Shown: positions 1 through 64,000 of the stretch, one piece after another
Position numbering within the stretch: the stretch's first letter is position 1
Layout: each line of letters begins with the position of its first letter
Sequence record: NC_055709.1
Strand: one strand, 5' to 3'
From: Escherichia phage phiE142
DNA: 64,000 nucleotides
Program-made: the position numbers and the translations under genes
The notes under the pieces: generated by a model
Seen by the model: only the letters and a program-made list of their open reading frames with translations
Database searches by the model: none
Told to the model about the DNA's origin: nothing

Positions 1-7
1 ATTATCG

Positions 8-559
8 ATGGCCGATTTAAAAGCCAACAAGCCAAAAGCGGCTGATAACGATTTCGTATCTAAAGCAAACGGCGGGACATATCTCAAAAAGGTAATCTTT
101 AACGAAGGTGTTGCAGTCAAAACAGCTGATGACCAAACGAATGGTATTTTTTCTGGTGGTGGTGACGCCGCGACATTCGACCAAACAAACATGGATATTG
201 TTTCGTGGTATGGTATTGGGTTTAAATCATCTCAAGGTACCGGTGAAAGAACTGTTGTAATTGATACTCGCACCGGTAATATAAGTTCTAAAGGCGTTAT
301 TGAAGCATCTCAATTCAGAGCCACAACGTTAGCACCTTTAAATAATTACGACCTTACTCGCAAAGATTATGTTGATAGTCAAATAAATACAGTTAATGCT
401 AATGCAAACAGTCGCGTACTCCGTTCAGGAGATACGATGACCGGCGCTCTAACAGCCCCAAACTTTTTCTCACAGAATCCTGCATCTCAACCATCGCATG
501 TTCCACGATTTGACCAAATTGTTATTAAGGATTCTGTTCAAGATTTCGGCTATTATTAA
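8..559 (+). CDS. 36: Long tail fibre distal connector subunit gp36
   Basis: 183-aa ORF; fibre motif SGDTMTGALTAP and C-terminus PRFDQIVIKDSVQDFGYY as in T4 gp36; directly upstream of gp37. Confidence 0.85.
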   Translation: MADLKANKPKAADNDFVSKANGGTYLKKVIFNEGVAVKTADDQTNGIFSGGGDAATFDQTNMDIVSWYGIGFKSSQGTGERTVVIDTRTGNISSKGVIEASQFRATTLAPLNNYDLTRKDYVDSQINTVNANANSRVLRSGDTMTGALTAPNFFSQNPASQPSHVPRFDQIVIKDSVQDFGYY

Positions 560-567
560 GAGGACTT

Positions 568-3500
568 ATGGCTACTTTAAAACAAATACAATTTAAAAGA
601 AGCAAAACTGCAGGAGCACGTCCTGCCGCTTCAGTATTAGCCGAAGGTGAATTGGCTATAAACTTAAAAGACCGCGTACTTTTTACTAAAGACGACCAAG
701 GAAATATCATTGATCTTGGTTTTGCTAAGGGTGGTAGTATTGACGGGAATGTTATTCATATAGGAAACTATAATCAAACTGGTGATTATACTTTAAATGG
801 CGTCTTCACTCAGACTGGTAATTTTAATTTAACTGGTATTGCTCGAATAACTCGCGATATTATTGCCGCTGGGCAGATTATGACTGAAGGCGGAGAACTT
901 ATTACAAAAAGTTCAGGTACATCACATGTTCGTTTTCATGATTCAGCTGACCGTGAACGTGGAATCATTTTTTCTCCTGCTAATGATGGATTAACTACAC
1001 AAGTAATTAATATTAGAGTTCAAGACTACGCAGCTGGTAGCGAAAGCACCTATGCATTTTCAGGCAGTGGACAATTTATTTCACCTGAAGTATCGGCATG
1101 GAAATCTATGTCAACTCCTCAGATTTTGACTGACAAAGTCATTACAGACGGGAAGAAGGCAGGTGATTATGACATCTATTCATTAGCAAATAATAATTCT
1201 AATACAGATAAAAATAATTTACGTGTTGTACGTACCGACCCAGCGGCCGCAATGCTCCATGAAATTTGTGAAAACAACGGCATCAGTTGGTATTCTGGTT
1301 CAACCCCTACTGATTATATGTTATCTTTTGCTTATTCCGGCGGTTTTCAAGCAGGCCATTCGATTGCAGTAGGTATGGAATCAGGGCCTATGACATATTC
1401 AACCTTAGGTAAAGGTTCTATTGTTCTTGGGGATAATGATACTGGATTTAAATGGCATCAAGACGGATATTATTTCAGCGTTAATAATGGAACAAAAACG
1501 TTTTTATTTAGTCCTAGCGAAACAACTAGCCTAAGAAAATTTGTAGCTGGATATTCTACTAATGGAACCGATTTAACTACTCCTCCAACTGAAAACTATG
1601 CTCTTGCTACTGTTGTGACATATCACGATAATAACGCGTTTGGAGATGGTCAGACTCTTTTGGGATATTATCAAGGCGGTAACTATCATCACTATTTCCG
1701 TGGTAAGGGTACCACAAACATTAATACTCATGGCGGTTTGTTGGTTACTCCTGGTAATATTGATGTTATTGGCGGTTCTGTTAATATAGATGGTAGAAAT
1801 AATTCTTCTACACTAATGTTTAGAGGCAACACAACAGGATACAGCTCGGTTGATAATATGGATATTAAAGTTTGGGGTAATACGTTTGTTGATCCAAGCG
1901 GAGGTATCCGTAAAAACATTATGGAAATTTCTGATGCAACTAGCTGGATGAGCTATATTCAAAGACTTACTACTGGCGAAGTAGAAATGAACGTTAATGG
2001 TTCATTTGAATCATCTGGTGTTACTGCTGGAGATAGAGGAGTTCACACAACAGGTGAAATTTCATCTGGAGCAGTGAATGCTCTTCGTATTTGGAACGCA
2101 GATTATGGAGCCATTTTTAGACGTTCAGAAGGAAGTCTTCATATTATTCCAACTGCTTATGGCGAAGGCAAAGATGGCGATATTGGTCCACTTCGCCCAT
2201 TTAGTATGGCTTTAGATACTGGTAAAGTTACTATTCCAGATTTACAATCAAGTTACAATACGTTCGCTGCTAACGGTTATATTAAATTTGTTGGTCATGG
2301 AGCGGGTGCCGGCGGTTATGACATTCAATATGCTCAAGCGGCTCCTATTTTCCAGGAAATCGATGATGATGCGGTAAGTAAATATTATCCTATTGTTAAG
2401 CAGAAGTTTTTAAACGGTAAATCTGTTTGGTCTTTAGGTACCGAAATTAATTCGGGTACATTCGTTATTCATCATCTGAAAGAAGATGGATCACAAGGCC
2501 ATACATCTCGTTTTAATCAAGACGGCACAGTTAATTTCCCTGATAACGTTCTGGTCGGCGGCGGCGAAGCTGCTATTGCTCGTAATGGTAATATTTTCTC
2601 GGATATCTGGAAAACGTTTACTTCAGCAGGCGACGTAACTAATATTCGCGATGCAATAGCTACTCGTGTTGCTAAAGAAGGTGATACGATGACAGGCCGC
2701 TTAACTCTTAATGCAAACTCTGATGCCATCGTTATTAATAGCACGGCAACCGAATCTGGCTATTTGAAAGGACAAAAAGCAGGCGTTGATAACTGGTATG
2801 TAGGTAATGGTGGTGCTGATAATGCCATATCGTTTTATAGTTTCCAAAATAGATCAGGCATATATGTTAATAATGGTGGTGATATTGCTTTAAACCCAGA
2901 AGGGACCGCCACTTTTAATTTTAATAGGGACCGACTTTATATAAATGGTTCGGTCTGGACCTCACACCAGGCTGGCGATTGGGGAAATCAATGGCGCCAG
3001 GAAGCCCCCGTATTTGTGGATTTTGGCTATGTCGGTAATGATAGTTATTATCCAATTATCAAAGGAAAATCTGTTATTACGAATGAAGGATACGTATCTG
3101 GTGTTGATTTTGGTATGCGCCGTACCACTAACCAATGGGCTCAGGCTATTATCCGTGTTGGTAACCAGGAAAATGCTAGCGATCCACAAGCTATCTATGA
3201 ATTCCACCACAATGGAGTTATGTATGCTCCTAACATGGTACAAACTGGAGCAAGATTATCGGCTGGCGGTGGTGACCCGGTGTGGACTGGACCATGTCTT
3301 GTTATTGGCGATAATGATACTGGATTAGTTCATGGTGGTGACGGCCGAATCAATATGGTTGCCAATGGTATACATATTGCAAACTGGGGAGCAGGCTATC
3401 AATCTCATCCTGGGCTTTGGGATTCAACCGGTGCTTTTTGGACAGAAGTTGGAAGAGCTATCGTTTCTCATGGGCATCTCGTTCAGGCAAATGATAGTTA

Positions 3501-3867
3501 TTCAACGTTTGTCCGTGATGTTTATGTCCGTTCTGATATTCGAGTTAAAAAAGACCTTGTTAAATTTGAAAATGCTTCTCAGAAGCTTTCTAAAATTAAC
3601 GGTTACACTTATATGCAGAAGCGAGGCCTAGATGAAGAAGGCAATCAGAAATGGGAACCTAACGCCGGTTTAATTGCTCAAGAAGTTCAAGCTATTTTGC
3701 CAGAATTAGTTGAAGGTGACCCGGATGGTGAAGCTTTACTTCGTTTGAACTATAACGGTGTAATTGGTTTAAATACAGCTGCAATCAATGAGCATACTGC
3801 AGAAATTGCAGAACTTAAGTCAGAGATTGAAGAGCTTAAAGCATTAGTTAAATCATTGTTAAAATAA
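568..3867 (+). CDS. 37: Long tail fibre large distal subunit gp37 with C-terminal intramolecular-chaperone-like domain
   Basis: 1099-aa ORF; [10 protein letters not shown] fibre motif; C-terminal ~110 aa (NGYTY...[15 protein letters not shown]...coiled coil) resemble self-cleaving chaperone domains of tail fibres; followed by gp38. Confidence 0.9.
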
Positions 3868-3898
3868 TAAGAGGGGCTTCGGCCCCTTGGAGGTTTAT

Positions 3899-4675
3899 AT
3901 GGCAGTAACAGGACCGTGGGTAGGATCGTCTGCAGTAGTTAATACAGGACAAAATTGGATGGGCGGCGCGGCCCAACGATTAAGAATGGGCATTCCGTTC
4001 TGGATGAGTAATATGATAGGTCGATCTGTTGAAATAATTCACACGCTTGGAGCAGACCATAACTTCAATGGTCAATGGTTCCGAGATAGATGTTTTGAGG
4101 CAGGTAGTGCACCTATAGTGTTTAATATCACTGGAGATTTAGTATCATATTCTAAAGATGTTCCTTTATTCTTCATGTATGGAGATACACCGAATGAATA
4201 TGTTCAGTTGAATATACACGGCGTAACGATGTATGGACGTGGCGGTAATGGCGGTAGCAATAGTCCTGGTTCAGCTGGAGGTCATTGTATTCAAAACGAT
4301 ATTGGTGGGAGACTAAGAATTAATAATGGTGGAGCTATTGCTGGAGGTGGCGGCGGTGGTGGCGGCGGATATTATTCTCCTTTTTCAAAAATGAGATTGA
4401 CTTTTGGAGGTGGCGGCGGGCGTCCGTTTGGCGCACCGGGCGGATCTATTGATATGCAATCAGGAGCAACTGCTGGTACTATTTCTGCGCCTGGCGCAGG
4501 GTCTGTGAACGGTATCTATAGCGGCGGTGGCGGTGGCGAAGTTGGCTCCGCAGGAGGTAGATGTAATATTCGTGGTCAAGGATCTGAATACGATGGCGGA
4601 GCTGCTGGTTATGCCGTCATAGGGTCTGCTCCAACGTGGATAAATGTTGGAGCAATATATGGTCCAAGAGTATAA
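3899..4675 (+). CDS. 38: Receptor-recognising tail-fibre adhesin gp38 (T2-type, glycine-rich motifs)
   Basis: Several poly-Gly motifs ([38 protein letters not shown]) separated by variable segments; ATG at 3899 preceded by GGAGG (ORF track begins at a TTG at 3887). Confidence 0.8.
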
Positions 4676-4705
4676 TTTGAATAAATATCCTTAAAAGGAG
4701 GGTCT

Positions 4706-5362
4706 ATGGCAGCACCTAGAATATCATTTTCGCCCTCTGATATTCTGTTGGGTGTTCTAGATCGCTTGTTCAAAGATAATGCTACCGGGAAGGTTCTTGC
4801 TTCCCGGGTAGCTGTCGTAATTCTTTTGTTTATAATGGCGATTGTTTGGTATAGGGGAGATAGTTTCTTTGAGTACTATAAGCAATCAAAGTATGAAACA
4901 TACAGTGAAATTATTGAAAAGGAAAGAAATGCACGCTTTGAATCTGTCGCCCTGGAACAACTCCAGATAGTTCATATATCATCTGAGGCAGACTTTAGTG
5001 CGGTGTATTCTTTCCGCCCTAAAAACTTAAACTATTTTGTTGATATTATAGCATACGAAGGAAGATTACCTTCAACAATAACAGAAAAATCACTTGGAGG
5101 ATATCCTGTTGATAAAACTATGGATGAATATACAGTCCATTTAAATGGACGTCATTATTATTCCAATTCAAAATTTGCTTTTTTACCAACTAAAAAGCCT
5201 ACTCCCGAAATAAATTACATGTACAGTTGTCCATATTTTAATTTGGATAATATCTATGCTGGAACAATAACCATGTACTGGTATAGAAATGATCATATAA
5301 GTAATGACCGCCTTGAATCAATATGTTCTCAGGCGGCCAGAATATTAGGAAGGGCTAAATAA
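4706..5362 (+). CDS. t: Holin (T4 gene t type)
   Basis: 218 aa, N-terminus MAAPRISFSPSDIL, single TM segment, near-identical to T4 holin T as I recall it; position after gene 38. Confidence 0.85.
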   Translation: MAAPRISFSPSDILLGVLDRLFKDNATGKVLASRVAVVILLFIMAIVWYRGDSFFEYYKQSKYETYSEIIEKERNARFESVALEQLQIVHISSEADFSAVYSFRPKNLNYFVDIIAYEGRLPSTITEKSLGGYPVDKTMDEYTVHLNGRHYYSNSKFAFLPTKKPTPEINYMYSCPYFNLDNIYAGTITMYWYRNDHISNDRLESICSQAARILGRAK

Positions 5363-5635
5363 TTATTTGTTTGTATACATCTCTAGATATCGATATACAC
5401 CCTCAAAACCCTCGTTGAATTCGTCGATGAGGGTTTTCTTATCTTCTTGGGTTAATTCAGAAACAATTTTACGGAATGAATTCTGATTTAATTTTCTACC
5501 TTCATGCGTTACTCCAATCTCATTCAGAAATGCAATAAAATTAGCACGATTCTCAACAATATCTTCTCTGGAAAATTTAATCAAAATAGACGCAACAGTA
5601 ATAATTTCACGAACTGTATCAATGTTTTTATTCAT
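5363..5635 (-). CDS. asiA: Anti-sigma70 factor AsiA
   Basis: 90 aa MNKNIDTVREIITVASILIKFSREDIVENRANF... matches T4 AsiA from memory. Confidence 0.9.
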   Translation of the reverse strand: MNKNIDTVREIITVASILIKFSREDIVENRANFIAFLNEIGVTHEGRKLNQNSFRKIVSELTQEDKKTLIDEFNEGFEGVYRYLEMYTNK

Positions 5636-5647
5636 TAACTATACCAC

Positions 5648-5800
5648 TCAATTAGTTGACTTTATTATAATATCATCAGACACTTGATTTGTAAACTGGT
5701 CTGTGTTATTTTCTTCAAAAATTTTTTCTACGAATTCCTTGAACGACTCACGTTCTTGAGCTACATTGTGCTCGATTACCTTTTCAAGATTATGACTCAT
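5648..5800 (-). CDS. Hypothetical small protein (50 aa)
   Basis: ATG-initiated ORF filling the asiA-arn gap, start overlaps arn stop (ATGA); not in ORF track because under 60 aa. Confidence 0.35.
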   Translation of the reverse strand: MSHNLEKVIEHNVAQERESFKEFVEKIFEENNTDQFTNQVSDDIIIKSTN

Positions 5801-6075
5801 TCGAAATAATCTTCAATTTCATAATCATGGACATAAATCATTATAGTTTTTAATACATCATCAATACTTTTTCCTGGAGCTGGAATTACGTAAAAATATC
5901 CTGCTTTTGAGAGGTCTTTATAAGTTCCAATCAAGAAATCATTATTCTCGAGATGTAGTTCTTCAACTAATTCATTAACAATTGAGTGGTATAAATTTGG
6001 TAGAAACTTATATAGCTTTTCTAGAATATCAATTTTGATTGTGTATTGAACCACAGACTGAGAATCAATAATCAT
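5797..6075 (-). CDS. arn: Arn-like anti-restriction protein (McrBC inhibitor)
   Basis: 92-aa acidic protein at the T4 arn position between asiA and motA. Confidence 0.65.
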   Translation of the reverse strand: MIIDSQSVVQYTIKIDILEKLYKFLPNLYHSIVNELVEELHLENNDFLIGTYKDLSKAGYFYVIPAPGKSIDDVLKTIMIYVHDYEIEDYFE

Positions 6076-6158
6076 AGACCTTCCCCTTATGTTTCTGTTT
6101 GCGATTAGATTCTTTAAACGCTTTCTTCTTATCCTTATGAACAGAAGCTTTATTAAAA

Positions 6159-6377
6159 TTATGCTTTGCGACTAAATTGTTCATAGTGCTGAATTACCTC
6201 TCTCAAACATTTGCATGTGAATGAAAACTTTTTAGCTACACCACATTCAAATATGTGTTCTCTTAAATCACGTGTATCGGTATATCCCATCTCAACAATA
6301 AAATGCCGTATTAGATTTTTATCTTTATCATTGAGAGAATTAAAATAATCAGATTTTGAATTAATTTCCCTGGCCAA
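6159..6377 (-). CDS. Hypothetical early protein (72 aa, Cys-containing)
   Basis: ORF in arn-motA interval; no recognisable motif. Confidence 0.45.
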   Translation of the reverse strand: MAREINSKSDYFNSLNDKDKNLIRHFIVEMGYTDTRDLREHIFECGVAKKFSFTCKCLREVIQHYEQFSRKA

Positions 6378-6630
6378 ATTGAATCACCTTCAGTTGACGT
6401 TTTAGCTCTTTTATCATTTCTTCGTTCATCGCAATATAAAGATCGCGTAAAGCAGGTTTTAGCATTCCATTTACTGGAGAACTAAATGGACATACATAAT
6501 CTTTTCCTACAAGCTTTTTGGCAAATTCCATATCACAAAATTTAAATGCCGGCTCATTCGCATAAATTCCCCAATTAGTTGACATCATTTTATTGGCATA
6601 TTCCAGTGCCTGGATTTGATTCAATAGCAT
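6361..6630 (-). CDS. Hypothetical early protein (89 aa)
   Basis: ORF in arn-motA interval, translationally coupled to neighbours. Confidence 0.45.
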   Translation of the reverse strand: MLLNQIQALEYANKMMSTNWGIYANEPAFKFCDMEFAKKLVGKDYVCPFSSPVNGMLKPALRDLYIAMNEEMIKELKRQLKVIQFGQGN

Positions 6631-6654
6631 CTTTCTGGAGTTGTTTAATATTCA

Positions 6655-7116
6655 TTAATAAAGGTCCTCTGAATAAAGTTCTTTCTCACTTCCGCCACGT
6701 TCAATACGTACCTGTCCAGCATACGTTGCAATAATCATTGCTTCTTCACGCGTCCAGTAATTAGAATATTGGTCAATAAAGCCTTGGTCGTCACCACAAA
6801 CTTGTTGCGAGACTAATTGAGGACCAACTATATCAAGTACTTCAGCCATATCTTTGGAGTAATGACGAACTCCAGGAATAACCAGAGTTCTACCACTCTT
6901 CAATTTAAACCTATTAGCTGCACATACTATAACACGTTGAACTTTTTGGTCATTATTCCAATAGCACGTTTGCCAACAGATTTCAGGAACTTCATTCATT
7001 ATATCATCAGCAGAATAATTATAACCGTAGGACTGGAATTTTTCTGCTAGACTTTCAGGAGTCTCACGAGACAAGGCCAAATCTAATAGCTCTAAACGTT
7101 CTTTAAATGATTTCAT
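6655..7116 (-). CDS. Hypothetical early protein (153 aa)
   Basis: ORF in arn-motA interval. Confidence 0.5.
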
Positions 7117-7457
7117 TTAAACCATTCCTTAATACGTTGCCAAATAGATTTTTGTGCTTGTTTATTTACACCAATCGAACGAATAACCGGTTGTGACTGC
7201 TGATATTCTTTATAATCTTCTTTATAGATTTCGTAAGCTGCATCAACAAATGAACTGATCGCTGCCATGTAGTTTTTACGTACACCGCCTGGAGCTACTC
7301 CATTAGGAAATTCAGAATTTTCGCGAATAATTAAATATAACCCAGCTCTAACTTTAACGATAGTTCCAAGATAAGCTCCATGGTACCAAATATCCCATCC
7401 TTCCTGAGTAGGTTCTGCACATTTACGAAGTTCGTTAATAATATTCAGCTTATTCAT
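7113..7457 (-). CDS. Hypothetical early protein (114 aa)
   Basis: ORF immediately downstream of motA, stop/start overlap with next gene. Confidence 0.5.
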
Positions 7458-7467
7458 TATGTATTCC

Positions 7468-8100
7468 TCACAGTACGTTAGTTACAAGGGTAATGATTTC
7501 TTTGGACACATTAGGGAAGTCAATGTAAGTATATTTACCACCGATCTTAATCTTAACATCATTTTCAAGAGAAGTAAACAGCTTTGATTCAGTTTCTGAC
7601 ATGTTGTATGCAAAGATTCTAAGAGCGCCATCTCGTCGAATTTCAATTTGGCGAATGCCTAGAACTCGTTTAGCGAATCGAACTTCTAAGTTACTACGGT
7701 TTTCACCAATTTCTTTAACTTCAACTTTATCTTTAATATTTTCAAAAACAAAGTTTGCTAATTCATGCATTTCAGGAGTAACTCCACGTGCTTTTCTAGT
7801 GTTACGTTTCTGAAGAAGTTCTGGAGCATTTTCTTGAGCAAATAGGTCTGCAGCTTTTTGGATAATATCCATTGCTTCGCCGGTTGCCACAAGTCCATCA
7901 CCAGATTTTTCGACTAAACCTTTCTTAATCAATACACCAATGTTAGAGTTAACAACTGATGCATTGTATTCTGCTTCCAGAGCTTCACGGACATTGGCAG
8001 CAGTGGTGAAGTTGTTCTTAATGATATAAACCATTATTGCCGCAGTTTTTTCATTCAGAGCGTTTTCAGAAGCTTTGATGATGTAAGTAACTTTAGACAT
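7468..8100 (-). CDS. motA: Middle-transcription activator MotA
   Basis: 210 aa, MSKVTYIIKAS...NSNIGVLIKKGLVEKSGDGL matches T4 MotA. Confidence 0.85.
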   Translation of the reverse strand: MSKVTYIIKASENALNEKTAAIMVYIIKNNFTTAANVREALEAEYNASVVNSNIGVLIKKGLVEKSGDGLVATGEAMDIIQKAADLFAQENAPELLQKRNTRKARGVTPEMHELANFVFENIKDKVEVKEIGENRSNLEVRFAKRVLGIRQIEIRRDGALRIFAYNMSETESKLFTSLENDVKIKIGGKYTYIDFPNVSKEIITLVTNVL

Positions 8101-8139
8101 TTTATTTCTCCAATTTGGTTGTTTTGTTTTGATAGGTCT

Positions 8140-8168
8140 ATAATATCACGTTTGAAGCACATGTAAAC
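8140..8168 (-). promoter_or_regulatory. Sigma70-type early promoter-like element upstream of motA
   Basis: Minus strand reads GTTTAC, 17-nt spacer, TATTAT about 40 nt before the motA ATG. Confidence 0.5.
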
Positions 8169-8179
8169 TGTTTTGTGAG

Positions 8180-8212
8180 AAAAAAAAATGCACAAAGGGA
8201 GCCGAAGCTCCC
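8180..8212 (-). terminator. Rho-independent terminator-like hairpin
   Basis: Minus strand GGGAGCTTCGGCTCCC followed by TTTGTGCATTTTTTTTT, downstream of gene 52. Confidence 0.6.
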
Positions 8213-8288
8213 TAATCGTGATTGTCCAACCAATACAGCCAAATCACTAGTGCGGCTATTGCACCGAGAAATCCTAAGGCTAGGGCAC

Positions 8289-9614
8289 TCAAAGTGCCTC
8301 CAAGTCTTTAGTGTACTCTGTCACAACATCAGTAGACTTCCAATACTCATTTTCTTCTTTCTTAGCTTTAGCTTCTTCTGCTAGTTTACGTGCTTCATCG
8401 GAAGTGATATGGAAGATGTTAAGACCTACCAGTTTATCGACATGTTCTTTATACATTTCGATTTGTGCTAGCTCTTCAGTCAAAGCTTTACGAGTCTTGC
8501 CCTGAATCACAATTTCACCACTGATAACTTTTTTGATGAAGTGTGCCTTAGCAAAAGCCAGTTTAAATGCTTTTTCAGATTCAAGGATTTTGTTGTCAAT
8601 ACGTTTCTGAACGTAAGTCTTACGGACTTCAACAAAATCTTTGATTAAGTCTACTACATTATCGTAGACCGCTAATTTACCTTTTTCATTAATCACTGTG
8701 ATGTTTTGTGAACGACGTTCGATGAGACTAAAATCTTTCATGATTTTTTCATGACGTAGCTCTTCATTATCAGGAAGCGAGTACTCTTTACGGAACTTCA
8801 CCTTAAACCCAAAGCCGTGTTCACCACAATCATCTTCCCATGAGATTAGACCTTTGTCTTCCAACGGGTCAAGAACCTTACTCACATACGTTTCACGGTC
8901 GAATTTATATGGGATTTCAGTTATCTGCATTTGAGTACGAGATGTGAACTTATATGTTCCATGAATCTCATATCGCCCATCAACTTCATGCACTTCACCA
9001 CGGAATTCCGGGAATTCAACTTTTGGCTTAGTGACATTTTTACCTTGAAGAGCTTGTAATACAGCCTTTTTGACTGATTTAAAACTATGAGGCAGAATAT
9101 TTGTTGCGTAACCGGTTGCAATACCAGAGACACCATTCAAAAGAACTGTCGGAATAATAGGAAGATAGAATTTTGGTGGAACGTGTTCTTTATCTTCATG
9201 AGCTGGAGCATATTCAGTATCTTTATAGACATTATAGAAATTTTTACTTACACGAGCAAAAATATAACGAGATGCTGCAGCTTTTTGGACTGTTCTAGAA
9301 CCAAAGTTGCCTTGGCCATCTAACAGTGGATAGTTGTTGTTCCATGTGTTAGCCATCAATGCACCTGCATCTTGTGCAGAAGATTCACCATGGTGATAAC
9401 CTAAATCTGCAACACCACCCGCAATTGACGCAAGTTTATGAAATTTTTCTTTATTACCACGAGCCAAATCTAATGCACGATGAACCACAAAACGTTGAAC
9501 CGGCTTAAATCCATCAATCATATTTGGGATTGCACGGTTTTCAACGGTGTACATCGCGTATGCTAAGGCTTCGTTATCAATAATACTTTTTAGATTACGA
9601 GAATTCAATTGCAT
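8289..9614 (-). CDS. 52: DNA topoisomerase II medium subunit gp52
   Basis: 441 aa GyrA-like N-terminus (PNMIDGFKPVQRFVVHRALDL); T4 gp52 size and position. Confidence 0.9.
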   Translation of the reverse strand: MQLNSRNLKSIIDNEALAYAMYTVENRAIPNMIDGFKPVQRFVVHRALDLARGNKEKFHKLASIAGGVADLGYHHGESSAQDAGALMANTWNNNYPLLDGQGNFGSRTVQKAAASRYIFARVSKNFYNVYKDTEYAPAHEDKEHVPPKFYLPIIPTVLLNGVSGIATGYATNILPHSFKSVKKAVLQALQGKNVTKPKVEFPEFRGEVHEVDGRYEIHGTYKFTSRTQMQITEIPYKFDRETYVSKVLDPLEDKGLISWEDDCGEHGFGFKVKFRKEYSLPDNEELRHEKIMKDFSLIERRSQNITVINEKGKLAVYDNVVDLIKDFVEVRKTYVQKRIDNKILESEKAFKLAFAKAHFIKKVISGEIVIQGKTRKALTEELAQIEMYKEHVDKLVGLNIFHITSDEARKLAEEAKAKKEENEYWKSTDVVTEYTKDLEAL

Positions 9615-9618
9615 ATTT

Positions 9619-9759
9619 TCACCATATTAATGAACGAATAATCATTATAACATCTGAAATGAAAAGCACTACTTGGATTAGTCCAAACATCACACCGTAG
9701 TACAGAACCGTAAGCAACAACAAGAGCCCGAAGGCTCCTGCTAAGATGTTCTTAATCAT
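9619..9759 (-). CDS. Hypothetical small membrane protein (46 aa)
   Basis: Hydrophobic ORF with AAGGCGAG ribosome-binding site; at the T4 ac/stp position between 52 and ndd. Confidence 0.35.
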   Translation of the reverse strand: MIKNILAGAFGLLLLLTVLYYGVMFGLIQVVLFISDVIMIIRSLIW

Positions 9760-9905
9760 TACTCGCCTTTTAACACGTTAATAAGAGCTAAGACCGCTAA
9801 GGTACCTTGTGATACGGCCTGTTGAAATACTGTTGTTTCGCCCGTAACTAAAGTGTTAACGAATAAAAACGACCAACACAGCAATGCAATAATCCATGCT
9901 ACCAT
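9759..9905 (-). CDS. Hypothetical small membrane protein (48 aa)
   Basis: Hydrophobic ORF with GAGGT ribosome-binding site; stop overlaps next start (TAATG). Confidence 0.35.
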   Translation of the reverse strand: MVAWIIALLCWSFLFVNTLVTGETTVFQQAVSQGTLAVLALINVLKGE

Positions 9906-9957
9906 TTTAATTACCTCAAAAATAAATTAAAGGCCTAACTTAATAGGTCCGTATAAA

Positions 9958-10404
9958 TTAGTAACTCTGCAGAATGAATTTGAAATTATCAGCCAGAAGA
10001 CGGTTCATTTCAGTGAGTGTTTGATATTCTGACGTATGGTTGCGAGTGAATGCCAGAGCCAATTGACCTTTACCATAACCAGTAGTCAGTGGTTTCATGT
10101 TCTTAGCTGCAACAAAGATTACATCATATTCAATATTGTTAGTGGCCATGGTACGAGCTAGTTGTGAACGGCCTTGACGAATGTGAGAAAGAATTGCATC
10201 TAACCCTTGTTTAGAACGTTGACGTCCTACAAAGAATCGTGCTGCTACTTGACGCCAGTCAGATGAACCTTTAACGAAGAAGTAAAAACCTTCACGAGAA
10301 CGAAACTCTTTAGAAACTTCAGAACCGTATTCGCCATTACGAACTACTGCAACAACTTCACCACCGACTGCCAGAAGGTCTTTACGAGTTAAATATTTGG
10401 ACAT
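9958..10404 (-). CDS. ndd: Nucleoid disruption protein Ndd
   Basis: 148 aa; C-terminus ...[36 protein letters not shown] matches T4 Ndd. Confidence 0.8.
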
Positions 10405-10448
10405 GCTAATTTCCTCAATTGATTAATGTTTTTGTAATCCATGAGAGC

Positions 10449-10478
10449 ATTATACTCTGCTCTCAAGAGTTTGTACAA
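10449..10478 (-). promoter_or_regulatory. Sigma70-type early promoter-like element upstream of ndd
   Basis: Minus strand TTGTAC, 18 nt, TATAAT; spacer contains inverted repeat TGAGAGC/GCTCTCA. Confidence 0.45.
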
Positions 10479-10480
10479 TT

Positions 10481-10696
10481 TTATTCGGCCATATCAGAAC
10501 GTTCAAAAAGCTCTTCAACAGTTAAACATTCAGTGTCATCCTCGATAAAGAATCGGGTCCAACACGTTGGGGCGATGCAGTTATGAGTTTGTCCAGCTAT
10601 AGAAGCTACACGAATAAGCTGCTGTCCATTATTCAGGACAAATTTTTCACCAATTTCAACATCTTTAAAAAGCTTAGCCATTTTTGTATTCCTCAT
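10481..10696 (-). CDS. Hypothetical early protein (71 aa, Cys-containing)
   Basis: ORF with GAGGAA ribosome-binding site, own promoter upstream. Confidence 0.45.
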   Translation of the reverse strand: MRNTKMAKLFKDVEIGEKFVLNNGQQLIRVASIAGQTHNCIAPTCWTRFFIEDDTECLTVEELFERSDMAE

Positions 10697-10710
10697 GTTT
10701 AAGTAGGACT

Positions 10711-10740
10711 ACTATACCATAATCCTACTGTGTTGTAAAC
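10711..10740 (-). promoter_or_regulatory. Sigma70-type early promoter-like element
   Basis: Minus strand GTTTAC, 18 nt, TATAGT. Confidence 0.5.
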
Positions 10741-10932
10741 AATTAAATTACATTAAGATATGTTAAAGCCAACCATGTTCCAGTGAACGAGCATGCAATG
10801 TAAAAAACCGTATCACAAAATGTTCTTAGTACAATAAGAAGTGCATTTTTCATAAGTACCTCAACACAATTGAAAATATTATACAAATCATTGGGATACT
10901 AAGCAACCATATTCCTATCCACATTTTAGAGC

Positions 10933-11196
10933 TCATATCTCAACTTCCGTGAGTTCCATATATCCTTTGTTGATAACCTCTTTAAGGTCTTTAGAAAGAA
11001 TAACACCAAAATGGTCATTCATATGTCCATTAACTAAACGAGTTATTTCGGCTTCGGATGACATATAAGGCACGTCTGAGTCCCAATGAGATAGACCTAA
11101 ATGAGTATAAATCATCCCTTCGTCATCTGCAGTGTTGTACATTGAAACAAACTCACCAGTCACTTTATGTTTTGCGTAGAAAAATTTAAATTTCAT
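10933..11196 (-). CDS. Hypothetical early protein (87 aa)
   Basis: ORF with own promoter. Confidence 0.45.
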   Translation of the reverse strand: MKFKFFYAKHKVTGEFVSMYNTADDEGMIYTHLGLSHWDSDVPYMSSEAEITRLVNGHMNDHFGVILSKDLKEVINKGYMELTEVEI

Positions 11197-11222
11197 GATG
11201 TTATCCTCTTTTAGATAGGACT

Positions 11223-11252
11223 ACTATATCATAGTCCTACTTAGTTGTAAAC
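11223..11252 (-). promoter_or_regulatory. Sigma70-type early promoter-like element
   Basis: Minus strand GTTTAC, 18 nt, TATAGT; shares the TAGGACTACTATA block with the 10711 element. Confidence 0.5.
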
Positions 11253-11264
11253 ACTTTTGTGAAA

Positions 11265-11822
11265 TTAAAGATGAAGATACCACCCGTTGTAGTTGCTCTT
11301 GCGGACGATTTTCTTTAGGTCTTCATGGTCTCCCACGAACTTTATAGAATAAGAGAAGACGTCAGGTGAGGTTTCTTTGACATCTAATATAATAATGCAA
11401 TCTGCGACTCGATGATTCAAGAAGGGCCCTATATTGATTCCATTACCACCCGGATAATCACCACCGTATCCTGTGGTAACCGAAATCCATTTCGAATCTA
11501 TCTGGTGCGTCTTGACTTCGACACGCAACCCGCAGTATTTAGGATGAGCTAACACGTCCCATGCATACGTGTACGGGTCTTCTACGTCTTCATTACCTTT
11601 ATTAACGTATCCGTCTAGCCAATTTGCTACTACATACTCTGCAAAGACTGCAACCTTACAACGTCGAACAACGTCTTCTTTTATTTGACCGGGATCTTGT
11701 TTCAACGAGTACCGAGCAGTATCAGCGATCTTAACCTTCATTTCGCTAGTCAAAAACTCATTCGACAGGATAAATGTCGGAAGACTCTTCAGCCTCAACA
11801 GTCCCAAGTTCGTCTTTACCAT
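11265..11822 (-). CDS. DenB-like protein (endonuclease IV position)
   Basis: Positional call between ndd and rIIB; 185 aa from internal ATG (MVKTNLG), the size of T4 DenB; ORF track starts at 11885; no catalytic motif verified. Confidence 0.45.
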   Translation of the reverse strand: MVKTNLGLLRLKSLPTFILSNEFLTSEMKVKIADTARYSLKQDPGQIKEDVVRRCKVAVFAEYVVANWLDGYVNKGNEDVEDPYTYAWDVLAHPKYCGLRVEVKTHQIDSKWISVTTGYGGDYPGGNGINIGPFLNHRVADCIIILDVKETSPDVFSYSIKFVGDHEDLKKIVRKSNYNGWYLHL

Positions 11823-12045
11823 AGATACCTCTGATGTGTAGTTCGCCAAAATAAATGCGGTCACCTTCTTCAAGATATTCTGCATCTACAGGTGGAATTT
11901 CATTAACAACTTCGTCGCATTCTAACCAGCCGTAGTGTGCATCACCAGGATGTTTTACCAATTTAGCACAATAAACTGATTTACACTTATGATGACCACG
12001 AAGATTAGCAATTTTGGATTCTGATACGTCAAATGGATGAATCAT
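11758..12045 (-). CDS. Hypothetical Cys/His-containing protein (95 aa)
   Basis: ATG at 12045 preceded by AGGGG and located just after the rIIB terminator; HHKCKSVYC motif. Confidence 0.45.
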   Translation of the reverse strand: MIHPFDVSESKIANLRGHHKCKSVYCAKLVKHPGDAHYGWLECDEVVNEIPPVDAEYLEEGDRIYFGELHIRGIYGKDELGTVEAEESSDIYPVE

Positions 12046-12053
12046 AATTACCC

Positions 12054-12080
12054 CTAAAGAAAAAGGGGACCGAAGTCCCC
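12054..12080 (-). terminator. Rho-independent terminator after rIIB
   Basis: Minus strand GGGGACTTCGGTCCCC followed by TTTTTCTTT. Confidence 0.65.
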
Positions 12081-12085
12081 AATTA

Positions 12086-13012
12086 TTATTCTGCAAATAA
12101 TTCAGTAACGTCTGAAATTACTTCATAACGACAAGTACGCATCTTAGCATCACCATAGTCAACTGGGATGGATACAACATCACGTGGATGAACTTTAACC
12201 TTAACAACTTTATCTGAGCTAGAACCAAAGTAACGAATATATGATTTAGCGCAAACATGTAGACCACGGGAGCAAGTTTGTGTATCATCATCGTTAACAC
12301 GAGTCCGAGGCATTGAAACAACTTTACCTGGTGAGTTATCAAATGTACCACTATAACAGTCTAAATAGTCCTTACGAACTACTTTCCATGCATAAAAATG
12401 TCCATCTTCAGTGATTTCAATGTCATTTGCAACCAAGAAGTCGAATAAACGTTGTACAGCTTTTTCGCTTGGGTTTTCTAACAGGTTTTCAAGGAATGGC
12501 AGATAGAATTTAAAGTCTTCACCTTTTTCCATGGAATCAATAATACGGTTAACCAGCCCTGAACGAATCTCTATACCTTGATAAAATAAACTACCACCTT
12601 CAATAGTAACATTACCATCAACAAACTTAGTAATAGCTTTCTTGATGTTAATAAGTTCGACAGCTTTACTAAGGTTTCCTGCGACCAGATTAGCTTTAAT
12701 TTCTTCAAAATTTGCATGACTTGATGGGGTCGCATTGTATGCTACGCGTCCTTCAATGATTGAAATAAATTTAGATGACGCGTTCCATACGATTTCTGGA
12801 CGATGACCTGTAATAATAGGTTCATCATTTTTCGGAACTTCTTCAACTTTCGAAGTCTCATCTTCGGCTTTAAAGTTCTTAACAATCTTACGAAGAGTGT
12901 CAGTGGAAATATTGAAGTAATCAGCAATTTCCTGACGGGTCCATTGGCCTGATTTAACCAGTCCGTAAGCTTCTAACTGTTCTTCTTGGGACAAGCATTT
13001 AATATTGTACAT
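12086..13012 (-). CDS. rIIB: rIIB protein
   Basis: 308 aa; MYNIKCL... and long conserved blocks (FYAWKVVR, DDDTQTCSRGLHVC) match T4 rIIB. Confidence 0.9.
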   Translation of the reverse strand: MYNIKCLSQEEQLEAYGLVKSGQWTRQEIADYFNISTDTLRKIVKNFKAEDETSKVEEVPKNDEPIITGHRPEIVWNASSKFISIIEGRVAYNATPSSHANFEEIKANLVAGNLSKAVELINIKKAITKFVDGNVTIEGGSLFYQGIEIRSGLVNRIIDSMEKGEDFKFYLPFLENLLENPSEKAVQRLFDFLVANDIEITEDGHFYAWKVVRKDYLDCYSGTFDNSPGKVVSMPRTRVNDDDTQTCSRGLHVCAKSYIRYFGSSSDKVVKVKVHPRDVVSIPVDYGDAKMRTCRYEVISDVTELFAE

Positions 13013-13021
13013 AATGTTTCC

Positions 13022-15235
13022 TTATTTGGCCGCTTCCACGGCCTTCATGAATTTAACGATTTGAGCGACCTGTTCTTTAGAAAGAGTACCACGTCGTCCC
13101 ATGTATTCTGACACAATATGATAATTGGTTTCGAATTCAATAACCATTTTATCATCATTATCGTAAGCATTATCTTTAAGCTTATCGAAAATTTTAGCAC
13201 ATAGTTCTAACTTTTTATTCAGTTCTCTGTTAGTAGCACCTGAGAATCGATTCCATCCCCAACGATTATTTACTGTTGAGAGTTTTGCAAAATCTTTACT
13301 GATTTCTTTGTTTTTAGAGCTAAAATATTTACTAAGGAAGTTAAGCTCTTCATTACGAGTAATATGATTCAAATAAGGTTGAGCTCTACGACTTGGTGAT
13401 ACATACTCATCATAATCTACTTTATCGATTAGCGTAATATAGTCATTAATTGATTTTTCGAACAAGCATTCTACTTCACCAAGTTTACGAACTTTCTTAG
13501 CAATCTGTGGACGAACTACAGTGAACTCTTTAATACCTGACAAATCAGCAATACGGGTCAAGAAATTGGAGTCATAGTTCAACCAACCTTTATCGGCGTC
13601 AAGACATTCAGCATTAGAACGATTACGAACTATAGCATAACCTTGGATTTCATCTGCTTCACTTGCCGGAATAAAGAGGTCTTCTGATACCCAAACATCG
13701 TTTTCATTCTTAAAGAATCGATGAGCACTTGGCGATTTAGGACGAGGCTCATTAGTCCGTTTCCTGACTTCAATCCATGGCTTAACGATTTGTAAAAGCT
13801 CTGAAGTCTTGTACATGTTAATGTTGTCGCCATCAAAGATAACTTTAAGGCGTTCCAGAAGTTTCATTGCATCTTCGTCTGTAGGGTCAACGAATATTAC
13901 GCTTTTACCAAAACCGCGCGGAACTTTACCAGTTAATTTAACCTCGTCTTTAGACATTTCAATTGAATTAAGAGCTCGCATTAATGGAACGCGTCCCTTA
14001 ACGTCGTCAATAACAATTTCAACGTTTTTAATGTTAATGCCAATCAGACTGTTAATTGAAATGGTTGCCGTTGAGCTACCGCTTTCACGAATACGGCGAA
14101 GACGAGTGGATTCAACGATATCGTATACTACGCCAAGATTACACCACTCAGGCCCCATTTTAAAACGTTTGTACAACTCAGAATAAGTTAGTTGTTCTTT
14201 GGAGTATTTCAGTGATTCAATATTAGACCCAGCCTTTTCCATGTATTTACGAGCGGTATAGCCAAGAGAATCAATTTCACGGAACACATGACGTGGGTAT
14301 TTACAATCAATCCATTTCTTAGAATCTTCAGCGAACAATTTAGCATCTATTTCTGCAACGCGTTTATGGATATTTGCTACTGTACGTTTATCAAACGACA
14401 ATGCTTCACGAGACGGGGCTACATCTAGTTCACCCATAGGGAATTTAATATAAGCTGTAGTGCATCGCGTCATCATCCATGTTTGTTCTTTAATAACACT
14501 TCCGATTGGATATACAATACCGCCGTAAACAGCCATGATATTACCACGTTCACCCCATGGAGCTTCCTTGGCCAAATATACATCGTCAAATTCAGGGAAG
14601 TATTTAATATCTTTAACACCACGAACTTCTGCAATATCACCTAGAGGACGCATAACATATGCAATTTCGGATGCAAACTTTTCAAAATCTTCCGGGTTAA
14701 CCGGTACAACTACTTCTACACCCGTACGGTCGTCAGGACCCATCTTATCTACAAATGTCGGCTTAATTTGTGGACCTGTGTCATCTTGGTAGATTACGTA
14801 ACCACGAACTTCACCGTTGTGATAAGACGTAAGGTTAAACGTATCAGTATATGCTAATGGAGCTTTAGAACCGAGTCCGAATCCACCGATGAAATCGTTA
14901 CTCGATGTTTTAGTTGAAGCAAAATATGAGTTATAGATTCCTGGCTCTTCGTCATTACCTCGAATGGTGAAATCACTCATACCAGGACCAAAGTCTCGAA
15001 CTACAAAACGTGGGTCTAAACGACCTGGAGCCTGAACAATAAACTTATCAGTGCAACCATTAAGAATTTGTCCATCGATACAGTTTGTAATTAATTCACG
15101 TACACAAGCCAATTCTTTGTTTGTATAAAGGTCATTAGACAAAATCTTATAAACTTTGCTATTGCCTTGAATAGTGAATGCTGTGCTCTTACCGCCTGAA
15201 CCAATAATCGTTTCTTTAGCCGTTTCAATAATCAT
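13022..15235 (-). CDS. rIIA: rIIA protein
   Basis: 737 aa, N-terminal GHKL-type ATPase features, directly upstream of rIIB as in T4. Confidence 0.9.
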   Translation of the reverse strand: MIIETAKETIIGSGGKSTAFTIQGNSKVYKILSNDLYTNKELACVRELITNCIDGQILNGCTDKFIVQAPGRLDPRFVVRDFGPGMSDFTIRGNDEEPGIYNSYFASTKTSSNDFIGGFGLGSKAPLAYTDTFNLTSYHNGEVRGYVIYQDDTGPQIKPTFVDKMGPDDRTGVEVVVPVNPEDFEKFASEIAYVMRPLGDIAEVRGVKDIKYFPEFDDVYLAKEAPWGERGNIMAVYGGIVYPIGSVIKEQTWMMTRCTTAYIKFPMGELDVAPSREALSFDKRTVANIHKRVAEIDAKLFAEDSKKWIDCKYPRHVFREIDSLGYTARKYMEKAGSNIESLKYSKEQLTYSELYKRFKMGPEWCNLGVVYDIVESTRLRRIRESGSSTATISINSLIGINIKNVEIVIDDVKGRVPLMRALNSIEMSKDEVKLTGKVPRGFGKSVIFVDPTDEDAMKLLERLKVIFDGDNINMYKTSELLQIVKPWIEVRKRTNEPRPKSPSAHRFFKNENDVWVSEDLFIPASEADEIQGYAIVRNRSNAECLDADKGWLNYDSNFLTRIADLSGIKEFTVVRPQIAKKVRKLGEVECLFEKSINDYITLIDKVDYDEYVSPSRRAQPYLNHITRNEELNFLSKYFSSKNKEISKDFAKLSTVNNRWGWNRFSGATNRELNKKLELCAKIFDKLKDNAYDNDDKMVIEFETNYHIVSEYMGRRGTLSKEQVAQIVKFMKAVEAAK

Positions 15236-15247
15236 ATTTTTCTCTCA

Positions 15248-15448
15248 TCACAAGTTACGTTTAAAAATTTCCGCTACTTCAAGAAGTTCTTCTTTAGTAG
15301 CTGTATCGGTTTGTATTTTATATCGAATTTCTTTAAAGCGTTCTTTAAAGAACTCTGCTGACTCGATATCAAAAAATCTTTGGATAAGCCGGAATTCCCG
15401 GAGCACCGCTTTATCAAAAAGTTCCAAGTTCACGTTATATGTTCTCAT
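15248..15448 (-). CDS. rIIA.1-like small protein
   Basis: 66-aa ORF immediately upstream of rIIA. Confidence 0.5.
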   Translation of the reverse strand: MRTYNVNLELFDKAVLREFRLIQRFFDIESAEFFKERFKEIRYKIQTDTATKEELLEVAEIFKRNL

Positions 15449-15540
15449 AATATTCTCTTCAGTAGATTCCTAGGGCACTATTACTAAAGACCATATAATC
15501 TATCATCTTATGTGTAATAGTGCCTCAGGCGATTCAGGAT

Positions 15541-16641
15541 TTACGCTGTGAAGATTTTATCCCACATCGCAACAACTGCATCTCGGTTATACTTCTTCCA
15601 TACTGCTTCAGCACGTTTAACTCGAGCTTCGTACGTGTCAGTGAATTCTAATACAGCTTTTGTGTAAAGCGCAACTACTTCTTTCTTAGGAGTAGAGGAA
15701 TCAATTTCTACACGCACAGTATCTGGGTCATATTCGAATGTCGCATGCGGATAATCCTTAAAAACTAACTGAATTACAGGGACACCTTTAGAAATGGCTT
15801 CAATAGAACTATTCTCTACCGTACCTGTGTCAGGACACGTATTAATAAGTGCTTTAGCTGTTTTAAGACGTTCCATAATTTCACTGTGTGGAGCATCAAT
15901 AATAACAGGATACTTAGCCGGTGGTGCCCATTTGCTTGGACAATAACCAATACCATTTTCGCCTAGTGCTTTAATCGCTTCAAGAGCAACATCAGTACGA
16001 CGCATTTTAGTGTCATAACGTTGTGCACTAATAATCAGATCAGTCGCCGGAAGAACTTCAGGTTTCTCATTCAAACAAATAACCGGATAATCTTCGGCTT
16101 CAAACAACGGATTTGCTCGCCAATAATCATAATCAATTTTGTCAGTCAGACCTGAAGTCATATAACAATATTTGCGTTCAAATTCACGGAAGGCTTTAGT
16201 AGGAGCATAACTCTTACCACCGTTCTTATGAATTTGAATAGTCTGGTCCCAAATTTGAACAATGCCACGAGATACCGGTTCAAATGGTGTTGCCATAAAA
16301 TTCTTATGAACTTTAGAGAGGCCCGCGTCTTTAATTGCCTGAACAGTTAGTTTGGTCGGTTCCATTGTAACAACGAAATCGTACTCATTAATGCCGGCTA
16401 GTTCAACAATCTTACGAGCCATAGTATAACTCATACCTAGACTGAATTTAGTCAGATGACCAACAGGATGATGATTAACCTTCCAATCACCAAATGTGTC
16501 ATTATCAAAACCGATATAATCAATATCGGCACCGATAGAAACTAAATATTTCAACACATTTAAATGTACTGCTTCAAGACCACCTTGTACACGTTCAGGA
16601 TTAAATGGGACTGCACGAGATGGGATAAACATAACTTTCAT
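15541..16641 (-). CDS. GT-B fold glycosyltransferase (GT4-like), candidate DNA sugar transferase
   Basis: 366 aa; N-terminal MKVMFIPSR...GGLEAVHLNVLKYL and C-terminal ENSSIEAISKGVPVIQ resemble GT4 donor-binding motifs; located between rIIA.1 and gene 39. Confidence 0.7.
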   Translation of the reverse strand: MKVMFIPSRAVPFNPERVQGGLEAVHLNVLKYLVSIGADIDYIGFDNDTFGDWKVNHHPVGHLTKFSLGMSYTMARKIVELAGINEYDFVVTMEPTKLTVQAIKDAGLSKVHKNFMATPFEPVSRGIVQIWDQTIQIHKNGGKSYAPTKAFREFERKYCYMTSGLTDKIDYDYWRANPLFEAEDYPVICLNEKPEVLPATDLIISAQRYDTKMRRTDVALEAIKALGENGIGYCPSKWAPPAKYPVIIDAPHSEIMERLKTAKALINTCPDTGTVENSSIEAISKGVPVIQLVFKDYPHATFEYDPDTVRVEIDSSTPKKEVVALYTKAVLEFTDTYEARVKRAEAVWKKYNRDAVVAMWDKIFTA

Positions 16642-16650
16642 AATTAAGCC

Positions 16651-16685
16651 TTATTAAAATTAAAATGAAGCTCCCGAAGGAGCTT
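16651..16685 (-). terminator. Terminator-like hairpin
   Basis: Minus strand AAGCTCCTTCGGGAGCTT followed by CATTTTAATTTTAAT, overlapping the HNH gene stop. Confidence 0.5.
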
Positions 16686-17496
16686 AGGACATCCAACACA
16701 TTTTATAACCTTTGCAGGTTCTGTTAGGATTATTTAATGCTTTCAATATATTAGAAGACCCTATACCTAAATACTCCCTTAATTCATAAAGATAGTTAAA
16801 ATCAATAGTTTCACCTGTTTTTACACTTGTGATTCTTATAGGCCTTCTTTCATATTTAGATTTATACAACTCTCTAGTCTTAGCTTTAGTTTCTTCTGAC
16901 CTAGGAGTGTATGGTTTAAATCCTTTTGTTTTAAATGTTTCCATTCTTGATTTAGTTATTTTATCCTGATGTTCTTTTGTTTTTACAGGTGCTTTTCGCC
17001 CATTCTCCCAAGATAACTTGTTGGCCTGTATTATTTTATCTATTGCTTCTTGCGTATGAGTTTTACCATAAAATGGATTTAATTCGCCTATACGTTGTGA
17101 AGCAATATGTGACATTAATTCTCTTGTTGCTTTAGTATGTTTTTTACCTTTAAATGGGTTGCCATTTTTAGCAATCCATTCTTTCATAAATCTAGAGTGC
17201 TCTTTAGAGAATTCTTGTTTAAGCCAATCATAATCTCTAGAATTTCTAGCTCCTATGTAAAAAGCTCTAATAGCCATAAGCATAGAACGGTTCTTATGAA
17301 TTTTATAAAGCAATAAATGGGCGATAAAATGCTCTCTAGGGGTCATTTTAACTAGATTTGATTTAGCATTACTCCCGCCCATAGATTTAGGCAAAATATG
17401 GTGAGTTTCAGTATAATTAGGAATAGTGCTGCGGTTTTTAGCCGCAGCGATAAGTTTATCATAAATTTTACGATAATTCATTATCCTAGCATCCAA
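16684..17496 (-). CDS. HNH homing endonuclease with NUMOD3 repeats
   Basis: ETHHILPKSMGGSNAKSNLVKMTPREHFIAH HNH motif plus two NPF.GK.HT....L repeats; overlaps the end of gene 39. Confidence 0.8.
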   Translation of the reverse strand: MDARIMNYRKIYDKLIAAAKNRSTIPNYTETHHILPKSMGGSNAKSNLVKMTPREHFIAHLLLYKIHKNRSMLMAIRAFYIGARNSRDYDWLKQEFSKEHSRFMKEWIAKNGNPFKGKKHTKATRELMSHIASQRIGELNPFYGKTHTQEAIDKIIQANKLSWENGRKAPVKTKEHQDKITKSRMETFKTKGFKPYTPRSEETKAKTRELYKSKYERRPIRITSVKTGETIDFNYLYELREYLGIGSSNILKALNNPNRTCKGYKMCWMS

Positions 17497-19301
17497 TCTT
17501 TACGGAGTTCAGGGTCGTTACCCATGAGCATTTCAAATAGTTCTTTCCAATTTTCAGGAAGTTTAACTACGTCGTACACAGGGTTTTGAATCATTTCTTT
17601 ATATTCATCTCGCTGAAGTGAGCCCAATCCCTTGATGTATCGAATACTATGCTTAGGAAGCGTATCTTTAGCTTCTTCATACTCAGCTACAGTATAAAAC
17701 CATTTTTGAGATTTGCCAATTTGTGCAATAATTACAGGTGTTTTAACAAAGCGAATACGTCCTTGTTCAAACAATTCAGGCCAATTACTAAAGAAAGCAA
17801 GCAAAGCCGGATAGATACTTCCAAGACCGTCATGATCGGCATCGGTCATAATTGCAATATTACGATAGTTCGTATTCTCTGCCTTTTCACCAAGAATAAG
17901 ACCTGTGATAGCACAGATATCGAATAACTCTTTGTTCTTCATCATATCAGCATATGACATACCCCAGCTATTCATCACCTTACCACGTAATGGGAATCCG
18001 CCGTGTAGTTCACGGTCACGAACATCAATGAGATATCCAATTGCCGAATCACCTTCTGTTAAGAACAATGTCGTATCTGCATCTTTACCGCATTGGTTAG
18101 CTTTAATATGCTTATGAACCTTAGCTTTAGTTGCCTTTTTAGCTGCTTTAGTTTCTGCAGCCTTTTCTGCTGCCAATTTACGAGCTAATGCTGCTTCAAC
18201 AATAGGCATAATCAAGGATTCGTTTTTAAGAAGTGCCTGAGCAATTTTCTTAGCATCTAATTGGATATGATTACGAATATCACCATACGTTGACGTTAAA
18301 CGTTCTTTAGTCTGAGAATCAAAACGCATGTTGCTCATGTCTCTAATAAACATCAACATTGTGAGGCATTCTTTAACACGAGCTTTAGTGACTTCAATAC
18401 CCTTATATTTCTTTTTAATACCCGGCAAAAGATGTTCGCAGATATCATCCATTACACATTCAACATGATGACCACCATTTTTAGTATGGATGTTATTCAC
18501 ATAAGTTAAATGACGGAAGCCATCTGGTGATGTTGTGAATGCTATAGAGACTTTATCATTTTCTTGAATGATGTTATCTTCACCAAATTGTTTAGCAAAT
18601 CGTTTAAAATTACCATCAACCTTTTTACCATTAAATGTGAACTTGATATCAGGATAAACGACTGCCAATGTTTGAAGTCGGTCTAAAGTAATATCTAAAT
18701 AAATTTGAGATAAATTATGCTCTTCAAATGAAGTGAAATCAGGAGTGAAGATTACTTTAGTGCCTTTACCTTTAGATTTCTTAGAAGACCATGATTTGTT
18801 TTCCATTCCGTTTGAACAGTTAACAGTGATTTCATTTTCGCCATCTGACGTGATGCCTGTAAACAACGTAGAGAAGATATTAGTTAAACTACTCCCGACG
18901 CCGTTCATACCACCAGTCTTGCGTTCAGAATCATCACCAAAGTTACCACCGGCCTTTGGAATAGTCCAGGCTGCTACAGGACCAGGAATTTGTTCACCTG
19001 TTTGGTCGGTAACTAAACCTTGAGGAATACCACGTCCGTTATCTTCCACCGAAACTTGATTATTTTTAATTTGCACATCAATTTTATTTGCAAACTTAAA
19101 TGATGTACGAATAGCTTCATCAACCGAGTTGTCAATAATCTCATCGATTAATTTAACCAGACCAGGAACATATTCAACTTGTTGATATTTACCAAACAAA
19201 AAACGCTCGTGGGCTTCTTTAGCAGAAGAACCAATATACATGCCACTACGTTTCTTAATATGTTCTACATCTGACAGTACCTTAATTTCATTTTTAATCA
19301 T
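17481..19301 (-). CDS. 39: DNA topoisomerase II large subunit gp39 (unsplit, T2-type)
   Basis: 606 aa GyrB-like ATPase and TOPRIM regions; single ORF rather than the T4 39/60 split. Confidence 0.9.
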   Translation of the reverse strand: MIKNEIKVLSDVEHIKKRSGMYIGSSAKEAHERFLFGKYQQVEYVPGLVKLIDEIIDNSVDEAIRTSFKFANKIDVQIKNNQVSVEDNGRGIPQGLVTDQTGEQIPGPVAAWTIPKAGGNFGDDSERKTGGMNGVGSSLTNIFSTLFTGITSDGENEITVNCSNGMENKSWSSKKSKGKGTKVIFTPDFTSFEEHNLSQIYLDITLDRLQTLAVVYPDIKFTFNGKKVDGNFKRFAKQFGEDNIIQENDKVSIAFTTSPDGFRHLTYVNNIHTKNGGHHVECVMDDICEHLLPGIKKKYKGIEVTKARVKECLTMLMFIRDMSNMRFDSQTKERLTSTYGDIRNHIQLDAKKIAQALLKNESLIMPIVEAALARKLAAEKAAETKAAKKATKAKVHKHIKANQCGKDADTTLFLTEGDSAIGYLIDVRDRELHGGFPLRGKVMNSWGMSYADMMKNKELFDICAITGLILGEKAENTNYRNIAIMTDADHDGLGSIYPALLAFFSNWPELFEQGRIRFVKTPVIIAQIGKSQKWFYTVAEYEEAKDTLPKHSIRYIKGLGSLQRDEYKEMIQNPVYDVVKLPENWKELFEMLMGNDPELRKDWMLG

Positions 19302-19342
19302 GTTGTCTCCTCGTTATGAAGGTATTCTATCATCCTAAATCT

Positions 19343-19365
19343 AAAGCAAAAAGGGCCGAAGCCCT
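19343..19365 (-). terminator. Rho-independent terminator
   Basis: Minus strand AGGGCTTCGGCCCT followed by TTTTTGCTTT. Confidence 0.6.
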
Positions 19366-19790
19366 TATTTAAATTTAATTTTCTGAAGTGCATCAATTGC
19401 AGCCAGGCGCCCTTGTTCACTTTTAACTGTAATGACCACATCGCCTGATACGATCACCGAACCATCAACAAATTCTATAGAGCCTTTTTTGAAATCAACA
19501 GATGTATCTGGTTCCGGAACTTCTTCAAAGAATTTAAATTCTGCACCATAAAGCAGAATATCACCTTGCATACTATGAATAGTTCGGCCATAATCGCCTA
19601 CGGCTTCTACAGCAATAACCGAAACACCGTAACCAATCATCTCTTCCACAATAAAATCTTTGGACAATAAAGTAGTATGCAGATTAGTATTAAGACGTTT
19701 ACCAGTCGTATTAAGAATTCTCAAGAAATTATCTTCCTGTCCTTTGATAATACGATATTTCTTACCAACTTCAAAACCTTTAAAAGCCAT
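19365..19790 (-). CDS. Hypothetical early protein (141 aa)
   Basis: ORF upstream of gene 39. Confidence 0.5.
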   Translation of the reverse strand: MAFKGFEVGKKYRIIKGQEDNFLRILNTTGKRLNTNLHTTLLSKDFIVEEMIGYGVSVIAVEAVGDYGRTIHSMQGDILLYGAEFKFFEEVPEPDTSVDFKKGSIEFVDGSVIVSGDVVITVKSEQGRLAAIDALQKIKFK

Positions 19791-19792
19791 AA

Positions 19793-19972
19793 TTAACCCT
19801 TCTTAAGTAAGTCGTAAAAACCACCGTTCACATGTTTAGGAGCAGAAACCCGACGAGTAGACAGACGATGACATTCAGGGCAAACATCGTTTTCTCGTTC
19901 AGAAATCCTTTTAATTTTTTCATATTCATGGCCACAATCTTCAGATTGACATTTATAGTCGTATAACGGCAT
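19793..19972 (-). CDS. Zinc-ribbon protein (59 aa, CxxC...CxxC)
   Basis: MPLYDYKCQSEDCGHEY...CPECH four-Cys zinc ribbon; ATG-initiated; under 60 aa so absent from track. Confidence 0.5.
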   Translation of the reverse strand: MPLYDYKCQSEDCGHEYEKIKRISERENDVCPECHRLSTRRVSAPKHVNGGFYDLLKKG

Positions 19973-19974
19973 TA

Positions 19975-20397
19975 TTATTCCTTAAAATGTGCTTTCAACA
20001 TTTGATACAAAGACCATGCCTGGTCGTTATTTTCGATAGTAACTTTCATTACTGGGAATTCTGTGAAATCTTCTATCTGTTCTTGCTCTTCAGAAGCTTG
20101 GTACGGATTTTCCACTTCATCAAAAAACTCTGCTTCACTAGTAGAGAGCCAGATAAAGTTTTCATCAAGGATATCACCGCCTGTTGCGTATCCAACCATG
20201 CCAGTAGATGTCACAATTTTAGTAGGACGACCAAGATGGTCAACATCTAATACTTTAAATGGTTCCATGCCAAGACGTCGTGCATAAATCCCATTATCAG
20301 TGTGGTTTTTAATAAACTCTTCTTGGGCACGTTTATCTTTAAATTGGTACCATGAGTTAACGCGGAATTTATTAGCCATTAGTAAGTTTCCTTCCAA
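19975..20397 (-). CDS. Hypothetical early protein (140 aa; T4 goF position)
   Basis: Positional only. Confidence 0.45.
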
Positions 20398-20651
20398 TAA
20401 GTTGTACCATTTTCAGTGATTTCACGGAAGATACCATAGATAGGCATTTCATCACCGAGTTTTTCGTAAACGTAAACCACTTCAGTGTAGCATAAAAATT
20501 CAGTCCAGTTTTTCTGTACAACAACTAAATCAGGATTAAACAGAACATCTTCAAACTCATCGATGTTTGAATCAGTAGTTACGTTTTTAATGATTTGACG
20601 TTTCATAATATTCTCCTCTTGTTTTGATAGGTCTATAGTATCATAGACCAT
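20379..20651 (-). CDS. Hypothetical early protein (90 aa)
   Basis: ORF with AGAGGAGAA ribosome-binding site. Confidence 0.45.
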
Positions 20652-20663
20652 AGTTGTTGTACA

Positions 20664-21188
20664 TCATTTTAGCAAAATAAAATCAACTTGTTCTGCCAAT
20701 GAACGTCTAAACATTAATTGACAACTTCCGAGGATGAAATCAGGTGCTTCATAGACCGCGATGTAGTATCCTTTAGCTTTCAAGAGTTCAACATCCACCT
20801 GGTCATCAAACCATGCATAAACCGCGTCAACGCTTTCAAATCCAAAATAGAACCCTTGAGCCCAATCTTCACTCAATTCAAATGTGTGCTCAATTCTATA
20901 GTATCTTAAGATATTTTGTTCAAGGAGTTTGTCTTCATTTACAGTAGGACGATTAGGGACATTATAGTTGTCGCCGTGATGGTAGAAGTTACCTGAGATT
21001 ATTCCATGTTTATCAAGGAACTCCCATGTTTCTTCAGAGTTGTCGGTGCCCGACCAACCGTATGGCGAACGAGGTTCTTTATTCCAAGAGGTTTCCCAAA
21101 TTCTGACGGCTTTACCGTCTTCAATAGCAATTCCTGGTAATGATTCACGTTGAGTACAAAAACTACGTTCTACGCGGTAAACTAACAT
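20664..21188 (-). CDS. Hypothetical early protein (174 aa; T4 motB position)
   Basis: Positional only. Confidence 0.5.
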   Translation of the reverse strand: MLVYRVERSFCTQRESLPGIAIEDGKAVRIWETSWNKEPRSPYGWSGTDNSEETWEFLDKHGIISGNFYHHGDNYNVPNRPTVNEDKLLEQNILRYYRIEHTFELSEDWAQGFYFGFESVDAVYAWFDDQVDVELLKAKGYYIAVYEAPDFILGSCQLMFRRSLAEQVDFILLK

Positions 21189-21214
21189 ATTATTCTCCTC
21201 TGGTTGATATGGTT

Positions 21215-21243
21215 ATAATATCAAAACCAGAGGAGAAGTAAAC
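21215..21243 (-). promoter_or_regulatory. Sigma70-type early promoter-like element inside an inverted repeat
   Basis: Minus strand GTTTAC, 17 nt, TATTAT; 11-bp inverted repeat CTCCTCTGGTT/AACCAGAGGAG (21195-21235) brackets the -10 and contains the downstream ribosome-binding site. Confidence 0.5.
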
Positions 21244-21247
21244 AACT

Positions 21248-21667
21248 TTATGCGAAAGCCGCCGGGCTATATTTTTTAATTTGGAATTCAGGAACTACCA
21301 TGAACTGACCAGCGAAAACGATGTTATAAAGCTTAACACCATCTTCTACCCAACGGTCGCTAATAAATCCGGCGATTTGCTTAGTTTTCCATGGCGTTCC
21401 ATCGGTTGCCGCAGCAATAGTGAATTCGTGGTCTTTTTCAACAGAAACTGATCTGCATAGTCCCCATTTGAACGCTTTTTCTTCTGGTTCAATGAATTGG
21501 CTTGAGACGTAGCCAATGTTGCCATCAGCATCACGAACTTTAACTTGATGTGGACTAAAGAGTCCACAACTTACAGAAAGAACTTCAACCAACTTCCCAG
21601 CAACTTTAGAGCGAGAAGCAACAGGTACATATACGTAATCACCTGTAGAGAGATTTGCAATATTCAT
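21248..21667 (-). CDS. Paralogue family protein (139 aa)
   Basis: Shares SRSKVAGKLVEV N-terminal block and C-terminal GFISD.WVEDG.KLYNIVF.G.F.VV block with the next ORF. Confidence 0.55.
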   Translation of the reverse strand: MNIANLSTGDYVYVPVASRSKVAGKLVEVLSVSCGLFSPHQVKVRDADGNIGYVSSQFIEPEEKAFKWGLCRSVSVEKDHEFTIAAATDGTPWKTKQIAGFISDRWVEDGVKLYNIVFAGQFMVVPEFQIKKYSPAAFA

Positions 21668-21676
21668 AATAATTCC

Positions 21677-22162
21677 TTAAGCTTTACGAGGAGACACATA
21701 GCGAGTGATTTCAGATTCTTCAACAACTCGGAAGTCACCTAAGAATACAATATTGTATAGCTTTTTACCATCTTCAACCCATTGGTCACTAATGAAGCCA
21801 CACATAGTATCAGTTTTGCTTGGATAACCGTATTCATCGATGAAGTCAAATTCTTTATCAGTCTGGAATTCAACACCTTTACACAGGGCCCATTTGAACT
21901 GTACATTATGCTCTGTGGATTCAACTTTTTCTCTTGAAGCAAAAGCACTACTCACAGGCATTTCCAAGAACTTTGCACGAACATAAGCAAATTTGGTTTC
22001 CTGTGTCCCAAAACTAGGAATAATACGAACTTTTACCTCAGAATCTTCATCTTTAACGCCTTCTTTAAGTTGAATACTTACAACTTCGACCAATTTTCCT
22101 GCGGCTTTAGAACGAGATTTGTTAGATACGCGAAAGATTTCACCAATAATACCAAGATTCAT
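21677..22162 (-). CDS. Paralogue family protein (about 161 aa from internal ATG)
   Basis: Same conserved blocks; start taken at MNLGIIG with AGAGAGAGAAA ribosome-binding site, as the track N-terminus runs over promoter sequence. Confidence 0.55.
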   Translation of the reverse strand: MNLGIIGEIFRVSNKSRSKAAGKLVEVVSIQLKEGVKDEDSEVKVRIIPSFGTQETKFAYVRAKFLEMPVSSAFASREKVESTEHNVQFKWALCKGVEFQTDKEFDFIDEYGYPSKTDTMCGFISDQWVEDGKKLYNIVFLGDFRVVEESEITRYVSPRKA

Positions 22163-22224
22163 AATTTCTCTCTCTTTGTTTAAATTGAATTCACTATACT
22201 CCATCCATCCTTGGATGTACAACA

Positions 22225-22719
22225 TTAATTAAGGATATTAACCACAGCACTACGTGGAACTACACTAAAATCACCTGCATGAACAACGTTCAGAAGTTCA
22301 ACACCGTCTTCAATCCACTGGTCAGTTACCCATCCATTTACTGGACCTGTGAACGGGCGTCGAATTGAAACATATTTACACAGCAAATCAGTAGGCTCAA
22401 TAGGCTTAATCAGAGTACCGTACATACAAGCGATATCCATATCAATACAGATGTCTTTAACGGGTTCTACTTCTTCAATCAACAGTTCAAAGTCTGTGCT
22501 TGGAAGGGCGGTAGTAGAAATTGTACCATATGAATTTTTAATTTCTAAGAATAACCAAGGGCCTTCAGCTTGTTTGATGAAGTTAACAATAGTGAAACTA
22601 TTGCCTTGAGTGGCACCTAAAATTTCACAAAACTTTTCGTAAGCTCGCACTGAAGCACTGTACCAGTTGATTTGTTTTTCGTCTTTCAGGATGTAAGTAG
22701 CCGTAGTATTGATATTCAT
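22225..22719 (-). CDS. Paralogue family protein (164 aa, divergent)
   Basis: C-terminal block W.TDQWIEDGVELLNVVHAGDFSVV related to the two ORFs above. Confidence 0.5.
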   Translation of the reverse strand: MNINTTATYILKDEKQINWYSASVRAYEKFCEILGATQGNSFTIVNFIKQAEGPWLFLEIKNSYGTISTTALPSTDFELLIEEVEPVKDICIDMDIACMYGTLIKPIEPTDLLCKYVSIRRPFTGPVNGWVTDQWIEDGVELLNVVHAGDFSVVPRSAVVNILN

Positions 22720-22750
22720 AATGTTTTTCCTGTTTGGTTAAGATAGAAAG

Positions 22751-22781
22751 ATTATACTCCAACCATCCTTGGTTGTAAACT
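22751..22781 (-). repeat. 31-nt promoter cassette, copy 1 (identical to 63501-63531)
   Basis: ATTATACTCCAACCATCCTTGGTTGTAAACT on plus text; minus strand GTTTAC, 18 nt, TATAAT; spacer has internal palindrome CAACCA..TGGTTG. Confidence 0.6.
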
Positions 22782-22785
22782 GATT

Positions 22786-23463
22786 TTATCGCTGTTTTAC
22801 ACTTAACGGGTCAGGATTCTCAGGGACATCTTCAAGGCCAAGCGCATAACGCTGAGCATATTTTAACATCAAAATATCTTTAGCACAATCATGAATACTA
22901 TCATGGGCAACGAATCCTTTTAGCGTACCCATCGGTAATGGACACATACTTAATCCTCGTGTCAACGAGTAAGCTTCGATTGCCGTACGAATATCGCGTT
23001 GAGCCCAGAATTTAACCGGTTCTAATTTATCAGTATCAATCTCTGGTTCAAGAACACCTTCATCACGATAGAGATCACGAATCAAATCGACCAAGATCGG
23101 GAAGTCAAAGCTCATACCACGGCACCACATTTGCGATTTCCATTGGTCAACTTTATTAGCTCGACAATAATCTAAAAAGATTTTAATGCCTTCAAGCGTA
23201 GTGACATCGTCTTCAGACGGAGCCAGGTTTTTACGTGCTTCTGCTGATTGTTCTTTCCACCATTTCATAGTGGATTTAGCGAAAACTCGCTTCCCTTTTT
23301 GAGAAGCTAAATTAAATTTAATTCGCTTACCTCGTTGAACAAGTTCTTCAAATGATTCAACAACTTCAGGGTCGGAATTATATGCAATAACCGCCAGGTC
23401 AATAACAGCCGCTTTTGATGTATTGCCGAATGTTTCAAAATCTATAATAACATCAGTGCTCAT
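22786..23463 (-). CDS. dexA: Exonuclease A (DexA), DEDDh family
   Basis: 225 aa; IIDFETFG exo motif, FVAHDSIHDCAKDILM block as in T4 DexA. Confidence 0.8.
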   Translation of the reverse strand: MSTDVIIDFETFGNTSKAAVIDLAVIAYNSDPEVVESFEELVQRGKRIKFNLASQKGKRVFAKSTMKWWKEQSAEARKNLAPSEDDVTTLEGIKIFLDYCRANKVDQWKSQMWCRGMSFDFPILVDLIRDLYRDEGVLEPEIDTDKLEPVKFWAQRDIRTAIEAYSLTRGLSMCPLPMGTLKGFVAHDSIHDCAKDILMLKYAQRYALGLEDVPENPDPLSVKQR

Positions 23464-23472
23464 AATTTTCTC

Positions 23473-24786
23473 TCAAATAAAATGGACGTCAAAACGACCA
23501 CGAGTTGTGCCGACATACAATAGTTGTTTAGCTAATTCTGAATCGGCATAATGGATACACGGTGTATAAACAAAGGCCGTGTCAACAGACATACCCTGAG
23601 CCTTATGGAAGGTTGATACTGGTAGTGCCTTCACCTTAGTGAACATGCGTTTAGCATCCCAGAATTCGCTCCATGGGGCTTTACCACCTTTATTCCAGAA
23701 TTTATATGTTTCTGCTGTCTTAGCCAAAAACAAATTGAATTTATAAAGCTCTTCTTCAGAAGAAATAACCTTTATATCTTCGCGGATGTATTCTTCATCA
23801 TCCCCATATGTTTCTACTGTAAGATTCCAGTATCGTATCATATATTCGCCTGAAACACCACGTGCTTTAACGAATGTAGACGTTTCTACAGCATCTCGAA
23901 TACGAACGAATTGTCCGTTATTGAAAAGCATTTCGGTCATATTTTTGCCATCTAGCTTGTATGTCTTAGTAAATGGCTCTTGTAGAACAATGACTTCGTC
24001 TTTAATAAATGGCTTTTCTGTTTCAAGAAGTTTTCGGCGAATAATTGAATTTAACTTGTCCACCGACTTATTTGTGAATGCCATCATTCGATTTTCGAAA
24101 AGGTCTTCAGGAGTTTTAACGACATTAAAATAGTTCATCATATACGATTTAAGGTCTGTATATCCATGAACACCATGTCCGTCAACTACTTTATCATAAA
24201 TCCATTTGCCATTACGAATATCGGTCGCAACATCAATAATTGGTGCATTGCTACGTTTAACTTCTGTAAGGTTGCATTGCACGAAGTCTTTGTGAGTGAA
24301 GAAAGGACTTAGATATGCAGTGGATTCGCCGGGGTCGACCGGACGAATCTGACATCGGTCACCGATTCCAATTACTGTACACCATTTAGGGATACTAGCT
24401 AACATTATTTTAAACAGAGAACGGTCGCACATTGACGCTTCATCAAATAACAGTACACGACACAAGGCTAAGTCTGGAACCTTTTTCTGTTCAAATAATA
24501 CGTTTTCTTCGTATGTAGTTGGGTTGATTTTAAGAATGCTATGAATAGTCGATGCTTCTTGTCCAGCAAGTTTGCTTAGAACCTTTTTAGCAGCATGTGT
24601 AGGGGCTGCTAAAATAATACCTGATTCTCCAGAAGAAATAAGGGCTTCAACGATGAATCTAGTAAGAGTTGTTTTACCTGTACCAGCAGGTCCATTAATA
24701 GTTACGTGATGTTTCTTTTCTTTAATAGCTTTCATAACAACATTGAAGGCGTTTTTCTGGCCTTCAGTCAAATCATCAAATGTCAT
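23473..24786 (-). CDS. dda: Dda DNA helicase (SF1B)
   Basis: 437 aa MTFDDLTEGQKNAFN...GPAGTGKTT; matches T4 Dda throughout. Confidence 0.92.
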   Translation of the reverse strand: MTFDDLTEGQKNAFNVVMKAIKEKKHHVTINGPAGTGKTTLTRFIVEALISSGESGIILAAPTHAAKKVLSKLAGQEASTIHSILKINPTTYEENVLFEQKKVPDLALCRVLLFDEASMCDRSLFKIMLASIPKWCTVIGIGDRCQIRPVDPGESTAYLSPFFTHKDFVQCNLTEVKRSNAPIIDVATDIRNGKWIYDKVVDGHGVHGYTDLKSYMMNYFNVVKTPEDLFENRMMAFTNKSVDKLNSIIRRKLLETEKPFIKDEVIVLQEPFTKTYKLDGKNMTEMLFNNGQFVRIRDAVETSTFVKARGVSGEYMIRYWNLTVETYGDDEEYIREDIKVISSEEELYKFNLFLAKTAETYKFWNKGGKAPWSEFWDAKRMFTKVKALPVSTFHKAQGMSVDTAFVYTPCIHYADSELAKQLLYVGTTRGRFDVHFI

Positions 24787-25094
24787 CGTAAAGTCCCTGC
24801 AATTGGAATACTAACAATACGACCCGTGTCCAGGATTCGTTGATATAATCTTTGCGTCTCCGCATCTAGTTTAACGTGTTTCATTTCAAGCTTATTAAAC
24901 CAGAACTTACGCGGAGTTTCGACCATTCTTAGAACTCCCATTTTTAAATCTGTTTTATACTGTGTTTTCAAAGTATCGAAAACTTTATCTGCAATATCCT
25001 TTCTAAAAAATACTGCAGGACGGTATTCATCAAGAGGAACCGGGACAGTAAATCCTTCCATATCTCGATAAACTATTGCATATACATAAACCAT
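24783..25094 (-). CDS. Hypothetical protein (103 aa; dda.1 position)
   Basis: ORF overlapping dda start. Confidence 0.5.
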   Translation of the reverse strand: MVYVYAIVYRDMEGFTVPVPLDEYRPAVFFRKDIADKVFDTLKTQYKTDLKMGVLRMVETPRKFWFNKLEMKHVKLDAETQRLYQRILDTGRIVSIPIAGTLR

Positions 25095-25096
25095 AA

Positions 25097-25843
25097 TTAA
25101 CCTTTAATCAGTTGGAATAATGATGCGCTAAGTGGTAAGCCACGTTTCAATTTTAATTTACCAATGAAACCAATCTTTTCAAAACGTTGCAAACCTTGGA
25201 TAACTTTATCATATGTATCGAAAAGCGATTCAGCGTCAGTTAATTTAGTTTTAGTTTTCCAGTCAGAGCCTTTAAGAAGAACGTTGAGTTTAGTAAGTTC
25301 ATGTCCTTCTGCTTGATGTGAACCATTAATGCGTGCTTTCAAAGCAACAATTCTAAGTTTAGACTCGTTAGATAAAGGTTGATTTTTCATCATGTTCGCC
25401 ATATGCTTAACACGATTTTCACGTTTTGCTCGGATTTTTAAAATAGTACCATAAACCTTTTTGATTTGGGCCCATTTCTTCTCGTCGAGATTAAGTTTCT
25501 CTACTTTACGGGCAGAAGGATTAGCGATACGTCTTGCAATGGCATCACGTTTCTCAATAAGTTCTTCTAATGTTAAATCAGAACGAGCCGTGTTATATTT
25601 TTTCTTAACTGGGATAACATTACCTTTTATGTAGCCGATATCGTTATTAAAACGTTCTAAGGATAATTTCTCACCTTCAACAGAGTTATTGAAAGATTCA
25701 CCTGAGTAAGCGCAGACCTTTTGATCAAGAATGTTTTTAAGATAATTAAAGTCTAAGTTAAAATCCTTAGAGCGTCTCTTCGCAGAAGCTCTGGTGTGGT
25801 CAAGACGACGATTGATTTTGTTAATTTTATTATTTGATAACAT
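25097..25843 (-). CDS. srd: Srd-like protein
   Basis: 248-aa basic protein at the T4 srd position downstream of dda. Confidence 0.55.
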   Translation of the reverse strand: MLSNNKINKINRRLDHTRASAKRRSKDFNLDFNYLKNILDQKVCAYSGESFNNSVEGEKLSLERFNNDIGYIKGNVIPVKKKYNTARSDLTLEELIEKRDAIARRIANPSARKVEKLNLDEKKWAQIKKVYGTILKIRAKRENRVKHMANMMKNQPLSNESKLRIVALKARINGSHQAEGHELTKLNVLLKGSDWKTKTKLTDAESLFDTYDKVIQGLQRFEKIGFIGKLKLKRGLPLSASLFQLIKG

Positions 25844-25995
25844 AATATTTTCCTCTGTCTTACGGACGTTAGGTCATTTAGCTGATAAGCTTATAATATC
25901 ATGCCCTCAGGTAGTGTACACTCTTTTTTCGTAAAATGCTTTAATTTTTTATGTGTTATAATGGTTCTGAGTTCCATCCGGTTATTCCAATCCAG

Positions 25996-26604
25996 TCAGT
26001 AACTGACAATAGTCAGATTCCAGATTGTATAATTTCCGTCTTGAATAATAGAATCTACACGCAGTGTAGTCCCTATAGGGAGCATAAATTCACATTCGTC
26101 AGATATAAGTCTAGCATTAGACCGTCTTGTCGCTTCAGGGAAAGCTCCATTGAACTCACAAGATGGCGCAGCCAGAATCATGTTAAGCATATGTTCACGG
26201 AAGTTGAAAGCAAATGGTGCATCTTTGATGCAGAACATATTAAATGTTCCATAAAAATTATATGAAGCGAAGTTACGTGCTACACTGAACACCGGGCTGA
26301 AGCTCATTACTCTGTCAAATTTAATAATACTACCAACATCTTTATCATCAAGTGTGGCCATAGTTTTCTTAGAGATTCCACGATACATTGTCTCAGGAAC
26401 AGAAGACGACCAATTTCTACGAACAATTGCACTTAAATCTTGTTGGATGCTATCAGGCTTGTTTTCCATACACTGCCATAGTACACTTTGTTCAATGTCG
26501 CTGAATTGCTCATCGATTTTGTACTGAAGCATATCTTGATAATCTGGACATTGAGCACGTCGAACCATTTCCTCAATTTCACATTCATTATACGGCATAA
26601 ACAT
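25996..26604 (-). CDS. ADP-ribosyltransferase ModA/ModB-like
   Basis: 202 aa at the T4 modA/modB position; only one copy present. Confidence 0.55.
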   Translation of the reverse strand: MFMPYNECEIEEMVRRAQCPDYQDMLQYKIDEQFSDIEQSVLWQCMENKPDSIQQDLSAIVRRNWSSSVPETMYRGISKKTMATLDDKDVGSIIKFDRVMSFSPVFSVARNFASYNFYGTFNMFCIKDAPFAFNFREHMLNMILAAPSCEFNGAFPEATRRSNARLISDECEFMLPIGTTLRVDSIIQDGNYTIWNLTIVSY

Positions 26605-27012
26605 TTAGGTTTCTCCTGTGGTTGATAAAGGTATAGTATCATCATCGGAAGAGTTTGTACACTAAAAATTCAACATTTTCAAATGAATGATTTTGTATAA
26701 TCGAGATAAAGGGATATATTCCAAGTCTTCAATTTCCACAATCTCAAATCTAGAGATACCTGAGACCATGTACTCTTGTTCAGATTGACATGTCATGATA
26801 GACCTCCGTTTAAAGATAAGTCTATCATAACATAAGAGGAGGGGTTGTAAACTACTTTTTAAGCTTTCCGACTAAAGGTCCATCAGGCCCAGGTTGTTCT
26901 AACATGAATGGTGATGCTTTAAGAAGCAATGTCAACCCTTTCACCATTCGATACCATATCTCAAAGTCCTTTTTCTTGGTTTCCACTAAGAATTGCTCTT
27001 TCAAATGCTCTT

Positions 27013-27201
27013 TCATTTCCAAGGACTCCACGGTGGTGGGTCGTCATAATAAGAGGCAAGGTCTTTCAGGACTTCTAATGGTAAACTAAAACCATGGCGT
27101 TGTATAATACTATCAATTTCATTGACAAGATCACCACGTTGTTCTTTAGGAGCCTTGACTTCAGGCTCATCAAACATACTCATCAAGTCCATATTATTCA
27201 C
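27013..27201 (-). CDS. Hypothetical protein (62 aa)
   Basis: ORF only. Confidence 0.4.
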   Translation of the reverse strand: MNNMDLMSMFDEPEVKAPKEQRGDLVNEIDSIIQRHGFSLPLEVLKDLASYYDDPPPWSPWK

Positions 27202-27658
27202 CGAGATAAAAACTAGCCGGTTCAGAGAATGTTTCTAGTGCTACACCTTTTGTCTTAAAAAATTTCCAAATAGCTCGTTGCAAATGGGTTAAATCTGCTA
27301 ATGATGTAATAAAGTATTTTTTGGCAAAATACTTATGGTCTCGCTTTTCAAACAAGTCTAAACGCTTTTCAGGATTCACATAAACAGCATTTTCTGTAGA
27401 TTCGTACCCTAAGTCCTTTATGCCTTCTTCAAGACTAAACGGAGAATTTTTAGAATGAGTAATAGCTCCAACTCGCTCTACACGAATTTTGTAACCTTTA
27501 GGAATCTGCAATTTGCAGAATTCTTCTACGATATATTGCGGATTATTTAGACTTTTGTTAATGAGAATAGCTATTTCTAGCGGAGTCTTATCTTCTACTG
27601 GTATATGTTTAAACGACTTGGCTTCAAGCAAATACATTTTAAATAGCATAGCATCCAT
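27194..27658 (-). CDS. Hypothetical protein (154 aa)
   Basis: ORF only. Confidence 0.5.
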   Translation of the reverse strand: MDAMLFKMYLLEAKSFKHIPVEDKTPLEIAILINKSLNNPQYIVEEFCKLQIPKGYKIRVERVGAITHSKNSPFSLEEGIKDLGYESTENAVYVNPEKRLDLFEKRDHKYFAKKYFITSLADLTHLQRAIWKFFKTKGVALETFSEPASFYLGE

Positions 27659-27833
27659 TATAATTTCCTCAATGGTTCACCCATATAAAGTTTTACAATA
27701 CGTTCGCCTTCATCTTCGACGAGCTTTTCTTCATGTTTCTGGAATTCTTTAGCCATATTCTCTTCAAGAACATCCAGCCAATCTTCTGGACCGACACCAT
27801 CATTCAAGCTTTTAAACCATTTTACTATTCTGT

Positions 27834-28082
27834 TCATTCACAGCTCCCTGAGCTTGAACTACAATCAGAATCACTTGTCCCAGAATCACCAGGCCAAGAC
27901 GATACGTATGAATGATTATAACTTGAAGAGCTTGAAGCATTAACCTGTTTTGTTTTTGGACGAATAACTTCTTCCATCATTCCGTCACCGATATATTCCC
28001 AACTTTTTTCATGTGTATCAGGAATAGGCATCATCCCTTCGCCTGGTTTAGCAGCAAAAAACTTCTTCAGCATCGTAAGCAT
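27834..28082 (-). CDS. Hypothetical protein with Ser-rich C-terminus
   Basis: Start taken at internal ATG (MLTMLKK) to limit overlap with upstream ORF. Confidence 0.4.
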   Translation of the reverse strand: MLTMLKKFFAAKPGEGMMPIPDTHEKSWEYIGDGMMEEVIRPKTKQVNASSSSSYNHSYVSSWPGDSGTSDSDCSSSSGSCE

Positions 28083-28275
28083 TAATTGTTCCTCGAACAA
28101 AACGAACACCACCATCATCCCAACGGATTTCGGCATTAAATTTGACGTCTTCACCATCCATCATGAATGAGTGTACGACTACATCATCGTAGTATCCAAG
28201 ACCATATTTCAACGAAACTTCTTGTGCAATCAAAGCACCTAATGTGTTATTAGGTTTAATCCAACGATTTAACAT
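28048..28275 (-). CDS. Hypothetical protein (75 aa)
   Basis: ORF with AGAGGAGAA ribosome-binding site, promoter-like element upstream. Confidence 0.45.
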   Translation of the reverse strand: MLNRWIKPNNTLGALIAQEVSLKYGLGYYDDVVVHSFMMDGEDVKFNAEIRWDDGGVRFVRGTINAYDAEEVFCC

Positions 28276-28303
28276 ATTGTTCTCCTCTTGAGTAAGTAAG
28301 AAT

Positions 28304-28332
28304 ATCTTAACATAGTTTTTAGTGGATGTAAA
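28304..28332 (-). promoter_or_regulatory. Early promoter-like element
   Basis: Minus strand GTTTAC, 17 nt, TAAGAT (weak -10). Confidence 0.35.
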
Positions 28333-28336
28333 CTCT

Positions 28337-28368
28337 AAAAACGAAAAAAGGAATCCCGAAGGATTCCT
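28337..28368 (-). terminator. Rho-independent terminator after soc
   Basis: Minus strand AGGAATCCTTCGGGATTCCT followed by TTTTTTCGTTTTT. Confidence 0.65.
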
Positions 28369-28376
28369 TAAATTAT

Positions 28377-28613
28377 TTAACCACTTACTGGTGTAGGGGT
28401 AAACATTGCGGCGTTCTTAGTACGCCAATCTGCTGCGTCAGTCACCACAGTAGTGTAAGCAGCTTTTTCAGATGGGAAAGTCTGATAATGAGCATCAGCA
28501 ATCCGATGTTCGTTTGAATAAATCTCAAACGGTACAGAAACTTCCATACCTTTAACTTCTTTACCTTCACCCGCAGGATGCGTAAAGGTTTTGATGTTTA
28601 CATAACCACCCAT
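28377..28613 (-). CDS. soc: Small outer capsid protein Soc
   Basis: 78 aa; GYVNIKTF...AHYQTFPSEKAAY matches T4 Soc. Confidence 0.8.
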   Translation of the reverse strand: MGGYVNIKTFTHPAGEGKEVKGMEVSVPFEIYSNEHRIADAHYQTFPSEKAAYTTVVTDAADWRTKNAAMFTPTPVSG

Positions 28614-28654
28614 AATTAACTCCTTTGTTGTTTAATTACAGGTGTATTTATAAC

Positions 28655-29176
28655 TTAATATCCGTTGTCCTGGCGTTCAAAGTTGTGTTGGTTTTTCAAG
28701 TAGTAAAGTTTAAAGATTTCTTCAGCAGAAAGACCCAGACCTTGGAACATATTCAGAACAAAGTGCAGAATATCAATCATTTCGAATTTAATTTCGAGCT
28801 GGTCTTCAGGAGACAGTTCATCGATACGACGATTTCGATATTCAGCATGTTGTGCTTTCCATGGCTTCCATACACTGCTGGCGGCTTTTTCACCATTGCT
28901 CATACCACCAAGTGAAGTCAGCAGTTCACGGAATTCATCATCAATATAATCTTTCTGATTACGCAGCCAATCAACAACATCGCCGGCAGTAGCCAATTCA
29001 TCAGGATGTTTGTTATGTTCAGGCTTGTCATTTGCCAGACGAACCTGTAAAGATTTCTGCATATCAAGCATTACCTGCAGTGGGTCTTTATCTTCGTGAA
29101 TCAGAGCATTAAAATAAGCTTCTTCTGCTTTATCAACACCAGAAATAAGTTGTGAACATTCGTTAAAGTGTGCCAT
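28655..29176 (-). CDS. 56: dCTP pyrophosphatase gp56 (MazG-like)
   Basis: Start at MAHFNEC as in T4 gp56; DELATAGDVVDW, EIKFE.IDI.HFVLNMF blocks. Confidence 0.8.
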   Translation of the reverse strand: MAHFNECSQLISGVDKAEEAYFNALIHEDKDPLQVMLDMQKSLQVRLANDKPEHNKHPDELATAGDVVDWLRNQKDYIDDEFRELLTSLGGMSNGEKAASSVWKPWKAQHAEYRNRRIDELSPEDQLEIKFEMIDILHFVLNMFQGLGLSAEEIFKLYYLKNQHNFERQDNGY

Positions 29177-29265
29177 TATTTTTCCTTTCAATTCAGTATA
29201 AGAGAGTTTAATTCTAACATTAATTTTATAAAGCGTAATAAATAATAGGTAACTAAGGAGATATT

Positions 29266-29463
29266 ATGTTTAAACTTCCATCGTTAATCAACGCTATTAA
29301 AGGCAATAAAAAGAAAACTGCTATCGCTGCAATAGTTGTAGGTGGCATTATTTCATGGAACTTCGGTATCGCACCGGTGTTAGTTGCTAATGGTATTATA
29401 GTTCCTTCTGTTCCGTTGGATACTGTAGTTGACCTAGCTTTTGCTGTTATAGGGTTAGTCTAA
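29266..29463 (+). CDS. Small hydrophobic protein (65 aa) on the plus strand
   Basis: Strong AAGGAG ribosome-binding site 7 nt before ATG; Lys-rich N-terminus then hydrophobic stretch; lies between genes 56 and 61, overlapping the gene 61 stop. Confidence 0.4.
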   Translation: MFKLPSLINAIKGNKKKTAIAAIVVGGIISWNFGIAPVLVANGIIVPSVPLDTVVDLAFAVIGLV

Positions 29464-30482
29464 ATTTTAGAATACCGAGATAATCTCATTTTAGCATGCA
29501 ACCCACTTGAAATATTCTGTTTCATATATTCTAAAATTTCTTGTGGTGTTGCATTTTCTTTCATTACCATATCATTCACATCCTTTGAACTCCATGGAGC
29601 TCTATCCCAGAACATAACACGTTCACCTGCATCTACTAATCGCTTCATACGAGCTATAGTATCCGGATGCCTAGGTTCATTATCCATTACCCATACCCGA
29701 CGTTCTTTAAATGGTACCACATCTAAATCTATTGAGCCGCCTGTAATAGCGATTGCATTGGGTATGAATAAACTATCAATAGGGCCTTCCATTACCCAGA
29801 CGTCTCCTTCCTTAACACGTTCAACACCATAAATTTTTGTTGCAGATTCAAAAGCTTTAATAGTGATATATTTTTGAGGAGCATCTTTGCGAAGTGCACG
29901 TCCTTGAAATGACTCGGCCTTCCCGTCTTTATTAAAAATAGGAATCACTAAACGCGGTTCAGGAATCTCTTTCTTATACGTACCAGGTTGAATCTTGTTG
30001 ACCAATTTAGGCCATTCTAATGTGAACCATAATCTGTTCCACGATTCTTTAGGAATACACCGAGACTTAACATATTTCACAATAGGATGCTCTTCAGGCA
30101 GCTTGTCCAGACGAGAACAAGACGGCAAAGAATTTATAGTCTTTTTCTCCGGTTCTGGTTTATGTTCAGGAACCTTTTCAATCTTTGGTTCCATTCTAGC
30201 TTTTTCTTTACGAACTTCCATTAGATATTCACGATAAAGCTCTTCGTCATACTCTTTTAAGTATCCGGAAATTGTATTATGATATTGGCAGTTATAGCAA
30301 TGCACATTACCTGGAGTACCACCGTAATACCATCCGCGGGCTTTCATTGCATCTGTCTGAGAGTCGCCGCAAACTGGACAACGAAACGTTAATTTAAATG
30401 TGCTTGAATTATTGATTTGTCTAAAACGAGGTAGGTGAGAAAACGCACGATAAGCAAATTCATTATCTATCCATTCAGCCAT
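29460..30482 (-). CDS. 61: DNA primase gp61
   Basis: 340 aa; N-terminal zinc ribbon CPVCGDS...CYNCQYH and TOPRIM-like C-terminal region; T4 gp61 size/position. Confidence 0.85.
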   Translation of the reverse strand: MAEWIDNEFAYRAFSHLPRFRQINNSSTFKLTFRCPVCGDSQTDAMKARGWYYGGTPGNVHCYNCQYHNTISGYLKEYDEELYREYLMEVRKEKARMEPKIEKVPEHKPEPEKKTINSLPSCSRLDKLPEEHPIVKYVKSRCIPKESWNRLWFTLEWPKLVNKIQPGTYKKEIPEPRLVIPIFNKDGKAESFQGRALRKDAPQKYITIKAFESATKIYGVERVKEGDVWVMEGPIDSLFIPNAIAITGGSIDLDVVPFKERRVWVMDNEPRHPDTIARMKRLVDAGERVMFWDRAPWSSKDVNDMVMKENATPQEILEYMKQNISSGLHAKMRLSRYSKI

Positions 30483-30521
30483 AGTATTCTCCAGAGGCCT
30501 TAAATTAATAAGGCCATCATA

Positions 30522-31016
30522 TCACAACTTATTAATATTTACTTTAATTCGCTTTCTTTTCTTGGAAGGAATTTGTTCTGGACCTTTATTTACGACTGCA
30601 CCTGTAGTTGTTCCTGATGCAATAGCTTGAGGGCTGCCACCTGAATCACCAGCCACCATATCCTCAAATAAAGGGAGTTCTTTAAATATTTCTTTCTGCT
30701 GTTCTTCTGTAATGTTATAGCGGGATGCTACGGCACTCCAGGCAGACATCATTGAGGCCATTCCATTAAGACCTGGAACAGTACTCATCATTCGCTTCAT
30801 TGAACGAACTGAAGCATGAAAAGGTGTATAAGCCGCTTTCTCTTCGGGAGTAGAAGGACGTTTAAGAACACTTCCACGTTCATCGATGATTTTGGCTTCG
30901 TACGCTTTCCATTCTGTAAAAGGTTTTTGCATTAGTCGAATAAACTTATATGCATAAACTGAATCTATTGCAGTGTTAATAATACCCATAGGTACCTCCT
31001 GAGTATATTTAATCAA
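30522..31016 (-). CDS. Hypothetical protein (164 aa)
   Basis: ORF only. Confidence 0.5.
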   Translation of the reverse strand: MIKYTQEVPMGIINTAIDSVYAYKFIRLMQKPFTEWKAYEAKIIDERGSVLKRPSTPEEKAAYTPFHASVRSMKRMMSTVPGLNGMASMMSAWSAVASRYNITEEQQKEIFKELPLFEDMVAGDSGGSPQAIASGTTTGAVVNKGPEQIPSKKRKRIKVNINKL

Positions 31017-31206
31017 TCACAAAGATCGCTTTATCACCGTTCGCATCTGTGACTTCATATGTAGTGTCTTCATAGTGTGGAATATTCCAAATTACACCAT
31101 CATTAGCTTTTACACTAATATGACATTGGTGTTTTGAAACAACTTCATAATCTTCAAAACTTGTAAAAACACTAATTTTAGAACCAGTGCAAATTGCAGT
31201 AGTCAT
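31009..31206 (-). CDS. Hypothetical protein (65 aa)
   Basis: ORF only. Confidence 0.4.
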   Translation of the reverse strand: MTTAICTGSKISVFTSFEDYEVVSKHQCHISVKANDGVIWNIPHYEDTTYEVTDANGDKAIFVID

Positions 31207-31207
31207 T

Positions 31208-31867
31208 TTAACCTCGATTCATAAATGCATTAAATATTTGGTCATCAACAGAAATTTCTAATTCGACTTCAATTGTTTCAGCCTTTTCTTCAGGTGGTAA
31301 TTCGTATCCACACACTACAATTTTTTCATCGATATCAAAATATACAGAAGCAATACGATTAATGTTACTTTCAGTTAAGTCTAAATCAACATCAACATCT
31401 TTTTGACCTACACTTAAAGGATAACTAATACGGGTTATTTTATTATCTTTAACAAAGAGTCCACCAACATACTCTGTACTACGTTTGAAGTTTACACGTT
31501 TCCGAATTGAAAGATATGATACATCTTTACCGTGAGCTCGGCTCATAGGACATAATGAATAGCTAGAATAAGAGATGTCAAATCCTACACCTTCAATATG
31601 AGCCAACGTGTCATGATTAAACCAATTATAATCATATGCCAAATCCATTATATTGTAATATGTGAAAGGCACAGGATTAACATCATATGTTGTACCTTTA
31701 AAATCTGCCCAGGCAACGATTTCGTTATCTTTAACAATTACAAAAATTACACCAATATGGTATCCGTTATTATTTTCATTCGGCGTTATATTATAACATT
31801 GTGCATTAGGAAATTTACCATATTTAAATGGCGCATTTTTGTGCATATAATAAATCATATTATTCAC
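31208..31867 (-). CDS. Hypothetical protein (219 aa)
   Basis: ORF only. Confidence 0.5.
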   Translation of the reverse strand: MNNMIYYMHKNAPFKYGKFPNAQCYNITPNENNNGYHIGVIFVIVKDNEIVAWADFKGTTYDVNPVPFTYYNIMDLAYDYNWFNHDTLAHIEGVGFDISYSSYSLCPMSRAHGKDVSYLSIRKRVNFKRSTEYVGGLFVKDNKITRISYPLSVGQKDVDVDLDLTESNINRIASVYFDIDEKIVVCGYELPPEEKAETIEVELEISVDDQIFNAFMNRG

Positions 31868-32153
31868 CTGTGATTTCGGTTACGATATCTTTGTTATCGA
31901 AATTAGGGTCACAATACAAAACATAGTTGTACTGCATGATACCACCAGACTTAAGTTGTTCAACAACTTTATTAACCATATTAGGACGATCTCGTTTAGT
32001 GATGTTCATGATATCAGAGAAGATTTGTTGTTCAACATCTTCTTGATTTGCAGTCATTGACCACTCACAGAGGTCTTTATCATAACCTGCTGTAACTGGA
32101 GCTGGTGCACATGATACTGCGAGTAAGATTGCTGCCAATGATAACTTTTTCAT
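31860..32153 (-). CDS. Secreted 97-aa protein, candidate Spackle (Sp)-like
   Basis: N-terminal signal peptide MKKLSLAAILLAVSCAPA; size and location match T4 sp (positional inference). Confidence 0.45.
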   Translation of the reverse strand: MKKLSLAAILLAVSCAPAPVTAGYDKDLCEWSMTANQEDVEQQIFSDIMNITKRDRPNMVNKVVEQLKSGGIMQYNYVLYCDPNFDNKDIVTEITGE

Positions 32154-32216
32154 TTTAACTCCTTAGTTGATTTAATAGGACTACTATACTATAGTCCATC
32201 TATAATGTAAATAAGT

Positions 32217-32465
32217 TTATTCTTTTTCGCGAATAATAATTACTTGTTGGGGCTGCTGAGCAGATTTCTTTTCGGCAACGATAGACCAAATTAAAGTTCC
32301 AATCCAACCAACCATCGTCCAGTTAAAGAGTAAAGATACAAAGAAGATTGCTGTTGTGCTTTTTGTGCCACGAATAAGTGCGATTACCCAAGGCAACATG
32401 TAAATGATGATTGAACCAATACCTGCGATTAAAACTGCTACTGAACTAGCTACGAATAATTCCAT
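32217..32465 (-). CDS. Small membrane protein of the superinfection-immunity (Imm) family
   Basis: 82 aa, two TM segments; YMLPWVIALIRGTK and GWIGTLIWSI resemble the Imm superinfection-immunity domain. Confidence 0.5.
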   Translation of the reverse strand: MELFVASSVAVLIAGIGSIIIYMLPWVIALIRGTKSTTAIFFVSLLFNWTMVGWIGTLIWSIVAEKKSAQQPQQVIIIREKE

Positions 32466-32526
32466 GTTAATTTCCTCTTGATTTGTTATGTTTATAATAT
32501 CTTGTTTTAACTTTGGCGTAAACCAA

Positions 32527-32895
32527 TTAATTAAATTTGTTTAAACGTTCAATACACTGGACATAGTTATTCGCGATTTGTTTCTGGGAAGGCTCTTTAC
32601 CAGTTGTTTCAACATAGCGAATGAATGCGATTTCAGTAGCCTGTAAGCAATGTTCTTTAACGCGTTGTTCTTTTGACAATGCTACAGTATCAGAATCACG
32701 ATAACGTTGAGCATGGGCATCAGCTTGAATCATTCGATTACCTACAGTAACCGGGTCTTCCACTTCAACTTTAGGTTGGTCATACTGTTTAACATTCGGA
32801 TTGTAAATCAATTGGCCAACGTTATTAGGGATAAAGCCATGGGCACCACATCCGGTTAATCCAAATACCATTGCTAAAGCGATTAATTTTTTCAT
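32527..32895 (-). CDS. Lipoprotein (122 aa)
   Basis: Signal peptide with lipobox LTGC. Confidence 0.55.
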   Translation of the reverse strand: MKKLIALAMVFGLTGCGAHGFIPNNVGQLIYNPNVKQYDQPKVEVEDPVTVGNRMIQADAHAQRYRDSDTVALSKEQRVKEHCLQATEIAFIRYVETTGKEPSQKQIANNYVQCIERLNKFN

Positions 32896-32967
32896 TTCAA
32901 TTTCCTCTGTAGTTGATAGAAAGATAGTAACACAGTATGTAGTGCTTGTAAACAGCTATTTTTAAAA

Positions 32968-33156
32968 TTATCGAAAATCAGCTTCAAAAACTTTCTCGTC
33001 ATTAACAAATGCTTTAACTAATGCTTTGTTCACTTCAGCAAGTTGTACCGTAACCCACTCGATTTCTTCACGGTCACCTGATAACATGATATCTTTAGTG
33101 AACATCTCACCGCTTTTAAACCAACCGATAAAAGTAACTTTAGTTAATTTGCTCAT
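32968..33156 (-). CDS. Dmd-like antitoxin candidate
   Basis: 62-aa protein in the 61-41 interval, size and position of T4 dmd; identity not verified. Confidence 0.45.
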   Translation of the reverse strand: MSKLTKVTFIGWFKSGEMFTKDIMLSGDREEIEWVTVQLAEVNKALVKAFVNDEKVFEADFR

Positions 33157-33470
33157 ATTTCCTCACAGAACGCCCATTCAGCATGATAAACTGTAGCACC
33201 TTTAGTATTATTCATTTGAACTACGTCTACCGGAGAAATTACTCGATAGAGACGTGGTTCACCTCCATAAGAGCGTGCTGCTCGTCCTGCATAAATCTTT
33301 GCTAAACCGATATCTTCAGTAAAGAATACACGATTCAAGTTTTTCTTACGTCCGGTTTCAGACAGAACTCCTGTTTCTTCAGGAGGACAAAGCATGTTTT
33401 CGATGTTAGCTGAACTACTTGAACCGTGATAAAAAATCTTAAATTCTGCTTTACAATCGATGGTTTTCAT
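33153..33470 (-). CDS. Hypothetical protein (105 aa)
   Basis: ORF only. Confidence 0.5.
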   Translation of the reverse strand: MKTIDCKAEFKIFYHGSSSSANIENMLCPPEETGVLSETGRKKNLNRVFFTEDIGLAKIYAGRAARSYGGEPRLYRVISPVDVVQMNNTKGATVYHAEWAFCEEI

Positions 33471-33525
33471 TTTGTTCTCCAGTAGTTGATAGGTCTATAA
33501 TAACACAACTACTGGAGAAGTAAAC

Positions 33526-33900
33526 TTAAAAACGTAATTTAGATATATCTGCGTTGATTTCGTTTTGGTTTGCGTCGTATGCAATTAAACGAACCGCTTT
33601 AGATGGGTCATTCAATGCATAGAAATGATGGAACATTGCTCGAACGATATCACCATTTACGAGTTCTACCTGGATAGGAGAACCTTTTTCGAGTTGGAAA
33701 TGTTCATAAGCTTTAATGGTTCGCAGATAATCAAGTTTTTGATTTCCGGCTCCAACGATTTGTACGATACGTTTGCCCATGTTTTCCATACGAGATACAA
33801 TAGTTTTAGGAGCAAGAATAACGTAGGTTGCCAGCGGAGAAACTACTTCAACAGTTGTGTTTTCGGTGATTGCAGTAAAAATTGCTTGAGACATATTCAT
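33526..33900 (-). CDS. Hypothetical protein (124 aa)
   Basis: ORF with AAGAGGAAA ribosome-binding site and own promoter. Confidence 0.5.
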   Translation of the reverse strand: MNMSQAIFTAITENTTVEVVSPLATYVILAPKTIVSRMENMGKRIVQIVGAGNQKLDYLRTIKAYEHFQLEKGSPIQVELVNGDIVRAMFHHFYALNDPSKAVRLIAYDANQNEINADISKLRF

Positions 33901-33929
33901 AATGTTTTCCTCTTGGTTGGTGTAAGTAC

Positions 33930-33959
33930 ATCATATCATGACTAGAGGAAGATGTAAAC
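33930..33959 (-). promoter_or_regulatory. Sigma70-type early promoter-like element with spacer complementary to downstream ribosome-binding site
   Basis: Minus strand GTTTAC, 18 nt, TATGAT; spacer CTTCCTCT is complementary to AGAGGAA at 33908-33914. Confidence 0.5.
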
Positions 33960-33966
33960 CCCGAAA

Positions 33967-33990
33967 GGAGACCGAAGTCTCCTTTTTATT
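33967..33990. other. GC hairpin directly after the gene 41 stop
   Basis: GGAGACCGAAGTCTCC; T-tract follows on the plus strand, not on the minus strand. Confidence 0.5.
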
Positions 33991-35431
33991 AAAATTTTAA
34001 CTCATTGGCTAAGCTATCTAGGTCAGCACGTGTTGCTTTGGCTTTACCTACGCGTTCCGTACGATTCACCTCTGCCTGACGCATCTGAGCACCTGCGTTT
34101 TCATTTACCGTGTTAGGTGTGTTCATGCCTTCTTGCTCAATCTCAACCCATTTCTGATTGCCTTTACGTACACCCATCAGGAATTTATTCCACTTATTCT
34201 TATCACCATATCGTGATTTGATTTGTTTGATAAGTTGTTGTTCAGCTTGTGCAAGTTCTTCGGTTTCAATTACAGCCAACATGAAATCTGCCGTTGCTGG
34301 TAAACCTGCTGATTCTGCAATATCGCTCATGTTCATGTCTGAAGCATCCCATGCTGCACGTCCTACTTGAGCTGCAGTCCATAGAACTGTTTCAGATTCT
34401 ACTGCTAATGCACGAAGTTCTTCTGCGATAGCTTTAACTAATGTGTAACTATTTTCAGTGTAAACTCTGATACGACAAGACCCACAAATACCTAAGTAAT
34501 CGACTATGATTACAGACGGCACAAAGTTCTTCTTGAGTTTCAATTCATTAAGCAATGCACGGAATGTATTAGCATTAGCTCCACCAGTAGGATACTGTTT
34601 GACTACTAAACGTCCTAATGTTGATTTTGAACGCCATTTTTCCATCTTGGCTTTATATTCAGCATAAGATACGTTACCATCATCGATATCATCGAGTGAT
34701 ACGTCAAGCATGTTTGCATCTATACGCTTAGCACAAACTTCTTCAGCCATTTCCATGGAAATATAAAGAACATTATGTCCTGTTTGAAGATAATCTGCAG
34801 CAAGTGAACAAAGGCCTAAAGATTTACCAACGTTAACACCGGCCATTAAAACGTTCAGTGTACCTGTTTCAGCACCACCTTTGGTGATTTTATTCAGAAT
34901 GTTTAATTTGAACGGGACCTTACGTGCTTTATTTAGATAAGAAAGCCAGCGTGCTTCATAGTCTTCCATCCAGTCATGACCAACATAACTATCAAACGAA
35001 ATTGAAAGTGCTTGACGCATAATATCAGGAATAGCTCCTACGTCAGGCATTTTCTTGTTACGTTGTTCTGGAGGTAGTTCGGCATTAGTCTGAATCTCAA
35101 TGATTTTGGACGTGGCATTATACATCGCTTTTTGCTGGACATATTTCTCAGTTTCTTTAACCAACCATTCGTGGTCTTCAGGAGTATCAGCCAATTTTTC
35201 AATTAGGTCTGAAGTTCCTTTATACTCTACTTCGGTTAAAGAACTGTTATCTAAAGCCACCTTTAATGCATTAATGGATGGCATTGCGTTATATTCGTTA
35301 ACGTGGTTCTTTATAATTTTAAAGACATTTTTTGCCGGTCCACGCTCAAAATACTCAGAATCCATATAAGGCCAGACCTTAGAAAAATAAGCCTGGTCAT
35401 ATACGAGATGAGACAAAATAATTTCTACCAC
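33989..35431 (-). CDS. 41: Replicative DNA helicase gp41 (DnaB-like)
   Basis: 480 aa; Walker A GVNVGKS region, RecA-like core; T4 gp41 size and position. Confidence 0.9.
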   Translation of the reverse strand: MVEIILSHLVYDQAYFSKVWPYMDSEYFERGPAKNVFKIIKNHVNEYNAMPSINALKVALDNSSLTEVEYKGTSDLIEKLADTPEDHEWLVKETEKYVQQKAMYNATSKIIEIQTNAELPPEQRNKKMPDVGAIPDIMRQALSISFDSYVGHDWMEDYEARWLSYLNKARKVPFKLNILNKITKGGAETGTLNVLMAGVNVGKSLGLCSLAADYLQTGHNVLYISMEMAEEVCAKRIDANMLDVSLDDIDDGNVSYAEYKAKMEKWRSKSTLGRLVVKQYPTGGANANTFRALLNELKLKKNFVPSVIIVDYLGICGSCRIRVYTENSYTLVKAIAEELRALAVESETVLWTAAQVGRAAWDASDMNMSDIAESAGLPATADFMLAVIETEELAQAEQQLIKQIKSRYGDKNKWNKFLMGVRKGNQKWVEIEQEGMNTPNTVNENAGAQMRQAEVNRTERVGKAKATRADLDSLANELKF

Positions 35432-35440
35432 GATAACTCC

Positions 35441-35803
35441 TTAAAAGAATTTAAATTTTTTCTTGGTTCGTTCATTAAAAGCTTGTTGTACCTGCATTGT
35501 AACACATTTTTCAACATGTGGTGCAAGTTCTGCTTTTCTGTCCTGGTCAAGAACTGCAAAGTCCATTACGATTTTACCATCAACCCAGTCTAGTTTTGTA
35601 ATATAGACTATATGATGAGAACCGTCTTCAAGTGTAATCAGAATCTCTTGAATGACATTTTCCATTGCTGAACGGATAATTTTAAGAGATTCATTAAACA
35701 CTCGTTCTTTGCGAATGTCTTCCCCTTCCGAAGAAGGGGATTCATCAACGATTTCTAGATTTAAATCATCGAGATTATTCATCGAAATCTTCCATTTCGT
35801 CAA
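35441..35803 (-). CDS. gp40-like protein (120 aa)
   Basis: Positional call between uvsX and 41. Confidence 0.45.
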   Translation of the reverse strand: MTKWKISMNNLDDLNLEIVDESPSSEGEDIRKERVFNESLKIIRSAMENVIQEILITLEDGSHHIVYITKLDWVDGKIVMDFAVLDQDRKAELAPHVEKCVTMQVQQAFNERTKKKFKFF

Positions 35804-36947
35804 GGTCGTTTTCTATATCTGCTGCAGATGGAGCATCAGAAGTTTTAACCGGAACTTTAGTTGTTGCTTTGCAATTAATAAGGTCATTAACAGCGTCATC
35901 AACTTCTTTAATAGAAGAGATAGCACCTAGTTTATATTTAGTTTCAATTGCGTCACGAAAAGGTTTGTGTTTAAACAACGGACCCCAGAATTCTACACAA
36001 TCAGTAGCTTTAGCACGCCACGATTTCTCTTCACGAATCATTTCACCTGTTTCTTCGTCAAGGAATTCACGAGCATACCAACCAGCTTTAGGCTTAACAA
36101 CAAATCCAATTTCAGTTGCCATTTCTAACAAGCCACTGAATGGATCAATACCACCATCAAAATTAACTGTGATTGGGAAAGTAGATTTCTCTTTAACTGT
36201 ACGAGATTTTTCTGCTTTCAACGTGAAGTCATAACCGGTCAATTCTGTACCTTCTTTAACCTGACGTTTAGAGATAAAGAATACAGTGTTAGCAGAGTAA
36301 AGAATACCTGTACCACCACCCATAATCTCTTTAGGATATAGTCCGCCGATTTCCATTGCTGTATGGTTGATTGCAACACATGGAATATCTTTAATAGTCA
36401 GATACGGGGTCACAATACGGAAAAGAGATTTAAGTGCCTTAGCACGAGACATATCACCTACGACTTTCTCGTTCAACGCATCTTCGGTTTCTTTCTTAGA
36501 TGCAGTATTACCGATTGAATCGATAAAGATAATAACTTTATCACCGCGTTCAATTGCATCAAGCTGATTAGTCATATCAACTTTAAGTTGTTCGACAGAT
36601 TGAATCGGAGTATGAACTACACGGTCTAAATCAACACCCATTGAACGAAAATAAGATTCTGAAGCACCAAATTCTGAGTCATAGAACAAACAGATTGCAT
36701 CTTTATATTTCTTCATATAAGCTGCAACCATAGTTAGTCCAAACAATGTTTTAAAATGTTTAGAAGGTGCAGCAAAAATAGTCAAGCCTGATTGCAATCC
36801 TGCATTCAGAGCACCACCTAGTGCAATATTCAACATCGGAATACGAGTAGGGACTTCATCACGATTATTAAACAGCTTAGACTTAGTCAAGTCTGCAGTC
36901 ATTTTAGAAGTAGAAGCTTTAATCAGACGAGATTTTAAATCAGACAT
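35775..36947 (-). CDS. uvsX: UvsX recombinase (RecA-like)
   Basis: 390 aa; MSDLKSRLIKASTSKMTADL... and RecA core match T4 UvsX. Confidence 0.92.
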   Translation of the reverse strand: MSDLKSRLIKASTSKMTADLTKSKLFNNRDEVPTRIPMLNIALGGALNAGLQSGLTIFAAPSKHFKTLFGLTMVAAYMKKYKDAICLFYDSEFGASESYFRSMGVDLDRVVHTPIQSVEQLKVDMTNQLDAIERGDKVIIFIDSIGNTASKKETEDALNEKVVGDMSRAKALKSLFRIVTPYLTIKDIPCVAINHTAMEIGGLYPKEIMGGGTGILYSANTVFFISKRQVKEGTELTGYDFTLKAEKSRTVKEKSTFPITVNFDGGIDPFSGLLEMATEIGFVVKPKAGWYAREFLDEETGEMIREEKSWRAKATDCVEFWGPLFKHKPFRDAIETKYKLGAISSIKEVDDAVNDLINCKATTKVPVKTSDAPSAADIENDLDEMEDFDE

Positions 36948-37046
36948 TGTATTTTTCCATAGGCATCATTATATTTTACTCATGTTTAAAAGATAAGATG
37001 ATTATATACTAATGATTATACAGCATTTAAAACTTTAAACAGGCTC

Positions 37047-37595
37047 TTAACGAGCCCATTTGATGATTTCTGTAATCAAATCATTACGTTCGCTTGCATT
37101 AAATCCTATAACTTTGTTAGCACCATCATGATTAAGTAATTGATACGTTTGGATTTTGTTATGAATTGCAAACTCTTCAAAATGTGAAATGACTGTATTA
37201 AAACCGAATGAAGACAAAGTAATAAGGTCGTCTTCAAAACTTTCAGTCATTTCGTTACGTGTTAAAATAATTGTGAACACGTCATGGTTTTGGCAAAGAC
37301 GAACATAATCCTGCTCATAAACATCAAGAACCGAGTCAGCATCTTGTCGAATACGTCCATAAACCCAGTTACTAATATATCCACGGTCTAACAGATAAAT
37401 CTTAGTAGGGTCTAAATAATTCAACATCGTTTCGAAACAGCCAACTTCATTTCGAGACTTAACATCGAAACGTCCATCAACTGTTCGTTTAGGGAAATCA
37501 ATCTTTACATATCTTTCACTAATTTCCATTATGTCATTAATGAAAGTTGTTTTACCAGCATTATCCGGGCCATCTACTAAAATAATTTTAGCCAT
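37047..37595 (-). CDS. P-loop kinase-fold protein (NMP/sugar kinase-like)
   Basis: Walker A ILVDGPDNAGKTT at N-terminus, 182 aa; occupies part of the T4 beta-gt slot. Confidence 0.55.
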   Translation of the reverse strand: MAKIILVDGPDNAGKTTFINDIMEISERYVKIDFPKRTVDGRFDVKSRNEVGCFETMLNYLDPTKIYLLDRGYISNWVYGRIRQDADSVLDVYEQDYVRLCQNHDVFTIILTRNEMTESFEDDLITLSSFGFNTVISHFEEFAIHNKIQTYQLLNHDGANKVIGFNASERNDLITEIIKWAR

Positions 37596-37596
37596 T

Positions 37597-38496
37597 TTAT
37601 TCCTCGATTACGACATCTTCGTATTTAGGTATATTATACGGCGAAGAAATTAAAGCATTAAAGTAGATGAACTCACCAAGACCTGGATGGAATACTTCTT
37701 CAGGATTTTCGAAATATTGAATCTTCGGACGTCCTTTAAGAATTTGGTAGTACTCAGTTTTAGTTGGTTTAAAAATTCTAATCAGCGCTTCTTCAGGATA
37801 CTTATTTCTGTCGAAGCTATTATTTGGATCGGTTATATAAAGCGGTTGACCTAATTGAATTGCACATTCAACCACTTGTTCAAAATGATAACACGGATCA
37901 CTAATTCGAAATGGATGAAAAATACCATCTACATGAATAGGAGCCAAATCACCTACAAGACGCTGCATGATGGAAGGACGTATAACTTTCTGCGTTACGA
38001 TAATCTTATTATCATCTGCGCCAGCGTTAACCAGCACTTCCTTTTGACGTTTATTCAACACAGTTGTTTGGATTGAACGATTAACCGACAACATGTCGGT
38101 TTTTAAGAATTCGTCAATATAAAAACGTGGTTTATTAGGGTCTGCAGTGATATTGAAATTGAATTCTACATCAAAAGCGCCGTCATATCCAGTGATATCT
38201 GTGATTAGAAAATCACAATCATAATAAGCAATTAATGAATCAACCACAAATTCATTTTCAGACCAGAAATATTTACGGGTGTTATACGCGTTATCTTTAT
38301 ACCATAATGGAACAAACTTAAATTCTGGAAAAAGACGTTCGCATTCTTTAATATCAGATGCATTACGTGGATATGTAATCACATCACCCGGATTAGCACG
38401 GTGCAAATGAAGTTGGAAGTTGCCATCCTTAAGGATAGCATACTGTCCAGTTTCATAAGACCGCATACTCAAGATAGGTACGCGGAAAATAGCCAT
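37597..38496 (-). CDS. Hypothetical protein (299 aa) in the beta-gt slot
   Basis: No recognisable motif; translationally coupled to flanking genes. Confidence 0.5.
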   Translation of the reverse strand: MAIFRVPILSMRSYETGQYAILKDGNFQLHLHRANPGDVITYPRNASDIKECERLFPEFKFVPLWYKDNAYNTRKYFWSENEFVVDSLIAYYDCDFLITDITGYDGAFDVEFNFNITADPNKPRFYIDEFLKTDMLSVNRSIQTTVLNKRQKEVLVNAGADDNKIIVTQKVIRPSIMQRLVGDLAPIHVDGIFHPFRISDPCYHFEQVVECAIQLGQPLYITDPNNSFDRNKYPEEALIRIFKPTKTEYYQILKGRPKIQYFENPEEVFHPGLGEFIYFNALISSPYNIPKYEDVVIEE

Positions 38497-39212
38497 TAGT
38501 CAAGGAATCCTTTAACATAATCAAAATCACGTTCAAACACATGGGCACTTACCATGGTATGAGTATAATCACCAACTTCTACACCGCATTCGTTAGCGAT
38601 ATAATGAAGTAATTTTCCTTGGAGATAAAAATCCAACTGCATAACAACAGCACAGTTCTGAGAACGCATATGACAGTGGGTATAAAGCTTACCATCACGA
38701 ATATAATAAGTCACTGAGTCAGTACATGGATATTCAAGCGTTTCATCCGAATCAAGCAAAGCCTGATCAGAACTTTCTAGAATTTGGAACACAACTCTTC
38801 GAGAGTTAGGCTTCTCTTTAAGTTCTTTTAGAAGAGCTGGTAATTGGGCCGCAATGCGAGGACCATAGAAAGTGTTGAAGTTCGCCGGCAAAACATCTGA
38901 TTTTGGTTTAGAAATAAATTTAGCGACATTAGGATATGCCTTAAACGCTTCTTCTGCGTTGGTACCACCAGAAATCATAAACTTCCAGAAGTCTTCGGCA
39001 TATTCATAAGAGATGCGGTTAATACGTGGGTCGGTCATTTTGAATGATGATGGAGTGTCAACAACTACTGTCATAGACCCAATTTCATTACAACGTCCAA
39101 TACGAGAATCAGTTACGAATTCCGGGTTTTCTAAAATTTCACGATTGACTGCTTTAAATGCGGTTTGAAAATCTGCGGCTTTGATATATTTCATTGTGTT
39201 ATGTTTTCCCAT
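38496..39212 (-). CDS. 42: dCMP hydroxymethylase gp42-like (thymidylate synthase fold)
   Basis: PCTDSVTYYIRDGKL...HMRSQN block parallels T4 gp42 CTNTVQYLIRDKK...NMRSND; 238 aa. Confidence 0.65.
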   Translation of the reverse strand: MGKHNTMKYIKAADFQTAFKAVNREILENPEFVTDSRIGRCNEIGSMTVVVDTPSSFKMTDPRINRISYEYAEDFWKFMISGGTNAEEAFKAYPNVAKFISKPKSDVLPANFNTFYGPRIAAQLPALLKELKEKPNSRRVVFQILESSDQALLDSDETLEYPCTDSVTYYIRDGKLYTHCHMRSQNCAVVMQLDFYLQGKLLHYIANECGVEVGDYTHTMVSAHVFERDFDYVKGFLD

Positions 39213-39254
39213 GTTTACCTCAATACAATTTATTATATACTCAATTCGTAAAGC

Positions 39255-39494
39255 TTATTTGAATTTCTTGACAATGTTGATATAACGTAAAGCTTCAGCA
39301 TCGATACTTCCAAGAACACTATGAAGAAATGCATCAGCGTAGTATTCCAATTGAACAGGTTCTTTAATCACTTTAGCCGCTTTAGTTTCAAAAAGGCCCA
39401 TCAGGGCCTTTTTAAGAATTTGTTCATTAGTGTTCAGTTTCATAGTCAAAATCTCTTCATTAAGTTGGTGGTTAAAAGTTTTTCTAGAAATCAT
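39255..39494 (-). CDS. Hypothetical protein (79 aa)
   Basis: ORF only. Confidence 0.45.
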   Translation of the reverse strand: MISRKTFNHQLNEEILTMKLNTNEQILKKALMGLFETKAAKVIKEPVQLEYYADAFLHSVLGSIDAEALRYINIVKKFK

Positions 39495-40666
39495 TCCGGG
39501 TATCTCAAAGCGTCATCAGAGTTAGTTATATCAATAATAGATATAGAGTTTTCTGCTAACCCGTTTTTAGATAATTGACGTTTATAATATCTTTCACAAT
39601 ATGTACACGTCGTCCCGCAGATTTCATTAGCACAATCGAAATCTGGATGTCTGAACCACCTTTTTTCTAAAAAGCCATCTAACAAAGAGGTTTCAATATT
39701 TACTGTATGTGAAAACTCAGTCTCATTTTCAAGAGTGAAAATAGTCTCTAAAGGCTTCCACAGTTCTAACAAATTACCTTCAAACTTTTCAGAAGCGTAT
39801 GCTTCAAGAACTTTCAAAATGTAGTCTGTGCTACCTGTACGTCCTGAAACTTTGAATTGAGTGATACCAATATCATTATAAAGTTTCAAATCTTGAGGAC
39901 GAACAAAACGAGTTCTCAACCAGTTAAATGGGTCTGTATCACGAGCTTTAATACAGTGCTGCATAGGATATCCGTTTAAGGATTTAGCATCATCAGCGGT
40001 AACATCAGTACTATGGAAAATATAGCAAGAGTCACGATAGCTACAATGTGTTGTATACCCTTTACCAGCATTAGAACAGAACTCATTTACAAGAACTTCA
40101 AATATTATATTGTTCTTATTGCAAAACTCTGCTGCACGCTTCAGGAAAGAAACTGAACGGTTCTTATGAATTCCACAGCAGACCTTTTTGATATTATACT
40201 GGTCATGCAAGTATTTGATTTGAGTTACAGCATCGACATGTAGAATTGTTGAAACTTCAATCTCAATGTCTTTATTGACTTCACGAACAATTTCCATAAC
40301 AACAGGGTTAGCGATAGTAATACGCCATACGCCTATTGACCAAAGATACTGAACATAATCCTGAATAGCTTTCTTCTTCCACTCAACTAGTTCTCTTTTT
40401 GAACCAGGATTTATCGTGTTGAGTGTATAGTTAAAGCAAATACCTAATTCGTTACAACGTTTAACGTAATCTTCTAACATCTTTTTGTCAACGTCAGGAA
40501 GCCTAAAATCAGGTCTGGCTGCTACAAAAGCCATTTCTCTTGTAGAGCCATATACTTCGTTTATCAAGCTATTAGGATAAGTTTTATTGAGCTCTACGAT
40601 TTTATCGAGAAGAGCTAAATCAAAATTCGTTCCGATTTTAAAAGTATTCATTTTTTTGCATCTCAC
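39491..40666 (-). CDS. Cys-cluster protein (391 aa), possible Fe-S/metal enzyme
   Basis: C-terminal CANEICGTTCTYC (Cx4Cx3Cx2C) plus further Cys; no confident family assignment. Confidence 0.5.
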   Translation of the reverse strand: MRCKKMNTFKIGTNFDLALLDKIVELNKTYPNSLINEVYGSTREMAFVAARPDFRLPDVDKKMLEDYVKRCNELGICFNYTLNTINPGSKRELVEWKKKAIQDYVQYLWSIGVWRITIANPVVMEIVREVNKDIEIEVSTILHVDAVTQIKYLHDQYNIKKVCCGIHKNRSVSFLKRAAEFCNKNNIIFEVLVNEFCSNAGKGYTTHCSYRDSCYIFHSTDVTADDAKSLNGYPMQHCIKARDTDPFNWLRTRFVRPQDLKLYNDIGITQFKVSGRTGSTDYILKVLEAYASEKFEGNLLELWKPLETIFTLENETEFSHTVNIETSLLDGFLEKRWFRHPDFDCANEICGTTCTYCERYYKRQLSKNGLAENSISIIDITNSDDALRYPE

Positions 40667-40708
40667 GTTAATTGATGCGATGGTTTTTTGCAGGTCTTAC
40701 TTAAATTA

Positions 40709-41110
40709 TTATAGATTCGGTTTATATGATTTAAATGTTTCGAATTCGCCTTTATTCATAAGAGCTTTGAATTCGTCAGGACGCATAGCTTTGTCGTCGA
40801 TAATCCAATCATATACTGGTTTATGTGTTAGCAAATTATGGTACTTCAAGCCAATGTTTGCCAAGTTCTGAATCAGACTTGGGAGAATGTCAATTGCTAT
40901 ACGACCAGGACCTACTGACTTCATACCGCGAGCAGTGTAAAGCGTTATGGTATGCCCTGCATCATACAGGGCATTAATGGCAGTCACCATTTCGACGTCC
41001 GGTTTGAAGTTCACGTAATCACGATTGTTATTCCACTCTGTTATACAATCATCGACGTCAAAACAAAGATTAAGCATGTTTTCTACACGGTGCATTAGAT
41101 TCGTTCCCAT
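40709..41110 (-). CDS. HAD-like phosphatase
   Basis: 133 aa; N-terminal FDVDDCIT (DxD-type motif I, non-canonical), TARG motif II-like, WIIDDKA motif IV-like. Confidence 0.5.
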   Translation of the reverse strand: MGTNLMHRVENMLNLCFDVDDCITEWNNNRDYVNFKPDVEMVTAINALYDAGHTITLYTARGMKSVGPGRIAIDILPSLIQNLANIGLKYHNLLTHKPVYDWIIDDKAMRPDEFKALMNKGEFETFKSYKPNL

Positions 41111-42780
41111 TGATGAGTGATATCGCCACCGATTGGACGATAGGAAACACCAGTTTCTTTATCAGTTAGTACCCATTTACCAGGATTTTTTGTAATCAGA
41201 GTAGCCGTTACAGGTTCTGCTACGTCATAACTAATAGAGCCATCTTGAAGTACACGGCCCATGTTACGTAATTGCTTAGTCAGAAGTTCCATACCTTTAT
41301 AATATGCGGCCACCGCTTTAAGTGGATTATTCTTGAAATAACCACCTAATGCAATCCAGATAATTGCCACTGCCAAATGATGATACTCGTTAAACGAACT
41401 CATCTTTCCATATTTGTAAACTAATGGATTGATGTTAATAGTCACATTACAAGTTGTTTCATCAATAGTAAACTGGCCCCAGGTCGGATTAGCGTTGAAT
41501 TCATCATAACCTGAAACAGCATAAAGCACTTTAGCTTCATCATACAATTTTGGCCCGTAAATCTTGGTTTCGCCAAAATATCCACGAGGGTCGATAAACT
41601 TGACTTCGCCGTTATCAGTAATCATAGTATTACTGAAGTTCGGGTCACCGTGAATAACAGAGTACTGTCCCTGAGAACGGTTATGATAACGAATAAGATG
41701 TTCTAAAGCTTGTTTCAACATTGGCTTCAGACGTCCAATCTTAGTGTAGTTCACGTGTGTGATTTTACCAAATGAATCAATCAATGGCTGAATGCTTTCA
41801 CAACGATCAATAACTTTCGTATAGAACTCTTTAGTGAAATCACGACGAACAGTTTCAGGACTTACAAAATAAGTGTCTGTGCTGAATTTCAGTGCATCTA
41901 AAATTGCATCAACAATTTGTGGACGAGCAAGACTTGATTTGGATTTAATATATTCAAATGCCGGCTTACCTTTAATACGTTCCATTTCAAAATTATTTTC
42001 ATTTACCGAAACTAACTGAGGAACCGAATCTGATTTCACTTTCAAATACCATGAAATCTCATCTTTTTGAAGAGCTCGACCTTGTTCGGTTAACGCGAAT
42101 TTAGTTACAGTTTCTTCGCCAATTTCAACTGCATTAAAACTACGATTAAGTTCACGAACTTCATGAGCTTTTTCAAGTTTAGGCATATCACCTAAATCAA
42201 TTAGATTCATAAGCTCTGATTTATTGAATGCGCTGCTGTAAAGGAATTCTACGAAATCACGTCCTTTGCAGTATTCATGAATTTCCTCATCAGTAGAACC
42301 CATATAGAATTCCCAGTCTTTGAACTGATAAATTCCTACAACATTACCGCCTGTTGCACCTACATTAGTGATATTTTCACCGTCGAAATTATATCGACAT
42401 TCGTCACCCTTAACATAGATTGCGTTAACATTCCAAGACCATGAACCAAAATCAGGAATAATATCGCACCAGTTAACAACTACGTTATGCCTGTCTAAAT
42501 CTTTGTGTAATTTAGCAAGAGCATAAGCAGAACCATACGCTTCATCAACTGTACGAATAGTCACATTGAACCCTTCTTGCTCACAATAAGCTCGAACGGT
42601 TTCAGCAAATTTTGAATGAACTACTACAATAATTTCATCTGCGCCAAGGTCAGAATAAATTGTATACAAATTGCTCAGAATAGTGTCTTGTTTATAGTTA
42701 ACAAGCACCTTAGGAATATGATGCGTTATTGGATACAAACGAGTTGCCAGTCCAGCACCAAGAATAACAGCTTTTTTCAT
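41095..42780 (-). CDS. Bifunctional sugar-1-phosphate nucleotidyltransferase / APH-type kinase
   Basis: N-terminus KAVILGAGLATRLYPIT (RmlA/GlmU-type); C-terminus VIHGDPNFSNTMI...FIDPRG (aminoglycoside/choline kinase catalytic loop). Confidence 0.7.
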   Translation of the reverse strand: MKKAVILGAGLATRLYPITHHIPKVLVNYKQDTILSNLYTIYSDLGADEIIVVVHSKFAETVRAYCEQEGFNVTIRTVDEAYGSAYALAKLHKDLDRHNVVVNWCDIIPDFGSWSWNVNAIYVKGDECRYNFDGENITNVGATGGNVVGIYQFKDWEFYMGSTDEEIHEYCKGRDFVEFLYSSAFNKSELMNLIDLGDMPKLEKAHEVRELNRSFNAVEIGEETVTKFALTEQGRALQKDEISWYLKVKSDSVPQLVSVNENNFEMERIKGKPAFEYIKSKSSLARPQIVDAILDALKFSTDTYFVSPETVRRDFTKEFYTKVIDRCESIQPLIDSFGKITHVNYTKIGRLKPMLKQALEHLIRYHNRSQGQYSVIHGDPNFSNTMITDNGEVKFIDPRGYFGETKIYGPKLYDEAKVLYAVSGYDEFNANPTWGQFTIDETTCNVTININPLVYKYGKMSSFNEYHHLAVAIIWIALGGYFKNNPLKAVAAYYKGMELLTKQLRNMGRVLQDGSISYDVAEPVTATLITKNPGKWVLTDKETGVSYRPIGGDITHQWERI

Positions 42781-42961
42781 GTTGTGGTCCTCATTGGTAA
42801 GTAGGAGTATTGTACACTATTCTAGTTAAAGCATTCATACTTTGCTTGTAGTCCAATCATAATCCATCCAATTACAAGTGTTGGAATCATTACCGGAGCC
42901 GTTAAGCTCCAGTAGATAGTCATGACAAGCATCAATAGTAAAAGTCCTATTGTTATTGCTT

Positions 42962-43597
42962 TCATTGTTCGCCTCGTAACATGGCACCTAGTGCACCGCC
43001 TGGATGGAACTTAAGGAAATCATTAGAGGTAAATCCACGTTCAGACGAAAGGTTGATAGCAAACGTATCGATAAGCGCTAACAACAATGTAGTGGACATT
43101 GTCGGAGCTAAAGAGTTCTCGTCAACTTCTACCGCGATACCAGTACAGAACGTATAATCAAAAAGAGCTTCGTATTCTTGTGGAATGTCAGGGTTACAAT
43201 GTAACAGAATCTGTTTAACCTGAGGACGAATCATACGAAGATGTTTAGCAACACCTATCATTTCTTCAGTCTTACCAGAACGACTAATATGAATCAACAC
43301 ATCATTAGGCGCAATGAATCCTGCATCACCGTGAGAATAATGCCCAGTGTTCAAGTACATACTCGGGATACCGAGTGAAGCAAATGTCTCAGAAGCTTTA
43401 GTTGCGATATTAGCGTTCTTACCAACACCTGTAATAATTACACGACTTTCATAATTACTCAGTCCTGGGCGTCGAAGAGTTTCTAGAATAGCATTATAAC
43501 GAGCAGGGTTTTGACTAATTACTTTGGCCATAGCGGCCAAAGAAGAAGCTTGTTTTATGATTGCGTCAATAGCGATAGTAATAGGAGTAGTTTTCAT
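42962..43597 (-). CDS. SIS-domain sugar-phosphate isomerase (KdsD/GutQ-like arabinose-5-phosphate isomerase)
   Basis: ITGVGKNANIATKASETFASLGIPS...HGD...LIHISRSGKTEE SIS motifs; 211 aa, no CBS domains. Confidence 0.7.
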   Translation of the reverse strand: MKTTPITIAIDAIIKQASSLAAMAKVISQNPARYNAILETLRRPGLSNYESRVIITGVGKNANIATKASETFASLGIPSMYLNTGHYSHGDAGFIAPNDVLIHISRSGKTEEMIGVAKHLRMIRPQVKQILLHCNPDIPQEYEALFDYTFCTGIAVEVDENSLAPTMSTTLLLALIDTFAINLSSERGFTSNDFLKFHPGGALGAMLRGEQ

Positions 43598-43637
43598 ATT
43601 TCTCTCATTTAATTAGTTTACCGTCCATGGCATTATA

Positions 43638-46349
43638 TCAAAAATCGAACATATCGAATAGAGATGCTTTCTTCTCGTAATCGAGTTTCGCTGCTGATGT
43701 GAATCCTTCAAGTGGTTTAATAAATGTCTTCTCAAGGAGAACAGTGTAGTCCATCCAATGAAGTACGTCGTCTTTAATTAAATCTGTGATTTCAGTACCA
43801 GAAGGCCATGCGATACATTTATCACCGAATGGGTTTCCTTCACGTAAAGGCAGAACATATACTTTTTCACCTTCTACAACTTGTGGAGCATCAATATTAC
43901 CTTTGATAGCCCGGTTATACGTCAGAATTCCACGAATATGGAACGGACATTTGGGACCAGGGAATCCACCTACATCATATTTAGCAATGTTATTCGCAGA
44001 AGATACCGACGCGATGCTAATATAATTCAATTGACGGAATTCTTTTTCAAACTCTTTAAAATATTCTTGTAATGATTCTTCACCTTCTTGAAGCATACGA
44101 CGAATACATTCTTTAAGAGCTTTCTGTACCGCTTTAGGAGTTGAAGATTTCTGTGTTTCGAGACCCATGATTTTGAGTTTAGGCTCAGCGTAACGAGTAC
44201 CTTCCATATCCCACACGTTTAATGCATAACGTTTCTTACCAGTCCAGAATCCGCCAATACCTTTAGAACCAAGCGGAGGACCAGCGATAGCTTCTCGGTC
44301 CATGAACATTAAGTGTTGTTTATTGTTCATGTATTCACACATTTCACGGAAACCTTTATCAATAGCTGGTTCCATACGTTCACGTGCGAACTTATCTAAG
44401 AAGTCTACCCAATGGTTGGTATCACGGAATTTAGATTCACCAACCTTATCGATAATTTTATCAGCAGATACGTAAATAGAGTCTGTATCACCATAAAGAA
44501 CGAAAGCTTCACCTTCTGTACCACAAACTTCATTCAGATATTCATTAACTTTACGTTCAATCCACTGTAAAGCCATTTGCCCGAATGTTGTGATTGCAGT
44601 AGCATTACGCAAATCGTAATAACGGAACCATACGTTACCAAGTGCACCATAAAGCGAGTTGATAAGCAATTTACGGTTAATTTGTGCAGTCATACCTGCA
44701 ACTTCAGTACGTTGAGCTCTAAACAACATTTCATTAAGAGATTTAGCAGACAACTTTTTAATCTTTTCTTTAATCTCATCGCTGAAGTCGAAACGATAAT
44801 CAACATCTAATGGTTCGTCAACAGAAAGATTAGGATTATGCAATGCCTCTTTAATTATTTCACCATTACGTTGAGCTGCAAGCATGTAACCTTTATGTTC
44901 TTTACGCTGATTAAAGACCTTAGTGATTTCAGTTGGAACTACACCGTCACGGTCTTTATAATACATCATGCCGTTAGGAGAGCAACTGTACACATCTGAA
45001 GGACGTTCAGCGATTGCGTTAATATAATCATGCAGTGGAGCTACTTTAAACGTTCCTGCTATTGTTTCCGGGCTAATATTCACTTGGCGAATAATACTTG
45101 GATACAGAGACGTAAGGTCGAAACTCATTACATATTTGTATCGATTTGGAATAGGTTCCTTAACAAAAGCGCCAGGATAAGGTTGAACCGGGTGAGAACG
45201 ACCTTGTGGAATCACCTTGTTTTGTTCTTTAAGGCTATTAAAAATAATAGCATCCCAAGTTTTAATTGGACTGAACACAGATTGAATCTGAATTTTAGCA
45301 TAATAACCCATGTCCAAGCTCAAGTTGATGAACTGACGCTTAGAATCAATTTGCAATACACGATACACGTCGATAATGTTATAAGAAATATATCGTTGGT
45401 GATTGCTTTCACGAAGCTTAGAAATAGGGCCGTCATATTTCAGTTTACCAATGTTCAATTCAAATTCTGAAATGTAATCCAGAGAATACGACGGTTGATT
45501 GGTAAAAGAGAATTTTTTGTAAAGGTCAATGTAATCAAGAACAGAGATACCGAACAATGTAATGATTTCACGAGAACCATACATGTTTTCGATAACTTTA
45601 ACACGAGTTTTACGATGTGGTGATAAACGTTTCGCAGTAGATTCGCCAAAAATATTCTTGATTCGGTTATACACATATGGAATATCAAATGACTCAACGT
45701 TCCATCCAGTCAAAATGACAGGAGTTTTCTGTTGCCAGAAGTTGAGATATTCCATCAACAATTCTTTTTCGTTATCGAACGGCATATAAATGATTTTATC
45801 GATAATTTCGGACGGAACTTCATCACCACCTTGTTCTTGAAGCTTAGCAGCGATTTCAATAGACCATTCTTCCACATTACCATATGGAGAATTCAATAGA
45901 TCAAATACGTAGAACCTGTCGTCAATTGAGTCATAATGGGTGATAGCATCAATCGGATGTTTTGCTTGTGACGGCTCAGGGAATCCATCCGGAGATGTTA
46001 CTTCGATGTCGAAGTTAGCCACACGAATTTTTGTATGGTCGTATTTGATTTCATAGTTATAAGTGTCAGACAAATACGCCAATTTGAAATCGTCCATGCC
46101 AAGTGCTTCAAGACCGATATCTTCCATGCGTTTAATCCATTGAGACGCATCACGCATATTAGCGAACAACTTACGAGTACACGGCTTACCGTAGATATCG
46201 AAATATTTCGTAGCCTGACTTTCTGGACAATGAGCAAACAGTGATGGTTTATATTCTACTTCACGAGTACGTTCACGGCCATTAGAATCGATGTAACGTT
46301 CAAAAATTGAATCACCAATCTGTTCAACCGTTAAGTAAAATTCTTTCAT
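43638..46349 (-). CDS. 43: DNA polymerase gp43 (family B), RB69-type
   Basis: 903 aa; sequence matches RB69 gp43 as I recall it from structural literature, including exo motifs FDIEV and YNIIDV and YGDTDS. Confidence 0.95.
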   Translation of the reverse strand: MKEFYLTVEQIGDSIFERYIDSNGRERTREVEYKPSLFAHCPESQATKYFDIYGKPCTRKLFANMRDASQWIKRMEDIGLEALGMDDFKLAYLSDTYNYEIKYDHTKIRVANFDIEVTSPDGFPEPSQAKHPIDAITHYDSIDDRFYVFDLLNSPYGNVEEWSIEIAAKLQEQGGDEVPSEIIDKIIYMPFDNEKELLMEYLNFWQQKTPVILTGWNVESFDIPYVYNRIKNIFGESTAKRLSPHRKTRVKVIENMYGSREIITLFGISVLDYIDLYKKFSFTNQPSYSLDYISEFELNIGKLKYDGPISKLRESNHQRYISYNIIDVYRVLQIDSKRQFINLSLDMGYYAKIQIQSVFSPIKTWDAIIFNSLKEQNKVIPQGRSHPVQPYPGAFVKEPIPNRYKYVMSFDLTSLYPSIIRQVNISPETIAGTFKVAPLHDYINAIAERPSDVYSCSPNGMMYYKDRDGVVPTEITKVFNQRKEHKGYMLAAQRNGEIIKEALHNPNLSVDEPLDVDYRFDFSDEIKEKIKKLSAKSLNEMLFRAQRTEVAGMTAQINRKLLINSLYGALGNVWFRYYDLRNATAITTFGQMALQWIERKVNEYLNEVCGTEGEAFVLYGDTDSIYVSADKIIDKVGESKFRDTNHWVDFLDKFARERMEPAIDKGFREMCEYMNNKQHLMFMDREAIAGPPLGSKGIGGFWTGKKRYALNVWDMEGTRYAEPKLKIMGLETQKSSTPKAVQKALKECIRRMLQEGEESLQEYFKEFEKEFRQLNYISIASVSSANNIAKYDVGGFPGPKCPFHIRGILTYNRAIKGNIDAPQVVEGEKVYVLPLREGNPFGDKCIAWPSGTEITDLIKDDVLHWMDYTVLLEKTFIKPLEGFTSAAKLDYEKKASLFDMFDF

Positions 46350-46378
46350 TTAATTTCCTTTAGACGAGTTATTGTCTT
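46350..46378 (-). promoter_or_regulatory. Gene 43 translational operator-like hairpin adjacent to the ribosome-binding site
   Basis: mRNA sense AAGACAAUAACUCGUCUAAAGGAAAUUAA AUG; stem AGAC/GUCU with AAUAACUC loop resembling the T4-family gp43 operator. Confidence 0.5.
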
Positions 46379-46408
46379 TTGTTTGTTGATGAACTTATTA
46401 TACTCCAA

Positions 46409-46426
46409 ATGGGACCGAAGTCCCAT
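46409..46426. other. GC hairpin between regA and gene 43
   Basis: ATGGGACCGAAGTCCCAT; on the minus strand followed by TTGGAGTATAAT (weak U-tract, -10-like hexamer). Confidence 0.45.
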
Positions 46427-46430
46427 TGCT

Positions 46431-46808
46431 TTAATTACCAATTGTATATTTTGCTTTCAAAGTCCAGTCATCTTTCTGTTTAAAAGAGATAACTCGGAAG
46501 TTATTAGTCAGGCTAAATAGATCTTCACGAGCAGAGTCTTCAATAACAATCAATCCCCAGTCTTCAAGCAACTGAGCAATCGAATCGCGTCGTTGATAGT
46601 CTTCACCATCAATATCAACCTGACGTCCGTCCATACGCAACATTTCTTTAAAGTGGACGATGTAATATTTACCTTGCTTTTGGAGGATATGACAGGACTG
46701 ATAAAGAACTTTATCTTTGTTATTAGCGATGCCCATACGGGTCAAAGTCTCTTTGACTTTCAGAAAATCTTCAGGGTTCTTCAATTTAATTTCAATCATT
46801 TTTACCAT
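46431..46808 (-). CDS. regA: Translational repressor RegA
   Basis: 125 aa; [34 protein letters not shown] matches T4 RegA. Confidence 0.9.
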
Positions 46809-47365
46809 TCCAATGCTAATTTTTTAAATTGTTTTTGTTCTTTTACGTTTTTAGTAACTTCTTTGAGAAATTCATCAGTGACCATGGCCTTCAGTTCTTT
46901 AAGGACTATTGGCAACTTGTTATTTTTTTCAAGGAGCCGCTTATACTCGGTAGCATCATTCATGTTGATTGTGTAATGTTTCATCAACAGTTTGATAACT
47001 AGTAACTCTGAAGTGTCTTCGACTAGTTTAGCCCATTTAGAGAATCGACGACCACGTGGAATTGCCGCCATCATATAGTTGAAGTGCGCTTCATCACTTA
47101 ATTCAGAACCGACCAAGTTCATCATGTAAACGGCTGGCATACATTCTGGAAACTGGGATAATGAGTTCTCAACCATAAATTTTGAGTAGTCTACCTGAGC
47201 AATTGACATAGATTTCTTTTCATTAATAGCATTAATGATTTTAAAGAATTCGTTCTCAGGTTTTTCTTTAAACATATCAGCACATTTTTGAATCGCATCA
47301 GCGTCATTAGACTTCCATGCAATTTGGTGCTCGTTAAGCTGGACGTCATCATCGAATAAGTTCAT
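46802..47365 (-). CDS. 62: Clamp loader small subunit gp62
   Basis: 187 aa; [30 protein letters not shown] match T4 gp62. Confidence 0.85.
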
Positions 47366-47366
47366 A

Positions 47367-48329
47367 TTATTTCCAAGTCAGTTCGCAGGTCAGTTGAAGA
47401 AGCATATACATAACATGTAATTCAATATTACTTGCTAGTCCATGAAACTTATTATTTTCGCCTGCAATTTCGTAAAGCGAAATAATACTTTTACCAGGTG
47501 CAACTTGGTCATAACATTCTGAAACTAATTTATCGATGAACCACGAATAATCTGCAGCATATTTTGGAGCTAATGCACGAAGCTGTTTGATATCTTTGTT
47601 CTTCATTGCTTCGATAACATCAGAGACTGTGCCACGGTCATTAATTACGATAGACAGAATACCTGCATCAAGAACACCTTTAGACGAGTACTGGTCTAAT
47701 TGACCAATTGTACGACGAAAGTCTGGGAAGTTCTTTTTAACCAGAGCTGCAACAACTTTCATATCAGCGATTTCGATATTTTCGTTCTTACAGATTTCAA
47801 CCATACGATGAATCATTTTCTTCATCATCGAGATTTTATCTTCTTCAGTCGGACGACCGAATTCGATAACTCGACAACGACTACGTAATGGTTCAATAAT
47901 TCCATCAATATTGTTAGCAGTGATAATAATAGAGCAGTTACTAGAGAATTCTTCCATAAACGTACGAAGGTGACGTTGTGATTCGGCGAGGCCACTACGG
48001 TCAAATTCATCAATAACAATAACTTTAGGCTTGCCTTCCATTGAGACTGAACGAGCGAATGCAGTTAACGGACCACGCACAAAATCAATCTTACAATCAG
48101 AACCGTTGACGAACATCATTTCGGCATTGATATCATTACATAATGCTTTTGCTACGGTTGTTTTACCGGTACCAGGAGATGGAGAGTGTAAAATAATATG
48201 AGGAAGTTTTCCTTTAGATACTAAAGACTTGAATGTTTCATGGTCATACGCAGGCAGAATACATTCGTCAATGGAAGAAGGACGATATTTCTGTTCTAGA
48301 ATGTGTTCTTTGGAATTGATAGTAATCAT
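47367..48329 (-). CDS. 44: Clamp loader large subunit gp44 (AAA+)
   Basis: 320 aa; Walker [12 protein letters not shown]; position. Confidence 0.9.
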
Positions 48330-48404
48330 GTAATTTTCCTCATTATCATTAAACTGGAGGATTTCTCCTCCATAATCGTATCACATTAAACGTAAATCTT
48401 TGAC

Positions 48405-49091
48405 TTAGAAGTCGTGAGTAGAATCGGCTTCCATTGCAATAACATAACTTACTTGAGAGCTTTCAAACTTAGCTGCAACTTTATCACCAGCTCCCCACAA
48501 CATTACTTTATAGTTACCTGGCTGGATTTTCATATTAGCCATATTGATTACGAAGTTAAAGTTGTTAGAACCATCATAATCGGTAAGAGTCAAAGAATAC
48601 TTAGGACGAGTTAGACCGGAATCTTCAACTTTATTATAGCCATTGATAACAATTTTACCATCTTTATTTGTAATAGCAATTGTATCAATCTGGAGACCAC
48701 GTGAAACTCGAAGCAATTGTTGAAGGTCTTCAGCTTTAATTTCAGTAATCACAGAAGCCACTGGGAATTGAATTGGCTTATTAGGAAAAACAATGGTGCT
48801 CTTGTCGGCAGCAGGCCAATAAACTGTGGAACGTGTATCTGCAATTTTAATATTGCCATCAGTGTGCATTGAAATTTCAGCATCATCAGACACTAGACTC
48901 AAAATGCTTAAGAAGCTATTCAAATCATAAAGTGCTACGTCAAAATCAATTTCATCAGAGATATTTGCTTCCGCATAAGTGGTGCCATTAACTGCACGAG
49001 TCATAATAAATTTACCTTGACTCAGCAGAATGCCTGAGTTAATAGAGGCAAAGTTTTTCAGAATAGCGATAGTATCTTTAGACAGTTTCAT
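48405..49091 (-). CDS. 45: Sliding clamp gp45
   Basis: Start at MKLSKDT as in T4 gp45; C-terminus ALEADSTHDF. Confidence 0.9.
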   Translation of the reverse strand: MKLSKDTIAILKNFASINSGILLSQGKFIMTRAVNGTTYAEANISDEIDFDVALYDLNSFLSILSLVSDDAEISMHTDGNIKIADTRSTVYWPAADKSTIVFPNKPIQFPVASVITEIKAEDLQQLLRVSRGLQIDTIAITNKDGKIVINGYNKVEDSGLTRPKYSLTLTDYDGSNNFNFVINMANMKIQPGNYKVMLWGAGDKVAAKFESSQVSYVIAMEADSTHDF

Positions 49092-49133
49092 TTTATTTCC
49101 TTTCAAGACAATTCAAAGTTTATAACAAATTTA

Positions 49134-49550
49134 TTATGCAGCAACCATCTGCTTTTTAATAGCTTCAGGCAGTGATTCAATATATTCTGGAATTTTAGAA
49201 GCAACAATTTCGCCGGCTGCAATTAGCTGTTCGTCGGCATCAACACAGTAGAAATCTTCCAGACGCTCAGAACCATCTTTATCAAGAACGATTTTTCCAC
49301 CAGCTTCAATAGAATCTTTATAGTGCTTACGCATCAGATGAATCCACATATCAGATACATCGTTATCAATAAAACCATAAATCATAAAACGAGTTTCTTG
49401 TGGCAAAGATTGAAGCTTTTTAGCACTTGCGTCATCACAATGCAGGACCCATGCTTTACGAACACGATTATGGTTATGCGGGTTAGCGTCAGTACGGATA
49501 GAAGTAACTTTCAGATCAGCAGCAGTAAAACCTTTAGCAGTGGTAAACAT
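49134..49550 (-). CDS. rpbA: RNA polymerase-binding protein RpbA-like
   Basis: 138 aa at the T4 rpbA position between 45 and 46. Confidence 0.55.
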   Translation of the reverse strand: MFTTAKGFTAADLKVTSIRTDANPHNHNRVRKAWVLHCDDASAKKLQSLPQETRFMIYGFIDNDVSDMWIHLMRKHYKDSIEAGGKIVLDKDGSERLEDFYCVDADEQLIAAGEIVASKIPEYIESLPEAIKKQMVAA

Positions 49551-49562
49551 ATTATTTCTCTC

Positions 49563-49763
49563 TTATTCGTAGAAGTCGGTAACTGTCCATGCGGAATTGC
49601 GATTAGACATTATTTTATTATACTCATCTTTAAAAGCAGATTTGAGCATTTGTTCAGTAACAATATGTTCTTCACCTGAAAACGTATTGGTCAAAACATA
49701 TTTTTTAATTTCAGGGACAACGAGAAGATGTTGTCCGGTTGAATACTCCATGTTGTTCTCCAT
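49563..49763 (-). CDS. Hypothetical protein (66 aa; 45.2 position)
   Basis: ORF only. Confidence 0.45.
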   Translation of the reverse strand: MENNMEYSTGQHLLVVPEIKKYVLTNTFSGEEHIVTEQMLKSAFKDEYNKIMSNRNSAWTVTDFYE

Positions 49764-49805
49764 TTAATTTGATGTGGTCATTATAACCACATCATGTTAA
49801 AGCGT

Positions 49806-51494
49806 TTATGAAACAGTCATCACAGTAAATCGTCCAACTTTGCTCATTTGAAGATGTTGTCCATAACGTTGAGGGTCATGGTCTCGATGAGAGATAATGA
49901 ACACATTAGTATTTTGTAAACTTCCAAGAATGGTATCTATAGCCTTAACAGCTTCAGAATCAACTGCCCCATCAAAAACCTCATCAAGAATCAACGTGTT
50001 GATTTTAACACCAGAAACTTTTTCAGCAATATCTCGCCATGTAAACAACAATGCGATATCGATACGTGCCTTTTCACCTTGACTAAATGAAGCATAACTA
50101 AAATCTTCACGGCCACGTGATTTTATAGATTCATTGAATTCTTCGTCAATAGAAAACACGTAATCAGCTTCCATGATTTTAAGATAATGGTTAATCTGCT
50201 TGTTGAACAGAGGCACATATTTTTTAATGATAGCACCTTTAATACCAGAATCTTTTAACATATCTGTGATAATACCACGATGGTATTTTTCAAGAACAAT
50301 ATCCGATTTTGTTTTAATGATTTTATCAAGTTCTTTTTGAAGCAAAGCTATCTCATCGGCATGGTCGATAAATTCTGCTGAGGCTTGCTCTATTGCAGCT
50401 TTAACTTTCTTAGCTTTATCAATAGTGGCAATCATTGCTTGTTTCTTGGTACGAATATCAGATGCAAGGTCCTGTTTAGTCTTAACATTAGCTCTATATT
50501 CGTCCACTAGGACACTCAGATTATCTCTGTGGCAGGTAAGTTGCTCGAATGAGTGATTACATTCATGAAGCTTATCGGTAATCTTAGAGACAATAGGATC
50601 ACCCTGGTGCAACTGTGATGCGCAAGTAGGACATGTACCGCCATCATGATACATCTTAATAACTTTGTTGTATGAGTCAATTTTAGATTTAATCAAGAAT
50701 GCTTCTTGTCCTATCTTGTTGAATGCCTCAGTAGGGTCTTCATCAAGAACGATATTAAGTAGTCGCTCATTAGCTTCTTCGATCTCTGCTTTTAATGAAC
50801 GAGCTTCTTTGGCTAGGTCGTCATACATATTCTGTAGACGCGCTACATTATCACCAGATAATTTCTTTTGACGTTCGATATTCTCGTTATAAATCTTAAT
50901 TTGTTGGATAATACCATCTTTCTTGGCATCGAGAACTTGTCCCTGGGAATTAAGTTCTCGAACTTGAGACTTATTGATTTTATCCATTTCAGCGAGTGTG
51001 CCGACTTCTAAAAGGTCTTCGACAAGTTTTCTACGAGCAGGGGTGCTAAGAGCCATGAAAGGGGTATACCCTGCCGTCCCAAGCACAACGATCTGTTTAA
51101 AAGACGCGTATGACATTCCGATGCTACGTTCAAATTCTTCTTGGAAGTCACGACTGCTGGCAGATTCATCAAGACGAACACCGTCAACGGAGATTTCGAA
51201 AATATTGGGCTTTTGGCCACGTTTAATGAAGTATTTTTTATCATCGAATTCCATCCAAAGCTCAACTAAGAGCTCTTTCTTGTTCGTGCTATTAATGATT
51301 TGTCCTTTCTTAACATCACGAAATGGTTTACCGAAAAGTCCGAAAGTAATGGCTTCTAACATCGTAGATTTACCACCGCCATTTTTACCGGTGATTAATG
51401 TCTTTTGGACTTTATCTAATTGGATATCAATAGGATTCCCACCTACCGACATGATGTTTTGATAACGAACACGATTTAATTTAAATGATTTCAT
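49806..51494 (-). CDS. 46: Recombination endonuclease subunit gp46 (Rad50/SbcC-like ATPase)
   Basis: 562 aa; Walker A GKNGGGKST, coiled-coil middle, CxxC zinc hook, signature and D-loop at C-terminus. Confidence 0.88.
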   Translation of the reverse strand: MKSFKLNRVRYQNIMSVGGNPIDIQLDKVQKTLITGKNGGGKSTMLEAITFGLFGKPFRDVKKGQIINSTNKKELLVELWMEFDDKKYFIKRGQKPNIFEISVDGVRLDESASSRDFQEEFERSIGMSYASFKQIVVLGTAGYTPFMALSTPARRKLVEDLLEVGTLAEMDKINKSQVRELNSQGQVLDAKKDGIIQQIKIYNENIERQKKLSGDNVARLQNMYDDLAKEARSLKAEIEEANERLLNIVLDEDPTEAFNKIGQEAFLIKSKIDSYNKVIKMYHDGGTCPTCASQLHQGDPIVSKITDKLHECNHSFEQLTCHRDNLSVLVDEYRANVKTKQDLASDIRTKKQAMIATIDKAKKVKAAIEQASAEFIDHADEIALLQKELDKIIKTKSDIVLEKYHRGIITDMLKDSGIKGAIIKKYVPLFNKQINHYLKIMEADYVFSIDEEFNESIKSRGREDFSYASFSQGEKARIDIALLFTWRDIAEKVSGVKINTLILDEVFDGAVDSEAVKAIDTILGSLQNTNVFIISHRDHDPQRYGQHLQMSKVGRFTVMTVS

Positions 51495-51745
51495 ATGTAT
51501 TCTCTTCGAATGAAGTCCTCTACATATTTTAACATGTCATCTCTATCAGCAAAATATTCATCTAGTTCTGCATACATAACAACACCTGGTGCGTACTCGC
51601 AGGTAACATACATTGTTCCAAAGAAACGAGGAGTTGATTCCTCGTAATTCTCAGTCCATTCAACGATGCCAATATAACCGTCACCAATACTAAATTCATG
51701 ACGATGGATTTCATAATCAGTCTTCGTCATTATACGCATCCTCAA
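51491..51745 (-). CDS. Hypothetical protein (84 aa)
   Basis: ORF coupled to gp46. Confidence 0.5.
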   Translation of the reverse strand: MRMRIMTKTDYEIHRHEFSIGDGYIGIVEWTENYEESTPRFFGTMYVTCEYAPGVVMYAELDEYFADRDDMLKYVEDFIRREYI

Positions 51746-51974
51746 TACACGCTTCAGCCATTTTAAGAATAGAGCCAGGAGTATCGTTGTCCATTACATT
51801 AAAGCTAAATTCAATAGCCCAGTCGGTGCAGACATGAACTGCTTTAACTTCATTGCCTTCAACGCGTAATGGCTCAATCCAATACTTGATAGTGTTCTCG
51901 AATCCATCATCATCTTTAACGTCTATTTCAACTTCAAGCCCGAGCCCAGCATTGTTAAATTCATCTAAAGTCAT
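51717..51974 (-). CDS. Hypothetical protein (85 aa)
   Basis: ORF coupled to gp47. Confidence 0.5.
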   Translation of the reverse strand: MTLDEFNNAGLGLEVEIDVKDDDGFENTIKYWIEPLRVEGNEVKAVHVCTDWAIEFSFNVMDNDTPGSILKMAEACIEDAYNDED

Positions 51975-52990
51975 TGTGTTGCCTCAATATAAAGTTCGTT
52001 GGAATATTTGACCAGCGCTTCTCTGTCTTCGTCTGAGATATCTGGAATCGCGTCAATATATTCTTTAATGATATCTTGAAGTGATTTAATCTCGATTTCC
52101 TGGTCGTCATCAGATTCAACACTGTTATCAACTTTAGAAACCATACGAAGAGAGTGAACTACTTTTTCAAGTTCAGATTCAAACTTAGTCAACTCTGAAT
52201 CAATTTCTGATACTATAACACGTAAGGCTAGATTAGTATAATCAGAATAATTGATTTTGCCTTTAAACGGATAAGTGATTCGTCGATGCCATGTTGTTTC
52301 ATTAGGAATAAATTCCATACGTTCAACGTCAGTGTCAAATACCCAGAATCCGCGAGGATCATTCTCATCACCTGCAGTAAGGGTCCATGGTGTCCCAATA
52401 TATTTGACGTTAGCAGCTTCAGAGATTGTGTGGAAGTGGCCGGACCAGACTTGTTTATAGGTCTTTAAGAAATCAGGTTCAAGCCCATGAGACTTCATTC
52501 CTTTATAGAAATAGAAGCCGTTCAGTTCCCAGTGTCCAACACAATACGCAGCAGAAGAAGTCTTGATGTGCTCTAAGATTTCACCTGTATTTTCTTCACA
52601 CATCCATGGAACGATATCAATCAGACATCCGTCAAAATCTACAGTAGTTGGATGTTCATAAATAGTAAAGTTTTCAAATTGAGTTAACAATTCAGAAACA
52701 GTGTTAGGTGTTATTGTATTCTTAAACGCCATGTCATGGTTTCCTATCGTGACATGAACGTGAATGCCTGCTTTAGAAATCATATCAACGATTTCACGAT
52801 TGAATTCCATTGTACGATGTGTTATTGCTTTACGGACGTCAAACCAATCACCGTACTGAATCCAAGTTTTAATCCCGTGTTTCTTAGAGTATTCAATTGC
52901 TTGTCGAATACCATCACGTTGAATATCTTGAACCCACGGGTCGTCTTGTTTGACTCCGATATGGAAGTCGCCTAAGTGCAAAATTTTCAT
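51971..52990 (-). CDS. 47: Recombination nuclease subunit gp47 (Mre11/SbcD-like)
   Basis: 339 aa; MKILHLGDFH phosphoesterase motif I, GNHD, GHWE/GHFH motifs. Confidence 0.88.
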   Translation of the reverse strand: MKILHLGDFHIGVKQDDPWVQDIQRDGIRQAIEYSKKHGIKTWIQYGDWFDVRKAITHRTMEFNREIVDMISKAGIHVHVTIGNHDMAFKNTITPNTVSELLTQFENFTIYEHPTTVDFDGCLIDIVPWMCEENTGEILEHIKTSSAAYCVGHWELNGFYFYKGMKSHGLEPDFLKTYKQVWSGHFHTISEAANVKYIGTPWTLTAGDENDPRGFWVFDTDVERMEFIPNETTWHRRITYPFKGKINYSDYTNLALRVIVSEIDSELTKFESELEKVVHSLRMVSKVDNSVESDDDQEIEIKSLQDIIKEYIDAIPDISDEDREALVKYSNELYIEATQ

Positions 52991-53030
52991 ATTATTTCCT
53001 CATTAGTTAATTCATTCTATCATCCGTTTA

Positions 53031-53060
53031 TAAAGCAAAAAAGGAACTCCGAAGAGTTCC
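53031..53060 (-). terminator. Rho-independent terminator
   Basis: Minus strand GGAACTCTTCGGAGTTCC followed by TTTTTTGCTTTAT. Confidence 0.6.
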
Positions 53061-53233
53061 TATCCACATAGTACACCATACAGAGGCTCATTTGAACTTT
53101 TAAATCGAATGGGCTTGTACGTAATAGTTCCTTCGGCTTTAGCTTTATCATAAGACTCTTTAAAACGTCTCATTCTTTCTGCTTTGCCTTTACGGATTTT
53201 ATCGAAATTTTCAGAAGTCGGGATGTTCGTCAT
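53060..53233 (-). CDS. Hypothetical small protein (57 aa)
   Basis: ATG with GAGAGGTG ribosome-binding site, terminator directly downstream; under 60 aa so absent from track. Confidence 0.4.
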   Translation of the reverse strand: MTNIPTSENFDKIRKGKAERMRRFKESYDKAKAEGTITYKPIRFKSSNEPLYGVLCG

Positions 53234-53272
53234 GCATAAGCACCTCTCAGAAAATGTCTAAATCAATTTCTC

Positions 53273-53494
53273 TCATCGTTTCCACCATTTCTTAACTTGA
53301 AATGAATCGACCCACACGAGTTGTTTTGGGTCTGCCTTTACAATAGGCGGACAAATTTCTGTAATAGAACCATCATGATATTCCTTTTCAGAAATTTTAA
53401 CACAAAGAGGACCTCCCAATTTAATGGTGAACCCCGCGTTCAGCTTCAGACGTTTAAACTTTGTTTGAACTAGCGCCATTAATAATGTCCTCAA
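53273..53494 (-). CDS. Hypothetical protein (73 aa)
   Basis: ORF only. Confidence 0.45.
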   Translation of the reverse strand: MRTLLMALVQTKFKRLKLNAGFTIKLGGPLCVKISEKEYHDGSITEICPPIVKADPKQLVWVDSFQVKKWWKR

Positions 53495-53777
53495 TAGCCT
53501 GACGAGTAGTAACCCATTGGATTTTAATTAACTTGTCATTATATGGTTGTCGTAGAATATCCCGAGATTTCTTAATAGCATATTCGTAAGCTTCGAAGTT
53601 GTTTTGAATTGCTGCTTCTTGAGCATGAGCATAAAGACGGTTTAGTTCAAAACGATTCTTTTTAAGAATCTTTTCGGATTTTTTACGTGCTTCAGCTTCA
53701 TTTTTCTTTTGGATTTCTTGTAGCATTTTAGCTACTGCATCTTCTGCTTCTTTATTTTCAATAATCTCAGTATTCAT
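53454..53777 (-). CDS. Hypothetical protein (107 aa, coiled-coil rich)
   Basis: ORF only. Confidence 0.5.
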   Translation of the reverse strand: MNTEIIENKEAEDAVAKMLQEIQKKNEAEARKKSEKILKKNRFELNRLYAHAQEAAIQNNFEAYEYAIKKSRDILRQPYNDKLIKIQWVTTRQAIEDIINGASSNKV

Positions 53778-53778
53778 A

Positions 53779-53988
53779 TTATCTCATTAAATTAAAATAA
53801 AAACGTCCATCCTCTTCAATACAGAACTCATACTCAACTGGAGTCCCATTTATCGAAAATGACACGTCATGTGGGTTCAAAGGGTCGATGTCAAAATTAA
53901 TTTTAAATTCACGACCCAACAGTTTTACCAAATAAGGGATTGCTTCGTCAAAAGGTTCTTCTAAGTAGTTAGAGATGTCAATTGTCAT
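53779..53988 (-). CDS. Hypothetical protein (about 70 aa; 55.1 position)
   Basis: Start taken at internal ATG just downstream of gp55 stop. Confidence 0.45.
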
Positions 53989-54535
53989 CCTCATATAAAA
54001 AATCCAAACTAGGCGAATCGCTAACAACTTCCTTCTTTTCAGCCCCAGGAGCTTTATAAGCGGATTCTTCATAATGCGTCATTTTATCGTAGATGTCTTG
54101 AATAAACGTTTCATCTACCAACGCTACCATATCATCGTCATGACTGTCGTAGACATTATGAACGAAGTAACTATATTTCTTTGCAACTTCCTTACGCTCT
54201 TTTTTGATACGTTGGACAAAAGCATTAAAACAAGCTCGAGTTATGTATGCATGTGGGTTATTGTACTTAGTTTCGTCGAAATTATGAAGTCCCTTAATAG
54301 AGGCTTCAATCCCATCTGCAATCATCTCCTGCTTCCAAGACTGGGTATATCCTGAAAAGTTGAAACGTTTGGACAGGCCTTCGGCGATAAGCATAATTGC
54401 TAAACCGATGGTATCATTCTGACGAATAATTTTGTTTGGGTCTTTATTATTTAAGAGCTCCTTTTTCCACTCGATTATAGCGGCGAGAAGCTCTTTATTA
54501 TTCACATAGTTATTTTTAGGTTTTTGTTCAGTCAT
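53978..54535 (-). CDS. 55: Late-transcription sigma factor gp55
   Basis: Matches T4 gp55 ([31 protein letters not shown]); start taken at 7th residue Met to give 185 aa. Confidence 0.88.
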
Positions 54536-54690
54536 AAGTACCTCTTGGCTCAATTCATAGGTCTATTATATCATAATATTTAGAGACCTATTTTAAAGCA
54601 CGAGATACTATCAAAGATACGTAACTTTCATAAAGTTGACGACTTAAAATTAACCAAACTTTTCTTCGGTTATAGCAATTCGAGATAGTT

Positions 54691-54918
54691 TCATTCTAAT
54701 TCCTTTGCTGCAAATAAGGCAGCATCCAATGAATCAAATTGATCGACGAAATCAATATTCAACGCATCGTCAACCGTAGCATATAACCACCATTGTTTGA
54801 ATTCGTATTCTAGAATAAATCCAGGACCTTCAATCTGAGGAAGACCTAGACTATTTGTACCAACTTCGTAACCAGCTAGACGCAGGTCATTAATCAAAGT
54901 TTCTGTTAATACGCTCAT
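54691..54918 (-). CDS. Hypothetical protein (75 aa)
   Basis: ORF only. Confidence 0.45.
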   Translation of the reverse strand: MSVLTETLINDLRLAGYEVGTNSLGLPQIEGPGFILEYEFKQWWLYATVDDALNIDFVDQFDSLDAALFAAKELE

Positions 54919-55295
54919 TTTGCCGCCTTAACAATTTTCAGGTCAACGAATTTTTTCTTACGTTGATTTTTCATACGACGGATAGTCTTTTCAGAGATTT
55001 CATGTTTCTGATAAGCTTTAGATTCAACACCAAATGCAGCAACGTCAAATTCAGAAAGAATATATTGTACTAGAATTTCACGAATAGAATTACGTCCAAT
55101 TTTCTGGTCGTGTTTTTGCATGATTTCATAAAGACGGAATTCCCACGCATCAAGAACTTGAGGAGTAACAATATTGCCAGATTCCAGAAGAGCAACAACT
55201 TTATCGAAAGCGAAAGAATTAACTACGTTTTTGATTTTAGTAGACATATTATTTTCCTCGGTTATTTTAATATCCAACGAGAGAATTATACTCAT
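54915..55295 (-). CDS. Hypothetical protein (126 aa)
   Basis: ORF only. Confidence 0.5.
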   Translation of the reverse strand: MSIILSLDIKITEENNMSTKIKNVVNSFAFDKVVALLESGNIVTPQVLDAWEFRLYEIMQKHDQKIGRNSIREILVQYILSEFDVAAFGVESKAYQKHEISEKTIRRMKNQRKKKFVDLKIVKAAK

Positions 55296-55554
55296 CTCTC
55301 AAGAGTTTGTATACTATTTTTTTAAGCATGAAAAGTAAGTAATTTGTATCACGTGGAGTAATATCAACACCCATATCAAAGATGCCTTTATGGATTGGGT
55401 ATTTGTTTTCGGTTGTATCGAAGCTGAAACTATTTCCATCACATCTAACAGTAATAGCATCTGTTAAAATGTCATACTCAATCCTAACAATTGAATCCCC
55501 AATTTTAACGTCGAGGTGTTTTTTGAATTTGATAAAATCTAATTCTTGGGCCAT
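55267..55554 (-). CDS. Hypothetical protein (95 aa)
   Basis: ORF only. Confidence 0.45.
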   Translation of the reverse strand: MAQELDFIKFKKHLDVKIGDSIVRIEYDILTDAITVRCDGNSFSFDTTENKYPIHKGIFDMGVDITPRDTNYLLFMLKKIVYKLLRDEYNSLVGY

Positions 55555-55617
55555 GATATTTTCCTCATTTTAAGACGATAGGAAGTCATGTTATTATCTT
55601 CCTATCGTTGTACATTA

Positions 55618-55830
55618 TTAACCGAACTTTTTAGCGCCTTTCCAGCCTTCGTACATAACTGCGCAAGTCAATAGCACAGCATGTTGACATTCTTTGTATT
55701 TGTAAATCCAGAACCAGCGTAAAAAGTCTTCATCCTCAACGCCGTTGAGTTTCATGTTGGCAAAGAATTCGGCACGTTCTTCACGAAGTTGCCATGACAC
55801 AATATTTTCAGGATTCATTTTGTGTTCCAC
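55618..55830 (-). CDS. Hypothetical protein (70 aa)
   Basis: ORF only. Confidence 0.4.
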   Translation of the reverse strand: MEHKMNPENIVSWQLREERAEFFANMKLNGVEDEDFLRWFWIYKYKECQHAVLLTCAVMYEGWKGAKKFG

Positions 55831-56042
55831 GCCCCGTTTTCATCGATGAACTTAATCCAGTCATTTACAGGCCATTTAGTTGTATCACCCTTTGGATTAA
55901 CATTTAAAGTATATAATCCCTGCTTAAAAAGCATTCGTTTGATATTCATAATTTCCTCAACTGTAACGGTAACATTCGTTAGCTTTACGTTTGGCTTCAG
56001 TATGAGAAGTATTATAATCATACTCTTCTTTACTGTAAACAT
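55815..56042 (-). CDS. Hypothetical protein (75 aa)
   Basis: ORF only. Confidence 0.4.
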   Translation of the reverse strand: MFTVKKSMIIILLILKPNVKLTNVTVTVEEIMNIKRMLFKQGLYTLNVNPKGDTTKWPVNDWIKFIDENGAWNTK

Positions 56043-56277
56043 CTTTTTTCAACTTACGAACTTCTTTGCGGAGTTGTCGATTCATTTCATTCTTGACTTC
56101 AGAATCAACGCCTTTCATACGTTTCCATTTATCTGAGCGGAAGATGTTTTCAACCATGTCTTTGTGGCTAACACCGTCAGGAGCTTTACGTTTACCAAAA
56201 TAGTCGTAATCACGAACTTTCAAATCTTTACGACGATACGTTTTACCCATAAGTACCTCAGAGGTTGATTGATACAA
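55957..56277 (-). CDS. Hypothetical basic protein (106 aa)
   Basis: Lys/Arg-rich ORF. Confidence 0.45.
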   Translation of the reverse strand: MYQSTSEVLMGKTYRRKDLKVRDYDYFGKRKAPDGVSHKDMVENIFRSDKWKRMKGVDSEVKNEMNRQLRKEVRKLKKDVYSKEEYDYNTSHTEAKRKANECYRYS

Positions 56278-56506
56278 TGCGTTTGATAAAATTCACTTCA
56301 CTTACTGAAAGGTCTTTAAGACCGATTGATTCTAAACGCTGAGTAAGCGTCAACATCGGGATATAATCCCAATGAGTTTTATTTGCTTGATAAGTACGAA
56401 CGCCATTAGCAATTTCAACATGCAAATCGGAAATGGTAACGAATACCAGACGCTCGTCATTAACTTTAAGGGTTAGAACAACTTTCTTTGAATCTAAACT
56501 AATCAT
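56258..56506 (-). CDS. Hypothetical protein (82 aa)
   Basis: ORF only. Confidence 0.45.
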   Translation of the reverse strand: MISLDSKKVVLTLKVNDERLVFVTISDLHVEIANGVRTYQANKTHWDYIPMLTLTQRLESIGLKDLSVSEVNFIKRIVSINL

Positions 56507-56724
56507 GTCTTAATTTCCTTCGCAATTGAACAGAAGATACCACGGTCACAAAGCATTTCACCAATTTCTGGATATTTGATTGAACGGTACCAAACATCCA
56601 GGCTTGAAACTTTGGTTATCTGTACTGCATTACCGTTGACCGAATAGTACTGGTCAACCTTAATTTCTTTATCTTCAATTGTCATTTTATTTTCCTCTAT
56701 AGTAGATGGTGTTAATCTTAACAT
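56503..56724 (-). CDS. Hypothetical protein (73 aa)
   Basis: ORF only. Confidence 0.45.
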   Translation of the reverse strand: MLRLTPSTIEENKMTIEDKEIKVDQYYSVNGNAVQITKVSSLDVWYRSIKYPEIGEMLCDRGIFCSIAKEIKT

Positions 56725-56852
56725 ATCTATCGAGGATGTAAACTGTTTTATGAAAATATTTTTTGATTTGAGAGGGGCACAAGGAGATAGTGAAGTGAAG
56801 ATTCCAATGGATTATATTAGAAATGAGATAAAGAAGACCAGGCGGCACCTGG

Positions 56853-57176
56853 TCAATCTTCTATGATATCAGAGTCATATCCTAATGAAATCAAGGACTT
56901 TTTAAACTCTGCAATATTCTTTTGTTTCTTATCATTTAAAAATATGACAGGATAACGAATATTAAGTGAAGTGAATCCTGCACGTTTAGCAAGAGATACG
57001 ATTAAAGGACGGTCATATTCAATCTTACCATTATTAGTGAGGACTTTATAAAATGTATAAGGAGCATTGAGCTCCTTTAAAAGTTTTGTAACAGTATAAC
57101 ATCCTGGACAACGTCCAACTTCTTCAGGGATGCCGTAGATTTCAATCTTATTCTTTAAGTTCGAGTTTTGTTCCAC
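56853..57176 (-). CDS. Glutaredoxin-like protein (NrdH-like)
   Basis: KIEIYGIPEEVGRCPGCY thioredoxin-fold active site; no in-frame ATG near the domain, start provisionally at GTG 57176. Confidence 0.5.
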   Translation of the reverse strand: MEQNSNLKNKIEIYGIPEEVGRCPGCYTVTKLLKELNAPYTFYKVLTNNGKIEYDRPLIVSLAKRAGFTSLNIRYPVIFLNDKKQKNIAEFKKSLISLGYDSDIIED

Positions 57177-57459
57177 GAGAAATAATTCCTTGGTAAGCCC
57201 AATAAGGAGGATTAACAGAATCCTCACCAGAGTTTTCTTCAGGAAAATAAACCTGGATAACGAAGCCGGATTCATCAAAGGTAAAATAAACCGTAGGCAG
57301 TTCACCTAACAAATCGGCACGAGCGTTGATTTCTTCGAGGTCTTGTTCACGTCCAGCCCAGAAGCTTGGGTTCAGACTACATTCATAGAAATAATAGTCA
57401 TTACCGAACATATCAAAACCATTCCAACTCTCTACCACATACCGCTCAAAACTAATCAT
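57148..57459 (-). CDS. Hypothetical protein (103 aa)
   Basis: ORF overlapping start of glutaredoxin-like gene. Confidence 0.5.
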   Translation of the reverse strand: MISFERYVVESWNGFDMFGNDYYFYECSLNPSFWAGREQDLEEINARADLLGELPTVYFTFDESGFVIQVYFPEENSGEDSVNPPYWAYQGIISRGTKLELKE

Positions 57460-57461
57460 AA

Positions 57462-57677
57462 TTAAGCCTTTTTATCAAGAACAGAATTCAGTTTATTAGT
57501 AATTTTGTCCAAACGTTCATTGAATTCGCTGGAGGATAAACCCTTTTCTGGAGAAATTAAACTAATCACGAAAAATACACCAGTAAAAGGAATAAGAAAA
57601 ATAGCTCCAACTGCCATAAACAAAAAGAACGTTACAGTTGTAAGAAAATCAGCTAAACCTTTACGAAATTTGTACAT
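57462..57677 (-). CDS. Hypothetical small membrane protein (71 aa)
   Basis: Hydrophobic N-terminal segment. Confidence 0.45.
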   Translation of the reverse strand: MYKFRKGLADFLTTVTFFLFMAVGAIFLIPFTGVFFVISLISPEKGLSSSEFNERLDKITNKLNSVLDKKA

Positions 57678-57787
57678 ATTTACCCTTAATTAACTAAGCA
57701 TTGATAATCATTAAACTATATTGCGAATAAAATTCTGGACCAAAACGAAAAATCATATCATTTATAGTATCCATAATGTAATTCAAT

Positions 57788-58258
57788 TTAATCATGTTTC
57801 CACACCCCATCGGTATTTGACCAAAGACGCTGATTATCTGATCCTCGCCACAGTTTTTTGGTCGGAAGATTTTTCTCATACTTCCCATCAATAATAACAT
57901 CAACATATTTAAGCATTTCTAGTTGTTTAATATCTTCAAACTTATATCCTGTCCACAACCAAATGCTTTTATTAGGATAAAGATTTTTTACTGTTTGAGC
58001 AATGCGATGAATAACATCTCGGTTATCAGGATAGAGAGGGTCTCCTCCGGTTATAGTTAATCCTTCTATATAATCATTATTCAAACATTCAATCAATTGT
58101 TCTAGTGTTTCACCAGTGAATGGAATACCATTTCTAGCATTCCATGTTGATTTATTATAACACCCTTCGCATTTATGCAAACAACCTGTAACGAAAAGAA
58201 CGACCCTGCATCCAGGGCCATTCACAAAATCGCAAGGATAAAATCTATCATAATTCAT
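57788..58258 (-). CDS. nrdG: Anaerobic ribonucleotide reductase activating protein NrdG (radical SAM)
   Basis: 156 aa; CDFVNGPGCRVVLFVTGCLHKCEGC cysteine motifs. Confidence 0.9.
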   Translation of the reverse strand: MNYDRFYPCDFVNGPGCRVVLFVTGCLHKCEGCYNKSTWNARNGIPFTGETLEQLIECLNNDYIEGLTITGGDPLYPDNRDVIHRIAQTVKNLYPNKSIWLWTGYKFEDIKQLEMLKYVDVIIDGKYEKNLPTKKLWRGSDNQRLWSNTDGVWKHD

Positions 58259-60072
58259 TGGTGTTTAACCCTATGCATGATTTCTTTATTTTTACCGAGA
58301 TTAAATCCGCGTTCGTTCGGATTTCCCAAATAACCGCATGTTCTTCTTATGGTGTTCATCTTTTTAGGATCAGTTTCTCCACAAACTGAACAAACAAATC
58401 CGTTTTCAGTAGGAGTCATTTCATGAGTACTTCCGCATGTAAAACATTTATCCACTGGCATATTAACACCAAAATAATCTAAATGTTGTGCAGCATAATC
58501 CCAGACGGCCTCAAGTCCTTTTAAGTTATTTTTCATATCAGGAAGTTCAACATAAGAAATGTGACCACCTGTCGCAATGAAATGATATGGCGCTTCACGA
58601 GAAATCTTTTCAAACGGAGTAATATTTTCTTCTACTGAAACGTGGAAACTATTAGTGTACCAGCCTTTATCGGTAACATCTTTTACGCTTCCATATTTTT
58701 CTGTATCAAGTTTACAGAAGCGATAACACAAGTTTTCAGCAGGAGTAGAATACAAGCTAAAAGCAAATCCAGTTCTTTCAGTCCACTGTTTAAGATGAGC
58801 ATTCATTTTAGTTAAAATTTCTTGCCCAATATCACGACCGACAAGAATATTCAATTCATGAATACCAATATATCCTAAAGACACTGAACTTCTACCGTTT
58901 TTAAATAACTCAATTATGTCGTCATCAGGTTTAAGACGAACACCGAATGCACCTTCTTGGTAAAGAATAGGAGCAACAGTCGCTTTAACTCCTTTTAAGG
59001 AACTAATTCTACACATCAAAGCTTCAAAACATAAATCCATTCGTTCATTGAATAATTCAACAAATTTCTGTTCGTTAAATTGCGTTCCAATATAAGAATC
59101 TAATGCGATACGAGGAAGATTCAGTGTTACAACACCGAGATTATTACGTCCATCAAGAATTTCATTACCAGTCGAATCTTTCCATACGCTCAAGAAACTA
59201 CGACAGCCCATTGGAGAAACAGGAATAGATGAGCCAGTGATAGCTTTATTATTCTTAACAGAAATAATGTCAGGATACATTCTTTTGCTTGCACACTCTA
59301 GAGCGAGTTGCTTAATATCATAGTTCGGATCGTCTTTATAAAGATTAACACCCTCTTCGACAAACATAACAAGTTTAGGGAAAATAGGAGTTATTCCATC
59401 ACGACCAAGTCCTTTAATCCGATTTTTCAGAATTGCTTTCTGAATCATTCGTTCAGTCCAATCAGTTCCAGTACCAAATGTAATTGTTACAAAAGGCGTT
59501 TGTCCGTTTGAACTAAAGAGAGTATTTACTTCATATTCATAAGCTTGAAATGCGTCATATACATCTTTTTCTGTTTTAGATTGAGCATAATTCAGAATGT
59601 CTGGTATTTGCCATTTTTCTGCATCTTCAACATGTTTAGCGTATGTACGTTTAACATAAGGAGAAAGAACTTTATCGACATTCGCAAATGTAGTTCCGCC
59701 GTACTGATGTGAAGCAACTTGTGCAGTAATTTGTGCCATAATTGCAGTAGCAACACCAATCGATTTAGGCGTTTCAATTTGAGCATTGCCTAATTTAAAT
59801 CCGTTCTCAAGCATCCCCTTTAAATCGACTAAACAGCAATTGGTAAACGGAAGAGCAGGAGAATAATCAATATCATGCATGTGAATGATTCCGCTTTCAT
59901 GCGCATGCATAATAAAAGACGGGACCATATTTTTAGCAATGTGCTTAGACACAATACCAGCCATAAGGTCCCGTTGAGTTGGAAAAACACGAGAATCTTT
60001 ATTAGCATTCTCGTTCAAAAGATCTTTATTAGTTTTATAAATTAATCCTTCAATTTCTTTTTCAATTTTCAT
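58255..60072 (-). CDS. nrdD: Anaerobic ribonucleoside-triphosphate reductase NrdD
   Basis: 605 aa; C-terminal Zn site CFTCGS...CSVCG and glycyl-radical motif RTCGYLG. Confidence 0.92.
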   Translation of the reverse strand: MKIEKEIEGLIYKTNKDLLNENANKDSRVFPTQRDLMAGIVSKHIAKNMVPSFIMHAHESGIIHMHDIDYSPALPFTNCCLVDLKGMLENGFKLGNAQIETPKSIGVATAIMAQITAQVASHQYGGTTFANVDKVLSPYVKRTYAKHVEDAEKWQIPDILNYAQSKTEKDVYDAFQAYEYEVNTLFSSNGQTPFVTITFGTGTDWTERMIQKAILKNRIKGLGRDGITPIFPKLVMFVEEGVNLYKDDPNYDIKQLALECASKRMYPDIISVKNNKAITGSSIPVSPMGCRSFLSVWKDSTGNEILDGRNNLGVVTLNLPRIALDSYIGTQFNEQKFVELFNERMDLCFEALMCRISSLKGVKATVAPILYQEGAFGVRLKPDDDIIELFKNGRSSVSLGYIGIHELNILVGRDIGQEILTKMNAHLKQWTERTGFAFSLYSTPAENLCYRFCKLDTEKYGSVKDVTDKGWYTNSFHVSVEENITPFEKISREAPYHFIATGGHISYVELPDMKNNLKGLEAVWDYAAQHLDYFGVNMPVDKCFTCGSTHEMTPTENGFVCSVCGETDPKKMNTIRRTCGYLGNPNERGFNLGKNKEIMHRVKHQ

Positions 60073-60542
60073 TTTAAACTCTTTCTAAGCTGCTTTTTGA
60101 ATGAAGCTATTAATTGTGTTTTAGTATCAGATTCATTATATTCAAATCCTCTTTGAAGCATCTCGGTCATCATTTCCTCTTTACCTAGTCTTGAGAACTC
60201 TTTAGTTTTGTCTGGAACAAAATTAGGATGGATATTATTATCAGAATAATCTTGTTTCAAATAAGCAAGAAGAGCTTCAAGCCATTCGAGGTAATCAACG
60301 TTTTGACCTTTAAGACCAGAACGGTTGAACTTATGCTTCATTTGACCTTCTGCTGCGTTGCACAGATTACAGAGTAATCCACGAACCTTACCAGCTTTTG
60401 GCCCGTTTAACTCGTGGTCGTGGTCAAGATGGTTACCTTGAACATCAGGGTCTAATTCACGGTGGCAAATAGGACACTTACCGTTCTGTGCATCATAAAA
60501 TTTTTGTTTTTCTTCTTTATATTTTGCGCCTGATAATAACAT
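60069..60542 (-). CDS. 49: Endonuclease VII gp49 (Holliday junction resolvase)
   Basis: 157 aa; matches T4 Endo VII (CPICHREL..., HLDHDHELNG, C-terminus SFKKQLRKSLK). Confidence 0.92.
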   Translation of the reverse strand: MLLSGAKYKEEKQKFYDAQNGKCPICHRELDPDVQGNHLDHDHELNGPKAGKVRGLLCNLCNAAEGQMKHKFNRSGLKGQNVDYLEWLEALLAYLKQDYSDNNIHPNFVPDKTKEFSRLGKEEMMTEMLQRGFEYNESDTKTQLIASFKKQLRKSLK

Positions 60543-60581
60543 GATAAACCCTTACCTTAAATAGATAAGGGTATTTATAAT

Positions 60582-60779
60582 TTAGTAAACGTTATAAAAG
60601 TTACGATGAGAACGTTTAGCTTTGCGAAGCTGACGTTTAGTAGGACGAACTGTAAATGGTTGTCCAGAGAAAAAATTCGGATCGGTTTTAATAAGCAAAT
60701 ACCAATCACGCTTGCCATTTTTTAATAAACGGTACAATAATTTAACTTGCATAATAATCTCTTCCCATTTCCATATCAA
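60582..60779 (-). CDS. Hypothetical protein (65 aa)
   Basis: ORF only. Confidence 0.4.
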   Translation of the reverse strand: MIWKWEEIIMQVKLLYRLLKNGKRDWYLLIKTDPNFFSGQPFTVRPTKRQLRKAKRSHRNFYNVY

Positions 60780-60880
60780 TTAATTCATTTATTGAAGGTT
60801 CATCATAACATGGTTCTTCGTCGTTGTAAACCGTTTCGACGTCTGGCTCGACAGTCTCCCATCGAGCAGAATACCACGGT

Positions 60881-61237
60881 TTAACCCCGGAGTTTATTGA
60901 GCTCTTCATAATCAATCCAGGATTCTAGCCCTGACGGCAGGTCACATTCAATGTTCCACAGAAGCTCTTCAATGGCTTGCAGGCGATTATATTCTTCAAC
61001 GGTAATGGTAACCATTGGTGCAACCGGTTCTGCCTTTTTAACCATCATGTCATTCATCAGGACATACAAGTCATCACGAACAACAGTATCATTCCATCCC
61101 CATGATTTGGCTTCATACGCTAATGATGAAGGGAGCACATTTAAAACTTCAATAATAGATGGAGATTCAGGACCAAGCTCTGATACACAAACTTCGTATG
61201 CATCTTGGAAATCTTTAAGATTTAATGAATATGTCAT
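60881..61237 (-). CDS. Hypothetical acidic protein (118 aa)
   Basis: ORF only. Confidence 0.5.
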   Translation of the reverse strand: MTYSLNLKDFQDAYEVCVSELGPESPSIIEVLNVLPSSLAYEAKSWGWNDTVVRDDLYVLMNDMMVKKAEPVAPMVTITVEEYNRLQAIEELLWNIECDLPSGLESWIDYEELNKLRG

Positions 61238-61255
61238 TTAAAATATTCTCGCAGT

Positions 61256-61552
61256 TTATTGTTCTACCCAGGCATAGGAAACTTCGAAATCAGGACCACC
61301 GTATTCCCAGTGATATTCACCAACAGGAATCCAGTCACCGTGCTCGTTTTCTTCATAGTCCTCAGCCTCAAGGCCAACGAATCGCCATTGGACACCGATG
61401 ATTCGATTACCCATCATTACTCTAAATTCACCCCATGGATTATCGATAGCATATTGGATATCGTTCTTAGCACGAGAACACATTTCTTGATATAACAAAG
61501 CTTCTAATTTACCCTGGTCATAAGAGCCCGGGAAAGTTAAATCAATACTCAT
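61256..61552 (-). CDS. Hypothetical protein (98 aa)
   Basis: ORF only. Confidence 0.5.
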   Translation of the reverse strand: MSIDLTFPGSYDQGKLEALLYQEMCSRAKNDIQYAIDNPWGEFRVMMGNRIIGVQWRFVGLEAEDYEENEHGDWIPVGEYHWEYGGPDFEVSYAWVEQ

Positions 61553-61812
61553 TTAAAATATTCTCGCAGTTGGTCAAATCCACCAATATGACTTCCATCA
61601 GGAGCAAATATCTGTGGCATAGTCAATCCGACTTGTGATTCACGTCCAAGCTTAACCAGAAGCTCAGCAATTTTCTCATCATCGAACACACCTTTTTCTG
61701 GCATAACATTAATGAATTCGAATGGTTGTTTTTTAACAGTCAGCAATCGTTTCGCATTATCACAATAAATGCATTTATGAATAGTAGAGTCATACCCGTA
61801 CACTTTAAACAT
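61549..61812 (-). CDS. nrdC: Glutaredoxin NrdC
   Basis: Start at MFKVYGYD; HKCIYCDNAKRLL active site; matches T4 NrdC (87 aa). Confidence 0.85.
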   Translation of the reverse strand: MFKVYGYDSTIHKCIYCDNAKRLLTVKKQPFEFINVMPEKGVFDDEKIAELLVKLGRESQVGLTMPQIFAPDGSHIGGFDQLREYFK

Positions 61813-62218
61813 TATTTTTCCTTTCATCGATTAAATATGCAATGCCAAATACAATACATGTAATAAAACCTGTGATACAGATAGAAACCAACAACACTGT
61901 ACCAAAGAACCAAATCAAGTTATCTTTAGTAGTTTGTTTGATATCCATCTCACGAATTTCTATAGCTATCGTATCACCTTTATTCAGAAGCGTATAAAAC
62001 GACGGTGATACACGCCTGTCAAAAACTCGTCCTTGCTCATCTTTATAGACTGCAATAAATTCTAATTTAGAATATTTTCCTGTAGATTGGCCTGAGATTA
62101 ATTCCACTACCTCCACAGGAATTACTTTAGTTTCCATGTAAGTATTCTGGCTGTTCCAAATGAATGGAATAATAGCAAAAACTAAAGCTGCGATAAAACA
62201 ACGAAGGCTATATCTCAT
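61805..62218 (-). CDS. Membrane protein (137 aa, N- and C-terminal TM segments)
   Basis: Hydrophobic segments at both ends. Confidence 0.5.
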   Translation of the reverse strand: MRYSLRCFIAALVFAIIPFIWNSQNTYMETKVIPVEVVELISGQSTGKYSKLEFIAVYKDEQGRVFDRRVSPSFYTLLNKGDTIAIEIREMDIKQTTKDNLIWFFGTVLLVSICITGFITCIVFGIAYLIDERKNNV

Positions 62219-62523
62219 TATAATGTTCTCTCAAATTTGTGGAAGCATTTACGGCATTTCAATTTCAAGTTATCAGTGGTCCAGTTAACCAGTTGGACTT
62301 GGATAGTTCCACATTCCGGACATGGATGTTTTGCTGCCGATTTGGCAGCATTTTCACGTCGTTCAACCATTTTCATGATTTCGTTCCATGCCGGAGGAAC
62401 GAACTCTTCTTCATCGTGGATATTATCTCGCTGAACAAATTCAATCTTTGAACTATCATCAATAAACTTAACCAAGCTGTTATTAGTGCTCATATCAATA
62501 TCCTCTAAAAGACGTAGGTTCAT
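62218..62523 (-). CDS. Zinc-ribbon protein (101 aa)
   Basis: CPECG...CRKC four-Cys motif at C-terminus. Confidence 0.5.
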   Translation of the reverse strand: MNLRLLEDIDMSTNNSLVKFIDDSSKIEFVQRDNIHDEEEFVPPAWNEIMKMVERRENAAKSAAKHPCPECGTIQVQLVNWTTDNLKLKCRKCFHKFERTL

Positions 62524-63473
62524 TATAACACCTCAATGGCATTTCGTAAACCATCCGCTTTCGCATTCAGAGCTTTTAACGATTTAGTTTGTTCTGCAAT
62601 CTGGGCTTCGACTTCTTTCAGACGAGATTTGAGATATTCGCGTTCTTCTCTTAAGTTATCAACTTTTTCTGCTTTAGGTTCTTTAATAGGCTTAGGCTTA
62701 TACTCGTTAGGGTTCTTCAACTTAATTTGAATGCGAGAACTGTATAACATTGAACCATTATCTTCGGTTTCATCATACATTTCTACCACGTCCATGATTC
62801 TTAACATCATGCGAAGTTTATAAGACAGCGAACGAATGGTTTTGTTGCGCTTATTAATTTCTTCGGCTTTCATAGTACCGAGATTACGTGAGTAATAATA
62901 AGGAACCTGGATATCAATTGATAACGACGCGGTGCCATTACCGGTTGGTTTGAATACTGCAGTAACCCAATCTTTAACATGAACTTTATTTGTACGATCA
63001 TCACCGCCTGTGAATAATTTACGTGAATGTTTAAAAAGCATATTCACTTGGTTATTGAATTCACAAGCAAATTTATCAGCAAATTTAGTTTCAGGAATGG
63101 TAGATAACCAATCAGCCAAATGAGTCTTTTTAACATCATTAACAATAGTGAATTCAACCAAATCTGTTTTAGATGTCACAGATTTAATAAAGCTCGGTTT
63201 CATAAAGTTTTTAATGTTATCGCGAGCTACAGTAGAAGATAATAAACGAGAACGTTTAAACCATTGAAGCAGCGTCCCTAATGAATGAGAATACGCATTT
63301 TGAGTATCTTTACAGATATGATTTTCTTGGCCTGTGTATGTACCAAAATCGCGAAGAATACCACTTACTACATCTCGGTGTGGAACATCAAATCCTAGTG
63401 CGCCAACAGCGCGCTGGGCGTGAACGTTAGCGATAAGTCCTGCAAAGTAATCAATGTAATGTGAACGTGTCAT
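62523..63473 (-). CDS. Hypothetical protein (316 aa) with C-terminal coiled coil
   Basis: ORF with GAGAGGAAAA ribosome-binding site downstream of promoter cassette copy 2. Confidence 0.55.
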   Translation of the reverse strand: MTRSHYIDYFAGLIANVHAQRAVGALGFDVPHRDVVSGILRDFGTYTGQENHICKDTQNAYSHSLGTLLQWFKRSRLLSSTVARDNIKNFMKPSFIKSVTSKTDLVEFTIVNDVKKTHLADWLSTIPETKFADKFACEFNNQVNMLFKHSRKLFTGGDDRTNKVHVKDWVTAVFKPTGNGTASLSIDIQVPYYYSRNLGTMKAEEINKRNKTIRSLSYKLRMMLRIMDVVEMYDETEDNGSMLYSSRIQIKLKNPNEYKPKPIKEPKAEKVDNLREEREYLKSRLKEVEAQIAEQTKSLKALNAKADGLRNAIEVL

Positions 63474-63500
63474 AATATTTTCCTCTCGTTAAGATAGATT

Positions 63501-63531
63501 CATTATACTCCAACCATCCTTGGTTGTAAAC
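63501..63531 (-). repeat. 31-nt promoter cassette, copy 2 (identical to 22751-22781)
   Basis: Same ATTATACTCCAACCATCCTTGGTTGTAAACT block; minus strand GTTTAC, 18 nt, TATAAT. Confidence 0.6.
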
Positions 63532-63535
63532 TATT

Positions 63536-64000
63536 TTATGATTTTAATGCATTCATTGCGTTAAAAAGTTTAGAATACTGCAACTGGAGATTCGTTACAA
63601 CACTTTGAGCATCACGAAGCTTAGCTTGTGCTTTGTCAAGTTCAACAGACAGTTGGTCTACAGTAGCCTTGATTTGATTGTAATGGTAATCTTCGGCCGG
63701 AATAAGGTCATTAGAAACATTTAGTTTTACTGCAGACAGTTTGCACACATTTGGCAAACCTTTAAACATTGATTTACCCGAAGTAGAATAAGCACTTAGG
63801 ACTTCGGCCTGTTCAATTGGGGTCCCAGTAAGCGATGCTTCAAACAATGCATTTTCTTTTTTAAGATTTTGATAGTATTCAGAGTCTTTGTGCCACCATG
63901 GCGCAGGAACCTTTTTACCAATAGATACACGAGCCTGGATAGCGATATGGCCCTTATTCTTGATAGGGTCGATAATATTAAGCTCACGAGAATAAATTGC
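63536..64000 (-). CDS. Hypothetical protein, 5' end beyond window (partial)
   Basis: Minus-strand reading frame is open from the window edge to the stop at 63536; the track start at 63847 is a TTG inside this frame. Confidence 0.45.
   Translation of the reverse strand, partial: AIYSRELNIIDPIKNKGHIAIQARVSIGKKVPAPWWHKDSEYYQNLKKENALFEASLTGTPIEQAEVLSAYSTSGKSMFKGLPNVCKLSAVKLNVSNDLIPAEDYHYNQIKATVDQLSVELDKAQAKLRDAQSVVTNLQLQYSKLFNAMNALKS

Follow-up and report, generated by a model that had tools for sequence, protein, structure and literature searches.

The window analysed here, the whole stretch of 64,000 nucleotides (64 kb) from Escherichia phage phiE142, contains gp36 (8-559), gp37 (568-3867), gp38 (3899-4675) and holin t (4706-5362), with asiA-like, motA and topoisomerase genes downstream of holin t. 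Gene 38 is located directly 3' of gene 37 within the distal tail-fibre cluster, and the order gp36-gp37-gp38-holin t is likewise annotated in 13 related phage records. Family membership was judged with two Pfam profiles, each with a curated threshold of 25 bits, and the ORF lies above both: GP38 (PF05268) matches with 5.5e-71 and 239 bits over profile positions 1-218 of 218, and Gp38_N (PF21721) with 1.4e-21 and 76.6 bits over positions 1-40 of 40. The ORF at 3899-4675 also matches PHROG 2056, 'tail fiber protein; host specificity', at 9e-110, and an exact-sequence look-up returned YP_010088470.1 of Escherichia phage phiE142 from the first to the last residue. The identity of the gene and its genomic context are thus direct observations of this study. 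In the GenBank phage collection searched, no record is identical to gene 38, the best being RB27 with 97.4% DNA identity (20 nucleotide differences). The published phiE142 genome of 121,442 bp is short for a Tequatrovirus, related records having 164-170 kb, and the genome paper gives no gp38 analysis (PMC5154165).

The carrier partner of gp38, gp37, has a C-terminal Peptidase_S74 intramolecular chaperone domain at aa 989-1048 (Pfam). As gp37 provides its own S74 domain, the arrangement is the one in which gp38 is the adhesin and not a T4-type assembly chaperone. The features of the two genes are as follows.

568-3867, + strand: gene 37, distal long tail fibre subunit of 1099 aa and carrier partner of gp38 (gp37_trimer, Gp34_trimer and Peptidase_S74 domains)
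3899-4675, + strand: gene 38, receptor-recognising adhesin of 258 aa plus stop (Pfam, PHROG 2056, exact protein YP_010088470.1)
3899-4018, + strand: N-terminal attachment domain, aa 1-40 (Gp38_N match; conserved W7, W20 and W35)
4019-4234, + strand: first part of the central beta-helix domain, aa 41-112 (beta strands in the AlphaFold2 model, pLDDT 83-97)
4235-4255, + strand: glycine-rich motif GRM1, GRGGNGG, aa 113-119 (G113, R114, G115, G116 and G118 invariant in 73 sequences; pN = 0)
4256-4276, + strand: hypervariable segment HVS1, approximately loop A, aa 120-126 (high entropy and indels in 118 sequences)
4277-4369, + strand: GRM2 block, aa 127-157 (a conserved beta-helix rung, then a nine-Gly run at 4343-4369; pN = 0)
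4370-4405, + strand: HVS2 or loop B, aa 158-169 (aligns with PP01 loop B; contains the K164 codon AAA at 4388-4390)
4406-4444, + strand: GRM3, aa 170-182 (invariant G170, G171, G173, G174, P176, G178 and G181)
4445-4522, + strand: HVS3, aa 183-208 (loops C and D, parted by conserved GATAGT..APGAG strands)
4523-4558, + strand: GRM4, aa 209-220 (conserved; five-Gly run at 4523-4537)
4559-4594, + strand: HVS4 or loop E, aa 221-232 (high entropy)
4595-4624, + strand: GRM5, aa 233-242 (conserved in the alignments)
4625-4672, + strand: conserved C-terminal strands closing the beta-helix, aa 243-258 (model strands at 240-242, 246-249 and 252-254)
4342-4356 and 4405-4419, + strand: perfect in-frame 15-nt direct repeat TGGAGGTGGCGGCGG, bracketing HVS2

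Between the gp37 stop and the Shine-Dalgarno sequence of gp38 there is a GC-rich hairpin with a UUCG tetraloop (3871-3888; core GGGGC-UUCG-GCCCC, -14 kcal/mol), which lacks a U-tail on the + strand. Its equivalent in phage G10400 is annotated as a putative terminator, and the hairpin may serve to stabilise or process the mRNA. An Rfam search of 3500-5500 gave no matches, and no convincing promoter or terminator was seen within gene 38. The sole minus-strand ORF of at least 50 aa that overlaps the gene (4609-4773, 54 aa) was judged trivial.

Glycine motifs and hypervariable segments

In the C-terminal half of gp38, five conserved GRMs alternate with four HVSs, and the domain built in this way spans 4235-4624. 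Glycine accounts for 37% of the residues encoded by 4240-4570, compared with 12% in the N-terminal 112 aa. The stretch ggaggtggcggcggtggtggcggcgga at 4343-4369 encodes nine consecutive glycines (aa 149-157), two further runs of five glycines are found at 4406-4420 and 4523-4537, and there are in addition seven GG pairs. At the DNA level, the pattern (GGN)5 occurs seven times on the two strands of the window, each time within the three Gly runs of gene 38, and none is expected by chance (100 dinucleotide-preserving shuffles); the Gly/GGN pattern is real and non-random. The third codon positions of the runs are mixed (GGA, GGT and GGC), and because of this the tracts are weakly tandem-repetitive as DNA, Tandem Repeats Finder reporting a 12-nt unit in 1.9 copies and a 6-nt unit in 2.7 copies.

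To place these features among their relatives, the window protein was aligned with 117 cluster representatives of 50-93% identity, 118 sequences in all. IMG/VR and JGI metagenome scans gave mostly distant gp38 genes, and the close relatives came from GenBank phage records. In this alignment the entropy of the Gly motifs is near 0, and it is high in aa 120-126, 158-169, 183-208 and 221-232, where the indels also lie. The five-Gly form of GRM4 is in the minority, most relatives having GGNGG or GGSGG. An earlier note on this DNA had described poly-Gly blocks separated by variable stretches at 4240-4570, in GGN-repetitive DNA, and had proposed an alignment with related gp38 proteins. The alignment bears out the description, with three Gly runs, near-invariant motifs and variable intervening segments in the 118 sequences. 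The domain was correctly located, and its extent has to be corrected to 4235-4624, as an end at 4570 cuts HVS4 and omits GRM5 (4595-4624). The GGN repetitiveness holds as a count, with seven (GGN)5 against none expected, and has to be qualified as weakly tandem with mixed third positions.

Among 16 T6-like alleles, the GRMs have a pN of 0.018 at a pS of 0.29 and the HVSs a pN of 0.067 at a pS of 0.27, so that pN is about fourfold higher in the HVSs at equal pS. The combination of a low pN and a pS equal to that of the HVSs indicates that the motifs are held by selection on the protein; by the same comparison, the segments between them are relatively free or diversifying. The beta-helix part (aa 41-112) has the lowest pN (0.008) and the lowest pS (0.15) of the gene. 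The highest pN, 0.158, is that of the N-terminal attachment domain, above the HVSs, and within the T6-like group the most variable and the receptor-determining parts of gp38 therefore do not coincide.

T6-like alleles that are otherwise nearly the same carry one or another of several sharply distinct modules in the N-terminal domain (3899-4045); RB5, for example, differs from the window by 17 non-synonymous codons in the first 40 and by almost none thereafter. W7 is invariant in 73 sequences, W20 is nearly so in both alignments and W35 in the 28-sequence alignment. In S16, tryptophans of the attachment domain insert into gp37 (PMC6851490), and the variability of the N-terminal module probably tracks the gp37 tip as partner and not the receptor.

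Synonymous differences among close alleles cluster at the third positions of the Gly-run codons (4343-4444 and 4523-4558). Relative to the beta-helix domain, synonymous divergence is raised about twofold in the pooled GRMs and about threefold in GRM3, 10 of whose 13 codons show synonymous differences from phage Pu-Krd-SF6. This excess might be explained by relaxed codon constraint, by conversion between runs or by an older ancestry of the block.

Recombination and slippage

The window allele is a mosaic, an observation made directly on the aligned sequences. It combines an N terminus of the RB27 type, a specificity domain of the RB27/RB5 type and a patch at 4628-4645 of the FL23/IME537 type, with boundaries at about 4046, at 4342 and at 4628. 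The contrast between modules in the N-terminal domain points to recombination near 4046. Position 4342, the start of the nine-Gly tract, is the best breakpoint in the comparison with EPIMRB01 (exceeded in 0 of 1000 permutations), and in the FL23 comparison the density of differences jumps at the same position. The patch at 4628-4645 contains, within 18 nt, 7 of the 20 nucleotide differences from RB27 (maximum chi-squared exceeded in 0 of 1000 permutations). This patch differs from RB27, RB5 and G10400, is identical in FL23, IME537 and EPIMRB01, and has the appearance of a short tract of gene conversion or recombination immediately downstream of GRM5.

The boundary at 4342 agrees with an engineered exchange of gp38 'from HVS2 onwards', which changed the receptor from Tsx to OmpA (bioRxiv 10.64898/2026.04.02.716166), and with the crossovers in GRMs of Tetart et al. 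(1998), as cited in PMC3157838 and PMC12032242. These same three observations are what one would expect if the GRMs mattered mainly as short stretches of DNA homology for the shuffling of individual HVSs, their structural role in the protein being secondary. This explanation also draws on nucleotide identity to 36 divergent alleles, which is 0.60-0.74 in the GRMs against 0.25-0.48 in the HVSs. However, the GRM pS of 0.29 matches that of the HVSs and is roughly double the beta-helix value of 0.15, as is expected from selection on the protein and not on the DNA. Exact matches of at least 14 nt with divergent alleles cover on average 0-2% of GRM positions, whereas in the beta-helix region the mean is 9% and the best-covered positions reach 28%. 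Furthermore, all 14 of 14 RB5 x RB32/33 recombinants had swapped the whole HVS set and none had crossed between GRM1 and GRM5 (PMC3157838), and the available structures give a sufficient protein-level reason for the conservation of the glycines. A role of the GRMs as islands of DNA identity is thus weakly supported by the sequence comparisons, and we consider it possible, but distinctly less probable than a structural role in the protein.

The earlier note had attributed a host-range hotspot at this site to slippage and recombination favoured by the GGN-repetitive DNA. In its strongest form, this would make the GGN tracts a contingency locus in which replication slippage changes the run length or deletes segments and so creates new host ranges. 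Within the 64-kb window (GGN)5-9 tracts are unique to gene 38; they include the 12-nt unit in 1.9 copies, and the perfect 15-nt in-frame direct repeat lies around HVS2. In line with such a process, HVS2 is precisely what is missing from at least two of the cluster representatives (P0005 and P0030), and P0110, a third one, is without both HVS2 and GRM3. The P0005 deletion junction, GCAGGC-GGCGGTGGCGG with the hyphen at the joint, is located inside the GGN direct repeat of GRM2/GRM3. As P0030 is present in a k=119 assembly and in an independent Logan assembly, assembler collapse of the 15-nt repeat is unlikely in that case. These alleles suggest that direct repeats can mediate deletions.

On the other hand, the run lengths are fixed: nine glycines are kept in 27 of 29 T6-like representatives, the two exceptions being whole-segment deletions, and the GRM3 run consists of five glycines in 115 of the 118 sequences. 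The mixed GGA/GGT/GGC codons do not form a perfect microsatellite. No perfect short tandem repeat with a copy number varying among close relatives, as a contingency locus would have, was found in the gene, and slippage was rejected as a source of standing variation on the grounds that the T6-like group has essentially no Gly-run length polymorphism (118 representatives screened). The documented changes of specificity are substitutions or block exchanges. With regard to the deletions themselves, Trojet et al. did not recover viable T6 without HVS1-3 or GRM2-4 (PMC3157838), and the contig of P0005 encodes an abnormally short gp37 of 477 aa; for these two reasons the HVS2-deletion alleles are probably defective or artefactual. 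A host range generated by slippage therefore appears very improbable to us.

The HVS2-deletion alleles lie at 3001-3717 of contig L013, 309-1037 of L086 and 143-871 of L087, the deletion being equivalent to 4342-4419 of the window. In the Logan contig L013 the 477-aa gp37 (1533-2966) compares with about 1100 aa usually, which suggests either that a second deletion has occurred within this repetitive fibre gene or that the gene was collapsed during assembly. The other contigs with an HVS2 deletion are about 1 kb long.

Of the mechanism put forward earlier, recombination at the Gly motifs stands, given the 4342 boundary, the repeat-bounded HVS2 deletions and the published crossovers. Slippage as the origin of host-range change does not, in view of the near-invariant run lengths, the mixed GGN codons and the fact that the changes on record are either point substitutions or exchanges of an entire HVS set. 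The site is a hotspot all the same, with HVS pN about four times that of the GRMs at equal pS and published receptor switches mapping to HVSs; it is probably one because its loops touch the receptor and whole blocks recombine, and not because the DNA is slippery.

Fold, receptor and lysine 164

In a PDB sequence search the window protein matched two solved gp38 structures, that of PP01 (9v85, 5e-80) and that of S16 (6f45_D, 6e-53). An AlphaFold2 model built from 73 sequences has a mean pLDDT of 89.8, with values of 87-98 throughout the Gly-rich half. Foldseek aligned this model with 9v85 at an E value of 5e-27 (target-normalised TM score 0.88, rmsd 2.3 A) and with 6f45_D at 9e-23 (target-normalised TM score 0.75); beyond PP01 and S16 gp38, nothing in the PDB scored below E = 1. 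The similarity in fold, like the conservation pattern described above, is an observation on the window protein itself. That the gene encodes a T4-type gp38, a non-virion assembly chaperone with a flexible low-complexity linker as its Gly-rich region, would fit its position, which is the same as that of T4 gene 38, and some database names that still read 'distal long tail fiber assembly catalyst', but this is refuted by the adhesin families PF05268 and PF21721, the PDB sequence and Foldseek matches to solved adhesins, the pLDDT of 87-98, which argues against disorder, and the S74 intramolecular chaperone domain of the partner gp37, and can be dismissed with near certainty.

The protein is thus an adhesin, for which the matches indicate a beta-helix with a polyglycine-II (PGII) sandwich; we infer the PGII geometry from the homologues, as DSSP cannot label PGII. 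In S16 the Gly motifs are folded into a three-layer sandwich of ten polyglycine-II helices, and the segments between the helices form five distal loops, the proposed receptor site (PMC6851490). The nine-Gly run of the window aligns with S16 151-GGGGGGGG-158, which is PGII helix 3 (PMC6851490). PP01 loop A (W119-I124) aligns at HVS1, and PP01 loops A-D correspond to window aa 119-123, 159-168, 182-187 and 203-207. Residues of PP01 loops D and E cross-link to OmpC, one of them being Y230 in loop E (PMC12892980), which aligns with S229 of the window. Contacts between the loops and a receptor would be expected in the window protein on the basis of these homologues and the literature.

It is very probable, in our view, that the product of 4235-4624 is the polyglycine sandwich with which a gp38 of the T6 subtype binds its receptor, and that its loops set specificity and change through substitution or block exchange. 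According to this model, every long tail fibre would end in a single gp38 monomer that sits on the gp37 trimer as a cap and is attached to it by the helical domain at its N terminus. The GRMs would fold into polyglycine-II helices packed side by side in a rigid lattice, and since only glycine fits this lattice, they would be frozen at the protein level. HVS1-4, forming the five loops A-E, would project from the distal face and contact the extracellular loops of an outer-membrane protein. Specificity could then change by two routes. One would be point substitution in the loops; the other would be homologous recombination that replaces the block carrying them, where the crossovers fall in conserved stretches within the domain or next to it (N-terminal domain, GRM2 block, GRM5 or C terminus).

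As to the receptor itself, the adhesins of RB27, RB5, RB3 and T6 are T6-like and have Tsx as their receptor (Trojet et al., 2011, PMC3157838), and Tsx users have one HVS set in common (PMC3157838). Over 4058-4627 the window differs from RB27 and RB5 at two positions, 4360, which is synonymous, and 4388, and Q164K is the sole difference from either in aa 113-242. Over aa 41-258, RB27 and RB5 each differ from the window protein at four positions (I46V or V44R, K164Q, A244T and I248Q). FL23 and FL44, with 91% DNA identity to gene 38, also use Tsx (PMC12032242). Because the HVSs are near-identical to those of Tsx users, the receptor is most likely the nucleoside channel Tsx, an assignment by homology and from the literature. 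A counterpoint is that receptor use is known to shift with single changes in an HVS, and the window allele has one such change, K164. In RB68 the single change Q206L in HVS3 altered the receptor from OmpF to OmpW (bioRxiv 10.64898/2026.04.02.716166), and the specificity change D190G of T2 also maps to HVS3 (PMC12529663).

Residue 164 is lysine (codon AAA, 4388-4390), and all other T6-like alleles examined have glutamine (CAA). Lysine at this site was absent from the 117 cluster representatives, 15 close alleles and 172 phage records, and it is the sole residue of the window protein that was not seen in any of the 117 representatives. The 55 nt around the codon have no exact match in the 172 phage records, the best having one mismatch. 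In the model, loop B forms a beta-hairpin of strands 157-162 and 165-170 with residue 164 between them, and in the alignment this residue corresponds to Q167 of T6. The Yersinia-infecting phage PST differs from T6 by Q167R, M168I and G208I and has an expanded host range (PMC3157838), and the metagenomic allele P0003 has arginine at the same site. In spot tests phiE142 is reported to lyse E. coli O157:H7 and some Salmonella strains (PMC5154165). One could speculate that Q164K is an adaptive host-range mutation that helps to explain the reported lysis of Salmonella besides O157:H7; we regard this as rather unlikely. If it were true, a basic residue at this loop B site would be a recurrent route of Tsx-type adhesins to other genera, with arginine in PST and P0003 and lysine in the window gp38 as examples. 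K164 is the single lead in this gp38 that is worth bench work.

Comparison with known gp38 adhesins

The GRM/HVS architecture was already known, having been published between 1989 and 2018, and nothing reported here is new in kind: a textbook architecture is confirmed and the allele is placed in the T6/Tsx subtype. The assignment matters because in most T-even phages it is chiefly gp38 that chooses the porin, so that a correct reading of its loops is of help in host-range prediction or engineering for phage therapy and biocontrol. The arrangement had been described in the earlier note as the one that sets receptor choice in T2-type gp38. An adhesin with GRMs and HVSs is what Pfam, the PDB matches and the literature (PMC3157838, PMC6851490) indicate, and T6/RB27 is the more precise name for its subtype.

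With the solved gp38 structures of PP01 (9v85) and S16 (6f45), the window protein would have in common a three-domain fold consisting of an attachment domain, a beta-helix and a PGII sandwich with distal loops. Both of these adhesins bind OmpC, and they have 68% and 44% identity, respectively, to the window protein, the differences being mostly in loops A-E. Among the closest known systems are the gp38 proteins of T6, RB27, RB5 and RB3, with which the window protein has its length class, the five GRMs and the four HVSs in common (85% protein identity to T6 gp38). Its N-terminal attachment module is of the RB27 type and not of the T6/RB5 type, whereas the patch near its C terminus (4628-4645) belongs to the FL23/IME537 type and not to the RB27 type. 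PST gp38 is likewise of the T6 type (PMC3157838), and in it Q167 is replaced by a basic residue, arginine, where the window has lysine. The changes M168I and G208I, however, belong to PST, and the window protein retains M165 and G205 at these sites.

Follow-up and report, generated by a model that had tools for sequence, protein, structure and literature searches.

A putative HNH homing endonuclease gene inserted within the last two codons of topoisomerase gene 39 in Escherichia phage phiE142

Mob-type endonucleases and the topoisomerase gene

MobE and the other Mob HNH endonucleases of T-even phages are encoded by free-standing, promoter-less genes at junctions between conserved genes, with a start–stop overlap to the gene upstream, and each joins an HNH domain to a DNA-binding C-terminal region that varies, features that they share with the nuclease described here; they are expected to nick the neighbouring conserved gene, with co-conversion of flanking markers as the outcome (PMC2988022). 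In the T-even topoisomerase gene, the described element is MobA, which splits the gene into 39 and 60 with tails of ~44 aa, always together with a 50-nt bypass sequence (Bonocora et al., 2011, as summarized in bioRxiv 10.1101/2022.08.31.505936). The C-terminal identity among the MobA clades is 31–58%. I-HmuI (PDB 1U3E) is an HNH nicking endonuclease of Bacillus phage SPO1.

Here, we describe an endonuclease ORF at the end of gene 39 in a 64,000-nt stretch of DNA from Escherichia phage phiE142 (NC_055709.1; hereafter the window), to which the Mosigvirus phage phiC120, also an Escherichia phage, is 100% identical. The phiC120 record already carries a homing-endonuclease annotation for the ORF, and one sentence of the phiC120 genome paper is devoted to it (PMC8022965). 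Probably, it encodes a free-standing, promoter-less HNH homing endonuclease of the T-even 'Mob' type, belonging to a distinct subfamily that keeps to the extreme 3' terminus of the gene for the topoisomerase II large subunit. Selfish phage nuclease genes of this kind are ordinary; the site of the present element is a second, independent one for a Mob-type endonuclease in the T-even topoisomerase gene, beside the MobA/bypass element.

With MobA, the element has in common its host, the topoisomerase II large-subunit gene, the overlap of the nuclease ORF with the end of the upstream reading frame, a substitute coding sequence that keeps the host protein functional, and a polymorphic presence with apparently recent spread. 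Nevertheless, there are clear differences from each of the described systems. The present element differs from MobA in lying at codon 604, in changing only the last residue(s) and in having no bypass; the nuclease also has NUMOD3 repeats, and a MobA-type C-terminal region was not found in it. MobE targets nrdB and has an unrelated C-terminal region (PMC2988022), and the present nuclease, unlike MobE, reuses the displaced stop codon of its host gene. I-HmuI is only 16% identical to the nuclease, is intron-encoded in a DNA polymerase gene and is without NUMOD3 of this type.

All features given below lie on the minus strand. Gene 39, encoding the DNA topoisomerase II large subunit (17481..19301), appears in the ORF list as a single ORF of 606 aa, the product of which matches the Pfam models HATPase_c, DNA_gyraseB, Toprim and TOPRIM_C and is colinear with T4 gp39 (aa 1–474, 79% identity) and gp60 (aa 473–604). 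In a blastn-short search of the window, the 50-nt bypass sequence was absent, with chance matches of 9–12 nt only, and gene 39 contains no MobA insert. The earlier note on this DNA had described gene 39 as one T2-type ORF without the T4 39/60 split and without the bypass, and both the ORF list and the colinearity agree with this. The note had further placed the nuclease in the neighbourhood of mobA, which is correct as to the gene but not as to the position within it: MobA lies at codons ~466–491, approximately 400 nt upstream of the present element. An insertion like that of MobA proper, in the Toprim region and splitting the gene, was not found, the gene being unsplit.

The two nucleases themselves are alike in one domain. 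The HNH domain is 61% identical to that of active-type MobA over 71 aa (E = 9e-25), and BLASTP against MobA returned no significant similarity beyond aa 71, so the alignment with T4 mobA proposed earlier holds for this domain and leaves the rest unrelated. Since the likeness is confined to the HNH domain and the site and the C-terminal region are different, we rejected orthology with MobA. Both elements occur together in the Tequatrovirus phage CJY920 (record marked UNVERIFIED), 516 nt apart, with an exact bypass cassette upstream of the nuclease element.

The nuclease ORF and its insertion site

The homing endonuclease ORF of the HNH/NUMOD3 type occupies 16684..17481 (265 aa). The mechanical ORF call runs from a TTG start at 17496 to 16684 (270 aa), overlapping gene 39 by its five final codons, but the ATG at 17481 is the more likely start; it is the start annotated in NC_055718, and its first base is also the last of the gene 39 stop (TAATG). 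The product comprises an HNH domain (aa 1–75; 17481–17257), two NUMOD3 repeats (aa ~105–151; 17169–17029; E = 4.6e-9) and a small C-terminal domain of strands and helices, predicted to be of a DNA-binding type (aa ~210–265; 16854–16687), and no further domain was seen in the ORF. PHROG 655, 'homing endonuclease', matches with E = 4.6e-54. The NUMOD3 and PHROG 655 matches and the TAATG overlap confirm what had been read from the sequence, namely an HNH endonuclease with NUMOD3 repeats that starts at the end of gene 39.

Pfam HNH models gave nothing reaching E 0.01 in the ORF, and the PDB sequence search gave a single weak match, McrA (E = 0.37), to the HNH motif of which the nuclease HNH region aligns. 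The residues of the HNH pattern (HH…N…H) are all present as H27–H28, N42, H51 and H55; among 42 homologues N42, H51 and H55 are invariant and H27/H28 are at least 90% conserved. The predicted structure has the beta-beta-alpha fold of the HNH superfamily and, by structure-based search, is nearest to I-HmuI. As to catalytic residues, the alignment therefore leaves the nuclease assignment of the earlier note intact.

Alignment with the empty-site alleles of O157 typing phage 3 (O157tp3), NHEP36 and RB69 delimits an insertion of 800 bp (CTAGGATAATGAAT...TGTTGGATG; 16690..17489), flanked by the 7-nt direct repeat TTGGATG (17496–17490 and 16696–16690). The empty-site alleles end in …TGG ATG TCC TAA, with TGGATGTCCTAA immediately ahead of the hairpin described below. 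The insertion falls within the final two codons of gene 39, whose Ser-stop it converts to Leu-Gly-stop. The element supplies the new end, CTA GGA TAA (17481..17489), in which an AGGA Shine–Dalgarno-like sequence stands 2 nt ahead of the nuclease ATG. The codon and stop with which gene 39 originally ended, TCC TAA (16684..16689), have been displaced and now close the nuclease ORF. The host gene is thus kept unbroken in a simple manner, with two codons rewritten and the old stop reused. For annotation, this means that in carrier phages the C-terminus of gene 39 derives in part from the element. Of the earlier picture, an endonuclease beside gene 39 without gene disruption, the second part stands, in that the gene stays functional; the first is to be corrected, as the element lies inside the last two codons rather than merely adjoining the gene.

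A terminator scan found the hairpin AAGCTCC-TTCG-GGAGCTT followed by a T-rich run (16658..16685). This terminator-like hairpin is native to the spacer downstream of gene 39 in Mosigvirus, being seen in empty-site alleles, and has been carried with the element into all five of the fetched Tequatrovirus carriers. The late-promoter sequence TATAAATA is absent in and near the region, its only two copies in the window being far off, and a scan for sigma-70-type promoters gave no more than chance. An RNA hairpin controlling the nuclease start was considered and rejected, as the fold of 101 nt around the ATG was not significant (z = -1.39). A metagenomic relative (L019) has a hairpin that would sequester its Shine–Dalgarno sequence.

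A mechanism can be proposed for homing at this site. The nuclease gene would share the transcript of gene 39, and stop–start coupling at TAATG would give a low level of translation. On the gene 39 of a co-infecting endonuclease-free phage, a monomer would bind an extended site within the final ~60 bp through the NUMOD3 helices and the C-terminal domain, and the HNH domain would then nick or cut nearby. The recombination-dependent repair machinery of T-even phages would use the carrier genome as template and copy the element along with the gene 39 sequence next to it. The carrier itself would escape cutting, its site being interrupted by the insertion and the neighbouring, co-converted tract being full of substitutions (type B, see below). 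Where the sequence downstream of the break lacks a counterpart in the donor, the right-hand join would be made at microhomology, with pieces of the native gene 39 tail left behind in duplicate.

Alleles and relatives of the element

The element is present in 26 of 50,697 phage records, at ≥98% identity and always at the same site, and its carriers comprise 15 Mosigvirus and 6 Tequatrovirus phages (≥98% identical). Approximately 128 Mosigvirus records, RB69 included, have a clean empty site with identical flanks, so that presence and absence with precise boundaries are observed between colinear relatives. Seven copies of the nuclease gene that were compared have at most five differences in 798 nt.

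Several of the alleles could also be read as the traces of an inactive relic, spread passively by T-even recombination as it hitch-hikes on gene 39. The C-terminus of the nuclease, GYKMCWMS, departs from the subfamily motif GFKWKY, since the reading frame continues into what remains of gene 39, and the altered residues could impair DNA binding. The copies in AV118 and ECO111 5-P have one-base length changes and split tblastn matches, which means either that decay has begun or that there are sequencing errors. Six Mosigvirus records have a 19-nt 'scar' allele that resembles a lost element, so loss occurs, and the ORF is found in no more than ~12% of the Mosigvirus records and in a handful of those from Tequatrovirus. 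However, the catalytic residues are intact, 24 of the 26 records have a full-length ORF, and the transfer record given in the last section speaks for very recent, locally stimulated transfer; we therefore consider a relic unlikely. The scar of the LF82-4 type differs from the 5' end of the element at 4 of 14 positions and is thus not a recent deletion of the exact present copy; it may derive from an older variant of the element or have another origin.

Just ahead of the insertion, the final ~130 nt of gene 39 (17496..17625) form a distinct tract, termed type B, in difference positions and allele alignments. It has 28 differences in 130 nt from endonuclease-free O157 typing phage 3, whereas the first 1600 nt have only 20. 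The alternative state, type A, as in RB69, is shared with the Tequatrovirus phage PST, which points to type B as the derived or foreign state. Probably, the tract is flanking sequence that was brought in with the element, and it probably contains an altered nuclease target site. Residues distinctive of it are seen again in the gp39 tails of metagenomic carriers, which suggests a foreign donor. Phage NHEP36 combines a type B tract with an empty site, and the tract could thus be an older Mosigvirus allele rather than one co-converted from a donor. The natural series of empty, carrier, mosaic and scar alleles offers a ready system for target mapping.

Three metagenomic nucleases (P0002, P0003 and P0004) are 41–45% identical to the present one over 98–100% of its length. 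All three lie directly downstream of an unsplit gp39 homologue on divergent T4-like contigs, where one topoisomerase is merely 43% identical to phiC120 gp39. Two of the three have a stop–start overlap (GTGA, ATGA), and one of the three has a leftover native tail behind it, encoding LRKEWMNQ-stop. In IMG/VR no full-length relative was found, the best 80 matches being to the HNH/NUMOD3 part only; none of these 80 best generic HNH relatives, which served as a negative control, has a gp39 homologue nearby. Two further candidates (P0005 and P0006; 39–40% identity, 77% coverage) were rejected as members for the same site, since they adjoin genes of the PrkA/DUF444/SpoVR type and so belong to other targets. 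The nearest full-length phage homologues outside the group are ~30–36% identical and lie by primase, helicase and nrd genes. We propose, from this gene order and similarity, that the nuclease and the three metagenomic proteins form a subfamily with a fixed place at the 3' end of the gene for the topoisomerase large subunit. If this is true, it is an undescribed Mob subfamily with an ancient, fixed tie to the last codons of the topoisomerase.

The constancy of this position, kept in at least four divergent lineages, could also mean that the nuclease is maintained for a benefit to the phage, by excluding rivals through topoisomerase cutting or by modulating gene 39, with homing as a by-product. 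The target lies in a replication gene, and T-even endonucleases cause marker exclusion of relatives (PMC2988022). Such a role is nevertheless very improbable: most close relatives are without the nuclease, alleles of decay and loss exist, the sequence gives no sign of another function, with no extra domain in the protein and no significant structure in the RNA around its start, and a scattered presence combined with co-conversion is what selfish elements typically leave. We accordingly retain the reading of a homing endonuclease.

The segment shared with Tequatrovirus carriers

By sliding identity and difference positions, a segment of ~1.3 kb (16595..17896) is ~99% common with Tequatrovirus carriers such as fPS-90. 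It takes in the final ~415 nt of gene 39, the element with the spacer behind it, and 47 nt belonging to the homologue of RB69 ORF003c; outside it phiC120 and Tequatrovirus are 63–84% identical or unrelated. Within gene 39, the identity of phiC120 and fPS-90 is 63–84% up to nt ~1400 and 94–100% thereafter, with dense differences to nt 1405 and only eight from there to the end; the element itself is 99–100% identical.

The right junction is the same in all five fetched Tequatrovirus carriers: the Mosigvirus spacer is followed by the first 47 nt of the ORF003c homologue (16641–16595), a Mosigvirus-only gene that these carriers otherwise lack, and then by the last 28 nt of native gene 39. The join was made at AAT(C/G)CTGA, and AATCCTGACCTTCG is the diagnostic cross-genus junction sequence. 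The left crossover points vary between carriers, and one shared right junction with varied left junctions fits a single entry into Tequatrovirus followed by spread. The endonuclease-free phages SP21535 and AlbertHofmann have patches of the element-linked gene 39 tract. Co-conversion of gene 39 with the element is thus seen in the ~415 nt, the variable left ends and the patchy endonuclease-free tracts.

These observations argue against the inactive relic considered above. Identity of 99% between genera, in a gene that is otherwise 63–84% identical, indicates a very recent and locally stimulated transfer, and patchy conversion tracts lie in endonuclease-free neighbours. In addition, the barrier between RB69 and T4 was crossed with a microhomology join on the non-homologous side, as in a product of break repair. 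The comparison is a clear record, at the level of sequence, of a recent jump of the element with neighbouring DNA from RB69-like to T4-like phages. Together with the ~128 Mosigvirus records without the ORF and the flank carried along, the cross-genus identity also favours the target proposed in the earlier note, which is likely to be gene 39 of endonuclease-free relatives.

Phages with ara-hmC (Mosigvirus) and those with glc-hmC (Tequatrovirus) are described as genetically isolated. We regard it as an evenly balanced question whether the element was itself the vehicle of DNA transfer from arabinosyl-hmC Mosigvirus to glucosyl-hmC Tequatrovirus. If the nuclease did drive the transfer, it must recognize and cut its site in differently hypermodified DNA, and homing endonucleases would thereby offer sequence of an essential replication gene a way across an incipient species barrier. 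General recombination between RB69 and T4 has been reported to be ineffective (PMC6024577). The cross-genus copy and its microhomology junction provide a system for studying an HNH enzyme on ara-hmC versus glc-hmC DNA, and together with the allele series a measure of gene flow between RB69-like and T4-like phages.

The ORF003c homologue itself (15541..16641) encodes 366 aa and is 98.9% identical to RB69 ORF003c, a candidate hmC-arabinosyltransferase (PMC6024577). The annotation of phage AlbertHofmann (AlphaHofmann-series) also gives the candidate function of ORF003c.

The insertion at the 3' end of gene 39

The region is identical to that of Escherichia phage phiC120 (NC_055718; genus Mosigvirus, RB69-like; 100% over 4.3 kb), and all of its genes lie on the minus strand. 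In transcription order they are gene 39 (19301-17481), encoding the 606-aa topoisomerase II large subunit, the HNH ORF (17481-16684), a 366-aa ORF (16641-15541), rIIA.1 (15448-15248) and rIIA (15235-13022). The gene 39 product matches the GHKL ATPase, GyrB, Toprim and Toprim-C domains and is colinear over its whole length with T4 gp39 (aa 1-474, 79%) and gp60 (aa 473-604), and neither a MobA-type insert nor the 50-nt bypass sequence was found within the window; the earlier description of the gene as unsplit and T2-type is therefore correct. The phiC120 record (186,570 bp, marked circular) is ~17-18 kb longer than close Mosigvirus relatives (~167-170 kb), possibly owing to terminal redundancy in the assembly or to extra content.

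In about 128 close Mosigvirus records the ORF is missing and the match to the query is broken into two pieces. Carriers were aligned with four phages having an empty site, the allele without the element: O157 typing phage 3, NHEP36, AlbertHofmann and RB69. Empty alleles end in ...CGT AAA GA(A/T) TGG ATG TCC TAA, with the hairpin GCTCCTTCGGGAGC directly after, whereas the phiC120 allele reads ...GAT TGG ATG / CTA GGA TAA TG AAT ... TGT TGG ATG / TCC TAA GCTCC.... From this alignment the insertion measures 800 bp (17489-16690) and has the 7-nt repeat TTGGATG at either boundary; it falls within the final two codons of gene 39. The end of gene 39 is completed by a Leu-Gly-stop from the element, and the nuclease ORF runs out of the element to stop on the displaced original Ser-stop. 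The proposal in the earlier note that the gene was not disrupted holds in effect, although its C-terminus is now element-encoded.

RefSeq already labels the ORF 'homing endonuclease', and the phiC120 genome paper devotes one sentence to ORF 117 with a NUMOD3 domain (PMC8022965). Called mechanically, the ORF opens with TTG (17496); the plausible nuclease start is the ATG at 17481, whose A is also the last base of the gene 39 stop (TAATG) and which has AGGA 2 bases upstream. Profile searches detect two NUMOD3 repeats in the protein (E 4.6e-9) and a match to PHROG 655 'homing endonuclease' (E 4.6e-54). Pfam HNH models gave no score on it; its motif ETHHILPKSMGG...SNLV...REHFIAH aligns with the HNH motif of McrA, and across 42 homologues N42, H51 and H55 never vary and H27/H28 seldom do. 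The catalytic residues whose possible loss had been raised are thus present. Near the ORF, no late-promoter consensus was found and a sigma-70-type scan gave nothing above chance; the RNA around the nuclease start has no significant structure, and a native terminator-like hairpin follows the ORF (16685-16668). Several T4 Mob and Seg genes are promoter-less cassettes (PMC2988022); like them, the nuclease ORF looks like a promoter-less cassette on the upstream gene's transcripts, and would be read from gene 39 mRNA via stop-start coupling.

Transfer between Mosigvirus and Tequatrovirus

The most interesting aspect of the element is an explicit trace of transfer from an ara-hmC to a glc-hmC lineage, phage groups between which DNA exchange is reported to be absent (PMC6024577). 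At identities of at least 98%, the 798-nt ORF is present in only 26 of 50,697 phage records, always at the same position: 18 Mosigvirus records (15 phages) and 8 Tequatrovirus records from six phages (fPS-90, F1, FN, FL12, BYEP01 and CJY920), five of which were fetched. When phiC120 is compared with fPS-90, identity per 100 nt of gene 39 is 63-84% to ~nt 1400 and 94-100% from there to its end, with differences dense to nt 1405 and eight beyond; the nuclease ORF is 99-100% identical. On the right side, the Tequatrovirus carriers have the Mosigvirus spacer and hairpin and then 47 nt from the beginning of the Mosigvirus 366-aa gene. At AATCCTGA this fragment meets what remains of native Tequatrovirus gene 39, its last 28 nt (CCTTCGTAAAGAATGGATGAGCCAGTAG). 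The 366-aa ORF is 98.9% identical to RB69 ORF003c, a candidate hmC-arabinosyltransferase (PMC6024577). Since a homologue of ORF003c is absent from Tequatroviruses, the direction of transfer is from Mosigvirus to Tequatrovirus. The 366-aa ORF has no Pfam match, and its PHROG match (8302) is of unknown function.

The same right junction is present in each of the five Tequatrovirus carriers fetched, a finding that implies one entry into the genus. The left crossovers are unlike: fPS-90, F1 and BYEP01 have theirs at ~nt 1410, FL12 at ~nt 1457 and CJY920 downstream of the bypass. These differences imply further spread by recombination inside the genus. In the endonuclease-free Tequatrovirus Shigella phage SP21535 (PQ615101), gene 39 has a native tail and an empty site, and patches of Mosigvirus-like/type B sequence (type B is the carrier state of the end of gene 39) alternate with native sequence over nt ~1416-1747; this looks like conversion without inheritance of the element, or its later loss. 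AlbertHofmann (Mosigvirus) is mosaic in the 3' part of gene 39. The combined pattern is that of the standard footprints of break-stimulated gene conversion, in which the gene 39 side would be resolved by homologous exchange and the side without homology by a microhomology join; it is evidence that the element is mobile or was so until very recently.

The type B tract, the break site and remnants of the element

In gene 39, phiC120 and O157 typing phage 3 differ at 20 positions over the first 1600 nt and at 28 of 130 positions over nt 1677-1806 (17625-17496 in the window), the latter with the amino-acid changes EKS to QRD, R to K, DDS to NDP and E to D. At these sites, Mosigvirus phages without the endonuclease share the state of Tequatrovirus PST, and so the type B state is derived or foreign; gp39 tails of metagenomic carriers have similar residues (QR, GND, KDWM). 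We infer that the element brought the type B tract along from a donor genome and that the substitutions in this tract protect carriers. In NHEP36 a clean empty site follows the type B tract, a combination that may reflect precise loss across the 7-nt repeat or a tract older than the insertion.

In three independent junctions (Mosigvirus, Tequatrovirus and the metagenomic contig L016), the start of the retained native remnant falls inside the conserved CTTCGTAAAGA(A/G)TGGATG or immediately upstream of it. We infer a break at or just upstream of this sequence, with recognition reaching further upstream, since carriers in Tequatrovirus and L016 would otherwise have self-targets in their intact remnants.

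Six endonuclease-free Mosigvirus records (LF82-4, CCU7, TH12, OLB35, phiEC1 and TH58) have a remnant allele, in which the type B tract is followed by Leu-Gly-stop (CTT GGT TAA) and then TTGATA before GATGTCCTAA. The remnant occupies 19 nt where the element would be, reading CTTGGTTAATTGATA plus the displaced tail (LF82-4, L004, 2943-3000). Compared with the 5' end of the element, 10 of 14 positions are alike and four differ, and by this resemblance it is probably the scar of an older variant. The AV118 and ECO111 5-P copies are 799 and 797 nt long, with split protein matches. Gain, decay and loss of the element all seem to be represented.

Comparison with MobA and other relatives

The N-terminal 71 residues of the nuclease are 61% identical to intact RB59 MobA (E 9e-25), and nothing aligns beyond them; MobA C-terminal regions are essentially unique to MobA (Manning and Atkins, bioRxiv 10.1101/2022.08.31.505936). 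According to the same survey, in which no element at the gene's 3' end is described, insertion of a MobA element is confined to codons ~466-491, splits the gene, brings tails of ~44 aa and always comes with the bypass, whereas here the gene is unsplit, the insertion lies in its last two codons and the 50-nt bypass is absent from the window. Tequatrovirus CJY920 (PQ349265, marked UNVERIFIED; 1670-3795) has an intact MobA (99% to that of RB59), the exact 50-nt T4 bypass (2607-2656) and, 516 nt further on, a phiC120-type endonuclease gene after gene 60 (3001-3795), and hence two Mob elements in one topoisomerase gene. As CJY920 carries both, MobA and the present element are independent, with different predicted targets. 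The placement in the same neighbourhood as mobA is thus loosely right, in that the gene is the same, but the sites are distinct.

The next full-length relatives in phage genomes (~30-36% identity) lie beside other genes, such as primase, helicase and nrdA. A large protein collection yielded three full-length relatives at 41-45% identity, all directly after an unsplit topoisomerase large-subunit gene and no two in the same T4-like lineage. The control set, the best 80 generic IMG/VR relatives, contained none with a gp39 homologue nearby. In L016 (Logan SRR21291448), the nuclease GTG start overlaps the topoisomerase TGA stop, and the ORF ends within the leftover native tail CTTCGTAAAGAGTGGATGAATCAATAG (LRKEWMNQ-stop). 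In contig L020, whose topoisomerase is 43% identical to that of phiC120, the overlap is ATGA. In L019 (Logan ERR12350093), a 34-nt spacer separates the genes, and its hairpin GGAGGGAGGATA-TTTC-TATCCTCC (4966-5001) is predicted to sequester the Shine-Dalgarno sequence, a translational control device of other T4 endonuclease genes. The nuclease and these three relatives arguably form a site-specific subfamily. The observation is thus confirmed and its earlier interpretation supported with refinements: the ORF, already annotated in the phiC120 genome, adds an uncharacterised new member, or arguably a subfamily, to a well-known class, with a predicted nuclease activity and cleavage site and a putative tolerance of DNA modification.

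Other predicted nuclease genes adjoin gene 39. L016 has a 235-aa ORF with an Endonuclease_7 domain (1144-1851) directly upstream of gene 39, which is therefore nuclease-flanked on both sides. AV115 (OR352945) has an extra 227-aa ORF (5598-6281, minus strand) with three NUMOD3 matches that overlaps the gene 39 start, and this ORF also occurs in AV109, AV114, AV116 and AV118. Gene 39 of this group is 61-81% identical to that of phiC120 over the first ~1100 nt and 96-100% thereafter; the 227-aa ORF probably represents another homing endonuclease gene, located at the 5' end and having a conversion tract of its own.

Follow-up and report, generated by a model that had tools for sequence, protein, structure and literature searches.

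An early-region trio of MotB-family genes in Escherichia phage phiE142, very probably the motB.1-motB-motB' block of Mosigviruses

The window analysed here comprises 64,000 nucleotides of Escherichia phage phiE142 (NC_055709.1), whose genome is, by sequence comparison, that of a T4-type Mosigvirus (RB69/phiC120-like); between positions 20600 and 23500 it is 99.3% identical in DNA to phiC120. Three adjoining minus-strand ORFs lie between dexA and cef (Table 1), exactly where an earlier note on this DNA had placed them. In phiC120 the three are annotated as hypothetical, MotB-like, and MotB-like, and the identical gene order was found in RB69, a20, FL18, Shf125875, and APCEc01. The dexA-cef region of T4-type genomes is early and dispensable, and the block, with one transcribed strand, is syntenic with T4, RB69, and phiC120. 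An Rfam scan of positions 20000–24000 gave no match at gathering score.

Table 1. Positions of the three genes and of the neighboring signals in the window.
Feature	Position	Strand	Description
ORF1	21248-21667	-	139 aa; second, compact motB paralogue
ORF2	21677-22225 mechanical ORF (182 aa); likely 21677-22162 (161 aa)	-	motB orthologue
ORF3	22225-22719	-	164 aa; T4 MotB.1 orthologue
Early-type promoter match upstream of ORF3	22751-22779	-	TTTACA-17-TATAAT, consensus scan 11/12
Early-type promoter match directly upstream of likely motB start	22193-22221	-	TGTACA-17-TATAGT, 9/12
Hairpin at trio boundary	21193-21237	-	RNA fold -23.9 kcal/mol, z -5.66, 0/200 shuffles as stable
T4 motB.2 homologue	20664-21188		Next gene after trio; outside MotB family

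Membership of the motB family (PF17613) was assessed from whole-protein scores against the Pfam gathering cut-off of 25 bits. All three proteins exceed it (ORF1 74.6, ORF2 180.2, and ORF3 37.3 bits), the match of ORF3 being limited to residues 84–159 (profile positions 78–153). ORF1 and ORF2 are 41% identical over ~135 residues of ORF1 (157 alignment columns, E 2e-28). BLASTP aligned ORF3 at the C-terminus only, both with ORF2 (E 3e-10, 41 residues) and with ORF1 (E 4e-11, 79 columns). Judged by these values and the family scores, the similarity is far above chance. The C-terminal block that it described, G[FW][IV][ST]D[QR]W[VI]EDG.[KE]L[YL]N[IV]V..G.F.VV, occurs in all three proteins, and the three-way alignment of the C-terminal domain (CTD) contains 17 invariant columns. 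The core of this domain, G[FWY][IV][ST]DQW[VI]E[DEN]G..L[YL]N.V, is present in each protein of the window and is invariant or nearly so in 40 MotB-type and 28 MotB.1-type sequences. When 1.84 billion representatives were searched exhaustively with an HMM profile of the three CTDs, only 28 clusters were retrieved. Two of these, both large (570 and 842 aa), are repeat proteins of the MucBP and Ig types in which the weak matches are scattered, and they were discarded as artefacts; the five others that were scanned carry PF17613, as eight more had in earlier searches.

The N-terminal half gave a different result. The motif SRSK.AGKLVEV, which the earlier note had assigned to all three proteins, is found in ORF1 and ORF2; ORF3 does not have it, its N-terminal half is unrelated, and just the C-terminal ~40–60 residues are shared with the other two. 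The PHROG assignments agree, with phrog_1671 matched by ORF2 (E 3e-69) and ORF1 (E 2e-49) and phrog_2333 by ORF3 (E 2e-82, residues 1–164). Since the N-terminal block is in two proteins only and the CTD in three, ORF1 and ORF2 are full-length paralogues and ORF3 is a domain-sharing relative. Of the idea of three tandem paralogues, the family kinship therefore stands, but ORF3 is an unrelated N-terminal domain (NTD) fused to the family CTD and not a diverged whole-gene duplicate. Taken whole, the locus is best explained, with high confidence, as the motB.1-motB-motB' block of Mosigvirus. The kinship is genuine but ordinary, because the family, the shared CTD, the idea of duplication, and the RB69-like multi-copy state are already published. 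Patterson-West et al. (2021) have reported that the CTD is common to MotB and MotB.1 while the NTDs differ and have proposed duplication, and RB69 carries two motB copies in addition to motB.1 (PMC7827196).

ORF2 is 59% identical to T4 MotB and consists of a KOW/SH3-like NTD with SRSKAAGKLVEV, a disordered linker (72–85), and the family CTD (AF2 model, mean pLDDT 78.7). Its product is most likely the 161-aa protein starting at the ATG at 22162, because homologues, T4 MotB included, begin at the position of M22, the ATGs further upstream are covered by the promoter match, and this codon is preceded by a ribosome-binding site (RBS) rich in purines, AGAGAGAGAAATT. The mechanical 182-aa reading (ATG 22225, overlapping the ORF3 stop), which overlaps the promoter match, was rejected for these reasons, and the 175-aa start annotated in phiC120 was dropped on the same evidence. 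ORF2 is also a mosaic, with a T4-like NTD (74% identity) and an RB69-like CTD (93%). ORF1 has the same two domains and both motifs in a compact form, from which a loop of the NTD and most of the linker between the domains are absent. Both proteins belong with MotB proper (PHROG 1671; "Category 1" of PMC7827196), having the KOW/SH3-like NTD with SRSK.AGKLVEV. ORF1 starts 9 nt past the motB stop, with an AAGGA overlapping that stop, and lacks a separate promoter; transcription together with motB and translational coupling to it are therefore probable. Copies of ORF1 at an identity of at least 80% occur in ~205 phage records, at two places per record; the third copy is missing from T4 and most Tequatroviruses. 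ORF1 may act as a compact second DNA-coating variant, and with its domains much closer together it may differ in the geometry with which it binds or bridges, or it could form mixed assemblies with MotB.

ORF3 comprises an unrelated NTD (residues ~1–84), a linker (86–106) with the short motif DMDIACMYGTLIKP, and a MotB-family CTD (~108–164). Its AF2 model has a mean pLDDT of 79.7, with residues 86–106 below 50. Intact T4 MotB.1 (P0131) aligns with it end to end at 51% identity (54% over 142 aligned residues), and ORF3 lies directly upstream of motB, as members of the MotB.1 subfamily do. By these sequence features it is a member of that subfamily (PHROG 2333; "Category 2" of PMC7827196), and a protein of its type was found in 739 records. 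Kim et al. [quoted passage not shown] In the same study, deletion of T4 motB.1 left burst size and latent period unchanged, and a reporter of RNA stability did not respond to T4 MotB.1; the protein used was the truncated reference form. ORF3 would combine a different, possibly RNA-binding, N-terminal module with the same C-terminal module.

Two by-products concern reference annotations. The T4 reference motB.1 (119 aa, 13.8 kDa) contains a 1-nt insertion, an extra G, that is unique to AF158101/NC_000866 and absent in the other 13 T4, T4T, RB55, and RB59 records matching at 99% or above. T4 reference MotB.1 appears to be truncated by this single G, since the insertion in NC_000866 removes the last ~25 residues of the CTD, and the truncated 119-aa annotation was the basis of recent functional work. 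In the RB69 reference, two single-T insertions split motB.1 into ORFs of 132 and 29 aa, and the 29-aa "Category 3" peptide is, from its reading frame, a frameshifted MotB.1 tail. The trio adds nothing new in itself; its practical value lies in these corrections and in the question of domain roles.

The genes carry signals that fit T4-type early genes, as judged from Sigma-70/T4-early-type promoter matches and the location in the early block. A 24-nt promoter core, ACAACCAAGGATGGTTGGAGTATA, occurs at 22753–22776, 22195–22218 (0 mismatches), and 63504–63527, with none expected by chance. In addition, a 48-nt direct repeat (22172–22219 and 22730–22777) is 75% identical, and the promoter match before motB is, on this likeness, a diverged copy of the promoter cassette of ORF3. 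No minus-strand intrinsic terminator was found within the trio in a terminator scan. The hairpin at the trio boundary encloses a promoter-like site, TTTACT-16-TATTAT (21242–21215), and the GAGGAG ribosome-binding site of the T4 motB.2 homologue, a cassette with a different location here than in T4, falls within its 3' arm. Duplication and domain swapping are the probable origin of the tandem array, and recombination at the repeated promoter and RBS cassettes has probably reshuffled it from phage to phage.

The function of the family has been studied with its founding member, T4 MotB. PMC6070864 and PMC7827196 describe this as an early host-takeover protein with toxicity in E. coli, nonspecific DNA binding, and a perturbing effect on H-NS. 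Tight nonspecific DNA binding and co-purification with H-NS and StpA, both from work on T4 MotB alone, are reported there together with altered H-NS footprints and the up-regulation of 75 host genes. MotB is described as highly abundant and is needed in large amounts (PMC7827196). By analogy, ORF2 would be made early and abundantly and would coat host and phage DNA without sequence specificity; it may then remodel H-NS/StpA-DNA complexes, so that H-NS-silenced genes are de-repressed and burst size rises modestly. Tight nonspecific binding is not guaranteed to transfer to ORF2, since ORF2 is acidic and T4 MotB is basic. The earlier note had proposed a host-takeover or anti-defence family; the early region and the T4 protein agree with takeover, but there is no evidence for a specific anti-defence function.

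The same note took such duplication to be typical of families evolving under host pressure; if that means diversifying selection, the substitution rates do not show it. The three genes have intact frames and are kept across hundreds of phage genomes. Purifying selection acts on each, with pairwise dN/dS of 0.07–0.39 across the three (ORF3 0.07–0.39, ORF1 0.16–0.24), and these values show no arms-race diversification. A family diversifying in such an arms race, for anti-defence or host range, with each paralogue neutralising a different host defence allele, is improbable. In its favor, the early region that holds the genes is variable, the paralogues are strongly divergent, motB alleles are 79–82% identical in amino acids among Mosigviruses versus 97–100% for the flanking genes, and xenogeneic silencing by H-NS may count as a defence (PMC7827196). 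Every comparison nevertheless gave dN/dS in the range above. Where ORF2 and ORF1 diverge further among Mosigviruses, dS is raised as well and the differences form a mosaic by domain, such as that described for ORF2; this points to allele exchange and recombination and not to faster amino-acid change. Each paralogue type is itself kept across hundreds of phages, and no defence-specific phenotype is reported in the MotB and MotB.1 literature considered.

Redundancy, with all three proteins doing the same DNA-coating job and duplication serving to raise the amount of protein, would suit the bulk requirement for MotB and the retention of both domains and both motifs in ORF1 and ORF2. It is nonetheless unlikely, as these two are so far diverged in sequence and differ in linker length and charge, each lineage is conserved separately, the NTD of ORF3 is altogether different, and phages lacking the third copy, T4 among them, do without it. 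Decay of ORF1 and/or ORF3 into pseudogene remnants could be read from the disrupted motB.1 frame in the T4 and RB69 reference records, yet the T4 insertion is confined to the reference sequence, intact T4 MotB.1 (P0131) is present on 256 contigs, and the ORFs of the window are intact with dN/dS well below 1. Chance similarity is excluded by the E-values, and for this window the reading of decay or chance, which is scarcely credible, was set aside on the intact frames, the purifying selection, and those values.

There remains the motB.1-motB-motB' block as the preferred explanation, and within it the roles of the two domains. Net charge is +3 for the NTD and −4 for the CTD of ORF2, −3 for the CTD of ORF3, +5 for the NTD of T4 MotB, and −1 for the NTD of ORF1, which is not basic. 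AF2 models show two beta-rich domains and a disordered linker. For the MotB CTD, an OB-fold (cold-shock-like) DNA-binding domain has been proposed from HHpred (PMC7827196); in the present proteins this common domain is acidic, and as modelled it may be closer to an SH3/Tudor fold than to an OB fold. Against solved structures, ORF2 alone gave no match at E ≤ 1 by sequence, and profiles built from alignments of MotB and of MotB.1 yielded just noise at E ~0.9 (bL9, S28e, and staphylokinase). A BFVD fold search returned significant matches that were nearly all MotB-like or uncharacterised proteins of related phages, with no informative annotated neighbor. With its net negative charge in ORF2 and ORF3, the CTD is less likely to be a DNA-binding surface than a common module for targeting or oligomerisation, and the NTD, being basic in ORF2 and T4 MotB (pI 9.5–9.8), is the better candidate for DNA contact in these two proteins. 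The invariant acidic core DQW[VI]EDG would be the element common to all paralogues.

A tentative extension, which we regard as possible but doubtful, is that the trio forms a modular "adaptor" system and not three DNA-coating proteins, with an SH3/Tudor-like CTD in place of the proposed OB-fold DNA binder, interchangeable NTDs, and a roaming motif. The CTD would bring all members to one partner (for example an H-NS/StpA-DNA filament, RNA polymerase, or other family members), and the NTDs would give different nucleic-acid activities, the KOW-like basic type acting on DNA and the LSm-like type possibly on RNA. The roaming motif would be D[MF]D[IV]A[CS]MYGTL[IV]KP, a short linear sequence that changes position. 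If this were true, the complete 143-aa form of T4 MotB.1 would have to be used to repeat the work that gave negative results. In any case, charge and modelled fold suggest that it is worth examining directly which role each of the two MotB domains has.

Several known systems can be compared with the trio. ORF2 shares with T4 MotB (PF17613, PHROG 1671) both domains, the motifs, and the dexA-cef neighborhood; T4 MotB has a pI of 9.2, whereas ORF2 is acidic overall (pI 5.6) and is a mosaic. ORF1 is shorter than T4 MotB by ~25 residues of loop and linker and has no counterpart in T4. T4 MotB.1 (PHROG 2333) resembles ORF3 in the NTD-plus-CTD layout and in its site immediately upstream of motB but lacks the ~22-residue linker insertion that bears DMDIACMYGTLIKP. 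T7 gp5.5 and T4 Arn, which are H-NS antagonists, have the same presumed target, namely H-NS-dependent DNA organisation or silencing early in infection; according to PMC7827196 these two make direct contact with H-NS, whereas the association of MotB with H-NS requires DNA, and no relation of the trio to either in sequence or fold was found. The architecture of the boundary hairpin is like that of a promoter-early stem-loop (PeSL): the repeated early-promoter cores and the promoter-bearing hairpin that flank the gene cassettes here are reminiscent of the PeSL cassettes of T4-type phages (PMC2839356, PMC4122927). The RB69 locus, motB.1 / 29-aa ORF / motB / ORF010c (PMC7827196), provides the published precedent, with the same genus, order, and three family members; motB.1 is split in the RB69 reference and is one intact 164-aa gene in the window.

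ORF1, ORF2 and ORF3 lie in tandem in an early region devoted to host takeover and are genuine paralogues that have a domain in common. The 2.9 kb at 20600–23500 has 99.3% identity to Escherichia phage phiC120 (Mosigvirus, Tevenvirinae) and 94–98% identity to many RB69-like phages, and all genes in this part of the window are on the minus strand. The earlier note had located the three ORFs exactly and had ascribed to them common N-terminal and C-terminal blocks. The C-terminal block is indeed common to all three and highly significant. ORF1 and ORF2 aligned over nearly their full length (41% identity, E 2e-28), and ORF3 aligned solely through its C-terminus, both with ORF2 (E 3e-10, across 41 residues) and with ORF1 (E 4e-11). 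The three-way alignment of the C-terminal domain (CTD) contains 17 invariant columns, including D..W.EDG..L.N.V..G.F.VV. The N-terminal SRSK.AGKLVEV block is present in ORF1 and ORF2, which match phrog_1671 ('MotB-like transcriptional regulator'), and is absent from ORF3, whose N-terminal half matches a different family, phrog_2333 (E 2e-82). The proposed tandem paralogy therefore stands for a domain-sharing set in which ORF3 is a fusion of domains and not a diverged duplicate.

Coordinates of genes, promoter matches and the predicted hairpin, with the truncated T4 gene used for comparison
Feature	Position	Strand	Remarks
dda	23473-24786	-	first in transcription order
dexA	22786-23463	-	after dda
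TTTACA-17-TATAAT	22779-22751	-	near-consensus early promoter match ahead of ORF3
24-nt promoter core, three copies	22753-22776, 22195-22218, 63504-63527	-	first two flank ORF3
ORF3	22225-22719	-	after dexA
TGTACA-17-TATAGT	22221-22193	-	promoter match ahead of ORF2; diverged copy of ORF3 cassette
ORF2	21677-22225	-	after ORF3
ORF1	21248-21667	-	after ORF2
Strong predicted hairpin	21193-21237	-	-23.9 kcal/mol, z -5.7; downstream of ORF1
174-aa gene, motB.2-like	20664-21188	-	after ORF1
cef, goF, 39.2, 39.1, gene 39		-	in that order after 174-aa gene
T4 motB.1, truncated	NC_000866 3292-3651 + 150 nt downstream		compare window 22228-22330

Against Pfam PF17613 (motB, 'modifier of transcription'; gathering cut-off 25 bits), all three ORFs score above the threshold, at 74.6 (ORF1), 180.2 (ORF2) and 37.3 bits (ORF3). 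Judged by locus comparison with T4 and protein alignment, ORF2 is orthologous to T4 MotB (59% identity) and ORF3 to T4 MotB.1. The product of the 174-aa gene is the homologue of T4 MotB.2; it gave no match to PF17613 and has no relationship to the MotB family. T4 lacks a counterpart of ORF1. At ≥80% identity ORF1 is present in about 205 phage records, invariably as an additional locus next to motB; among them are Mosigviruses (RB69 ORF010c) and some Tequatroviruses, e.g., RB10 and Sf25. Patterson-West et al. (2021; PMC7827196) have grouped MotB homologues into categories with a common CTD and differing N-terminal domains (NTDs). One such homologue is T4 MotB.1, whose gene directly precedes motB; both genes were reported in 40 phages besides T4, and RB69 was described as having two motB copies, one motB.1 and one 29-aa peptide. 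Kim et al. (2025; PMC12152347) have reported an LSm-like fold in the MotB.1 NTD, common to GoF and Frd.2. In several database records these ORFs are already labelled MotB-like. Given these two papers and the annotations, the trio is a rediscovery. A CTD profile built from the three window proteins recovered only 28 clusters among 1.84 billion cluster representatives, 2 of which were rejected as repeat-protein artefacts, so the module is restricted to a small set of T4-like phages, in which it is combined with several N-terminal arrangements (140–250 aa).

The earlier note had also linked such duplication to evolution under host pressure; in the sense of diversifying selection, this is not supported by Nei-Gojobori estimates against nine related loci. 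The dN/dS values were 0.07–0.39 for ORF3, 0.14–0.30 for ORF2 and 0.16–0.24 for ORF1; all three genes evolve under purifying selection, with no decay, and this comparison gave no overall sign of diversifying selection. ORF2 and ORF1 diverge more among Mosigviruses than the neighbouring genes, and dS is raised in parallel (0.19–0.67 versus 0.05–0.15). The NTD of ORF2 has 74% identity to T4 MotB versus 62% to RB69 MotB, and its CTD has 93% identity to RB69-type MotB versus 49% to T4. The raised dS and this domain-wise pattern indicate that ORF2 (21677–22162) is a mosaic allele resulting from exchange by recombination. Some of the N-terminal arrangements joined to the CTD carry a short conserved motif, D[MF]D[IV]A[CS]MYGTL[IV]KP. 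In ORF3 it falls within the disordered linker (residues ~93–106, window 22402–22443), and in relatives of 162–250 aa (P0151, P0157, P0158, P0159, and P0167) it precedes the LSm-like domain. T4 MotB.1 does not have the motif, which may serve as a short linear interaction motif able to change position.

The T4 reference NC_000866 (the AF158101 sequence) contains one extra G in motB.1, ATTGGAAGAT versus ATTGAAGAT in the window and in another T4 assembly. The extra base shortens MotB.1 to 119 aa; downstream, the missing EDGVELLNVVHAGEYSVVPRSAVVAILN is encoded in the +1 frame, which continues the conserved CTD. A 121-nt search around the site gave 100% matches only to AF158101 and NC_000866; the other 13 records at 99% identity or above (T4 isolates, T4T, RB55, and RB59) are without the extra base. 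The intact 143-aa T4 MotB.1 (P0131) was found on 256 contigs. Kim et al. (2025) used NC_000866.4 and have reported MotB.1 as a 13.8-kDa monomer (PMC12152347); the 119-aa form has this mass. Compared with other Mosigviruses, RB69 motB.1 (NC_004928, 3877–4373) carries two insertions of a single T, which may reflect a sequencing error or a real lesion. The annotated 29-aa ORF LKTVVELLNVVHAGDFSVVPRSAVVNILN, the 'Category 3 peptide' of PMC7827196, is the frameshifted C-terminal end of this gene.

AlphaFold2 models built from family alignments (mean pLDDT 78.7 for ORF2 and 79.7 for ORF3) each contain two beta-rich domains with a low-confidence linker between them. The CTD was inferred as an OB fold by HHpred in 2021 (PMC7827196). 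It may instead be an SH3/Tudor-like barrel, as hinted at by the structural hits common to ORF2 and ORF3, which have only the CTD in common; however, the output does not name the matched domain, and the two NTDs likewise form small barrels. The pI is 9.2 for T4 MotB and 5.6 for ORF2, acidic as a whole protein. Net charge is +3 for the ORF2 NTD, -4 for its CTD and -3 for the ORF3 CTD; ORF1 is near neutral, and the invariant CTD core, DQW[VI]EDG, is itself acidic. By homology to the T4 experiments (PMC6070864, PMC7827196), ORF2 would be made early and abundantly, coat DNA and remodel H-NS/StpA-DNA complexes. DNA contact is more plausible through its basic KOW-like NTD, and the CTD common to the three paralogues could be a targeting or oligomerisation module. 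ORF1 would be a compact version from which the linker is almost absent, and ORF3 would couple a different, possibly RNA-binding NTD to the family CTD. We infer this division of labour; family, architecture, conservation and expression signals are documented here.

Translation of ORF2 most likely begins at the ATG at 22162 (161 aa), because this is where T4 MotB and most homologues start, the promoter match ahead of ORF2 covers the upstream in-frame ATGs and a purine-rich stretch lies ahead of 22162. The 24-nt early-promoter core ACA[AT]CCAAGGATGG[AT]TGGAGTATA is present in three copies in the window, with 0 expected by chance. These copies look like repeated cassettes of the promoter-early stem-loop (PeSL) type, which are thought to drive gene shuffling. 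ORF1 starts 9 nt past the ORF2 stop, which AAGGA overlaps, and the promoter scan found no match of its own, so ORF1 is probably co-transcribed and coupled with motB. The hairpin downstream of ORF1 encloses a promoter-like site and base-pairs through its 3' arm with the GAGGAG RBS of the motB.2-like gene. The RBS would be masked in read-through transcripts and free in internal-promoter transcripts. This gene is bracketed by 20-nt direct repeats (20604–20623 and 21186–21205; 90% identical) at RBS and ATG regions. The repeat also points to the ATG at 20606 (75 aa), and not 20651, as the start of cef. The motB.2-like gene lies downstream of the motB genes here and adjoins dexA in T4, RB10 and Sf25; the cassette has therefore changed place from one lineage to another by transposition. 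The hairpin resembles the PeSL cassettes that have been reported from T4-type phages (PMC2839356, PMC4122927), and such an architecture fits these differing positions.

Follow-up and report, generated by a model that had tools for sequence, protein, structure and literature searches.

Copies of a predicted early promoter cassette in Escherichia phage phiE142 and their likely part in gene flux among RB69-type phages

A 31-mer (ATTATACTCCAACCATCCTTGGTTGTAAACT) found in two exact copies in the DNA of Escherichia phage phiE142 is probably the core of an early promoter borne by a PeSL-type cassette. It belongs to a subfamily of four cassettes whose copies would recombine with one another and thereby shift genes between them (probability of this reading about 0.85). 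The analyzed DNA, hereafter the window, is a stretch of 64,000 nt (record NC_055709.1) that shows 99.2-99.9% identity to Escherichia phage phiC120 and Shigella phage Shf125875 (RB69-type phages, genus Mosigvirus). According to this reading, the host sigma-70 RNA polymerase would read the cassette promoter right after infection, and each cassette would provide its own gene (motB.1, motB, nrdC.5 or nrdC.3) with an early transcription start. The four members sit in two variable gene clusters, one with motB.1 and motB and the other with nrdC.5 and nrdC.3. Since they are direct repeats sharing 27-46 nt of identity, the copies could act as recombination substrates: an exchange between neighbouring copies would remove, or possibly insert, the gene located between them and leave one chimeric cassette, and exchanges between distant copies would keep these copies nearly identical. 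Promoter activity and timing are predicted from sequence, any attenuator role of the hairpin in a read-through RNA is putative, and we infer likewise the type of exchange, be it general homologous or site-specific recombination.

Repeat copies and downstream genes

The original prediction placed the 31-mer at 22751-22781 and at 63501-63531. Both exact copies are real and the first position is right, but the second one is shifted by one base and should read 63502-63532. The number of exact 31-mer repeats expected by chance is 0.00 (100 dinucleotide-preserving shuffles). The other structural elements that had been pointed out were all recovered: (i) a similar leader, AAGATAGA on the plus strand or TCTATCTT on the minus strand, accompanying both exact copies, (ii) a CAACCA/TGGTTG palindrome (22760-22765/22770-22775 and 63511-63516/63521-63526), (iii) a different minus-strand gene after each copy, encoding the 164-aa MotB.1 (22225-22719) or the 316-aa NrdC.3 homologue (62523-63473), and (iv) a degenerate third copy, announced near 22190-22222, which corresponds to a variant at 22193-22221. 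The features are as follows.

21677-22162, minus strand: motB (161 aa, Pfam family motB), predicted to be driven by cassette 3
22163-22227, minus strand: cassette 3 (motB.1/motB), variant copy, with TGTACA tccaaggatggatggag TATAGT at 22221-22193
22202-22207/22212-22217, minus strand: stem CATCCA/TGGATG of cassette 3, with a compensatory A-T to T-A change
22225-22719, minus strand: motB.1 (164 aa, distant MotB family), between cassettes 1 and 3
22720-22788, minus strand: cassette 1 (dexA/motB.1), beginning with the stop codon of dexA (22786-22788) and ending just before the ATG of motB.1, with a 31-nt leader carrying a Shine-Dalgarno sequence (SD)
22751-22781, minus strand: 31-mer copy 1, with -35 TTTACA (22779-22774), 17-bp spacer (22773-22757) and -10 TATAAT (22756-22751)
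22760-22775, minus strand: inverted repeat CAACCA-AGGA-TGGTTG of copy 1, inside the spacer
62523-63473, minus strand: nrdC.3 homologue (316 aa, no Pfam family), predicted to be driven by cassette 2
63474-63538, minus strand: cassette 2 (nrdC.5/nrdC.3), beginning with the stop codon (63536-63538) of the partial nrdC.5 homologue and ending just before the ATG of nrdC.3
63502-63532, minus strand: 31-mer copy 2, with -35 (63530-63525), spacer (63524-63508), -10 (63507-63502) and inverted repeat (63511-63526)
63536-64000, minus strand: 3' part of the nrdC.5 homologue (DUF7235), truncated where the window ends

The second copy lies in the nrdC.x cluster, and all the genes concerned are on the minus strand. 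Looking for the motif in related phages, as had been proposed, revealed it in RB69, in about 130 Mosigvirus records and in putative Dhakavirus genomes.

The position of cassette 3 also bears on gene annotation. The 182-aa program-made ORF and the database annotations of motB (phiC120 gp125, Shf125875 gp011) start at ATGs located inside the promoter spacer or the -10 (region 22163-22225). The protein most likely begins with the ATG at 22160-22162 (161 aa), which lies downstream of where the transcript is expected to start. The motB starts annotated inside the promoter in several database records are probably wrong, and their correction is a practical use of the present finding. In RB69, motB.1 is split by a frameshift into two ORFs (RB69p012 and RB69p013; 1115-1611 of locus L022), and the motB cassette has a damaged -10 (TATAAA) and a shortened hybrid leader.

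Predicted early promoter

Read on the gene strand, the 31-mer is AG TTTACA accaaggatggttggag TATAAT, which gives a -35 hexamer and a perfect -10 separated by a 17-bp spacer. Both copies match 11 of the 12 positions of the sigma-70 consensus and are the best site of their region in an independent consensus scan. The G preceding the -35 generates the GTTTAC that is typical of T4 early promoters, and an A-rich, UP-like stretch that includes the TAA stop codon of the upstream gene lies directly 5' of the -35 (cgaTAAaatcag for dexA, tcaTAAaatag for nrdC.5). The T4-type early promoter features are thus present: GTTTAC (-36 to -31), an A-rich region (-40 to -44) and a -10 resembling TATAAT. The whole cassette extends over 65-70 bp, from the stop codon of the upstream gene to the ATG of the next one, and the leader that follows the -10 (25-31 nt) ends in an SD and the ATG (AGGAAAAACATTATG and GAGAGGAAAATATTATG). 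The two exact copies are alike across the whole intergenic cassette, including CTATCTTAAC and GGAAAA..ATTATGA. The 31-mer is therefore the predicted core of an early sigma-70 promoter of T4 type, of which it covers about -37 to -7. Both exact copies (TTTACA-N17-TATAAT) also fit the PeSL promoter consensus TTTACW-N17-TAYWAT, and the variant copy reads TGTACA-N17-TATAGT. The proposal that the copies define a co-regulated promoter class fits well with these results, since this predicted PeSL-type early cassette is common to four genes.

The orthologous RB69 sites were predicted to be early promoters (Pe:8947, Pe:8387, Pe:51019 and Pe:52042) by a hidden Markov model (Nolan et al. 2006; PMC1524935 supplement). 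Cassette 1 corresponds to Pe:8947, cassette 3 to Pe:8387 and cassette 2 to Pe:51019. By contrast, a dependence on MotA, to which the proposed check of binding by MotA/AsiA-modified polymerase pointed, is not supported. The phage does have a motA gene, and nothing further speaks for a MotA-dependent middle promoter. No copy carries the TGCTT of a MotA box ((a/t)(a/t)(a/t)TGCTTtA, centred near -30 in place of the -35), a good -35 hexamer is found instead, and none of the 32 predicted middle promoters of RB69 falls at the four cassette sites, all of which are in the early list. These observations argue for an early sigma-70 promoter, and a MotA-dependent one is extremely improbable.

The T4 GenBank record has no annotated promoter at the orthologous sites, and a literature search for a Mosigvirus transcriptome found none. 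The T4 genes motB, motB.1, nrdC.3 and nrdC.5 all belong to the early RNA class (PMC9697503 supplement). Since the cassettes at these positions are of other types in T4, the orthologues give indirect support to an early timing of the four genes. A mini-ORF that can be read in the spacer (ATG GTT GGA GTA TAA) was rejected, because its ATG is destroyed by the common ACGG variant and the SD-like AAGGA abuts this ATG without spacing.

Census of early promoter cassettes

In the complete genome of phiC120, the 26-nt core occurs in three exact copies (before motB.1, nrdC.3 and nrdC.5) and in one copy with three mismatches (before motB), and no further member was found within six mismatches of this core. 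The fourth cassette, which precedes nrdC.5 and has the same 27-nt core, is found in both phiC120 and RB69. From these two genomes, the nrdC.5 copy of the source genome is expected about 1 kb past the window end.

A scan for early-promoter cassettes gave 36 candidates, nearly all on the early-gene strand, which sort by sequence into at least four subfamilies. The longest runs that cassettes share exactly are of 42, 33, 31 (the present 31-mer), 29 and 28 nt. Since other cassettes also share runs of 28-42 nt, an identity over 31 nt is typical of this system and not exceptional. In most of the other subfamilies, the stems are stronger (z -3 to -7) and extend across the -10, and the stem of the 31-mer subfamily is among the weakest. 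Three types of these other cassettes, all on the minus strand and designated here by the first base of their -35, are near-identical within type and have stems that mostly span the -10: type A (10739, 11251 and 32211), type B (10477 and 55313) and type C (8167, 21242, 33524 and about 26851). The two type B cassettes differ by a compensatory change (GAGAGC/GCTCTC versus GAGAGA/TCTCTC).

In two related loci, nrdC.6 is preceded by a degraded cassette akin to that of the 31-mer, at a position past the end of the window (L004, 4608-4669; L023, 5025-5086). It reads CTTTACCCAAGGACGGGTTATAAT, keeps the AAGGA centre, has a new stem (ACCC/GGGT) and shows a shortened spacing that is far too short for a sigma-70 promoter. 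In Dhakavirus-like genomes of 155-172 kb, mostly about 170 kb (IMG/VR loci L006-L008, L010, L011 and L013), a T/A-stem version of the cassette precedes a gene whose product starts with MTRTEY or MSRNEY. This gene appears to be the counterpart of nrdC.3, so that the pairing of cassette and gene seems older than the split between Mosigvirus and Dhakavirus.

Inverted repeat of the promoter spacer

The inverted repeat forms a 6-bp stem with a 4-nt loop within the spacer, the 5' arm overlapping the last 2 nt of the -35. Its folding energy is -6.9 kcal/mol as RNA (z -2.9) and -5.5 kcal/mol as DNA (z -3.8). An intrinsic terminator is not supported: the hairpin is weak and contains A/T pairs, it is followed by GAGUAUAAU without any U-tract, and a terminator scan made no minus-strand call at either exact site. 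For the same reasons, this subfamily lends no support to the part of the PeSL concept that concerns termination or attenuation.

Among 25 copies from 17 sources, the stem shows two states, AACCA/TGGTT or ATCCA/TGGAT, which are both complementary, and no half-changed stem was seen. The innermost pair is broken in eight of these copies, and the broken variant is found at all four loci, in different genomes. The eight distinct cores show four invariant pairs, one pair that changes on both sides and an innermost pair that is broken in half of them (AAGGAC). Paired cells amount to 91.7% in these eight cores versus 8-50% after sliding the partner by 1-3 columns, and the observed covariation score was reached in 7 of 500 shuffles. 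The loop AAGGA and the following GGAG are invariant. A scan of IMG/VR in which the four inner stem pairs were left free yielded nine loci and two stem states only, which makes the covariation evidence thin. The covariation is suggestive: it concerns a single pair and maybe a single double event.

Three candidate roles can be proposed for the stem: (i) a hairpin of the read-through RNA, (ii) an aid to recombination at the DNA level or (iii) a protein-binding site. The third role would be that of an operator for a dimeric DNA-binding regulator, for example in autoregulation by the MotB family, added to the early promoter. The symmetry maintained through the double change without any half-changed copy would agree with such an operator, as would the invariant loop and GGAG and the fact that two of the four copies drive MotB-family genes. 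However, 8 of 25 copies have a broken innermost pair, with all four loci affected, the centre of the inverted repeat is asymmetric and the binding protein is only hypothetical. Furthermore, unrelated stems lie in or across the promoter in other cassette subfamilies, which suggests that these cassettes have a stem in general and that it is no specific operator; we consider the operator improbable. A somewhat broader proposal, in which the in-spacer repeat with its AAGGA loop and GGAG is a specific signal, either an operator (perhaps for the MotB family) or a processing or stability signal of the read-through RNA, is unlikely, if slightly less so. If true, it would set the four genes apart from the other early cassettes (about 30) in timing or level of expression.

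Two other candidate structures were rejected. A conserved alternative stem across the -10 (AAGGAUGG/CUAUCUU) is predicted for one copy, but the motB and nrdC.5 copies and those of Dhakavirus type lack its 3' arm. A strong RegB site (unpaired GG*AGRAYARAA) does not fit either, since GGAGUAUAAU matches four of the seven positions after GGAG and the first G, which is the last base of the stem, is paired. No known RNA family was detected by an Rfam search of the whole window.

Signs of recombination and gene flux

The cassette copies coincide with gene presence/absence junctions at two loci. In phages p000v and G2469, nrdC.5 is absent and a single cassette lies between nrdC.6 and nrdC.3. This cassette is chimeric: its upstream half (…GGAATGA TGTACA) comes from the nrdC.6/nrdC.5 copy and its leader (GAATCTATCTTAAC…) from the nrdC.5/nrdC.3 copy, the join being inside the shared 27-mer. 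Homology breaks at the same point in AV109 and FL31, which probably lack nrdC.5 too. For motB.1, the junction predicted for a recombination between cassettes 1 and 3 was used as search sequence. It found one contiguous match in phi25-307, JK42, JM17 and NHEP36, all of them devoid of motB.1. In phi25-307, the dexA-side upstream part and TTTACA are joined to a motB-type stem and leader, and the crossover may have taken place within an interval of no more than 7-9 nt.

Exchanges also seem to affect distant copies. In the window, the 4-nt block that follows the -10 reads CTTT in the motB.1 copy and GAAT in the nrdC.3 copy; RB69 has CTTT in both copies, and G53 has GAAT in its motB.1 copy. This switching looks like an exchange of patches between loci located 40 kb apart. 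The distant copies of RB69 share an identical run of 46 nt, as counted by eye from printed sequences. The chimeric cassettes found at the losses of nrdC.5 and motB.1, together with the block exchange, point to recombination between copies, and these chimeric cassettes at gene presence/absence junctions agree with the initial idea of a recombination hotspot or small mobile promoter unit. Since both motB.1 and nrdC.5 have T4 counterparts, deletion is the simpler direction, and the presence of both genes in T4 and in RB69 suggests gene loss rather than insertion. Relatives lacking the gene keep one hybrid cassette, so that the expression of the next gene is predicted to be preserved.

Purifying selection for a very strong promoter could by itself keep the copies alike, without any role of these copies in gene flux or recombination. 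Both promoter hexamers and the A-rich part upstream of them are indeed near consensus, and T4-type early promoters are conserved over about 40 bp (PMC1524935). However, most of the 17-bp spacer is not read by sigma-70 and is nevertheless identical, whereas equally good early promoters of the same genome have quite different spacers. Selection of this kind also leaves aside the chimeric cassettes located exactly at two independent gene presence/absence junctions and the 4-nt block that moves between loci, and it is very unlikely as the whole explanation.

The copies could also be leftovers of a tandem duplication of gene and promoter, as in the MotB paralogue array, where motB.1, motB and ORF010c are tandem paralogues and two of them carry the cassette. 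However, the third paralogue has no cassette and is separated from motB by a gap of 9 nt, and the cassettes before motB and motB.2 of T4 are of other types. Furthermore, NrdC.3, NrdC.5 and NrdC.6 have no mutual similarity, and MotB.1 and MotB belong to another family, so that gene duplication cannot explain the shared cassette; nor can it account for identity across 40 kb. Tandem gene duplication was therefore rejected as a general source and, as an explanation of the copies, is just as doubtful as selection on the promoter; it could be the origin of the motB.1/motB pair alone. Recombination between cassette copies remains our preferred explanation for their identity.

In two phages of the T4 genus, L021 (Tequatrovirus teqhad, 1501-2013) and KRT47, we observed a motB.1 ORF of Mosigvirus type with 95% identity, far above that of its flanks. 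On one side this homology stops at the -35 of the following cassette, and on the other it ends inside the leader. This looks like the transfer of a single-gene cassette between genera.

Comparison with known systems

In the T4 genes e, soc, 49 and I-TevI, a hairpin masks the ribosome-binding site in the read-through RNA, and an internal promoter gives a translatable RNA. Cassettes 21242 (21190-21247) and 33524 (33470-33530), both on the minus strand, have a 12-13-bp stem that pairs the promoter spacer with the downstream SD, so that their ribosome-binding site would be masked in a read-through RNA and accessible in the RNA made from their own promoter. These two cassettes would behave like the T4 hairpins, and the dexA/motB.2 cassette of T4 looks like the same type. 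By contrast, the stem of the 31-mer cassette is wholly inside the spacer, away from the SD.

The four orthologous RB69 sites resemble the early promoters described previously by GTTTAC at -36 to -31, the A-rich -40 region and TATAAT (PMC1524935). That work treated them as individual promoter predictions, and a term search of its text found no mention of a spacer, stem-loop or hairpin.

PeSLs have been described as repeated motifs of hyperplastic regions, in which an AT-rich region that includes the upstream stop codon is combined with a sigma-70 promoter and a stem-loop (Arbiol et al. 2010; PMC2839356), and TTTACW-N17-TAYWAT is the promoter consensus of those of the T4/PST pair (Comeau et al. 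2014; PMC4122927). They are known in RB49/phi1, T4/PST and KVP40/nt-1 (PMC2839356, PMC4122927). The present cassettes share many features with them: (i) an AT-rich upstream part that holds the stop codon, a sigma-70-type early promoter and an SD and ATG at the 3' end, (ii) a stem-loop lying between the -35 and -10 elements, which is one of the classes reported (PMC2839356), (iii) repetition in the genome, with four copies in phiC120 (an identical core of about 26-31 nt and similar flanks), and (iv) location in hyperplastic regions (nrdC.x and motB clusters), with chimeric copies at indel junctions. They differ in that they are found in RB69-type Mosigvirus and putative Dhakavirus relatives, neither of which is mentioned in PMC2839356 or PMC4122927, and our literature search found no paper linking PeSLs with RB69 or Mosigvirus. 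Furthermore, the stem is short (6 bp), contains A/T pairs and has no U-tract, whereas the Gn-loop-Cn stems of RB49/phi1 were shown to terminate transcription. As for recombination, what was observed here are its presumed natural end products, the chimeric junctions.

The cassette class was thus already described, the RB69 orthologues were already predicted early promoters, and the 31-mer cassettes reveal no new mechanism. The modest novelty of this work lies in (i) the probable extension of this class to RB69-type phages, with a small subfamily of four members that have their stem in the spacer, (ii) two natural gene-loss junctions that map exactly to cassette copies, and (iii) signs of exchange between copies located 40 kb apart. 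These cassettes illustrate clearly, in natural isolates, how accessory genes are rearranged in T4-like phages, single genes being bracketed by short near-identical promoter cassettes. Overall, the PeSL picture now covers the RB69 group, to which many isolates for phage therapy and biocontrol belong.
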